Shown here: piece after piece, positions 1 through 32,000 of the stretch
Layout of the letters: each line of letters starts with the position of its first letter
Numbering within the stretch: the stretch's first letter is position 1
From: Candidatus Nanosynbacter sp. BB002
GTDB lineage: Bacteria; Patescibacteriota; Saccharimonadia; Saccharimonadales; Saccharimonadaceae
Length of the DNA: 32,000 bases
Assembly: GCF_037013405.1 (NCBI RefSeq)
Contig: NZ_CP146064.1
Location: forward strand, 360,001-392,000
Direction: 5' to 3'
Made by a program: the position numbers and the translations under genes
The notes under the pieces: generated by a model
Seen by the model: only the letters and a program-made list of their open reading frames with translations
Databases searched by the model: none
What the model was told of the DNA's origin: nothing

Positions 1-430
1 GCCCCTCCACACAATCACACAAAACTTCTCCCATAGCCGTTTTCCTCTTTTCCTCAACAGCCTTTAAAATCAAATCCAAGTCGTCAAAACTCAGTTCACT
101 GTTCTCAATAACTTTCCCTATCATTTCTCCAACTTTCGTTTTACAAATTTTATCAAAAGTTCCTAATATATAACTGTTAGCAACTTCCTTTTCTGTAAAA
201 TCTGTCGAATAAATATACTTGTTCCCAATTTCCTTCTTTTTCAAAATATTCTTTTTCAGCAGCCGATTCAACAGCGCCTTTATTGTAGCCTGTTTCCAGT
301 TCATTTTCTCACAAAGCACCTCTGCCACAAACTTGCTCGTAACTTCGCTATTTGCCCACACAACTCGCATTACTTCCCATTCTGCATCGGTTATATGCTG
401 TTTTTTATCGATTCTGCAATTTTCTTTCAC
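1..430 (-). CDS. copY: CopY-like (BlaI/MecI/CopY family) winged-helix repressor; 3' end runs off the left edge of the window
   Basis: Not in the ORF track (no stop inside the window). My minus-strand translation from GTG 430..428 reads VKENCRIDKKQHITDAEWEVMRVVWANSEVTSKFVAEVLCEKMNWKQATIKALLNRLLKKNILKKKEIGNKYIYSTDFTEKEVANSYILGTFDKICKTKVGEMIGKVIENSELSFDDLDLILKAVEEKRKTAMGEVLCDCVEG... DAEWEVMRVVW and TIKxLLxRLxKK are the family core. The terminal CDC looks like the start of the CopY CxCx4CxC metal site. AAGGAGG (444..438) lies 7 nt upstream of the GTG. Confidence 0.8.
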   Translation of the reverse strand, partial: MKENCRIDKKQHITDAEWEVMRVVWANSEVTSKFVAEVLCEKMNWKQATIKALLNRLLKKNILKKKEIGNKYIYSTDFTEKEVANSYILGTFDKICKTKVGEMIGKVIENSELSFDDLDLILKAVEEKRKTAMGEVLCDCVEG

Positions 431-451
431 ATTCTTACCTCCTTTAATGTT

Positions 452-461
452 TACGTTTGTA
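452..461 (-). promoter_or_regulatory. cop-box-like operator, promoter-proximal (TACGTTTGTA; 9/10 to TACAnnTGTA)
   Basis: Lies between the -10 and the RBS of the CopY-like gene. It shares flanks with the second site (TTTAC....GTAATC). TACAnnTGTA is the CopY operator consensus as I recall it. Confidence 0.45.
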
Positions 462-471
462 ATCTTTTTAC

Positions 472-477
472 ATTATA
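472..477 (-). promoter_or_regulatory. -10 box TATAAT of the copY-like gene, flanked by the two operator-like sites
   Basis: The reverse complement of attata is TATAAT, about 42 nt upstream of the GTG. I found no convincing -35. Confidence 0.4.
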
Positions 478-482
478 TAGTT

Positions 483-492
483 TACAACAGTA
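483..492 (-). promoter_or_regulatory. cop-box-like operator, distal (TACAACAGTA; 9/10 to TACAnnTGTA)
   Basis: This is the second copy of the TTTAC-N6-GTAATC motif, 31 bp from the first. The two boxes bracket the -10, the arrangement described for cop promoters. Confidence 0.4.
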
Positions 493-555
493 ATCGTTTT
501 TTGTATAGTCTTGTCACATATGTATTATCTCACAACATATTTCCATAAATTTATG

Positions 556-564
556 TGCTATACT
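556..564 (+). promoter_or_regulatory. extended -10 promoter TGcTATACT for the 595..1176 gene
   Basis: TGc plus TATACT sits about 30 nt upstream of the ATG at 595. The same TGnTAnnnT architecture recurs all over the window. Confidence 0.4.
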
Positions 565-594
565 TGAGCTATCAAATTTAACATAAGGATTTTT

Positions 595-1176
595 ATGGCA
601 AGTACGAAAAATCGAACAAACTCTCAAACAAAAAAATCACAAGTTGAGCTGCTGGTGCCCGTTTTGATTGGTGTGATAGCAGTGTTGATGCTGATTGTTG
701 GTTGTTTGGTGTGGAAATTGAACTGTCAATCACCACACAAACCATACGCAGCGACGGAAAAGATTGGCAGCGGCTTCGTGAGTTTGGGCTCATTGGGCTT
801 TCGTTTTGAGGGAAATAAGGCGATCGCTCGGCACGACGCGTCCGTAAAAGAAATTCGTGAGTTTCTGAAAAAAGAAAATGAGCGATCAGGTTGCAAAGAT
901 AACAATGGTGCGGTCAGCGTGATTGCGTATTCTCAAGACGAAAAACAATTACTATTAGGCTTTGGTTGTGGCAACACGCTCGCGCGGATGTTTGCAGTAA
1001 AGAAAGACGATGGTTGGAAAGCAATTTCACCAACAAATCAGTTTAACTTGTTTGAGGTTCCAAGCTGTAAAATGACTGATGAAAATAATATCAGCAAGGA
1101 AATCGCACCGGTTTGCCAGAATGAAAGTCGCGCTGCAGAGAATGCTCCCCTGACTTATTCTTACAGAGTACGTTAG
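595..1176 (+). CDS. hypothetical membrane-anchored protein (one N-terminal TM helix, Cys-containing extracytoplasmic domain)
   Basis: 193-aa ORF with AAGGA 5 nt upstream of the ATG. There is a hydrophobic stretch LLVPVLIGVIAVLMLIVGCLVW after a basic N-terminus. I recognise no family. Confidence 0.65.
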   Translation: MASTKNRTNSQTKKSQVELLVPVLIGVIAVLMLIVGCLVWKLNCQSPHKPYAATEKIGSGFVSLGSLGFRFEGNKAIARHDASVKEIREFLKKENERSGCKDNNGAVSVIAYSQDEKQLLLGFGCGNTLARMFAVKKDDGWKAISPTNQFNLFEVPSCKMTDENNISKEIAPVCQNESRAAENAPLTYSYRVR

Positions 1177-1195
1177 TCTCGGTATTGTACCAAAT

Positions 1196-1224
1196 AAAAA
1201 TCCCCGTTTCGTGCGGGGATTTAG
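1196..1224. terminator. bidirectional intrinsic terminator between the convergent 595..1176 gene and secY
   Basis: 9-bp stem AAATCCCCG / CGGGGATTT (1198..1206 / 1214..1222) with a 7-nt loop. An A-run lies upstream and a T-run downstream, so it can terminate either strand. Confidence 0.7.
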
Positions 1225-1228
1225 TGTA

Positions 1229-2698
1229 TTATTTTTTGCGGAGCAATCGCCGTTTTTTTGGTTTATCGCTTGCCAAATCGTCGGCATCAAAGTCATCGTA
1301 GGTTACCATCAGTGCGCGCGAGCTGATTTGGCGGATGGATTCGAGCGCTACGGAGACGATAATCAAGATACCGGTACCACCGATTGATAAGCGAGTGCCG
1401 GTCAGCCCCGTGATGTGATAGATCAGATATTCAGCGACGAACGGCAAGATGGCGACCACGCCAAGTGCCAATGAGCCGAACAAGACCAAACGGTTGACGG
1501 TGCGGCGGAGGTATTCTTCGGTTTGCTTGCCTGGGCGAATGCCTTCAATGAAGCCGCCCTGTTTTTGCAAGCCTTCGGAGATTTCGGTGGCGTCAAAGCT
1601 AAAGCCAGTGTAGAAGTATGTGAAAGCGATGACTAAGATGAAGTACAGGACAGGATAGATGAAGGCTTCAGCGGTGCTGCCGGTAAAGCTGCCTGGGTTT
1701 GGTGCTTGGAACCAGGTGATCAGTGTGTTTGCTAGTGATTGCAACCCTTCGTTATCAGAGGCTTTCATGATTTGACCGATGAACTGTGGCAGACTCAAGA
1801 AAGCCACGGCGAAAATGACCGGGATCACACCAGCGGCGATTAGTTTGACTGGCAGGATGCTTTTGATGCCGCCGTAGTTACTGTTACCGTGGACACGCTT
1901 GGCGTAGTTGATAGTGATAACACGCTGTGCTTCGTTGATCTTCACGAGGAAGTACAGGACGATTAACATCATGAGCAAGAGGAAGAATACTATCCAGAAC
2001 ATAGTTGGACTGACCGGCAATTGGAACCAGCCAAATACGCTCAATGAGCCGCTTGAGGTGTCAAAGAGTGAACGGATGACAGTGGCTAGCATCTGAGGTA
2101 ACTGGCTGACGATTCCTGCGAAAATCAACAGCGAGATACCATTTCCTACTCCCTGCTCGGTGATGAGCTCACCTAGCCACATCAACAAGACTGATCCAGC
2201 GGTCATGGCGACAACCGAAACTGTCCATTCCATGATGGTTGGATCGCTCAAGACGGTTGATCCGCCAGCCAAGATGGTCTGGCGCAAGATGAAGATGAAA
2301 GCAATTGACTGAACGATGGCCAGTGGAACGGTGATGCGACGTGTCCATTGCTGAATTTTACGGCGTCCAGTTTCGCCGTCGTCGTGGAGTTCCTTTAGTT
2401 TTGGAATAGCTTTTGTCAGCAGCTGGATGATGATGCTGGCGGTAATGAATGGGCTCAAACCAACCAATACCAAAGAAAAGCTCGCCAAAGCACCGCCGGA
2501 CAGAAGGTTAAGGAACCCTCCTAAATCTGTGCTTCCTAATGCGGAGCTGATGGCTTGGCGCAACTGTGTTGGCTCAGCCAATGGCACTGGAATGTGCGCG
2601 AGTAATCGATATACGACAATGATACCTACTACAATTGATAGGCGTTTTTGCATATCTCTATTTTTCAATGACCGCCAAATGGTCTTCCAGCTAATCAT
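1229..2698 (-). CDS. secY: preprotein translocase subunit SecY (long, charged C-terminal tail)
   Basis: 489-aa multi-TM ORF in the canonical position after rplO. It has SecY-like N-terminus and TM layout, and RBS GAGGGGAAAG upstream. The tail ...DDFDADDLASDKPKKRRLLRKK is longer than in typical SecY. Confidence 0.93.
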   Translation of the reverse strand: MISWKTIWRSLKNRDMQKRLSIVVGIIVVYRLLAHIPVPLAEPTQLRQAISSALGSTDLGGFLNLLSGGALASFSLVLVGLSPFITASIIIQLLTKAIPKLKELHDDGETGRRKIQQWTRRITVPLAIVQSIAFIFILRQTILAGGSTVLSDPTIMEWTVSVVAMTAGSVLLMWLGELITEQGVGNGISLLIFAGIVSQLPQMLATVIRSLFDTSSGSLSVFGWFQLPVSPTMFWIVFFLLLMMLIVLYFLVKINEAQRVITINYAKRVHGNSNYGGIKSILPVKLIAAGVIPVIFAVAFLSLPQFIGQIMKASDNEGLQSLANTLITWFQAPNPGSFTGSTAEAFIYPVLYFILVIAFTYFYTGFSFDATEISEGLQKQGGFIEGIRPGKQTEEYLRRTVNRLVLFGSLALGVVAILPFVAEYLIYHITGLTGTRLSIGGTGILIIVSVALESIRQISSRALMVTYDDFDADDLASDKPKKRRLLRKK

Positions 2699-2802
2699 AC
2701 GTGTACTTTCCCCTCTGTCATTTCAATATATAGAATTCTCTAACCAGTATACAGGAGTATTTGGCTAAATACCAGTGTTGAACCTAAAAATACCAGCAAA
2801 GC

Positions 2803-2830
2803 AAAACGCCCCGGGCTAGCGAGGCGTTTT
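2803..2830 (-). terminator. intrinsic terminator/attenuator hairpin between rplO and secY
   Basis: On the minus strand the sequence is AACGCCTCG-CTAGCC-CGGGGCGTT followed by TTGCTTTGC. The stem is 9 bp including one G-U pair. Confidence 0.55.
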
Positions 2831-2855
2831 TGTTGATCACAAGACTAGATAGGTC

Positions 2856-3335
2856 TTATTTTTCGTCAGACTCGATGTCTTTTGCGCTTTTACGCAAAGG
2901 TGTCGGAACTTTTTCGAACGAGCCGCCAGCTTTTTCAATCGCTTTGACGACTGAAGCGGAAGCAGCTTGCACCTTCAAGTCAACCTTGGCTTTCAACTCA
3001 CCGCGGGCGATCACCTTGACCGTGTGGAACGGTGTGGCGATGTAGCCTTCGGTGAATAGCAATGCGTTATCGACGGTTTTACCGTCAAAGGCGTTCAAGT
3101 GGTCGAGGTAGACTACCTGAGCTGGTGTACGCAAGCTCTTGAAGCCGCGAGCTTTTGGCACAGCCTGAGCCAATGGACGCTGGCCACCCTGGAACATAGC
3201 GCGAAGCTTTTTACCAGTGCGGGCGTTCTGACCCTTGGTACCGCGACCAGCGGTTTTACCCTGGCCAGCAGCGATACCGCGACCAACGCGTTTTTTATTC
3301 TTGTTTGCTGAAACTTGGAGATCGTTGTATTTCAT
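2856..3335 (-). CDS. rplO: 50S ribosomal protein L15
   Basis: Contains KRVGRGIAAGQGKTAGRGTKGQ. Its ATG overlaps the rpsE stop (TAATG). Confidence 0.95.
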   Translation of the reverse strand: MKYNDLQVSANKNKKRVGRGIAAGQGKTAGRGTKGQNARTGKKLRAMFQGGQRPLAQAVPKARGFKSLRTPAQVVYLDHLNAFDGKTVDNALLFTEGYIATPFHTVKVIARGELKAKVDLKVQAASASVVKAIEKAGGSFEKVPTPLRKSAKDIESDEK

Positions 3336-3925
3336 TACTTAGCCTCCTTTTTAGCAGCCTTTTTGACTGGCTGAGCGTTGAGCCATTCTTCGCGTGGAAC
3401 GAGTGATTTCAATGCTTCAATAGTTGCGTAGGCGATGTTCACCTTGTTGGTTGAACCAAGTGACTTGGTCAGCAAGTTGCGAACACCCGTCACGCCGATG
3501 ATCTGTCGGACAACACCACCAGCGATGATACCAGTACCAGGAGCAGCCGGCTTGATCAGCACGCGGGCGCCTGAAAACTTGACTTCGCTGTCGTGTGGAA
3601 TAGTCTCGCCGTTGAGTGGCAAAGTGATCAAATGCTTCTTGGCAACTGAGGTTGCCTTGGCAACAGCAGCTTGTACGTCGGCACCCTTGGCCACACCAAC
3701 ACCAACCTTGTCTTTGCGGTTGCCGACAACCACCAACGCCTTAAAGCGGAAGCGGCGACCACCTTTGACCACGCGGGACACGCGGTCAATGTTGATAACC
3801 AATTCTTCAAACTCTTTTGGTGCGTCATCACGCACATTTCGCCGGTCATCGCGGCGACCACCACGCGGACTGCGAGGCCGACGGCCTTCTGCGCGTGGGG
3901 TAGTATTTGCAGCTTGTTCTGCCAT
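3335..3925 (-). CDS. rpsE: 30S ribosomal protein S5 (start trimmed to MAEQAANTT)
   Basis: Contains RVSRVVKGGRRFRFKALVVVGN. The ATG at 3925 is 1 nt after the rplR stop and is preceded by GAAGGATTGGAG. The longer ORF-track start at 3958 would overlap rplR. Confidence 0.93.
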   Translation of the reverse strand: MAEQAANTTPRAEGRRPRSPRGGRRDDRRNVRDDAPKEFEELVINIDRVSRVVKGGRRFRFKALVVVGNRKDKVGVGVAKGADVQAAVAKATSVAKKHLITLPLNGETIPHDSEVKFSGARVLIKPAAPGTGIIAGGVVRQIIGVTGVRNLLTKSLGSTNKVNIAYATIEALKSLVPREEWLNAQPVKKAAKKEAK

Positions 3926-3926
3926 A

Positions 3927-4277
3927 CTAGAACTCCAATCCTTCTTGGCGCGCAGCATCAGCCAATGCTTTCAAGCGACCAGCATACTGGCGGCCATTGC
4001 GGTCAAAGACCACTGCGCTAATTTTACTTTTCTTTGCTTTCTTGGCAATTTCAGTACCGATGGTAGCGCATTTTTCGCTCATCGTACCTTTTGCTTTGGT
4101 GCCAACGGTAGTTGCGGCAGCCAATGTCTTGCCTGCGACGTCGTCGATCAGCTGAACACTAACGTGCAGGTTGCTGATGGTGACTGTCAGGCGTGGGCGC
4201 TCTGCAGTTCCTGAAACTTTCGCGCGAACGCGGTTTTTGCGAAGAGCGCGGTTGAGTAATTTCTTGTTTTCAGCCAT
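3927..4277 (-). CDS. rplR: 50S ribosomal protein L18
   Basis: 116 aa with RPRLTVTISNLHVSVQLIDD. It sits in the canonical position between rplF and rpsE. Confidence 0.94.
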   Translation of the reverse strand: MAENKKLLNRALRKNRVRAKVSGTAERPRLTVTISNLHVSVQLIDDVAGKTLAAATTVGTKAKGTMSEKCATIGTEIAKKAKKSKISAVVFDRNGRQYAGRLKALADAARQEGLEF

Positions 4278-4279
4278 GA

Positions 4280-4819
4280 TTACTTACCTGTCTTTCCTGC
4301 TTTACGCAAAATTTGCTCGTCAGCGTACTTGATACCCTTACCCTTGTATGGCTCAGGCTTCTTCAGCGCGCGGATTTCCGCAGCGACTTGGCCGACTTGC
4401 TGTTTATTGATACCGCTAACGATGATGGTCATCTTTTCGTTGGTAACGGTGATACCCTCTGGGGCTTTGTATTTGACTGGGTGTGAAAACCCGAGCGCCA
4501 TTTCCAGCTCATTGTTGCTGGAACTCACGCGGAAACCGACACCATTGACCTCGAGGCGCTTTTCGTAACCTTTGGTCACGCCGATTACCATATTATTGAT
4601 CAGCGCGCGCATCAGACCGTGCTGGGCGCGAGCAGTTTTGGACTCATCCTTCGGATGAACCGTGACTTGTCCGTCTTCGACTTTCACCTCAACTGCTGGC
4701 GTGATGAATTGTGTCAATTCACCTTTCGGGCCCTTTACGACCACGTCACCAGAGTCAACCGTGATTGTCACACCGGCCGGAATAACCACCGGCAGTTTTC
4801 CGATTCGACTCAGACTCAT
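4280..4819 (-). CDS. rplF: 50S ribosomal protein L6
   Basis: 179 aa beginning MSLSRIGKLPVVIPAGVTITV, with SD AAAGGTGAG upstream. Confidence 0.95.
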   Translation of the reverse strand: MSLSRIGKLPVVIPAGVTITVDSGDVVVKGPKGELTQFITPAVEVKVEDGQVTVHPKDESKTARAQHGLMRALINNMVIGVTKGYEKRLEVNGVGFRVSSSNNELEMALGFSHPVKYKAPEGITVTNEKMTIIVSGINKQQVGQVAAEIRALKKPEPYKGKGIKYADEQILRKAGKTGK

Positions 4820-4855
4820 TACTCACCTTTCGTGTGATTTGATATTAACCCTGGT

Positions 4856-4885
4856 ATTCTAGCATAGATTAGGGGTAGAATGCAA
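4856..4885 (-). promoter_or_regulatory. sigma70-like promoter restarting rplF-rplR-rpsE-rplO (TTGCAT-18-TGcTAGAAT)
   Basis: -35 TTGCAT (4885..4880), 18-nt spacer ending in TGc, -10 TAGAAT (4861..4856), about 37 nt upstream of the rplF ATG. Confidence 0.55.
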
Positions 4886-4903
4886 GGTTTTTGATCGTTC
4901 TGC

Positions 4904-5434
4904 TTAGTTACCGTATGGAATGAGTAGAATAATCGCCAAAATGCCGAGAGCAATATATGTTGCTAGCGCAGCCTTGGTCAAATACGGTTCTGGCATGGTG
5001 TAGATTTTACGCACTTCGTAATAATCCCATAGCCGCCAACCAGAGATCATTAAAAGAATACCAGCGAAGATACTTAAATAGCCGCTGACATCAATATGCC
5101 AAAGAAAGTTTGATGCATCAATTAGAGCAATGAATGTAGCCATCCCCATTGTCGACCAGAAGCGTGCTTGTGGCTTTTGTCCGACAGCCATAAAGCAGGC
5201 AGCGGCGACCATGATTAACTCAACGAGAGGATTTTCCATAAATAGTACTTGAATATAATAACTGGGGATTCCCTGCCTGGGGTCAGTGCTGCCAATAAGC
5301 CAACCTATTCCGTACAGTAGCGGCACCATAACGACAATAGATAACAAGAAGGGTAAAAAATCAACAGCTAAGACATCTTTAACAGTTATTTCTGCTTGGT
5401 TTGACGTTTTTGTCATATGGAGGAAGCTACGCAT
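4904..5434 (-). CDS. hypothetical 5-TM membrane protein
   Basis: I count five hydrophobic helices in the ORF. The start at 5434 (MRSFLHMTKT...) is preferred because TGcTATACT lies 8 nt upstream and there is no SD. Alternative starts are 5416 and 5503. Confidence 0.6.
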   Translation of the reverse strand: MRSFLHMTKTSNQAEITVKDVLAVDFLPFLLSIVVMVPLLYGIGWLIGSTDPRQGIPSYYIQVLFMENPLVELIMVAAACFMAVGQKPQARFWSTMGMATFIALIDASNFLWHIDVSGYLSIFAGILLMISGWRLWDYYEVRKIYTMPEPYLTKAALATYIALGILAIILLIPYGN

Positions 5435-5442
5435 ATGATTAC

Positions 5443-5451
5443 AGTATAGCA
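5443..5451 (-). promoter_or_regulatory. extended -10 TGcTATACT, 8 nt upstream of the ATG at 5434 (near-leaderless)
   Basis: The minus strand reads TTTTGCTATACTGTAATCATATG. Confidence 0.4.
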
Positions 5452-5532
5452 AAATATAATTCTTAAATATCGTAAAATGACGACGCTGATAAAAATTGTA
5501 CATATCTACCGGATTAGCGATAGTTCGTAAAT

Positions 5533-5543
5533 TGCTATATACT
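5533..5543 (+). promoter_or_regulatory. candidate extended -10 (TGcTATATA / TATACT) for the CYTH gene
   Basis: The sequence is attGCTATATACT, about 35 nt upstream of the GTG at 5577, in the divergent intergenic region. Confidence 0.3.
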
Positions 5544-5576
5544 TTTAGTATTGCGTAAGTAAGTTGGAGGTTCCGC

Positions 5577-6164
5577 GTGACAGAACAGTATGAAATAGAG
5601 CGTAAGCGTCAGTTTGTGGGCGATTTGGAGGCGTTTATTGTGCAGCTGAACTCTCAGGGATTTTCCTTGGCTAGCGAAACTACCGAAATTGATAGCTACT
5701 ATTCTCGGCCTGACGTTGATTTCATGCAGACAGTCGAATGTTTGCGGATTCGGCAGCGTGATGATTTTACTGAAATAACCTATAAGCCACCGACCAATCA
5801 GCGTACGCGCACTGAGGATGGGGTTATCGTCAAGCCAGAAACTAATCTGCCGGTCAATCCAGAGAATACGGCTGTCGCTAAGCAGCTGCTAGCAAATCTT
5901 GGTATGGTGAAATTGGTTGAGGTCAATAAGTTTCGACGCATATTTAAGTGTGACGATGAGCCGGGGCTAACGATTGCTATCGACGAGATCAGCGGTGCGG
6001 GTGTTTTTATAGAAACGGAAATCATCAGCGAAGATAAAGAGTTGGCTTTGCGGCGAATTGAGGATATTGAAGCGCGGATAGGAGTTCAGGAGTTTGAAAT
6101 CATCACTCGACCGTATCGAGATATTTGCATGGATATATCTTTGAGAGGTTGCCGACTAGCGTAG
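5577..6164 (+). CDS. CYTH-domain protein (triphosphate tunnel metalloenzyme; class IV adenylate cyclase CyaB-like / triphosphatase)
   Basis: GTG start with GGAGG 6 nt upstream. The N-terminal YEIERK matches the CYTH ExExK signature. LRIRQ and GVFIETEI strands also fit the tunnel fold. Confidence 0.75.
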   Translation: MTEQYEIERKRQFVGDLEAFIVQLNSQGFSLASETTEIDSYYSRPDVDFMQTVECLRIRQRDDFTEITYKPPTNQRTRTEDGVIVKPETNLPVNPENTAVAKQLLANLGMVKLVEVNKFRRIFKCDDEPGLTIAIDEISGAGVFIETEIISEDKELALRRIEDIEARIGVQEFEIITRPYRDICMDISLRGCRLA

Positions 6165-6555
6165 AATCCAATTTTTCTTGTTTGATTTCATGAATATCGA
6201 AATAGTTAAAGTTTGAGACTTCATTTGTTTTACGAGGTGCCGTTAATAGAGTAACTTCGTAGACAATAATCAAAACAGGGTCGTCGAACTTTGTATTCCA
6301 AGTTGGAATAATCAAGGGATTTTCTGTAGAGACTTCGACATCTGCTTCTAATTCTTCCAGAAACTCTCGTTTCAACGCTTCTGTAACATCCTCACCATGT
6401 TCCAGACCGCCGCCAGGAAGATCCCATGAATCACTTCTCTCTTGAACGAACAGTAGCTTGCCTGAATAATCACGCACTAATCCCTTGACTACTACTCGAT
6501 ATGCTGATTTTATGTCTTTTAGTGCTCTAACTCCCATATGATGAAAGCTTATCAT
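6103..6555 (-). CDS. Nudix hydrolase
   Basis: Nudix box GGLEHGEDVTEALKREFLEELE (Gx5Ex7REUxEE). The start is uncertain. The ATG at 6555 follows the rpsH terminator T-run directly. The ATG at 6537 is preceded by TGaTAAGCT-N8, which would make it leaderless. Confidence 0.8.
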   Translation of the reverse strand: MISFHHMGVRALKDIKSAYRVVVKGLVRDYSGKLLFVQERSDSWDLPGGGLEHGEDVTEALKREFLEELEADVEVSTENPLIIPTWNTKFDDPVLIIVYEVTLLTAPRKTNEVSNFNYFDIHEIKQEKLDSTLVGNLSKIYPCKYLDTVE

Positions 6556-6586
6556 AAAAAATAAACGCCCTGCAACGAGGACGTTT
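6556..6586 (-). terminator. intrinsic terminator after rpsH
   Basis: The minus strand reads AAACGTCCT-CGTTGC-AGGGCGTTT followed by ATTTTTT. The stem is 9 bp with one G-U pair. Confidence 0.75.
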
Positions 6587-6604
6587 ATTTGATTCGCGTA
6601 AGGC

Positions 6605-7006
6605 TTAGTACACCTTCAACAACAATTCACCGCCAAGTTTAGCCTTGGCTGCTTCGGCGCCAGTCATGACACCTTTTGAGGTTGAGATGAGTACTAGACC
6701 GCGGCCAGATTTCACCTTTGGAATCTCGCTGGCGCCGACGTAAACACGACGACCTGGCTTTGATACGCGGGTGATTTCGTTGATGGTGCTGTTAGCGCCC
6801 TCTTCGTTGATGGTCACGACCAGCACACCACGAGGCTTGGCGTCTTCCAGTTTAACATCTGCGAGGTAGCCGTTTTTGACTAATTGTTCAGCGATGACTT
6901 TTTTCATCTTACTGGACGGAACACGAACTTCCGTCTTGCCAACCAGTTTCGCATTGCGAATGCGCGTCAGAAGGTCGGCGATTGGGTCTGTAGTTTGCAT
7001 AGACAT
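6605..7006 (-). CDS. rpsH: 30S ribosomal protein S8 (start trimmed to MSMQTTDPIADLL)
   Basis: Contains DPIADLLTRIRNA. AAGGAG lies 8 nt upstream of the ATG at 7006. The longer ORF-track start would overlap rpsN. Confidence 0.93.
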   Translation of the reverse strand: MSMQTTDPIADLLTRIRNAKLVGKTEVRVPSSKMKKVIAEQLVKNGYLADVKLEDAKPRGVLVVTINEEGANSTINEITRVSKPGRRVYVGASEIPKVKSGRGLVLISTSKGVMTGAEAAKAKLGGELLLKVY

Positions 7007-7026
7007 TGTCGAATCTCCTTTCCTTC

Positions 7027-7296
7027 TTACCAACTACTCTTTGTTATGCCTGGGATTTCGCCCTTGGCTGCTTTTTCGCGGAAATTGATGCGGCTCAGGC
7101 CGAACTGGCGCATGTAGCCACGTGGACGGCCGGAAATGCTGTCGCGGTTCTTGTGCCGAGTTGGGCTCGAGTTGCGAGGCAATTTCTGCAGTCCGTCGAG
7201 GTCGCCAAGTTCTTTGAGCCCAGCGCGCTTTGCAGCGTATTTTGCAATCATCTTCAGACGCTTTTTGTCGCGAGCGACCATTGATTTCTTAGCCAT
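7027..7296 (-). CDS. rpsN: 30S ribosomal protein S14, long Cys-free (non-zinc) form
   Basis: 89 aa ending ...[11 protein letters not shown], with no CxxC motifs. Confidence 0.93.
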
Positions 7297-7880
7297 TACC
7301 TGACGCCTCCTTTCTTCTCAAACGGCATGCCAAACTTCTCGAGCAAGGCTTTTGAAGCTTCTTTGTTACCGTTCTTGATGACAAATGTTACCTGCAAGCC
7401 GTGCAAAATCTGTGTTTCCTCGAACGTCAGTTCTGGGAAGATTGACTGCTCAATGATGCCTAGGTTGTAGTTACCACCTTTATCAAATTTCAGGCCAACG
7501 CCGTGGAAGTCGCGCACGCGTGGCAAGGCTACGTTGATCAAACGATCCATGAACTCGTACATCCGAGCCCCGCGCAGCGTGACGCTGACGCCGATTGGCG
7601 CACCCATACCTTTACGGATGCTAAAGCCAGCGATTGACTTCTTTGCCTGGCGGGCAACTGGTGCCTGACCAGTGATTTTCTCAACGGTGTTTTTGACAAT
7701 TTCAAAATGACGCTTGTCATCTTTCTTTTTGCCGGTGCCAACGCTCACGATGATCTTTTCCAAAGCTGGCACTTGGTGCACGTTCTTTAGATCTAGTTCG
7801 GCTTGCAGTTCCTTCAGGTATTTCTCCTGGTACAAGGCTTTCAAGCGAGGAGCTGGCACGACGGTTTTCTTCTCTGCCAT
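7296..7880 (-). CDS. rplE: 50S ribosomal protein L5
   Basis: 194 aa, canonical position, with 1-nt start/stop overlaps on both sides. Confidence 0.95.
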
Positions 7881-8200
7881 TATTTGATCTCCTTATTTTT
7901 TGCTTGGCGAGCGACGCGAGTTTTGCCGCCGTCAGCGTTCTTTACTAAACCAACCCGGCTGGTTTTGCCTGACTTTTCGTCAACAACCAGTGCGACTTTG
8001 CTGATGTCCATCGGTACGTGGATATCTTTCTTGCCGCCTTTTGGATTGTACTGGCTTGGCTTGACGTGGCGGTGTCCGACGCCAACACCTTCGACCAAAA
8101 CAGTTTGATCTTTGGTGTTAACTTTCAGGACTTTACCAGTCGTACCTTTGTTTTTACCAGCAATGATTTTTACGGTGTCATCTTTGTGAATACGAGCCAT
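7880..8200 (-). CDS. rplX: 50S ribosomal protein L24
   Basis: Contains the KOW motif DTVKIIAGKNKGTTGKVLKV. Confidence 0.95.
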   Translation of the reverse strand: MARIHKDDTVKIIAGKNKGTTGKVLKVNTKDQTVLVEGVGVGHRHVKPSQYNPKGGKKDIHVPMDISKVALVVDEKSGKTSRVGLVKNADGGKTRVARQAKNKEIK

Positions 8201-8568
8201 TAGAGTACCTCCGGAGCTAGGCTGATGATCTTCATGTAGCCCATGTCGCGTAGTTCGCGCGGTACTGGGCCGAAGACACGGGTAGCCTTTGGCTGTTTGT
8301 CATCGTTGATAATCACCACGGCGTTGTCATCAAAGCAAATGGTTGAGCCGTCTTTGCGGTGGATTTGGTCGCGGGTGCGAACTACCACAGCTTTAACGAC
8401 AGACTTCTTTTTGACGTTGCCGGTTGGGCTGGCGTCTTTGACTGAACAGACGATCACGTCACCAACGCGAGCGTAGCGGCGGCGGGTACCACCGAGGACG
8501 CGGATGCACAATACTTCTTTGGCACCCGAGTTGTCAGCTACCTTGAGGCGAGATTCTTGTTGGATCAT
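8200..8568 (-). CDS. rplN: 50S ribosomal protein L14
   Basis: Begins [27 protein letters not shown]. Confidence 0.96.
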
Positions 8569-8876
8569 TTGTCATCCTCCTTGGTCTCTTCCTCAGTTTC
8601 ACCAGAAACTTCAGCCTTTAGTTTGATAGAACCGCGAGACTTTTCAATCACCTTGACCAGCGTAAAGCTCTTGGTCTTGGAAATTGGGCGAGTCTCTTCG
8701 ATTTGCACCTTGTCGCCTTCGCCTGCTTCATTGGTCTCGTCATGAGCAGTGTATTTGCGAGTCACGGTGTACTGTTTGCCGTAGAGCGGATGCGTTTCGC
8801 GGCTGGTGACCGTCACAGTGATGGTCTTGTCGCGCTTGGCACTCGTTACGACGCCAATCAGTGTTCGTCGGGCCAT
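8565..8876 (-). CDS. rpsQ: 30S ribosomal protein S17 with acidic C-terminal extension
   Basis: Contains [21 protein letters not shown] and the tail ...[17 protein letters not shown]. There is a 4-nt ATGA overlap with rplN. Confidence 0.93.
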
Positions 8877-9082
8877 TACTTGCTCTCCTTTTCGTTAATT
8901 TGTGTCAGCAGGCGTGCGATGTCCTTGCGGAGTGAACGCAACGCTTTTGGATTAACTAATTCGCCAGCAGCGTGAGAACGTTTTGCCTGAAGCAGGTCAT
9001 GTCGCTTTTCGGCAAGCTCCTTCTTCAAATCGTCAACGGTCTTTACGACTGCTGCTTTTGTAGGTTTCTTTGTCTCAGCCAT
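8876..9082 (-). CDS. rpmC: 50S ribosomal protein L29
   Basis: 68 aa, helical and K/E-rich, in the canonical position between rplP and rpsQ. Confidence 0.9.
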   Translation of the reverse strand: MAETKKPTKAAVVKTVDDLKKELAEKRHDLLQAKRSHAAGELVNPKALRSLRKDIARLLTQINEKESK

Positions 9083-9495
9083 TATGCGTCCTCCCGTTTG
9101 ATGAACTTACATTTGACTGGTAGTTTGTGGCTCGCCAGGCGCATTGCTTCGCGGGCTACTTCCTCGGAAACGCCCTGCATTTCAAACATCACCGTGCCGG
9201 CCTTGACCTTGGCAACAAAGAACTCTGGATTACCCTTACCACCACCCATCTTCAAACCAAGTGGCTTGCGAGTAACTGGGGTGTGTGGGAAAATCCGGAT
9301 CCAAATTTTACCACCACGTTTGATGTAGCGGGTCATTGCCTGACGAGCAGACTCGATTTGGCGGGAGTTGATGCGCTCGTTTGATTGTGATTGCAGTGCA
9401 AAGTCGCCGAACGCGATGTAATTACCACGGGTTGCTTGACCACGGTTTTTACCGATGCGCACTTTGCGATATTTAGTCTTTTTCGGTAACAGCAT
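9082..9495 (-). CDS. rplP: 50S ribosomal protein L16
   Basis: Begins [24 protein letters not shown]. Confidence 0.95.
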
Positions 9496-10131
9496 TTAGC
9501 GACTCCTTTCTCCCTTATAAATCCACACTTTCACGCCGATAATACCAGCTGGTGTCTGGGCGCGAGCGCAGTGGAAGTCGATATCAGCGCGAAGAGTGTG
9601 TAGTGGCACAGAGCCTTCAATCACCTTTTCGCGGCGTGCCATTTCAGCACCGTTCAAACGACCAGCCACCTCGATGCGGATACCTTTGGCACCAGCACTC
9701 ATGGTGTTTTGTGCGGTCATTTTGGTTGCGCGGCGGAAGTTGATGCGGCGCTCCAACTGGCGGGCGATGTTCTCTGCCACCAATTTGGCTGCTAGTTCCG
9801 GTCGGCGCACTTCTTCGATGTTGATGCGAACCGCCTGACCGACGATCTTCTCAACTTGTTTTTTCAATTCATTCACGCCAGCACCGCCACGGCCGATCAC
9901 CACACCAGCTTTCGCTGTGTGAATGGTTACCGTGATCAAGTTGGCACTCCGCTCAATCTCAATGCGATTGATGGTTGGGCGTGAGGCAAATTTCTTCTCA
10001 ATCAATTCGCGGATTTCGTGATCCTGGCGAATTGCCTCCGCGAACTCTTTCTTATTGGCCGTAAACCAACGAGAGCTCCAGTTCTTGTGAACTTGTAGGC
10101 GGAAGTTGATTGGATTCACTTTTTGACCCAT
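9496..10131 (-). CDS. rpsC: 30S ribosomal protein S3
   Basis: Begins MGQKVNPINFRLQVHKNWSSRWF and has KH-domain-like GRGGAG. The SD GAGGAGGAG lies in the preceding small ORF. Confidence 0.95.
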   Translation of the reverse strand: MGQKVNPINFRLQVHKNWSSRWFTANKKEFAEAIRQDHEIRELIEKKFASRPTINRIEIERSANLITVTIHTAKAGVVIGRGGAGVNELKKQVEKIVGQAVRINIEEVRRPELAAKLVAENIARQLERRINFRRATKMTAQNTMSAGAKGIRIEVAGRLNGAEMARREKVIEGSVPLHTLRADIDFHCARAQTPAGIIGVKVWIYKGERSR

Positions 10132-10305
10132 TTACTTCTCCTCCTCTTCTTCTGGTAGATATTGACCAACAGTGAGCTGACGCATATCTTCAGAGCTAAT
10201 CACATCGCTAGTGATACCGACTTTTCCTAGAGATACTGTCAATCCTTCATTAAGCATTGCACGCTCAGCTTGGGTAGGAGCATGGTTTGGATTCAATACA
10301 CTCAT
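10132..10305 (-). CDS. unannotated 57-aa acidic ORF between rplV and rpsC, translationally coupled at both ends
   Basis: Below the 60-aa cut-off of the ORF track. The ATG at 10305..10303 overlaps the rplV TAA (TAATG). The TAA at 10134..10132 abuts the rpsC ATG (TAAATG). Translation: MSVLNPNHAPTQAERAMLNEGLTVSLGKVGITSDVISSEDMRQLTVGQYLPEEEEEK. The SD GGAGGA lies 6 nt upstream, inside the rplV codons. Confidence 0.6.
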   Translation of the reverse strand: MSVLNPNHAPTQAERAMLNEGLTVSLGKVGITSDVISSEDMRQLTVGQYLPEEEEEK

Positions 10306-10742
10306 TATGCTTCCTCCTTCTTTGCAGGCTTGGCAGGTTTGGTCTCTGCCTTTGCCTTGGTCTCTGGTTTCTTCGCAGGTGCCTTCTTTGGCTTCTCCGT
10401 GCCAGTTACTTCAACCAAGATGTTTGACGTCTTTTTCTGGAACGGCAAGGCACGACCGCGTGACGCTGGCTTAAAGCGACGCAGACGCGTACCAGTGGTA
10501 ACACTCAATGTGGTGATCACCAAGCTTTTAGCGTCCAAACCGTGGTTGTTGATAGCGTTTGCCTTGGCACTGTCGATAGCCTTTTTAACTGGCATAGCAG
10601 CGCGTTTTGGTACGTGCTCCAAGATAACCAATGCATCAGCGACGGTGCGGCCGCGTACTAGTGCAGCCACCAAGCTAACCTTGCGTGGTGTTTGGTCAAC
10701 ACCTTTGGCGTAAGCGCGAACAGTATAAGTTGTATCAGCCAT
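10305..10742 (-). CDS. rplV: 50S ribosomal protein L22 with Lys/Ala/Pro-rich C-terminal extension
   Basis: L22 core (VRAYAKGVDQTPRKVSLVAALVRG...) plus the tail GTEKPKKAPAKKPETKAKAETKPAKPAKKEEA. Confidence 0.93.
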   Translation of the reverse strand: MADTTYTVRAYAKGVDQTPRKVSLVAALVRGRTVADALVILEHVPKRAAMPVKKAIDSAKANAINNHGLDAKSLVITTLSVTTGTRLRRFKPASRGRALPFQKKTSNILVEVTGTEKPKKAPAKKPETKAKAETKPAKPAKKEEA

Positions 10743-10744
10743 GA

Positions 10745-11011
10745 TTACTTCTTATCCTTTCCGCCGTGCTTACGGAACTTACGAGTTGGGCTAAACTCAC
10801 CGAGTTTGTGGCCAACCATGTTTTCAGTAATCAGCACAGGCACGTGCATCTTACCGTTGTAGACAGCAATCGTTCGACCGACCATTTCTGGGGTGATGGT
10901 CGAAGCGCGCGCCCACGTTTTGATAACGGTTCGATCGTCAAGGCTGAGAGCAGCGACTTTTTTCGCAAGCTTCACATCGACGAATGGACCTTTCTTTAAT
11001 GAACGACTCAT
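10745..11011 (-). CDS. rpsS: 30S ribosomal protein S19
   Basis: Begins [12 protein letters not shown] and contains ...[10 protein letters not shown]. Confidence 0.95.
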
Positions 11012-11017
11012 CGTGAT

Positions 11018-11857
11018 TTACCTCTTCCTCTTCGCGTCGTGACGCGTGCGTACGATTAATTTATTTGAGCCTTTGCGGCGGCGAGTTCGATAACCCAGCG
11101 TCAATTGACCCCATGGCGTACGTGGTGCCTTACCAGTACCGTGGCGACCACCGTCACCACCACCATGTGGGTGATCTGCGGCGTTCATGACGACACCGCG
11201 AACCGTTGGGCGAATACCCTTGCGGCGGCGGCGGCCGGCTGAACCGATCTTCACGTTCTGGTGCTGGACGTTACCGACTGTACCGATGGCAGCGGTTGCT
11301 TCCAGGCGAACTTTGCGAACTTCACCAGATGGCAATTTGATAGTTGCGTAATTGCCTTCTTTGGCCATCAACTGAGCCTTGGCACCAGCGGCGCGAACCA
11401 TTTGCGCACCTTTGCCGGCAGTCAGTTCAATAGCATAAATCATCGTACCAACAGGGATAGCAGACAGTGGCAGGCGGTTTGATGCCTCAATTGGTGCTGT
11501 CTCGCCAGTCTGAATCGTCTTGCCTTTGACCATTGAGGTGTCGGCCAACACGTAGTGGTACAGATTGTACTGATCTTTCACCCGAGCGATGCGCGCTGAG
11601 CGGTTTGGATCGTACTCAATTTCTTCAACCGTCAGTGTCAGACCAGCCGGCAAATTGTGGTTCACCAAACGGTAGTGACGACGAACGCCACCGCCGCGAT
11701 GACGCACGGTGATGCGGCCTTGGTTGTTGCGGCCAGCATTTTGCTTTTTGGCTTTGATCAAACTTTTGAGCGGTTTTCTTGTCGTGATGTCCGACAAGTC
11801 CTGACTCGTCATGCCGCGACGAGCAGGAGTGGTTGGATTGTAAGCTTTCACTGGCAT
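11018..11857 (-). CDS. rplB: 50S ribosomal protein L2
   Basis: 279 aa containing HPHGGGDGG and RHRGGG. Confidence 0.96.
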   Translation of the reverse strand: MPVKAYNPTTPARRGMTSQDLSDITTRKPLKSLIKAKKQNAGRNNQGRITVRHRGGGVRRHYRLVNHNLPAGLTLTVEEIEYDPNRSARIARVKDQYNLYHYVLADTSMVKGKTIQTGETAPIEASNRLPLSAIPVGTMIYAIELTAGKGAQMVRAAGAKAQLMAKEGNYATIKLPSGEVRKVRLEATAAIGTVGNVQHQNVKIGSAGRRRRKGIRPTVRGVVMNAADHPHGGGDGGRHGTGKAPRTPWGQLTLGYRTRRRKGSNKLIVRTRHDAKRKR

Positions 11858-12177
11858 TACTTGGTCTCCTCCATCTGCTGCTCTACTGCGTCAAACACAT
11901 CGAGCTTATCGCCATCTTTCAGCGTCACGTAAGCTTTCTTCCAGTCCTTGCGCGTGGTCGTGCCAGGATAGCGGTTCTTGCCTCGTGAGAAACGCACAGC
12001 TTTGCCGTCTTGGACTAAGGTTTTCACCTTCAGAACGGTAACGTCAAATTGCGCTTCAACTGCTGCTTTGATCTCGTTTTTATTCAGGTTGAGCGGAACG
12101 CGGAACACGTACACGCCGTTGGCGCTCTGTGCGTAGGCTTTCTCGCTAATGCGTGGGATAATTGTCATCTGTTTCAT
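11857..12177 (-). CDS. rplW: 50S ribosomal protein L23 (start trimmed to MKQMTIIPRISEKAY)
   Basis: The ATG at 12177 is 1 nt after the rplD stop. The longer ORF-track start would lie inside rplD. Confidence 0.9.
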   Translation of the reverse strand: MKQMTIIPRISEKAYAQSANGVYVFRVPLNLNKNEIKAAVEAQFDVTVLKVKTLVQDGKAVRFSRGKNRYPGTTTRKDWKKAYVTLKDGDKLDVFDAVEQQMEETK

Positions 12178-12178
12178 A

Positions 12179-12784
12179 TTACGCTTCCTCCTTACCCAGC
12201 CATGCGGTGATGATGTCGAGGGCTTGTGGTGAGATAACAATATGATCAGCGTTCAGGATATGATACACACTAAGGTAATTGGCACGGATCACCAATACCT
12301 CTTGTAAGTTGTTAGTTGCGCGCATCAACTCTGGCGTCTTTTCACTCGTGACAAGCAGTACTTTTCTATCAAGCTTGAACTGCTTCAAAAAGGCGACAGC
12401 ATCGCGAGTCTTGCCAGTAACCTTTTCTTCATACGGCAATACGCTAATCTTCTTCGCGTCATGTGCTACCGTCAAGGCTTGGCGAATTGCCACTTTCTTG
12501 GCGGTTTTAGACAATTTTTTGGTGTAGTTTTCGTTGCCGCGTGGACCAAAGACCACACCACCACCGCGCCAGATTGGGTTACGGGTTGAACCGAAACGTG
12601 CTCGACCAGTTCCCTTTTGCTTCCATGGTTTTTTACCACCACCGGAAACTTCGCCGCGCTGCTTGGTGGTTGCGCTTGCTAGGCGGGCGTTTGCTAGGTA
12701 GCTATCGTATGCCAATTTCAACAGTTCGTGATTTGGCACTTCAACAGCAAAAATATCTTTAGGAAGTTTGGTTGATTCAGCCAT
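12179..12784 (-). CDS. rplD: 50S ribosomal protein L4
   Basis: Contains KPWKQKGTGRARFGSTRNPIWRGGGVVFGP. Confidence 0.95.
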   Translation of the reverse strand: MAESTKLPKDIFAVEVPNHELLKLAYDSYLANARLASATTKQRGEVSGGGKKPWKQKGTGRARFGSTRNPIWRGGGVVFGPRGNENYTKKLSKTAKKVAIRQALTVAHDAKKISVLPYEEKVTGKTRDAVAFLKQFKLDRKVLLVTSEKTPELMRATNNLQEVLVIRANYLSVYHILNADHIVISPQALDIITAWLGKEEA

Positions 12785-13398
12785 TACTTGTTACCTCCTA
12801 AAATAATCAGCCCTTTTCGTGGCCCAGGCACAGCGCCCTTCACCCCGATCAGATTGGTCTCTGGATCAACATATGCCACTTCCAGGTTTTTGACGGTAAC
12901 ACGCTCGTGACCCATGTGGCCAGCCATCGTCTTACCCTTGAACACTTTTTGTGGATACATCGAGCCAATTGAACCTGGCTTACGAGTATTACCTTTACCA
13001 CCGTGCGTCTTGCGGTGACGCTTAAAGTTGTGGCGTTTAATGGTTCCAGCGAAACCTTTACCTTTGCTGGTTCCGGTCGCATCGACAGAATCGCCGACTT
13101 CGAACGCGGAAACGTTGATTTCGTCGCCAACTTTGATACCCTCAGGGATCTCGTCGACGCGGAATTCCCGAATGTACTTCGGGGTCACTTGGGCTGGCTT
13201 CACGTGTCCAGCCACGGCCTTGCTCAGGTTCTTACCCTCTCCATAAGCGACCTGTACCGCATTGTAACCGTCGGTTTCGACAGTCTTCACCTGAGTCACG
13301 GTGACAGGGCCGGCTTGGATCAGCGTCACCGGAATAGCTTTGCCGTCTTCAGCCAAGAGCTGGGTCATACCAAGTTTGGTACCGAGAAGTGTTTTCAC
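12784..13398 (-). CDS. rplC: 50S ribosomal protein L3
   Basis: GTG start with GAGTGAGGAAAA upstream. Contains KGKGFAGTIKRHNF. Confidence 0.95.
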   Translation of the reverse strand: MKTLLGTKLGMTQLLAEDGKAIPVTLIQAGPVTVTQVKTVETDGYNAVQVAYGEGKNLSKAVAGHVKPAQVTPKYIREFRVDEIPEGIKVGDEINVSAFEVGDSVDATGTSKGKGFAGTIKRHNFKRHRKTHGGKGNTRKPGSIGSMYPQKVFKGKTMAGHMGHERVTVKNLEVAYVDPETNLIGVKGAVPGPRKGLIILGGNK

Positions 13399-13402
13399 TT
13401 TT

Positions 13403-13458
13403 CCTCACTCCCACTTAAATACTCCTGATGACGTGCGGTTTCTGGGTTCTGAGTGAGG
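13403..13458 (-). promoter_or_regulatory. rplC 5' leader helix that can sequester the rplC SD
   Basis: In the mRNA, CCUCACUC (complement of 13458..13451) is perfectly complementary to GAGUGAGG (13410..13403). The latter is the SD directly before the GTG. About 40 nt are enclosed by the helix. Confidence 0.4.
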
Positions 13459-13547
13459 CGTTCATGACAAGCGCTTCAATCATAGCCAGACCTGCTCATT
13501 CATCAAGGAGAACAGTTGATATTACGCGTAATAGAAATTACCTTATA

Positions 13548-13577
13548 ATTCTAGCACAAAACATTGGTTAAAGTCAA
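13548..13577 (-). promoter_or_regulatory. sigma70-like promoter for the rplC...rpsH unit (TTGACT-18-TGcTAGAAT)
   Basis: -35 TTGACT (13577..13572), 18-nt spacer ending in TGc, -10 TAGAAT (13553..13548). This matches the architecture of the rplF promoter. The predicted leader is about 140 nt. Confidence 0.55.
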
Positions 13578-13582
13578 GTAAA

Positions 13583-13915
13583 TCAGATCATCACGCCCAC
13601 TGGCGTAAATGAGGTCAAAATTGCCATCAAAATGAGGGTAACGTACCAAATTTTGCGGTTAAATTGATACTGTTCAATCTTCAGAACTAGCAACAGCGCT
13701 ACGAACAAGCCAACTGGCACGGCCTGCACAGTGAAAGCGCCTAACTCAAAGGGGTTTTTGAGACGCAACCACAGTGCACTGAGGATGACAAATATCACCA
13801 ATTTCAAGAAAAAGGTGCCGTCGTTTTCATAAATTCGCTCACGTCCTTTGCGGCTGAACAAAGCGCTGGACTTTGAGCGGTTGCGGGCGTAGGTGCGAGA
13901 TTTTTGTTTTGTCAT
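13583..13915 (-). CDS. hypothetical small membrane protein (110 aa, basic N-terminus, 3 hydrophobic segments)
   Basis: ORF between rpsJ and rplC. It has a short SD-less 13-nt leader after TGcTATAAT. Confidence 0.55.
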   Translation of the reverse strand: MTKQKSRTYARNRSKSSALFSRKGRERIYENDGTFFLKLVIFVILSALWLRLKNPFELGAFTVQAVPVGLFVALLLVLKIEQYQFNRKIWYVTLILMAILTSFTPVGVMI

Positions 13916-13928
13916 AAGCTTGATGAAA

Positions 13929-13937
13929 ATTATAGCA
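13929..13937 (-). promoter_or_regulatory. extended -10 TGcTATAAT for the 110-aa membrane protein gene
   Basis: The minus strand reads TTTTTTATGCTATAATTTTCATCAAGCTTATG, immediately after the rpsJ terminator. Confidence 0.45.
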
Positions 13938-13968
13938 TAAAAAATCCGCCCCGTTCAAGAGGCGGAAA
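13938..13968 (-). terminator. intrinsic terminator after rpsJ
   Basis: The minus strand reads TCCGCCTC-TTGAAC-GGGGCGGA followed by TTTTTT. Confidence 0.8.
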
Positions 13969-13985
13969 TTTCTGACATGGTAAAA

Positions 13986-14303
13986 TTACATACGAATTTC
14001 AGCGTCAACGCCAGCTGGCAAGTTCAAGTTCTGCAGACTGTCGATGGTCTTTGGTGTCGCGTTGGTGATGTCGATCAACCGCTTGTGAACACGGCGCTCG
14101 TAGGTCTCACCACCCATTTTATATACGTGTGGGCTTTTTACCACTGTGTAGGTGCTGCGGCGAGTTGGCAGCGGCACTGGGCCAGCAACGTTCGCGCCGG
14201 TGCGAATTGCAGTGTCAATGATTTGTTTTGCTGATTGGTCGATGACTTTGTGGTCATACGCCTTCAGTCGGATGCGGATTTTAATCCCGGTATCTTGAGC
14301 CAT
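13986..14303 (-). CDS. rpsJ: 30S ribosomal protein S10
   Basis: Contains [16 protein letters not shown] and ...[26 protein letters not shown] lies upstream. Confidence 0.96.
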
Positions 14304-14392
14304 GGCTCCTCCTTATGTACAATCCCGTAACCTCTAATCATTCTACTGTACGAACGACCGAGTTCTCGAGATAAATTAGTAATAACTAGGTG

Positions 14393-14401
14393 ATTATACC
14401 A
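14393..14401 (-). promoter_or_regulatory. extended -10 TGgTATAAT for rpsJ
   Basis: The minus strand reads AAATTGGTATAATCACC. It starts 7 nt after the ldh stop and about 90 nt upstream of the rpsJ ATG. Confidence 0.5.
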
Positions 14402-14407
14402 ATTTCC

Positions 14408-15343
14408 CTAGGCTTTATCAAGGTGGGCAATCATTTCACCGATGATTGCAGCGGAATTATTGAGAGACTCCTTTTCGCGTTCAGTCAGTGGATAGCCCGT
14501 CAAAATTTTTACGCCGTCACAACAAATAATCGACGGTAAGCCCAGTACCACATTGTCCAGTCCATATTCACCCTCAGCCAGTGAACAAACTGGATAGACC
14601 GTGCGTGTCGATTGACGTAAGGCCGAGACAATCTTAGAAACCACAAAGCCAATGGCAAAATACGTCGACTTCTTTGTCTCAATCACTCGGTAGGCGCGGT
14701 CACGGATTTTCTGCTCAATGCCCTCAACCAATTCCTCAGTGAAGCCTGGATATTCACGAATCGGTACTTCGCCGACCTGCGCCGTTTCAATGGTCGAAAA
14801 CGAAGAGTCACCGTGCTCGCCCAAGATGTACGCGTCGACCGCCTTGCTGTCGACATTCAGCGCGTCGGCCAGGTACGACTTTAGCCGTGACGTGTCCAGT
14901 GTCGTTCCCGTGCCGAACACTCGGGTTTTTGGCAGTCCTGATTCCTTCAACGCCACGTAGGTCAAGACGTCGACTGGGTTGCTGACGACCACCAAATACG
15001 GCTTGGCGCCACCAGCCATGATGTTTTTGACAATGTCACGCATGATGTTAGCATTGACACCGACCAACTCCAGTCGCGTCTGACCTGGCAACTGCGGCGA
15101 ACCGGCAGTGATAACCACGATGTCATTGTCGTTGATATCAGCGTAGTCCCCCGGGCGCACCACCACGTTGCGGTCAAGCCCCATGGCGTCGTTGATATCC
15201 GCGGCTTGACCCCACGCCAAATCCGCATTGCGGTCGATCAATACAATTTCTTCAATCACACTGCGCAGCGCACACGCATACGCCGTCGTCGCGCCAACCA
15301 TTCCGCCACCACCGATAATCACCAGTTTCTGTTTATTCACCAT
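14408..15343 (-). CDS. ldh: L-lactate dehydrogenase (LDH/MDH superfamily)
   Basis: Rossmann motif VIIGGGGMVG. The substrate loop AGSPQLPGQTRLEL has Gln at the position that is Gln in LDH and Arg in MDH (position 102). The catalytic motif is GEHGDS and the Arg171-equivalent lies in LDTSRL. Confidence 0.85.
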   Translation of the reverse strand: MVNKQKLVIIGGGGMVGATTAYACALRSVIEEIVLIDRNADLAWGQAADINDAMGLDRNVVVRPGDYADINDNDIVVITAGSPQLPGQTRLELVGVNANIMRDIVKNIMAGGAKPYLVVVSNPVDVLTYVALKESGLPKTRVFGTGTTLDTSRLKSYLADALNVDSKAVDAYILGEHGDSSFSTIETAQVGEVPIREYPGFTEELVEGIEQKIRDRAYRVIETKKSTYFAIGFVVSKIVSALRQSTRTVYPVCSLAEGEYGLDNVVLGLPSIICCDGVKILTGYPLTEREKESLNNSAAIIGEMIAHLDKA

Positions 15344-15375
15344 ATCTCCTTTTTGTGTTAGATGTATTGTCTATA

Positions 15376-15969
15376 CTATTTTACCATAGGTACTATGTCG
15401 TTAGGGTCTGGGTTGAGGTTGCAAGACTCCTCGAGGCCAAAGCCCTCCCTAGCTCGGCCTTGATCCATGGCACGAATATTATACCCACCAGTAGCATTTG
15501 GGTCGGCATCAACAAAGTAGTAATGTATCTCTCCCTCAGGGAGCTGGCGTGGAATGCACATATGAGCGCCACCATTATCCTTTTCTTTCCAACCATCACG
15601 CGGATATCCTTTGCCCTCACAGCGCGTGGAGTCGACCTCTGTGGCAATTTTATCCCATCCGCTACTAATCAGTGCATTCTCCCAGGACAATACATATTCT
15701 TTGTCCTGAAAACACAGTCTCAAGCTCTCATCGTCAGAGAAACCGGCCGTATTTTCTATGTTTGGGTATTTTGGCGAAGCCTCAGTATCAAGACCACCGT
15801 CAACTGGAGAGGTATCTTCCGTGCTCACAACCTCTGGCTGCGCAACATGCTGCTCATCTGCTGGTTTTTCGCAGCCGACTAAGCTTAACGACAGTGTACC
15901 AGCTGCCGCCACAGCTGCAGCTCGCCTCCACCAAGAAAAACCGTATTCCAACCCTGCTTCTCTGTTCAT
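15376..15969 (-). CDS. hypothetical lipoprotein (start trimmed to MNREAGLEY...)
   Basis: Signal peptide with lipobox LSLVGC. AAGGAG lies 7 nt upstream of the ATG at 15969. The longer ORF-track start at 16050 would run through the predicted promoter. Confidence 0.65.
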   Translation of the reverse strand: MNREAGLEYGFSWWRRAAAVAAAGTLSLSLVGCEKPADEQHVAQPEVVSTEDTSPVDGGLDTEASPKYPNIENTAGFSDDESLRLCFQDKEYVLSWENALISSGWDKIATEVDSTRCEGKGYPRDGWKEKDNGGAHMCIPRQLPEGEIHYYFVDADPNATGGYNIRAMDQGRAREGFGLEESCNLNPDPNDIVPMVK

Positions 15970-16021
15970 ATGATTACTCCTTTTTTGCTTATTATTACCC
16001 TCTCCCAACCCTTTACCCATT

Positions 16022-16050
16022 ACCATACCAATGCGGCTGGTGATTGTCAA
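16022..16050 (-). promoter_or_regulatory. sigma70-like promoter for lipoprotein-ldh (TTGACA-17-TATGGT)
   Basis: Perfect -35 TTGACA (16050..16045), 17-nt spacer, -10 TATGGT (16027..16022), immediately after the tuf terminator. Confidence 0.55.
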
Positions 16051-16052
16051 TA

Positions 16053-16084
16053 CAAAAAATACCCCCGATGATCGAGGGTATTTT
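16053..16084 (-). terminator. intrinsic terminator after tuf
   Basis: The minus strand reads ATACCCTCG-ATCAT-CGGGGGTAT followed by TTTTTTGTATT. Confidence 0.8.
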
Positions 16085-16103
16085 GGGTAATCTACCAGAG
16101 TGA

Positions 16104-17288
<1,185 letters not shown>

Positions 17289-17364
17289 TTGTAGAAGTTC
17301 TCCTTATTTAATTATTATTTCACGCGGGTATGACCAATTAAAGGCTCCACGGCGTATGCGCTTA

Positions 17365-17393
17365 ATTATAGCGGGTTTTATAATATTTCGCAA
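17365..17393 (-). promoter_or_regulatory. sigma70-like promoter for tuf (TTGCGA-17-TATAAT)
   Basis: -35 TTGCGA (17393..17388), 17-nt spacer, -10 TATAAT (17370..17365), about 75 nt upstream of the tuf ATG. Confidence 0.55.
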
Positions 17394-17464
17394 GGAAATC
17401 GTCTCTGATTTTACAAAATGTACCGTTCGGGAGGTTTAGGTGAATAGGATTAGCGTAAATAGCG

Positions 17465-19153
17465 TCACGAAACGTCCTGTTCAGTGCGTCGTGACAAGCC
17501 GATGATGTCGCGAGCGCGCACCAGATAGAACATATCATTTTCACGGTCGCCTATCATCAGCACTGGCTCACCAAAACTCAGCGGTAAGTCCGTAACGTTT
17601 TGGATGTTTCCATCTAGACTTGGCGGTTCATTTAGTTCTGGGTTCCACACCGTTAGACGATCCGCCCGCAAGGTAAATGGCTCAGCGCCCTTGTCGTCAC
17701 CGACTTCTTGCAACTGAACGTCGCTCCACGAAACAACGTTCAGCAGGTCGCTTGGCAAACAGCGATACGCCATGACTGTACACTCGCCATCAAAGTCATG
17801 CGGGTTGTCGATGAATCCCAGCACGCCATGTGCTTCATCATCATATTGCTTCAAGATCTCAAGCTGCTCTTCTAGAGAAAACTGATAGAACGCCTCCTCG
17901 AACACGCCTCCAGCGTCCTCAGCAATGTTATGTAACTCATCAACAGCAATCCTCAGATCTTCAGTGTCGGTGTCTAAACTCTCAAATCGTAACAACTTGT
18001 CACGACTAGGGATTACATAGACACTTCGCGACTGGCTATTTGAATAATCAAACACACCTACCTCAATCACCGCGTGAAAGGATTCGTCATATTTAACAAA
18101 TTTTGCCTCACTGACATATGCCCTATCACTGTCGACAAACTCAAGCTTCAAATTACCATCCGTACCACTTGGCGCCAACACAAAACCCGACAAGCTGACG
18201 GCATCAAGCTCACCAACATACGGCAATGCGTCGTTCAGCGTCTGGACATGTTCGCGCAGTGCATCCGGAAGATAAGCTTCCTCAGTGTATGAAAGATCAG
18301 TCGCCAGTTCCCACGCTAACTGCTGAAATTCCTCAGTAAAAACCGTCTCAAACAAGTCAGCGCCGTCCTCAATACCTTCCTCGTCAGTCGGCATGATATC
18401 CACTACGTCTTTCAGGTCGACCCGAAACAGCACTGACTGATCTTCTTTGTCAAACATTTCCAAGACCGGGCGATTGCCACGCCAGGTAAAGATTGGTAGG
18501 TCACCAAAGAGAACTTGCTTATCTGCCTCAACATCAACGCCATATTCATTCGCGCCAACTCGCCGAATGTATGCTTTACACTCCACTCGCACGCCAGTAC
18601 CATAGATCATTTCACTCAACATCGTGTTCAAATCACCTATCAGCTCCCTCTTGGACGCAGCATCTTGAATATCATTGAGCTCTACGACTTCTTCAGTCTT
18701 ATCGACATAGTGGCGCAGCTTGCGGATGTAACGTGGTACACCACTGGTATCGGGCAAGATCTCTGCTACCGCAATCGCTTGTCGGTCAATTGGGAAATAA
18801 TAGTCCATCGCCGTATCATTCTGCACCATACGCACACATAAAGCCGCCATCTCCTTGGTGTACGTAGCAAACGGCGCTGACTCATCAAGGTCAATCTCCA
18901 GCGACGTCACCACGTCCGCCACGCCCTCAACAGCCTGTAGACCGTGCGAACCGTCTTCAGCTTGGGCATAACCGATGACCCTCACCCGCTCGCCTTCAAT
19001 TTCGTCCGTGCGCATCACTCGCTCGATATCGCCCAATGCTATAGCCTCTTTATCACTACCAAGCTGTAGATTGGCCATGGCAATTTCTCGCCAATCGTCC
19101 GTCGACAATTGACCCAAGAGATTGACACTGGTCTCTACTTGTGGTGATTTCAT
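17465..19153 (-). CDS. hypothetical 562-aa strongly acidic cytoplasmic protein, no recognised domain
   Basis: Long uninterrupted ORF with no TM segment or signal peptide. By hand count the first 100 residues have about 20 D/E versus 8 K/R. It is divergent from glgB. Confidence 0.7.
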   Translation of the reverse strand: MKSPQVETSVNLLGQLSTDDWREIAMANLQLGSDKEAIALGDIERVMRTDEIEGERVRVIGYAQAEDGSHGLQAVEGVADVVTSLEIDLDESAPFATYTKEMAALCVRMVQNDTAMDYYFPIDRQAIAVAEILPDTSGVPRYIRKLRHYVDKTEEVVELNDIQDAASKRELIGDLNTMLSEMIYGTGVRVECKAYIRRVGANEYGVDVEADKQVLFGDLPIFTWRGNRPVLEMFDKEDQSVLFRVDLKDVVDIMPTDEEGIEDGADLFETVFTEEFQQLAWELATDLSYTEEAYLPDALREHVQTLNDALPYVGELDAVSLSGFVLAPSGTDGNLKLEFVDSDRAYVSEAKFVKYDESFHAVIEVGVFDYSNSQSRSVYVIPSRDKLLRFESLDTDTEDLRIAVDELHNIAEDAGGVFEEAFYQFSLEEQLEILKQYDDEAHGVLGFIDNPHDFDGECTVMAYRCLPSDLLNVVSWSDVQLQEVGDDKGAEPFTLRADRLTVWNPELNEPPSLDGNIQNVTDLPLSFGEPVLMIGDRENDMFYLVRARDIIGLSRRTEQDVS

Positions 19154-19212
19154 ATAGTTGTATCGTATACCTCTCCAGCCTAAACTTCAAGCATAATCAT
19201 CGCTCCATGCGG

Positions 19213-19218
19213 TATACT
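19213..19218 (+). promoter_or_regulatory. -10 box TATACT exactly 6 nt upstream of the glgB ATG (leaderless candidate)
   Basis: The sequence is gcggTATACTataaccATG. There is no SD. Confidence 0.4.
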
Positions 19219-19224
19219 ATAACC

Positions 19225-21192
19225 ATGAGCAAGAAAACCCTGGTTGAGCTTGATCCGTGGCTGGCGCCGCATGAACCCGTCATCAAGGCGCGCGAGGCGT
19301 ATATTTCGTCGACGCTGCGGAGGGTGCTGGATGGTAAATCGCCGGCAGATTTCGCACTAGGCTTTCATCATTTTGGATTACATCAGACGGCGGCGGGCTG
19401 GATGTTTCGTGAGTGGGCACCGAATGCTACGCGCATAGTGATGGTTGGCGATTTTTCTGACTGGCAGGAGCGCGAGGAGTTTGCCCTACAGCCTGGCACA
19501 CATGGTGAATGGAGTGTTGACTTGCCGGAGAACGCGCTGCATCACGGGCAGAAATATAAGCTGCGCGTCTATTGGCCGAACGGCGACGGCTGGCGCTTAC
19601 CATCATACGCCACCTACGTCATCCAAGACGATGATTCGGTGGATTTCTCGGCCGTCGTGTGGCAGCCGGATAAGCCATATCAGTGGCAGCATGACATTCC
19701 ACCTGCGCCAAACGTGCCGCTGATTTACGAAGCGCATGTCGGCATGAGCAGTGAGGAGGAAAAGGTTGCTAGCTTCAACGAATTTACCGCTAATATCCTG
19801 CCGCGCATCAAGCAAGCTGGCTATAACACCATCCAGCTAATGGCCATCGCCGAGCACCCGTACTACGGCAGCTTCGGCTATCATGTCAGCAACTTTTTCG
19901 CGGTGTCATCGCGCTTTGGCACGCCCGATGATTTTAAGCGGTTGGTTGATACGGCGCACGGATTGGGGCTGCGCGTCATTATTGACATAGTCTATGCCCA
20001 TGCCGCCAGAAATGAAGTCGAAGGCCTGGGTAATTTCGCAGGTGATCCGACGCAATACTTCAAAGCTCACGACCATCCAGCGTGGGATTCGCGGCTGTTT
20101 GATTATGGCAAACCGGAAGTACTGCACTTTCTCGCCAGCAATTGCCGCTGGTGGTTGGATGAGTACCGTGTTGACGGTTTTCGGTTTGATGGCGTGACCA
20201 GCATGCTATATCACGACCACGGTTTAGGAAAAAGCTTCACCAGTTATGATGATTATTTTGGCGACGATGTTGATAAGGACGCACTAGTCTATCTCAAACT
20301 GGCCAATGACGTCATTCACGCCGTTCGCCCCGATGCTACGACCATTGCCGAGGAAATGAGCGGGCTACCCGGGCTGGCGGCACCGGCTGAGCATGGCGGT
20401 TTGGGTTTTAATTATCGATTAGCAATGGGCGCGCCCGACCTCTGGATCAAAACGCTGAAGGAAAAGCGCGACGAAGATTGGGACTTGGGCGAGCTGGCAC
20501 ATACGCTAAGTTCGCATCGCCCAGAAGAAAAAGTCATCACTTACGCCGAGAGTCACGACCAGGCCTTGGTTGGCGACAAGACGCTGATTTTTCGACTGAT
20601 CGACAAAGCCATGTATTGGCATATGGATAAAGCCGACCCCGACCTAACCGTGGAACGTGGCATAGCCCTACACAAACTTATACGCCTGCTGACAGCTGGA
20701 CTGCACGGCGGCGGCTACCTCAACTTTATGGGTAATGAATTTGGGCATCCCGAGTGGATTGACTTTCCGCGTCAGGGTAATCATTGGTCGTTCAAACATG
20801 CTCGCAGACAATGGAGTTTACGCGACAATGGTTTTCTCAAGTACCAATGGCTGGGTGAGTTTGATGCGGCACTGATGAAGCTCATCCAAACCGTTGATGA
20901 CCCCGGCGTTCACTATCTGACCATTCGCCAACACGACCATGTGGTTAGTTTCATACGCGGCAATCTGCTATTTACCATGAATTTTTCACCCGACCAGTCG
21001 TGGACGGATTATGACGTGCCAGCAGCGGCTGGGTCATACCGAGTAGCCCTCAGCAGCGACGACCAGCAGTTTGGTGGTCACGGACGAATTCAGCAAGACC
21101 AGCAGTATTTTACCACACTAGGGGCGCATGGCGATAACATCCAGGTATATCTACCTGCGCGCAGCGGGCTGATTCTGCGCAGGGTTGACTAG
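19225..21192 (+). CDS. glgB: 1,4-alpha-glucan branching enzyme (GH13; start trimmed to MSKKTLVELD)
   Basis: GH13 regions are present: IDIVYAHA, VDGFRFDGVTSMLY, TIAEEMSG and YAESHDQALVGDKT. The ORF-track start at 19141 would overlap the divergent gene. Confidence 0.88.
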   Translation: MSKKTLVELDPWLAPHEPVIKAREAYISSTLRRVLDGKSPADFALGFHHFGLHQTAAGWMFREWAPNATRIVMVGDFSDWQEREEFALQPGTHGEWSVDLPENALHHGQKYKLRVYWPNGDGWRLPSYATYVIQDDDSVDFSAVVWQPDKPYQWQHDIPPAPNVPLIYEAHVGMSSEEEKVASFNEFTANILPRIKQAGYNTIQLMAIAEHPYYGSFGYHVSNFFAVSSRFGTPDDFKRLVDTAHGLGLRVIIDIVYAHAARNEVEGLGNFAGDPTQYFKAHDHPAWDSRLFDYGKPEVLHFLASNCRWWLDEYRVDGFRFDGVTSMLYHDHGLGKSFTSYDDYFGDDVDKDALVYLKLANDVIHAVRPDATTIAEEMSGLPGLAAPAEHGGLGFNYRLAMGAPDLWIKTLKEKRDEDWDLGELAHTLSSHRPEEKVITYAESHDQALVGDKTLIFRLIDKAMYWHMDKADPDLTVERGIALHKLIRLLTAGLHGGGYLNFMGNEFGHPEWIDFPRQGNHWSFKHARRQWSLRDNGFLKYQWLGEFDAALMKLIQTVDDPGVHYLTIRQHDHVVSFIRGNLLFTMNFSPDQSWTDYDVPAAAGSYRVALSSDDQQFGGHGRIQQDQQYFTTLGAHGDNIQVYLPARSGLILRRVD

Positions 21193-21226
21193 GGTTTGGC
21201 GGTTTGTTTGACCGTAAGCGGTATAC

Positions 21227-21255
21227 TTGACTTTTTTGCTGTAGTATGATATCAT
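21227..21255 (+). promoter_or_regulatory. promoter TTGACT-17-TGaTATCAT for the 85-aa membrane protein gene
   Basis: -35 TTGACT (21227..21232) and -10 TATCAT (21250..21255). The -35 lies within the 12-mer TTGACTTTTTTG, which recurs at 21728. Confidence 0.45.
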
Positions 21256-21347
21256 AAAAGTAGCTTTTCATTTGTCGTGAGGCGTTTGAAAAGAGTACTT
21301 GTCCAATTGCATCTTTTTTTCTGAGTTTTCGAGAGGAGGTGAAGAAG

Positions 21348-21605
21348 ATGTGGTTCTTGCTGGGGGCAGCGTTACTGGTCGTGGTGCTACTCATAGTAGT
21401 AGCGCTGTTGCGACGGATTGTACGTCGTAAGAGCACGTGGAATGCCACGCTGCTGGTCGTGGCCCTGTTGGCCATCGGGCAATATTGGGTTCTTCCGCTC
21501 AAGGGAAATGCCCATGAGCTACAAGGCGGTTTTGCCATTATGGCGGGGCTGAGCCTGTTTAGTGTCCTCACGTCATTTTCATGGGGATACAACCAGGGCA
21601 AGTAA
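21348..21605 (+). CDS. hypothetical small membrane protein (85 aa, about 3 TM)
   Basis: GGAGGTG lies 6 nt upstream of the ATG at 21348. The ORF-track GTG at 21339 sits inside this SD. The sequence is hydrophobic: WFLLGAALLVVVLLIVVALL... Confidence 0.55.
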   Translation: MWFLLGAALLVVVLLIVVALLRRIVRRKSTWNATLLVVALLAIGQYWVLPLKGNAHELQGGFAIMAGLSLFSVLTSFSWGYNQGK

Positions 21606-21612
21606 CAATCTT

Positions 21613-21720
21613 GCCCACCGAAAATAGTTCGCCGAATCGGCTCAACCTGATTGAGTGCCTCATAGCATTCTCGGGTTGACCACACCCGATTCAGCTTGAG
21701 CCAGTTCGGTGGGCTATTTT
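21613..21720 (+). terminator. large compound hairpin followed by T-run; complex terminator or small structured RNA
   Basis: A perfect 10-bp outer stem pairs GCCCACCGAA (21613..21622) with TTCGGTGGGC (21705..21714). A nested 7-bp stem pairs GGCTCAA (21639..21645) with TTGAGCC (21696..21702). An inner hairpin TCGGGT-N7-ACCCGA lies at 21671..21689. TATTTT follows. Confidence 0.4.
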
Positions 21721-21727
21721 CATGTCA

Positions 21728-21756
21728 TTGACTTTTTTGTAAATATGTGCTATATT
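21728..21756 (+). promoter_or_regulatory. promoter TTGACT-17-TGcTATATT for the leader and 71-aa membrane protein gene
   Basis: -35 TTGACT (21728..21733), 17-nt spacer ending in TGc, -10 TATATT (21751..21756). Confidence 0.5.
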
Positions 21757-21771
21757 ATAAGTTAGCCTGTT

Positions 21772-21854
21772 CAGTGCCTCTCATGAGGTCACTGACTGCA
21801 CTTCGCCGCCAAGCCAGATGCTTGGTGGCTTGAGGCGCGGAAAGGCCGCACCTC
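21772..21854 (+). promoter_or_regulatory. structured 5' leader (three tandem hairpins) with possible SD-sequestering alternative pairing
   Basis: Hairpin 1 is CAGTGCCTC..GAGGTCACTG (21772..21794). Hairpin 2 is GCCGCCAAGC-CAGAT-GCTTGGTGGC (21805..21829). Hairpin 3 is GAGGCGCGG-AAAGG-CCGCACCTC (21832..21854). Its 3' arm CACCUC can alternatively pair with the GGGGUG of the SD at about 21869..21875. Confidence 0.35.
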
Positions 21855-21879
21855 ATATTGATCCCGAGAGGGGGTGAGA

Positions 21880-22095
21880 ATGATGCCCATCTGGAGAATA
21901 CAGGCCAATACGATAGCCATTCTGGTTATCGCATTGGCCATCCCCGCAATCGCAGGGATGGCCGCCCAATTCAACCAGGACGTTCCGTCCTGGTTGAATA
22001 GCCCCGTTACAGGGGTGGTCACGCTCGTGGTGATCGGGGCCGCACTCGCGGTCCTGACCACCACCCTCTTCATCAAAGATGAGGAGGAAGAGTGA
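21880..22095 (+). CDS. hypothetical small membrane protein (71 aa, 2 TM, acidic C-terminus KDEEEE)
   Basis: GAGAGGGGG precedes the ATG at 21880. The two hydrophobic helices are IAILVIALAIPAIAGMAA and GVVTLVVIGAALAVLTTTLF. Confidence 0.5.
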   Translation: MMPIWRIQANTIAILVIALAIPAIAGMAAQFNQDVPSWLNSPVTGVVTLVVIGAALAVLTTTLFIKDEEEE

Positions 22096-22159
22096 GGTGT
22101 ATGCGCGCCAGCAGAGGCGCGCGTTAAGAAATGTCTGCAAAATCGCGGAAACACCGCGT

Positions 22160-22186
22160 CCCCACGCATGTCGTGGGGTTTTTCTT
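22160..22186 (+). terminator. intrinsic terminator after the 71-aa gene
   Basis: CCCCACG-CATGT-CGTGGGG followed by TTTTTCTT. It is preceded by two more GC-rich hairpins at 22103..22122 and 22144..22158. Confidence 0.7.
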
Positions 22187-22206
22187 GGCAAAAATTTGAT
22201 AAAGTT

Positions 22207-22215
22207 TGATACACT
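22207..22215 (+). promoter_or_regulatory. extended -10 TGaTACACT, 8 nt upstream of the thrE-like ATG (near-leaderless)
   Basis: The sequence is gttTGATACACTaattattgATG. There is no SD. Confidence 0.35.
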
Positions 22216-22223
22216 AATTATTG

Positions 22224-23627
22224 ATGAACAGGATAAATAAAAAAGTACCAGAAATCTTACTACAGTCACTCGGCAAAATTGCTCGCCTTCCCTTGCCAAT
22301 TCCTGCCCAAGTGATTGAGAAAATTGACGAGAGTTTGACGCCGAACATGCGCGCTTTGCGGTTGGTTCTGACCATCTCCGAAAAACTCCTCAGCATGGGT
22401 GTGTCGGCGCGAGACGTGGTGCATATGATGCTTGGCATCACCAAAACTTACTGTAAACAGCCAGTTCACATGGACATCAGCTCAACGCTCATTACGGTGT
22501 CGCAAGACCGCGGCATCAACCGTGAGCCACTGACCCTGATTCGCGCTATCACCTTAGTGGATGTCAATTATCAGACCATCCAAGCGCTGCAGACATTGTC
22601 CCGAGAAATCCGCTATCAGCACATTCACTTGAGCGAGGCTGAGGAACGGCTAGAAAAGATCATCAATCCTGAAAAACGTCATCCCCGATCTCTCGTCGCC
22701 CTATCAGGCGGTGCGTTGAGCGCTGGTGTGGTGGTGATGTATGGCGGTAGTTTACAGATGGCACTCCTGGCTATGGCGGTCGGCACACTCAGCACGGCTG
22801 CCATGCGTCTGTTGTGGCGTTTCGGCGTGTCGGTATTTTTCACACAGATCATCATGTCACTCTGTATCACACTCATCGCCACTGCTGTTGTCTGTGTCAA
22901 TACCAAGTTTAATTTGGCGTTTAACCCGACATTGATCGTGATCGGTGGAATCGTCCTGCTGGTGGCGGGCATGATGATCGTCGGTGCGTTTCAGGATGCA
23001 ATTGATGAATATTATGTTACAGCAAACGCCCGACTGTTGCGAGTGCTGATGGCAACCGGTGGTATCGTGGTTGGCGTAGCTATTGGCCTTCATATTGCCA
23101 CCAGATTGGGTATTAGTTTTCCAACCACCCCAGACCGTTTGACGTTGGTGGATAATTATACGCAGTACATCGGTGCGGCAGTCATCGCTTCAGCATTTGT
23201 CATTGGCAATCACGCGCCATTCTTTGGCACTATCTTGGCTGGCATCGTGGGAGCTAGCGGTTGGGGGCTATTTCAGCTGTTGACTGATGCCGGCTGGGAT
23301 GTATTACTGGCGAGCGGTGCAGCAGCTGCAGCCATCGGTTTGGTGGCAACCTTCATGTCCCGACTGTGGCGCATCCCGTCTTTGGCTATCATCGGCGCGG
23401 GTATCGTGCCGCTGGTCCCAGGTTTGTCATTGTACAACGGCTTGATGGGTATCATCAGTCAGGCGCCATCAGACCCAGGCTACGTTGTCGCTTTGGCCAG
23501 TTTGGCACGAGCTGTCATGATTGGATTTGCTGTTGCTGTAGGCGCGTCATTTGGTAATGCCATTGGTCGTCCCATTCGCAGTCAAATCAGGAAGCTTTTT
23601 GTTGGGATACCGACGACTGCAGAGTAG
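22224..23627 (+). CDS. ThrE-family (threonine/serine exporter-like, DUF1212 + DUF3815 type) membrane protein
   Basis: 467 aa, with a soluble N-terminal region followed by about 10 Gly/Ala-rich TM helices. The overall architecture is typical of fused ThrE proteins. The family call rests on pattern recognition only. Confidence 0.6.
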   Translation: MNRINKKVPEILLQSLGKIARLPLPIPAQVIEKIDESLTPNMRALRLVLTISEKLLSMGVSARDVVHMMLGITKTYCKQPVHMDISSTLITVSQDRGINREPLTLIRAITLVDVNYQTIQALQTLSREIRYQHIHLSEAEERLEKIINPEKRHPRSLVALSGGALSAGVVVMYGGSLQMALLAMAVGTLSTAAMRLLWRFGVSVFFTQIIMSLCITLIATAVVCVNTKFNLAFNPTLIVIGGIVLLVAGMMIVGAFQDAIDEYYVTANARLLRVLMATGGIVVGVAIGLHIATRLGISFPTTPDRLTLVDNYTQYIGAAVIASAFVIGNHAPFFGTILAGIVGASGWGLFQLLTDAGWDVLLASGAAAAAIGLVATFMSRLWRIPSLAIIGAGIVPLVPGLSLYNGLMGIISQAPSDPGYVVALASLARAVMIGFAVAVGASFGNAIGRPIRSQIRKLFVGIPTTAE

Positions 23628-24240
23628 CAGTTGACGCGTGAACAGCTTGCTGGGCGAATTTGCTAGTCAGATAGAACCATAACGCCCCAAGTCCACCAGC
23701 AGCGGCCTCATAGACCACGAACGAAAATTCTCGGTGCACAAATCCTTGAACGCACGCCATGACGGCAGCTACTGACAGCCCTAGCATGATGCTTTTTTGC
23801 TGGCGTGTGAACAGACTGGTAGTGAACGGCAGCATGAAGGCATAAAATGCAAAGACGATGATGGACAGGCGTGAAAAGATATAGTGCAGCCCGTGTTGAG
23901 TGTCATTAGGGAATATGGCTATAGCCATGCCGCAAAAAGCTATGGTTCGCAGCGCCACCAAACTCAACCTGGCAGTAGCCACTGCCTCAGCCTGCTCCAA
24001 AATGTCAGACATCGACTCCGCCAGGCACCACATGATGACTGCCATCATGGCAATGGAAATATTGAATACAAATGAAGATAGCTCGCCGCGCTCACCCAGA
24101 GCACTGAAGCTCCAGTTTACCCATTGCGGCTCTGACGTTAAGAACGCCGACAGAGTGATCCCTGCCAAAAAAATCAGCGTCATCCAAACAGTCAACTTTG
24201 CGGGCGCAAGCTTCTGGGTTGACAGAATGAATGATTTCAT
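23587..24240 (-). CDS. hypothetical multi-pass membrane protein (217 aa)
   Basis: I count six hydrophobic segments. The ATG at 24240 lies 6 nt after TGgTATAAT with no SD. The 3' end overlaps the thrE-like gene by 41 nt. Confidence 0.6.
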   Translation of the reverse strand: MKSFILSTQKLAPAKLTVWMTLIFLAGITLSAFLTSEPQWVNWSFSALGERGELSSFVFNISIAMMAVIMWCLAESMSDILEQAEAVATARLSLVALRTIAFCGMAIAIFPNDTQHGLHYIFSRLSIIVFAFYAFMLPFTTSLFTRQQKSIMLGLSVAAVMACVQGFVHREFSFVVYEAAAGGLGALWFYLTSKFAQQAVHASTATLQSSVSQQKAS

Positions 24241-24246
24241 GAATAC

Positions 24247-24255
24247 ATTATACCA
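24247..24255 (-). promoter_or_regulatory. extended -10 TGgTATAAT exactly 6 nt upstream of the ATG at 24240 (leaderless candidate)
   Basis: The minus strand reads CATATGGTATAATGTATTCATG, immediately after the fusA terminator. Confidence 0.5.
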
Positions 24256-24259
24256 TATG

Positions 24260-24288
24260 AAAAGCCCCGGCTAGTGACCGGGGCTTTT
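24260..24288 (-). terminator. intrinsic terminator after fusA
   Basis: The minus strand reads AGCCCCGG-TCACTAG-CCGGGGCT followed by TTTTC. Confidence 0.75.
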
Positions 24289-24293
24289 GGTGA

Positions 24294-26384
24294 TTATTTG
24301 TTGCGCTTTTCGATTATCTCTTGAGCAACGTTTGGTGGAACCTCCTCGTACTGAGCCAACTCCATGGTTGACGCAGCGCGACCCTGTGACATCGAACGGA
24401 TGTCTGAGGTGTAGCCAAACATGTTTGCCAGTGGCACGAAGGCCTTGACCAACTTGGCGCCGCCCATCAAATCTTCCATGGTATCAATGCGACCACGACG
24501 TGAGTTCAGGTCACCGATAATGTCGCCCATAAACTCTTCTGGGGTGGTGACTTCAACTTTCATGACTGGTTCAAGCAGAATTGGCGTTGCCTGTTTGATA
24601 CCTTCGCGGGCTGCCAACGAACCTGCCAATGAGAAGGCCAGCTCTGAGGAGTCAACATCGTGGTATGAACCATCGTACAGGGTTGCTTTGACGTCAACCA
24701 CTGGATAACCAGCGATAACACCACCTTCCAAGGTTTCACGAATACCCTTCATGACAGCTGGGCGATACTCTTGTGGCACCACACCACCCTTAATTTCGTC
24801 AACAAACTCAAAGCCTTTACCAGCCTCGTTTGGCTCAAAGCGTACCCAGACGTCACCGTACTGACCACGACCACCAGACTGCTTGGCGTGCTTACCCTGA
24901 ACCTCAGCTTTACCCTTGATTGACTCACGGAAGGCCACTTGTGGTTCACCAATGTTAGCTTCAACCTTGAACTCGCGCTTCATGCGGTCGATCAAGATGT
25001 CCAGGTGCAGCTCGCCCATTCCAGACATGATAGTCTGGCCAGTTTCTTCGTCAGTGTGAATGCGGAAGGTTGGGTCTTCCTCAGCCAATCGTTGCAAGGC
25101 CAATGCCATCTTCTCTTGGTCGGCCTTTGACTTTGGCTCAACGGCGATGGATACTGGTGGCTCTGGGAATTCAATGCTCTCCAGGGCAATTGGGTGCGCT
25201 GGATCAGTCAAGGTGTTACCAGTACCAGTGTTTTTCAAGCCAACCACCGCAGCGATGTCACCAGCAGCGATTTTGTCGATTTCCTCGCGCTTGTCGGCAT
25301 GCATTCGGACGATACGACCAATGCGCTCTTTGTCGCCAGTCGTGGTATTCAGGACGTAGCTACCAGAGTTCAAAACACCTGAGTAAACGCGGATGAATAT
25401 CAATTTACCAACAAATGGGTCGGTCGCAATCTTGAAGGCCAAGGCGCTCATCGGCTCCTTGTCGTCTGGTTTGCGGCTCACTTCGTCGCCAGTCTTTGGA
25501 TTTTTACCCCAAATTTCGTCAACGTCCAACGGACTTGGTAAGTAGTCAACCATCAGGTCAAGCACCTTCTCGACGATGACACCACGACCGTCACCACCAG
25601 TGACCAAGAAGAAGTCACCAGCCAGCACGCGCTTACGCAAGGCAGACTTCAGCTCATCAATCGTGATAGCCTCTTCGCCCTGGTCGAGGAACTTCATCAT
25701 CAATTCATCATCAGCTTCAACGGCATTTTCCACCAACAAACTGCGGGCGTTTTGGCATTTCTCCAGCATGTCAGCTGGGATTTCACCCTGCACCAACTCA
25801 TGGTCAGAAAAGTCAGTATAGGTGTACGCCTTCATGTCGACGAGGTCAACCACACCATTGATAGTCTTTTCAAAACCAATTGGGATGTGAATTGGGAACG
25901 CTTGCTTGCTCAAACGGTTGTGAATTGATTCCAGAGATTTCCAGAAGTCACCACCAGTTTGGTTAATCTTGTTGATGAAGCAGATACGCGGCACACCATA
26001 TTTGTCAGCCTGGCGCCACACGGTCTCAGACTGTGCCTCAACGCCCATCTTACCATCAAACACCGTCACTGCACCGTCGAGGACGCGGAGTGAACGCTCC
26101 ACCTCGGCGGTAAAGTCGATGTGCCCTGGGGTGTCGATGATGTTGATCTTGTGACCCTTCCAGAAACAAGTCACCGCTGCCGAGGTGATGGTGATACCAC
26201 GTTCTTTTTCCTGCGCCATCCAGTCAGTGGTAGCGCCGTCGCCGTCGCCTTTGACCACACCGATTTTGTGGGTCAAACCAGTGCGGTACAAAATACCCTC
26301 AGTTGTCGTCGTTTTACCGGCGTCAATATGGGCGATAATACCGATATTTCTAAAATTTTTCAGCGGAACATTCGTCTCTGCCAT
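24294..26384 (-). CDS. fusA: elongation factor G
   Basis: 696 aa with [20 protein letters not shown] and NKIN. Confidence 0.98.
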
Positions 26385-26461
26385 AATTTTCCTTTATATT
26401 ACGTTAATTTGTCGAGATCTTTGGTCAATTTTTTGGCACCAAAAAACTACTCTTATTGCCA

Positions 26462-26470
26462 ATTATACCA
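26462..26470 (-). promoter_or_regulatory. extended -10 TGgTATAAT for fusA
   Basis: The minus strand reads CTATCTGGTATAATTGGC, about 78 nt upstream of the fusA ATG. The leader contains the palindrome TTTTTTGGTGCCAAAAAA (26429..26446). Confidence 0.5.
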
Positions 26471-26505
26471 GATAGTCACAGAAAATAATAGCTCGATTTT
26501 ATGGG

Positions 26506-27180
26506 TTAGTTCTCAAGACTTTCTTGGCAATAGCCCAGCAAGTCGTCCCAGTCCACTCCACCAGCATTAGCCTCGTGCCTCATCTTGTACGCGTCACACT
26601 CTTGCAATTTGAAATTAGCATTGCGGAGAAAGATGCCTAGACCTGTTTTAGTAAAGATTTGTCGATCAATTTGCGGGGTTGCTTCATCAATCCAGGATTC
26701 TACTATTTCTTGCGTAGCTGGGTCCATCAACGCCAGCCCATGACTGGAGAGTTCAAGATACCGCTCCGCCAGCTTGTGTAGTTCATTCATATCGCCCGGC
26801 TTATGCATTTGACTCTTCAAATCACTCGGTACTAAGTCCTTGGGAGATATGCCGGTATCGCGAAGCTGCTCTTTGCAAAGCCCCAGGCCGATAACTGCAC
26901 CTTTGGCGGTCTCAATCATGACCTTTACCGGATCATGGAAAGGATTACCAGTGGATAGATCCCGTGGATTTATGATGACCCCCAGCCCTTTAGCTACCCT
27001 GCTCACCATTTCCTGCGCGCTATGTGGTTGTGCGATATCATCAAGAACATAACCTAACCCACTCTGACCTCTGTGGGTCTCCTCAAAAGTTGTTATCCTC
27101 TCCTGCATTCGCTGGGCGGCACCAGTAAAGTCAATATAGCAATTATGCTTTCGGTCAGGTGAAAATTGTTGCTCATTCAT
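26506..27180 (-). CDS. hypothetical 224-aa soluble protein, no recognised domain
   Basis: ORF between rpsG and fusA. The ATG at 27180 lies 6 nt after TGaTATTAT with no SD. Confidence 0.6.
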   Translation of the reverse strand: MNEQQFSPDRKHNCYIDFTGAAQRMQERITTFEETHRGQSGLGYVLDDIAQPHSAQEMVSRVAKGLGVIINPRDLSTGNPFHDPVKVMIETAKGAVIGLGLCKEQLRDTGISPKDLVPSDLKSQMHKPGDMNELHKLAERYLELSSHGLALMDPATQEIVESWIDEATPQIDRQIFTKTGLGIFLRNANFKLQECDAYKMRHEANAGGVDWDDLLGYCQESLEN

Positions 27181-27186
27181 CTTTTG

Positions 27187-27215
27187 ATAATATCATAATT
27201 AGACATAAAATGCAA
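27187..27215 (-). promoter_or_regulatory. promoter TTGCAT-17-TGaTATTAT with -10 exactly 6 nt upstream of the ATG at 27180 (leaderless candidate)
   Basis: -35 TTGCAT (27215..27210), 17-nt spacer, -10 TATTAT (27192..27187), then CAAAAG and the ATG. Confidence 0.5.
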
Positions 27216-27242
27216 ATCCGCCCCCGATTACCTGGAGCGGAT
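27216..27242 (-). terminator. intrinsic terminator after rpsG
   Basis: The minus strand reads ATCCGCTCC-loop-GGGGCGGAT followed by TTGCATTTTAT. The stem is 9 bp with one G-U pair and the U-tract is interrupted. Confidence 0.55.
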
Positions 27243-27264
27243 GATATCTTGCATGCTCAGATAA

Positions 27265-27744
27265 TTAGCCGCGAGCAAAGTGCGCAAAGGCGCGGTTGGC
27301 TTCGGCCATCTTGTGAGTGTCCTCCTTCTTCTTGAAAGCAGCACCGGCTTCGTTGTAAGCGTCAACGATTTCCAATGCCAAACGCTGTGAGTATGGCATA
27401 CCGCTACGAGCGCGAGCTGATTGTACCAGCCAGCTAAACGCGTAGTGTAGCTGCCGGTGTCCCTGAACTGGGAACGGAATCTGGTAGTTCGCACCACCGA
27501 CGCGGCGGCTCTTCACCTCAAAGTTTGGGCTAACGTTTTTCAATGCTTTTTCAAACACTGCCAACGGATCTTCTGAATCCAATTTCTTCGCAGCAGTTTC
27601 CAGGGCGGTGTAAACAGCACGCTCAGCTGCCAATTTCTTACCGTCCAGCATTGACTTGTTGATCAAGCGCTGCACCAACACGCTTTGGTAGCGGCGGTCA
27701 GGCTTAAGTTCACGTTGTAGTTTTTTGGTAACTTTACGAGGCAT
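27265..27744 (-). CDS. rpsG: 30S ribosomal protein S7
   Basis: 159 aa, beginning MPRKVTKKLQRELKPDRRYQSVLVQRLINKSMLDGKK. Confidence 0.96.
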   Translation of the reverse strand: MPRKVTKKLQRELKPDRRYQSVLVQRLINKSMLDGKKLAAERAVYTALETAAKKLDSEDPLAVFEKALKNVSPNFEVKSRRVGGANYQIPFPVQGHRQLHYAFSWLVQSARARSGMPYSQRLALEIVDAYNEAGAAFKKKEDTHKMAEANRAFAHFARG

Positions 27745-27746
27745 GA

Positions 27747-28160
27747 TTACTTATCCCCTTTCTTGGTACCGTACTTCGAACGGCCCCGCTTGCGGTTGTT
27801 AACACCTTGAAGGTCCAACGCACCGCGTACGATGTGATAGCGCACACCTGGAAGGTCAGGCACACGACCACCGCGGATCAAGACCACAGCGTGCTCCTGC
27901 AAGTTGTGACCCTCACCACCAATGTAGGCCCAAACTTCGTAGCCGTTGTTCAGTTTCACGCGGGCAACTTTACGCAGCGCTGAGTTTGGTTTCTTTGGCG
28001 TCTTGGTCGTCACACGCACACACACACCACGCTTGAGCGGTGCATTTTGGTCGTAGTAACGCGTTTTCAGGGCGTTATGAATGCGACCCAGTGCTGGTGA
28101 CTTGGACTTTTTCTTAGCCGTTTGGCGCGGTTTACGCACCAATTGGTTGATAGTTGGCAT
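27747..28160 (-). CDS. rpsL: 30S ribosomal protein S12 (start trimmed to [10 protein letters not shown])
   Basis: AAGGAG lies 7 nt upstream of the ATG at 28160. Contains [15 protein letters not shown] and [13 protein letters not shown]. Confidence 0.95.
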
Positions 28161-28373
28161 CCAATTTCTCCTTGGTTGATTTACTAATACTGGCGATATT
28201 CGCCTAATGGCTCTAGCGGGCTGGTGCGGCATTGACACGAAAAAACCAGCTTCTCTTAGCGCCTACGGCTTGGATTCAGCAACTCCGCCCCGTGTCTATA
28301 CCTTTTCTGCCGAGCATGCAGCCTGTACACATTCAAACCACCGCTTGCCCCGAAAAGAGGAAACTCTGGGACA

Positions 28374-28382
28374 ATTTTACCA
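28374..28382 (-). promoter_or_regulatory. extended -10 TGgTAAAAT for rpsL-rpsG, giving a leader of about 205 nt
   Basis: The minus strand reads GTGTGGTAAAATTGTCC, about 20 nt after the hydrolase stop. Confidence 0.4.
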
Positions 28383-28399
28383 CACATAACCTAAAAAAT

Positions 28400-29353
28400 C
28401 TACTGGTTTTTAACTCGAGCGTCAATCTCTTCCAGGACGCCCTTCCACCAGGCCATATTGTCTTGGGAAGCGTGGACTGAATCCATAACCTTGAAGCCCA
28501 CTACTGACATACCAGCCGCGCCCAATCGTTGCACCAATCGTTCATTATCTCCGATGGGGCTTACTTTGTCAGCATCAGTGGCACTCACTGTCACCACTGC
28601 TTCGCGCAGCGATCGATGCCTGGCGCTCATCAAATCACTGATAATATCATTTTTAGGATAGGTGATAGCTCGAGGATATTGCCACAGACCAGATGGCCGT
28701 TGCAGTACCATTTTTGGTAGCAATAATGGGTCTTCGTCGCGGCATCGAGCTGCCCAATCAGGATTTGCAGCGATAGTCTCTGTCAATTTATCACCACCGT
28801 GAGCAAGAAAACGCATGACTAATGTGGCCATGGTTTTAGCCTGACTAGTCTTTTTGCTTATCAATGGCGTTTCAAGTAAGTCTAGTTGTGATAAGCTCAC
28901 TTCCCCTGGCGCATGTTTTGCTGCTGATGCTGCCAAATGCGAACCTAGTGAATAACCAACCAGTCGCTCTACGTCACCAAGGTCATAGCCCTCCTGGTTG
29001 AGCGCCGTACCTATAGCATCCCATTGCAATATTGACACTTTTGAAAGATCGCCTTCTTTTAGAGCTTGTTTCATTTCCGAGCTCATAGGGTCTGCATGTG
29101 GACTCACTCCTGGATTATCCACTGCAACTGCCAACCCCTTGATGTGGTCTGCTAGGACTTCCGTTCTCCCTTGCTGTTTTGCTCGCTCACCGTAGTCCGA
29201 CCATTGCGAAAAAAGTACGGCAACTGGCGACTCACCATCCGAGAGCGTAGAATCCGCCAGATAAACAGACTCCCTCAACTCACTATCAACTGGTTGAGGT
29301 GATTGTATAGCATCTATATCAATAGGGCCAATTTGCTCAAGCAGCTCACTCAT
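28400..29353 (-). CDS. alpha/beta-hydrolase-fold serine hydrolase (putative esterase/lipase-like)
   Basis: Nucleophile elbow GYSLGS (GxSxG). A C-terminal DSVHAS segment is a candidate catalytic His. There is no signal peptide. The ATG at 29353 lies 6 nt after TGgTATAAT with no SD. Confidence 0.6.
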   Translation of the reverse strand: MSELLEQIGPIDIDAIQSPQPVDSELRESVYLADSTLSDGESPVAVLFSQWSDYGERAKQQGRTEVLADHIKGLAVAVDNPGVSPHADPMSSEMKQALKEGDLSKVSILQWDAIGTALNQEGYDLGDVERLVGYSLGSHLAASAAKHAPGEVSLSQLDLLETPLISKKTSQAKTMATLVMRFLAHGGDKLTETIAANPDWAARCRDEDPLLLPKMVLQRPSGLWQYPRAITYPKNDIISDLMSARHRSLREAVVTVSATDADKVSPIGDNERLVQRLGAAGMSVVGFKVMDSVHASQDNMAWWKGVLEEIDARVKNQ

Positions 29354-29359
29354 AGTTTT

Positions 29360-29368
29360 ATTATACCA
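29360..29368 (-). promoter_or_regulatory. extended -10 TGgTATAAT exactly 6 nt upstream of the ATG at 29353 (leaderless candidate)
   Basis: The minus strand reads AATTTATGGTATAATAAAACTATG. Confidence 0.5.
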
Positions 29369-29387
29369 TAAATTGTCCCAATATACA

Positions 29388-29416
29388 ATTCTCCCCTCTG
29401 TTATAGAGGGGAGAAT
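29388..29416 (-). terminator. strong hairpin after rpoC (12-bp perfect stem)
   Basis: ATTCTCCCCTCT-loop-AGAGGGGAGAAT followed by TGTATATT. The U-tract is weak. Confidence 0.6.
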
Positions 29417-29444
29417 ATTGCACGGTCACTAGACTTGAGTGTGA

Positions 29445-32000
29445 CTACATCTCTGAGAATTCTTCAACCATTTCCTCAGTGTTGTCACTAGCCAAGGTTT
29501 CATCCTCTTCGACAACGCCCGTCCCCACTGGGATCTTGCGGCCGATGATGACGTTTTCTTTGAGACCATGCAAGTGGTCAGCGCGGCCAGATACGGCAGC
29601 ATTGATCAACACGCGAGTGGTGTCCTGGAAGGACGCGGCGGATAGCCATGAGTCGCTCCAGATGGACACCTTGGTGATACCGAGTAGCAACTGAGTGTAG
29701 CTGATGAGGTTTTTGCCTTCAGCGGCCAGCTGCTTGTTGGTGTTCACCGCCGCAGCCTTGGAGACGATGTCACCCGTCACAAAGTCGCTGTCGCCCGCAT
29801 CTTCGATTTGGACACGGCTGAACATCTGGCGAACGATGATCTCCAGGTGCTTGTCGGCCACGTCTTGACCCTGAGCGGCGTAAATGCGCAGCACTTCGTT
29901 GATGATGTAGCGCTGGGTGGCCTCGACACCCTTCAGGCGCATCAAGTCGTGTAGGTTCAATGAACCAGCTGTTAGGCGGTCGCCAGCCTCGACGACGTCG
30001 TTAGCCTTAACGACCAACTGCATGGTGCCTGGGATTTCGTAACGAGCTGGTGCGCCAGCTTCAGCAGCGATGACCAAGGTGTCCTCAGCCGCCTCAACCA
30101 CACCGTCAAATGGTGCGACCAGCGGACGAGTGTCACCTTCGCCAGTTGCCAATACGTCGCCAGCCTTGACGCTTGAGCCAGCCTTGACCACGACGGTTCG
30201 GCCGTCCAGCGGCAGGCGCTCAACCTTGCCCGATTCTGGGGTAACTTGGACGATGTACTTTTTGCCATCTTCCCAGACGTCAACTAACCCAGCAATTTCC
30301 GTGACATACGCCTGACCCTTTGGTGTGCGCGCCTCGAACAATTCTTCAACACGCGGCAGACCTTGGGTGATGTCACCACCAGCGACACCAGAGTTGTGGA
30401 AGGTACGCAAGGTTAGCTGAGTACCTGGCTCACCGACTGACTGAGCAGCGATGACACCGACTGGCTGATGATTACCAACCAATTTGCCAGTTGACATGTC
30501 AACACCGTAACTGCGTTGTGGAATGCCGTTGAGGTTGTTAGTTGACAAGACTGATTGGATCTTGACGCTCTGGATGCTTTCATCGTCATCAATTGAGTCA
30601 GCGATTTCCCGAGTGATCAATTCGTCCTTGTTGACGTGACCTGGAATCGTCTCAGCGGCATAACGACCAGCCAAGCGGTTCGAGAAGTCGATCATCGTTT
30701 CTTCAGTTTCTGAACGGTAAATTGCGTAACCTTCGTCGTCACCTTCAACGTCCTCAACGGTGAAGACATCCTGCGCCACGTCGACCAAACGACGGGTCAG
30801 GTAACCTGAGTCGGCGGTCTTGAGCGCGGTGTCAATCAGACCCTTACGCGCACCACGGGTTGCCACGAAGGCCTCAAGGCTGGACAAACCACCGGTGTAC
30901 GAACTACGGATCGGCAGCTCAATTTCGTGGTTGGTTGCGTCCATCTGAATACCGATCATGGCGCTCGCCAGCTTCACGTTGGAAATATCACCACGAGCAC
31001 CAGAGTTAACCATCATGGAAATACTGGTGTCCATGTGCGCCAATTGATCCTTCAAGAACGCGGTAATCTTATTGTCGACGTTTCGCCAGGCATTCACTGT
31101 CAAGTTGTAACGCTCTTCTTCGGTGATCAGACCCTGGTCGAACTGCTCAGAGATCAAAGCCGCTTTAGCGTCACCCTCAGCCACGAACTCAGGGATTTCG
31201 TCGAAGTGCACGTAGTCGGTCATACCGGTCGACACCGCCGCGGTTGTCGCGAAGCGGAAAGCCTGACCCTTCATGCGGTCAGCGATTTTGGCAGTCTCCT
31301 CGGCACCGTACTTGTTAAAGATTTGCGCCAAGACCTTCTTCAGCTGTTTCTTGGTCTGGACGTTGTTGTCGTAAGGGAAGTCCTCTGGCAGAATCTCGTT
31401 AAAGAAGACGCGTCCCAAGGTTGTCTGACGCACCTTGCCTTTAGCAAAAATCCGGATTGGCGTTTGTAGCTGAATATCACCCTTGTCGTATGCCAACTCT
31501 GCTTCGTAAACTGAGCTAAATGACTTGATGTGGTCAGTCTGCGCCTGTGGCTTGTCATAGGTCAGGTAATAGTTACCCAGCACGATGTCCTGCGAAATGT
31601 GCAAGACTGGCGCACCGTCAGCAGGCTTCAGCAAGTTAGCAGTAGCGCTCATCAATTCGCGTGCCTCGGCTTGCGCTTCCTTAGAGAGTGGTAAGTGAAC
31701 GGCCATCTGGTCACCGTCAAAGTCAGCGTTAAAGCCGGCACAAACTAGCGGATGCAGTTGGATGGCTTTTCCTTCAACCAAAACTGGCTGGAAGGATTGG
31801 ATTGACAAACGGTGAAGTGACGGAGCACGGTTCAACAGCACGTATTTGCCTTCAATCACCGCATCCAATGCGTCCCAAACAACTGCTTCGCCTGATTCGA
31901 TCAACCGCGTTGCTGAGCGAATGTTGTGAGCAAATTCATTGCGGATCAGCCAGCTGATAACAAATGGCTTGAACAGTTCAAGCGCCATTTGTTTTGGCAA
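29445..32000 (-). CDS. rpoC: DNA-directed RNA polymerase beta-prime subunit, C-terminal about 850 aa (5' end beyond the right edge)
   Basis: Contains the catalytic motif [12 protein letters not shown] and conserved trigger-loop and C-terminal regions. The ORF is open to the window edge. Confidence 0.97.

Follow-up and report, generated by a model that had tools for sequence, protein, structure and literature searches.

Few gene arrangements of bacteria are as conserved as the S10/spc cluster. What, then, is a small open reading frame (ORF) of 57 codons doing inside it, placed between rplV and rpsC, and is it there for its peptide or for some other reason? The question is raised by the window, i.e., the whole stretch of 32,000 nucleotides (32 kb) analysed here, from Candidatus Nanosynbacter sp. 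BB002, a Saccharibacterium (TM7) of the human mouth that is available in culture and has a closed genome of 804 kb, and which is grown on Actinomyces sp. F0337 (PMC11737083). An earlier note on this DNA proposed that the ORF is unannotated, is coupled at both ends, and could encode a lineage-specific ribosome-associated factor made stoichiometrically with L22 and S3. In the literature searched, neither the population behaviour of the small ORF nor the reason for its rplV-rpsC placement is reported, and the same is true of a phylum-wide rule of bridging ORFs and of multi-copy elements in ribosomal operons.

Position, junctions and signals of the small ORF

The small ORF fills the gap between rplV and rpsC exactly and has the sequence given in the earlier note; the overlapping start, the stop touching the rpsC ATG and a Shine-Dalgarno (SD) sequence at each junction can likewise be read from the DNA as the note described them. 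The features are as follows (allele types A and B are described below).

10132..10305 (-): small ORF, 57 codons plus stop, WP_338521192.1, hypothetical protein; read from the sequence.
10305..10742 (-): rplV (uL22), 145 aa; Pfam Ribosomal_L22, PF00237, E=2.9e-27.
9496..10131 (-): rpsC (uS3), 211 aa, downstream of the insert; Pfam KH_2 and Ribosomal_S3_C.
10313..10317 (-): Shine-Dalgarno GGAGG for the small ORF, within the final rplV codons, 7 nt before the ATG.
10303..10307 (-): TAATG junction, rplV TAA (10307..10305) and small-ORF ATG (10305..10303) with a 1-base overlap at 10305.
10138..10146 (-): GAGGAGGAG, Glu codons of the small ORF doubling as the SD of rpsC, 6 nt upstream of the rpsC ATG.
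10129..10134 (-): TAAATG junction, small-ORF TAA (10134..10132) abutting the rpsC ATG (10131..10129).
10183..10302 (-): codons 2-41, the hypervariable part; 13/40 residues identical between types A and B, pN/pS 0.56-1.7.
10135..10182 (-): codons 42-57, the conserved C-terminal part RQLtVGQYLPEEEEEK; 13/14 residues identical between types A and B, pN/pS 0.18-0.7.
10311..10318 (-): left copy of a direct repeat, AGGAGGAA in the window and AGGAGGAG in alleles with a 153-aa L22.
10138..10145 (-): right copy of the direct repeat, AGGAGGAG, from the comparison of filled and empty sites.

The exact peptide, acidic and of 6.2 kDa, which includes the stretch AMLNEGLTVSLGK, is already present in public records as WP_338521192.1 / WWR08607.1 ("hypothetical protein V4210_02000", Candidatus Nanosynbacter sp. 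BB002), and the small ORF is thus annotated though uncharacterised, contrary to what had been stated. It has the properties of a coupled cistron: it lies on the same strand as its neighbours, at spacings of -1 nt upstream and 0 nt downstream, with the SDs inside the ends of the upstream ORFs, and the SD layout ahead of it matches that of other gene starts of the operon. At the other junctions measured between rplC and rpsN (rplD-rplW-rplB and rpsN-rpsH aside), the spacing lies between an overlap of 4 nt and a gap of 6 nt. No promoter or terminator was found on the coding strand. The C-terminal tail of the rplV product is rich in Lys, Ala, Pro and Glu, and its length depends on the strain, the whole protein being of 145, 153 or 154 aa. 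When the spacer is shuffled, an ORF coupled at both ends arises with P=0.002; furthermore, the TAATG and abutting-stop geometry and both SDs are identical in every carrier locus fetched. Judged from these sequence features, the small ORF is a genuine and lineage-restricted cistron whose coupling at both ends is well supported as a prediction.

A conserved RNA structure, which the earlier note had named as the alternative to a coding sequence, is not borne out. Rfam contains no matching family (a lone snoRNA match at chance level, E=2.3, lies outside the ORF), the fold z-score is +0.61, so that stability is not unusual, and the RNA element reading was rejected on both results.

Filled and empty sites within one species

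The distribution of the small ORF is narrow. A first protein search retrieved 15 clusters of 56-57 aa with 82-98% identity to its product, and two successive profile searches, the first of them covering 1.84 billion representative proteins, enlarged the family only to variants of 54-57 aa with 40-67% identity. Every genomic context fetched for these relatives is L22-ORF-S3, and no relative at any other junction was found in searches of 1.84 and 5.8 billion proteins. Besides the closed genome, well above 250 contigs of independent samples carry the small ORF, the exact protein being present on 88 contigs and the P0022 allele on 110. Some candidates were discarded on the way: a seeming 46-aa variant (P0016) is a contig end fused to an apparent transposase- or adapter-like sequence, the weak profile matches P0018-P0021 are spurious hits to TPR, SprB and Big_2 repeat proteins, and a seeming disruption of L22 in the locus L098 is a scaffold gap of Ns.

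The small ORF is absent from 33/33 Saccharibacteria loci obtained by an S3 search with one genome per species, and 30 of these 33 have an L22 stop that overlaps the S3 ATG or lies almost against it. One of the 33, L001, is very close to BB002: its S3 has 100% identity at the protein level and 97% at the DNA level, but this strain has no small ORF and its L22 TAA abuts the rpsC ATG. TAAATG is also the rplV/rpsC junction in the empty-site strains L001 and L002, and the SD-stop-ATG string before rpsC is present in strains without the insert too. An unbiased metagenome scan with a DNA pattern that filled and empty junctions share yielded 32 loci in the clade with at least 94% rpsC identity, of which 8 are filled and 24 empty (~25% carriers, two of the contigs being partial); in the sister clade (85-94% rpsC identity) 0/36 sites are filled in the same scan. 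Carriers and non-carriers are intermixed in a tree of the flanking genes (1,360 nt downstream), and the flank distance between them is 0.047, against 0.041 and 0.050 within the two groups, all distances referring to the downstream flank, as the upstream one is not gap-free owing to the differing length of the L22 tail, and most genomes being covered only ±3 kb around rpsC. This intermixing, together with the similar flank distances, indicates that the small ORF is a presence/absence polymorphism within one recombining species. The gene is dispensable: it is missing from ~75% of the strains of its species and from all other Saccharibacteria lineages in the sample, which is hard to reconcile with a factor made stoichiometrically with L22 and S3, as the earlier note suggested.

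Comparison of filled with empty sites (L001 and L107-type) defines an insert of ~167-176 nt bordered by the 8-nt direct repeat AGGAGGAG. The end of L22 in empty-site strains has its counterpart in the final two sense codons of the small ORF together with its stop (AAG TAA). Because the direct repeat is the SD sequence itself, it may be a case of microhomology or of convergence.

Divergent alleles and a possible micro-protein

Identity among the alleles of the small ORF is 40-98%, and that of the S3 protein encoded next to them is 99% or more. The 11 distinct DNA alleles divide into two deep types with clear mosaics between them: type A starts with MSVLNPNHAPT, and type B with MCMLKTEQ.PAPTD. 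Type B alleles contain 2-3 Cys, and the Cys-free character ascribed to the product is correct only for the allele type of the window. Between alleles, dN of S3 is 0-0.006; for the small ORF dN reaches 0.41 and dS 0.72. Its omega is 0.27-1.2 (about 0.4-0.8) with bootstrap intervals mostly including 1, compared with 0-0.13 in the flanking ribosomal-protein genes, values to be read with the low power of selection tests on a short ORF and with recombination, which blurs tree-based inference. The dS between types A and B (~0.55-0.72) is 2-4 times that of the flanks, an excess which could reflect long-term balancing selection.

The constraint is unevenly distributed along the ORF. Identity between types A and B in its successive parts is 4/17, 9/23 and 13/14 residues. 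Codons 2-41 evolve at about the neutral rate, and a sign of purifying selection, proposed in the earlier note as a check (dN/dS below 1), is seen only in the last ~15 codons (RQLxVGQYLPEEE..K from codon 42 to the end; p 0.03-0.06 in several pairs). Residues invariant across deeply diverged alleles are L18, L22, L26, G27, I36, R42, L44 and QYLP, and LGKV is retained although every codon in it carries a synonymous change. Codons 46-51, on the other hand, have no synonymous change at all between types A and B, and in allele P0022 TVG is replaced by IIS.

The frame itself is strictly preserved, as the earlier note had anticipated for a real gene. It is open in every relative having the small ORF, with lengths of 165, 168, 171, 174 and 177 nt and all indels in multiples of 3; among the 11 DNA alleles it is the only frame open in 11/11, the remaining five having 1-7 stops each, and the neutral expectation of its staying open is 0.17-0.38 per allele pair. 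Base composition is also that of a coding sequence. In every allele GC1 (0.53-0.65) greatly exceeds GC3 (Fisher p 4e-5 to 6e-3), and GC1 and GC2 are normal for coding, while GC3 is 0.14-0.29 in the small ORF versus 0.41-0.63 in every other gene of the window. Coding-like GC1 and GC2 combined with low GC3 point to a genuine coding history with foreign or unoptimised codon usage.

These data bear on the best surviving alternative, in which the insert encodes a functional accessory micro-protein, an acidic peptide made at ribosomal-protein level, with an action in trans on the ribosome or the Actinomyces host, or a part in conflicts involving phages or toxins; its diversity and its presence or absence would then reflect diversifying or balancing selection. 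Such a function would account for the period-3 composition, for the conserved QYLPEEE motif with its low pN/pS, for mosaic alleles deeper than the flanks, for the many contigs carrying the exact protein or the P0022 allele, and for invariant hydrophobic positions with helix spacing, which agree with a helix predicted at residues 12-26 (pLDDT ~84). Against it, the gene is absent from about three quarters of conspecific strains and from all other lineages sampled, omega is indistinguishable from 1 across most of the ORF, and codon usage is unadapted despite the setting in a ribosomal operon. Neither homologue nor fold is apparent: the small ORF has zero matches in Pfam, NCBIfam, PHROGs (chance-level only in PHROGs) and PDB sequences, tblastn for a phage or plasmid origin was negative, and the AlphaFold2 model is of low confidence, mostly disordered apart from the one helix (pLDDT 64, pTM 0.32). 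The micro-protein is accordingly regarded as possible but rather unlikely. In an equally tentative and more far-reaching form, the insert might be a horizontally acquired, strain-specific acidic micro-protein at ribosomal-protein abundance, whose allele classes, deep and subject to recombination (absence, A, B and mosaics), would persist under balancing or diversifying selection, e.g., through conflict of the epibiont with its host or with phages, or through modulation of the ribosome by the QYLPEEE tail, and Saccharibacteria ribosomal operons may host several undescribed families of intercistronic elements needing a through-reading ORF.

A ribosomal role in particular has to be judged against known cases. 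bL36, encoded in the spc operon, and bS22/Sra are small proteins of ~40-60 aa, basic and conserved over wide taxonomic ranges. The product of the small ORF resembles them in size, and bL36 also lies inside a ribosomal-protein operon; unlike them, it is acidic, hypervariable, confined to part of one species and matched by no family. Of the lineage-specific ribosome-associated factor suggested in the earlier note, the lineage-restricted ORF thus stands and the ribosomal role finds no support, codons 2-41 being near-neutral, family libraries and the PDB containing no homologue, and the structure prediction recommended there giving a mostly disordered model.

Bridging ORFs at other ribosomal-operon junctions

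The design of the small ORF recurs elsewhere. Three further Saccharibacteria, not of Nanosynbacter (L022, L031 and L032), have an rplV-rpsC spacer, each filled by an unrelated ORF whose start overlaps a TGA stop as ATGA and whose end lies on the rpsC ATG or beside it; the 30 tight rplV-rpsC junctions all stop with TAA. Two relatives of L031, found through its L22, have ORFs at several junctions: L2-(50 aa)-S19, L22-(47 aa)-S3 and S3-(36 aa)-L16 in L189, and S19-(39 aa)-L22 in L190. For a systematic screen of 362 ribosomal-operon junctions from 41 Saccharibacteria loci and the window, gaps of 31-400 nt were taken, and a gap was counted as bridged when an ORF starts at most 12 nt from the upstream stop and ends at most 12 nt from the downstream start. 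Among 20 such long gaps 18 are spanned by an ORF coupled at both ends, against 1.24 expected from shuffles, although the 18 are not fully independent, since the bridging ORF of L188 is identical to that of L189 and several of the inserts are copies of a single element. The two unbridged gaps appear to be N-terminal extensions of genes whose starts were mis-set by the start rule.

The bridging peptides are unrelated between groups and multi-copy within groups, where they occupy different junctions of the same operon: three in L031, three in L018 plus one in L190, and two in L189, with a relative in L032. The DNA of these multi-copy inserts contains heptamer repeats and palindromes, and an SD-bearing 3' motif, GCGACyGrArGGAG, is shared among them. 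The small ORF of the window has no similarity to them (z below 2). Single-copy, protein-like ORFs between L2 and S19 in L019, L021 and L026 have the same architecture as the small ORF. Because unrelated and even repetitive inserts share the bridging design, the architecture itself is no argument for a ribosomal function.

Inserts of this kind call to mind the MIRUs (mycobacterial interspersed repetitive units; Supply et al., 1997), short inserts with a coupled ORF between cistrons, for which available accounts give a length of 40-100 bp, ~40-50 dispersed and often tandem copies, and GC-rich internal inverted repeats (PMC12548453, PMC3184786). As far as these accounts go, the insert of the window is like a MIRU in lying between cistrons, in the ends of its ORF, which overlap or abut the flanking stop and start so that coupling is kept, in the coexistence of filled and empty sites among strains, and in the short direct repeats at its borders. 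It differs in its length of ~170 nt, in being single-site, single-copy as far as tested and free of inverted and tandem repeats, and in its protein-like codon-position composition. The inserts of L018, L031 and L189 fit the MIRU pattern much better. In the literature searched, no description of MIRU-like intercistronic elements in the Candidate Phyla Radiation was found. A similar parallel is offered by the Rickettsia palindromic elements (RPE; Ogata et al., 2000), small selfish inserts surviving in essential translated regions (PMC3184786). Preservation of the reading frame is what lets them survive in such regions, as it may do for the insert of the window, but RPEs enter genes in frame and join the host protein, whereas the insert of the window is a separate cistron.

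It is conceivable, though improbable, that the insert is what remains of a mobile MIRU- or MITE-like element, present once and decayed, of the sort found between cistrons in other Saccharibacteria ribosomal operons. This alternative concerns origin and is compatible with a relay of ribosomes as the reason for tolerance. Filled and empty sites with an 8-nt repeat at the borders would be expected of such an element, multi-copy elements of the same bridging-ORF design exist in L018, L031, L189 and L190, and the insert is AT-rich, as those elements are. However, the site is single: the window contains no second copy of the insert, the 20-mer GTTGGTCAATATCTACCAGA from the conserved C-terminal part occurs in it once only, and relatives occupy one junction only among 1.84 billion proteins. 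Terminal or internal inverted repeats (0 found) and tandem units within the ORF are missing, similarity to other bridging ORFs is below z of 2, and the direct repeat is open to the explanation by the SD given above.

Less probable roles and origins

The steep gradient of identity toward the C-terminus (4/17, 9/23, 13/14) is typical of leader and arrest peptides, and the end of the product, a Pro followed by a Glu run adjoining the stop codon, could suit a cis-regulatory nascent peptide. The C-terminal RQLxVGQYLPEEE would then act in the exit tunnel, by arrest or by destabilisation of the ribosome through the acidic run, and tune rpsC. This is very unlikely. The SD accounts for the Glu run, which empty-site strains also have at the C-terminus of L22; the lack of synonymous change in codons 46-51 makes conservation at the DNA or RNA level, or recent recombination near the flank, possible instead; the change of TVG to IIS in P0022 falls in the very motif; and the gene is dispensable.

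The insert might alternatively have arisen from a neighbouring gene, as a partial copy, since degenerated, of the 5' end of rpsC or of rpmC (uL29), by tandem or ectopic duplication of an SD-stop-ATG junction, an origin that would again be compatible with a relay. There are likenesses of this kind: TGAATCCAA occurs near the start of both the small ORF and rpsC, GGAGGAAGCATAATG at the rplV/ORF junction differs little from GGAGGACGCATAATG at the rplP/rpmC junction, and GGVINPEGLRQL of type B resembles GELVNPKALRSL of uL29 with z ~4. But the likeness to rpsC in the start region is no better than that to rpmC or rplB, and tandem duplication of the rpsC 5' end was rejected, as protein and DNA similarity of the small ORF to S3 or L22 is not significant, i.e., not above shuffles. 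Paralogy with uL29 was rejected as well, the local similarity of type B being unconfirmed by Pfam L29 (0/21 members matched), hhalign (probability 1.6%), BLASTP (nothing) or DNA comparison with rpmC (z ~0.9). Such a duplicate origin is scarcely credible.

It is most improbable that the small ORF is no more than an untranslated spacer, with a frame open by chance or through an error of assembly, given the closed genome and the many contigs from independent samples, the shuffle result, the sole frame open in all alleles, and the invariance of both junction geometries and both SDs.

A dispensable insert that would relay ribosomes

The preferred explanation, to which a probability of roughly 60% is assigned, is that the small ORF is a dispensable insert whose construction as a translational relay, passing ribosomes from rplV to rpsC, makes it tolerable. 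An insert of ~170 nt, recent and probably of foreign origin, would have landed exactly at the rplV-stop/rpsC-start of one Nanosynbacter species and would now segregate as a presence/absence polymorphism with very divergent, recombining alleles. Ribosomes ending rplV would restart at the small-ORF ATG within TAATG, guided by its own SD, traverse 54-58 codons and terminate at the TAA touching the rpsC ATG. There they would restart on the SD built from the Glu codons of the small ORF, so that rpsC and the downstream block would be translated continuously, as in insert-free strains. What all the inserts appear to have in common is uninterrupted coupled translation and not a peptide, and this makes the relay the most likely reading.

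Several parts of this explanation are inferred. The small ORF is probably translated; coupling, or the avoidance of an untranslated gap, is presumably the property under selection; and the peptide probably has little or no function of its own. From what is known of coupling and polarity in ribosomal-protein operons, translation of the small ORF is likely, and a break in it would be expected to lower S3 synthesis or to expose the mRNA (PMC12548453). The last ~15 codons, i.e., the 48 nt upstream of the rpsC ATG, are read as the cis-acting part, which would comprise the initiation region of rpsC and the end of the relay, though they may also, or instead, be constrained as a short peptide motif. 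Some observations count against the relay. The coding-like GC1/GC3 signature speaks for a protein-coding history and not for random filler; the invariant positions, the retained LGKV and the low C-terminal pN/pS fit some selection on the peptide; and rpsC has a strong SD of its own, so that its dependence on a relay may not be strict.

Coupling of the proposed type is well documented. In the S10 and L11 operons of Escherichia coli, termination-reinitiation coupling operates at overlaps of -1 or -4 nt or at gaps of 0-3 nt (PMC6728339, PMC10666635, PMC12548453). The locus resembles these operons in having the SD within the last codons of the upstream gene, and all measured junctions of the window operon conform; however, known coupling cases pair two functional ribosomal-protein genes, and here an orphan, fast-evolving ORF is interposed. 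A short upstream ORF can also serve solely to deliver ribosomes to a coupled gene (Shell et al., 2015, cited in PMC12548453). The relay is similar to such delivering ORFs and to bicistronic-design cassettes, as the act of translation matters, stop and start are adjacent and the SD lies inside the short ORF. Unlike delivering ORFs, which stand at the 5' end of the transcript, the small ORF is located in the middle of the S10 operon, is apparently coupled at both ends and would pass ribosomes on.

Implications

The locus provides a population-level record of a new cistron in the most tightly coupled stretch of the S10/spc cluster, and the design feature that appears to make such an insertion tolerable has been identified. 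As BB002 is cultivated and conspecific strains without the insert exist, both the relay and the micro-protein hypotheses are directly testable, and filled and empty sites together offer a natural test of how far ribosomal-protein operons depend on uninterrupted translation. Furthermore, the recurrence in 18/20 long gaps and the presence of at least three multi-copy groups point to MIRU-like intercistronic elements in the Candidate Phyla Radiation. If several families of elements need a through-reading ORF, continuous translation of ribosomal-protein operons would be under unusually strict selection in this phylum.

Variation of the uL22 tail and type-B alleles

Within the species, uL22 ends in a C-terminal tail rich in Lys, Ala, Pro and Glu that differs between strains in both length and sequence, and the protein is 145, 153 or 154 aa long. 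When the tail in the window (10308-10345) is compared with those of the conspecific empty-site strain L001, strain L096 and the type-B carrier L093, the haplotypes are found to differ between carriers of the 57-codon ORF (..ADKPAKKEEA or ..PAKKEEA) and non-carriers (..AAETTAKKEEK). A 9-nt repeat encoding PAK lies in the tail at window 10320..10342.

In L093 (977-1390), which carries type B of the two deep allele types, rplP is near the sister species (dS 0.078 to L002, an empty-site strain of that species) while rpsC is that of the main species, a mismatch due either to recombination between species or to chimerism of the metagenome contig. Type-B peptides (GGVINPEGLRQL, L093:176-340) locally resemble uL29 (GELVNPKALRSL, window 8876-9082), and the rplV/ORF and rplP/rpmC junction strings are nearly identical; both likenesses are statistically unconfirmed.

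Three features are data artefacts: P0016, a false 46-aa variant (L095:1990-2045) arising where an apparent transposase/adapter-like sequence (CTGTCTCTTGATCACATCT) is joined to the end of a contig; a run of Ns marking a scaffold gap within the L22 tail of L098 (3850-3950); and P0033 (407 aa, putatively membrane-transporter-like by sequence), which was wrongly clustered into the 57-aa family.

Non-ribosomal genes among the ribosomal protein genes of the window

A low-GC island (window 4904-6555) splits the spc operon between rpsH and rplF, and the gene after rpsH varies among other conspecific strains: its product is of 139 or 122 aa, or belongs to Abhydrolase_11, or the gene is one of 78 aa on the opposite strand. 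The tuf-rpsJ-rplC stretch also holds non-ribosomal genes (13583-13915 and 14408-16050); strains L096, L097 and L100 have a gene of ~360 aa whose end point matches that of the 110-aa ORF.

Features of the two regions (window coordinates)
4280..4819, rplF, flank of the island
4904..5503, 199-aa ORF of the island, no Pfam match
5577..6164, CYTH gene of the island, strand opposite to NUDIX
6103..6555 (-), NUDIX gene of the island
6605..7033, rpsH, other flank
13583-13915, 110-aa ORF between rpsJ and rplC, no Pfam match
14408..15343, lactate/malate dehydrogenase gene
15376..16050, 224-aa ORF, no Pfam match

Inserts and repeats in operons of other Saccharibacteria

The L2-S19 junction (rplB-rpsS) is an apparent hot spot for bridging-ORF inserts. 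In three other species it holds single-copy, non-repetitive, acidic ORFs.

Bridging ORFs between rplB and rpsS
L019:937-1116, 59 aa
L021:2043-2348, 101 aa
L026:2120-2350, 76 aa

S10/spc operons of other Saccharibacteria also contain multi-copy intercistronic elements of ~110-150 nt at differing junctions.

Multi-copy intercistronic elements, by locus
L031: 1248-1364, 2886-2999, 4054-4164
L018: 1384-1497, 4516-4638, 5910-6020
L190: 1079-1198
L189: 786-938, 1592-1735, 2367-2477

A further repeat expansion within the operon is the in-frame extension at the uL22 N-terminus of L031 (2467-2510), which is made of four AGAGTCA heptamers (MATKSQESRVKSHE..). As for the intercistronic elements themselves, every one is crossed by a through-reading ORF that is coupled at each end, heptamer repeats and palindromes are present, and the downstream SD is supplied by a common 3′ motif, GCGACyGrArGGAG. 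These elements look like mobile elements of the mycobacterial interspersed repetitive unit (MIRU) type.
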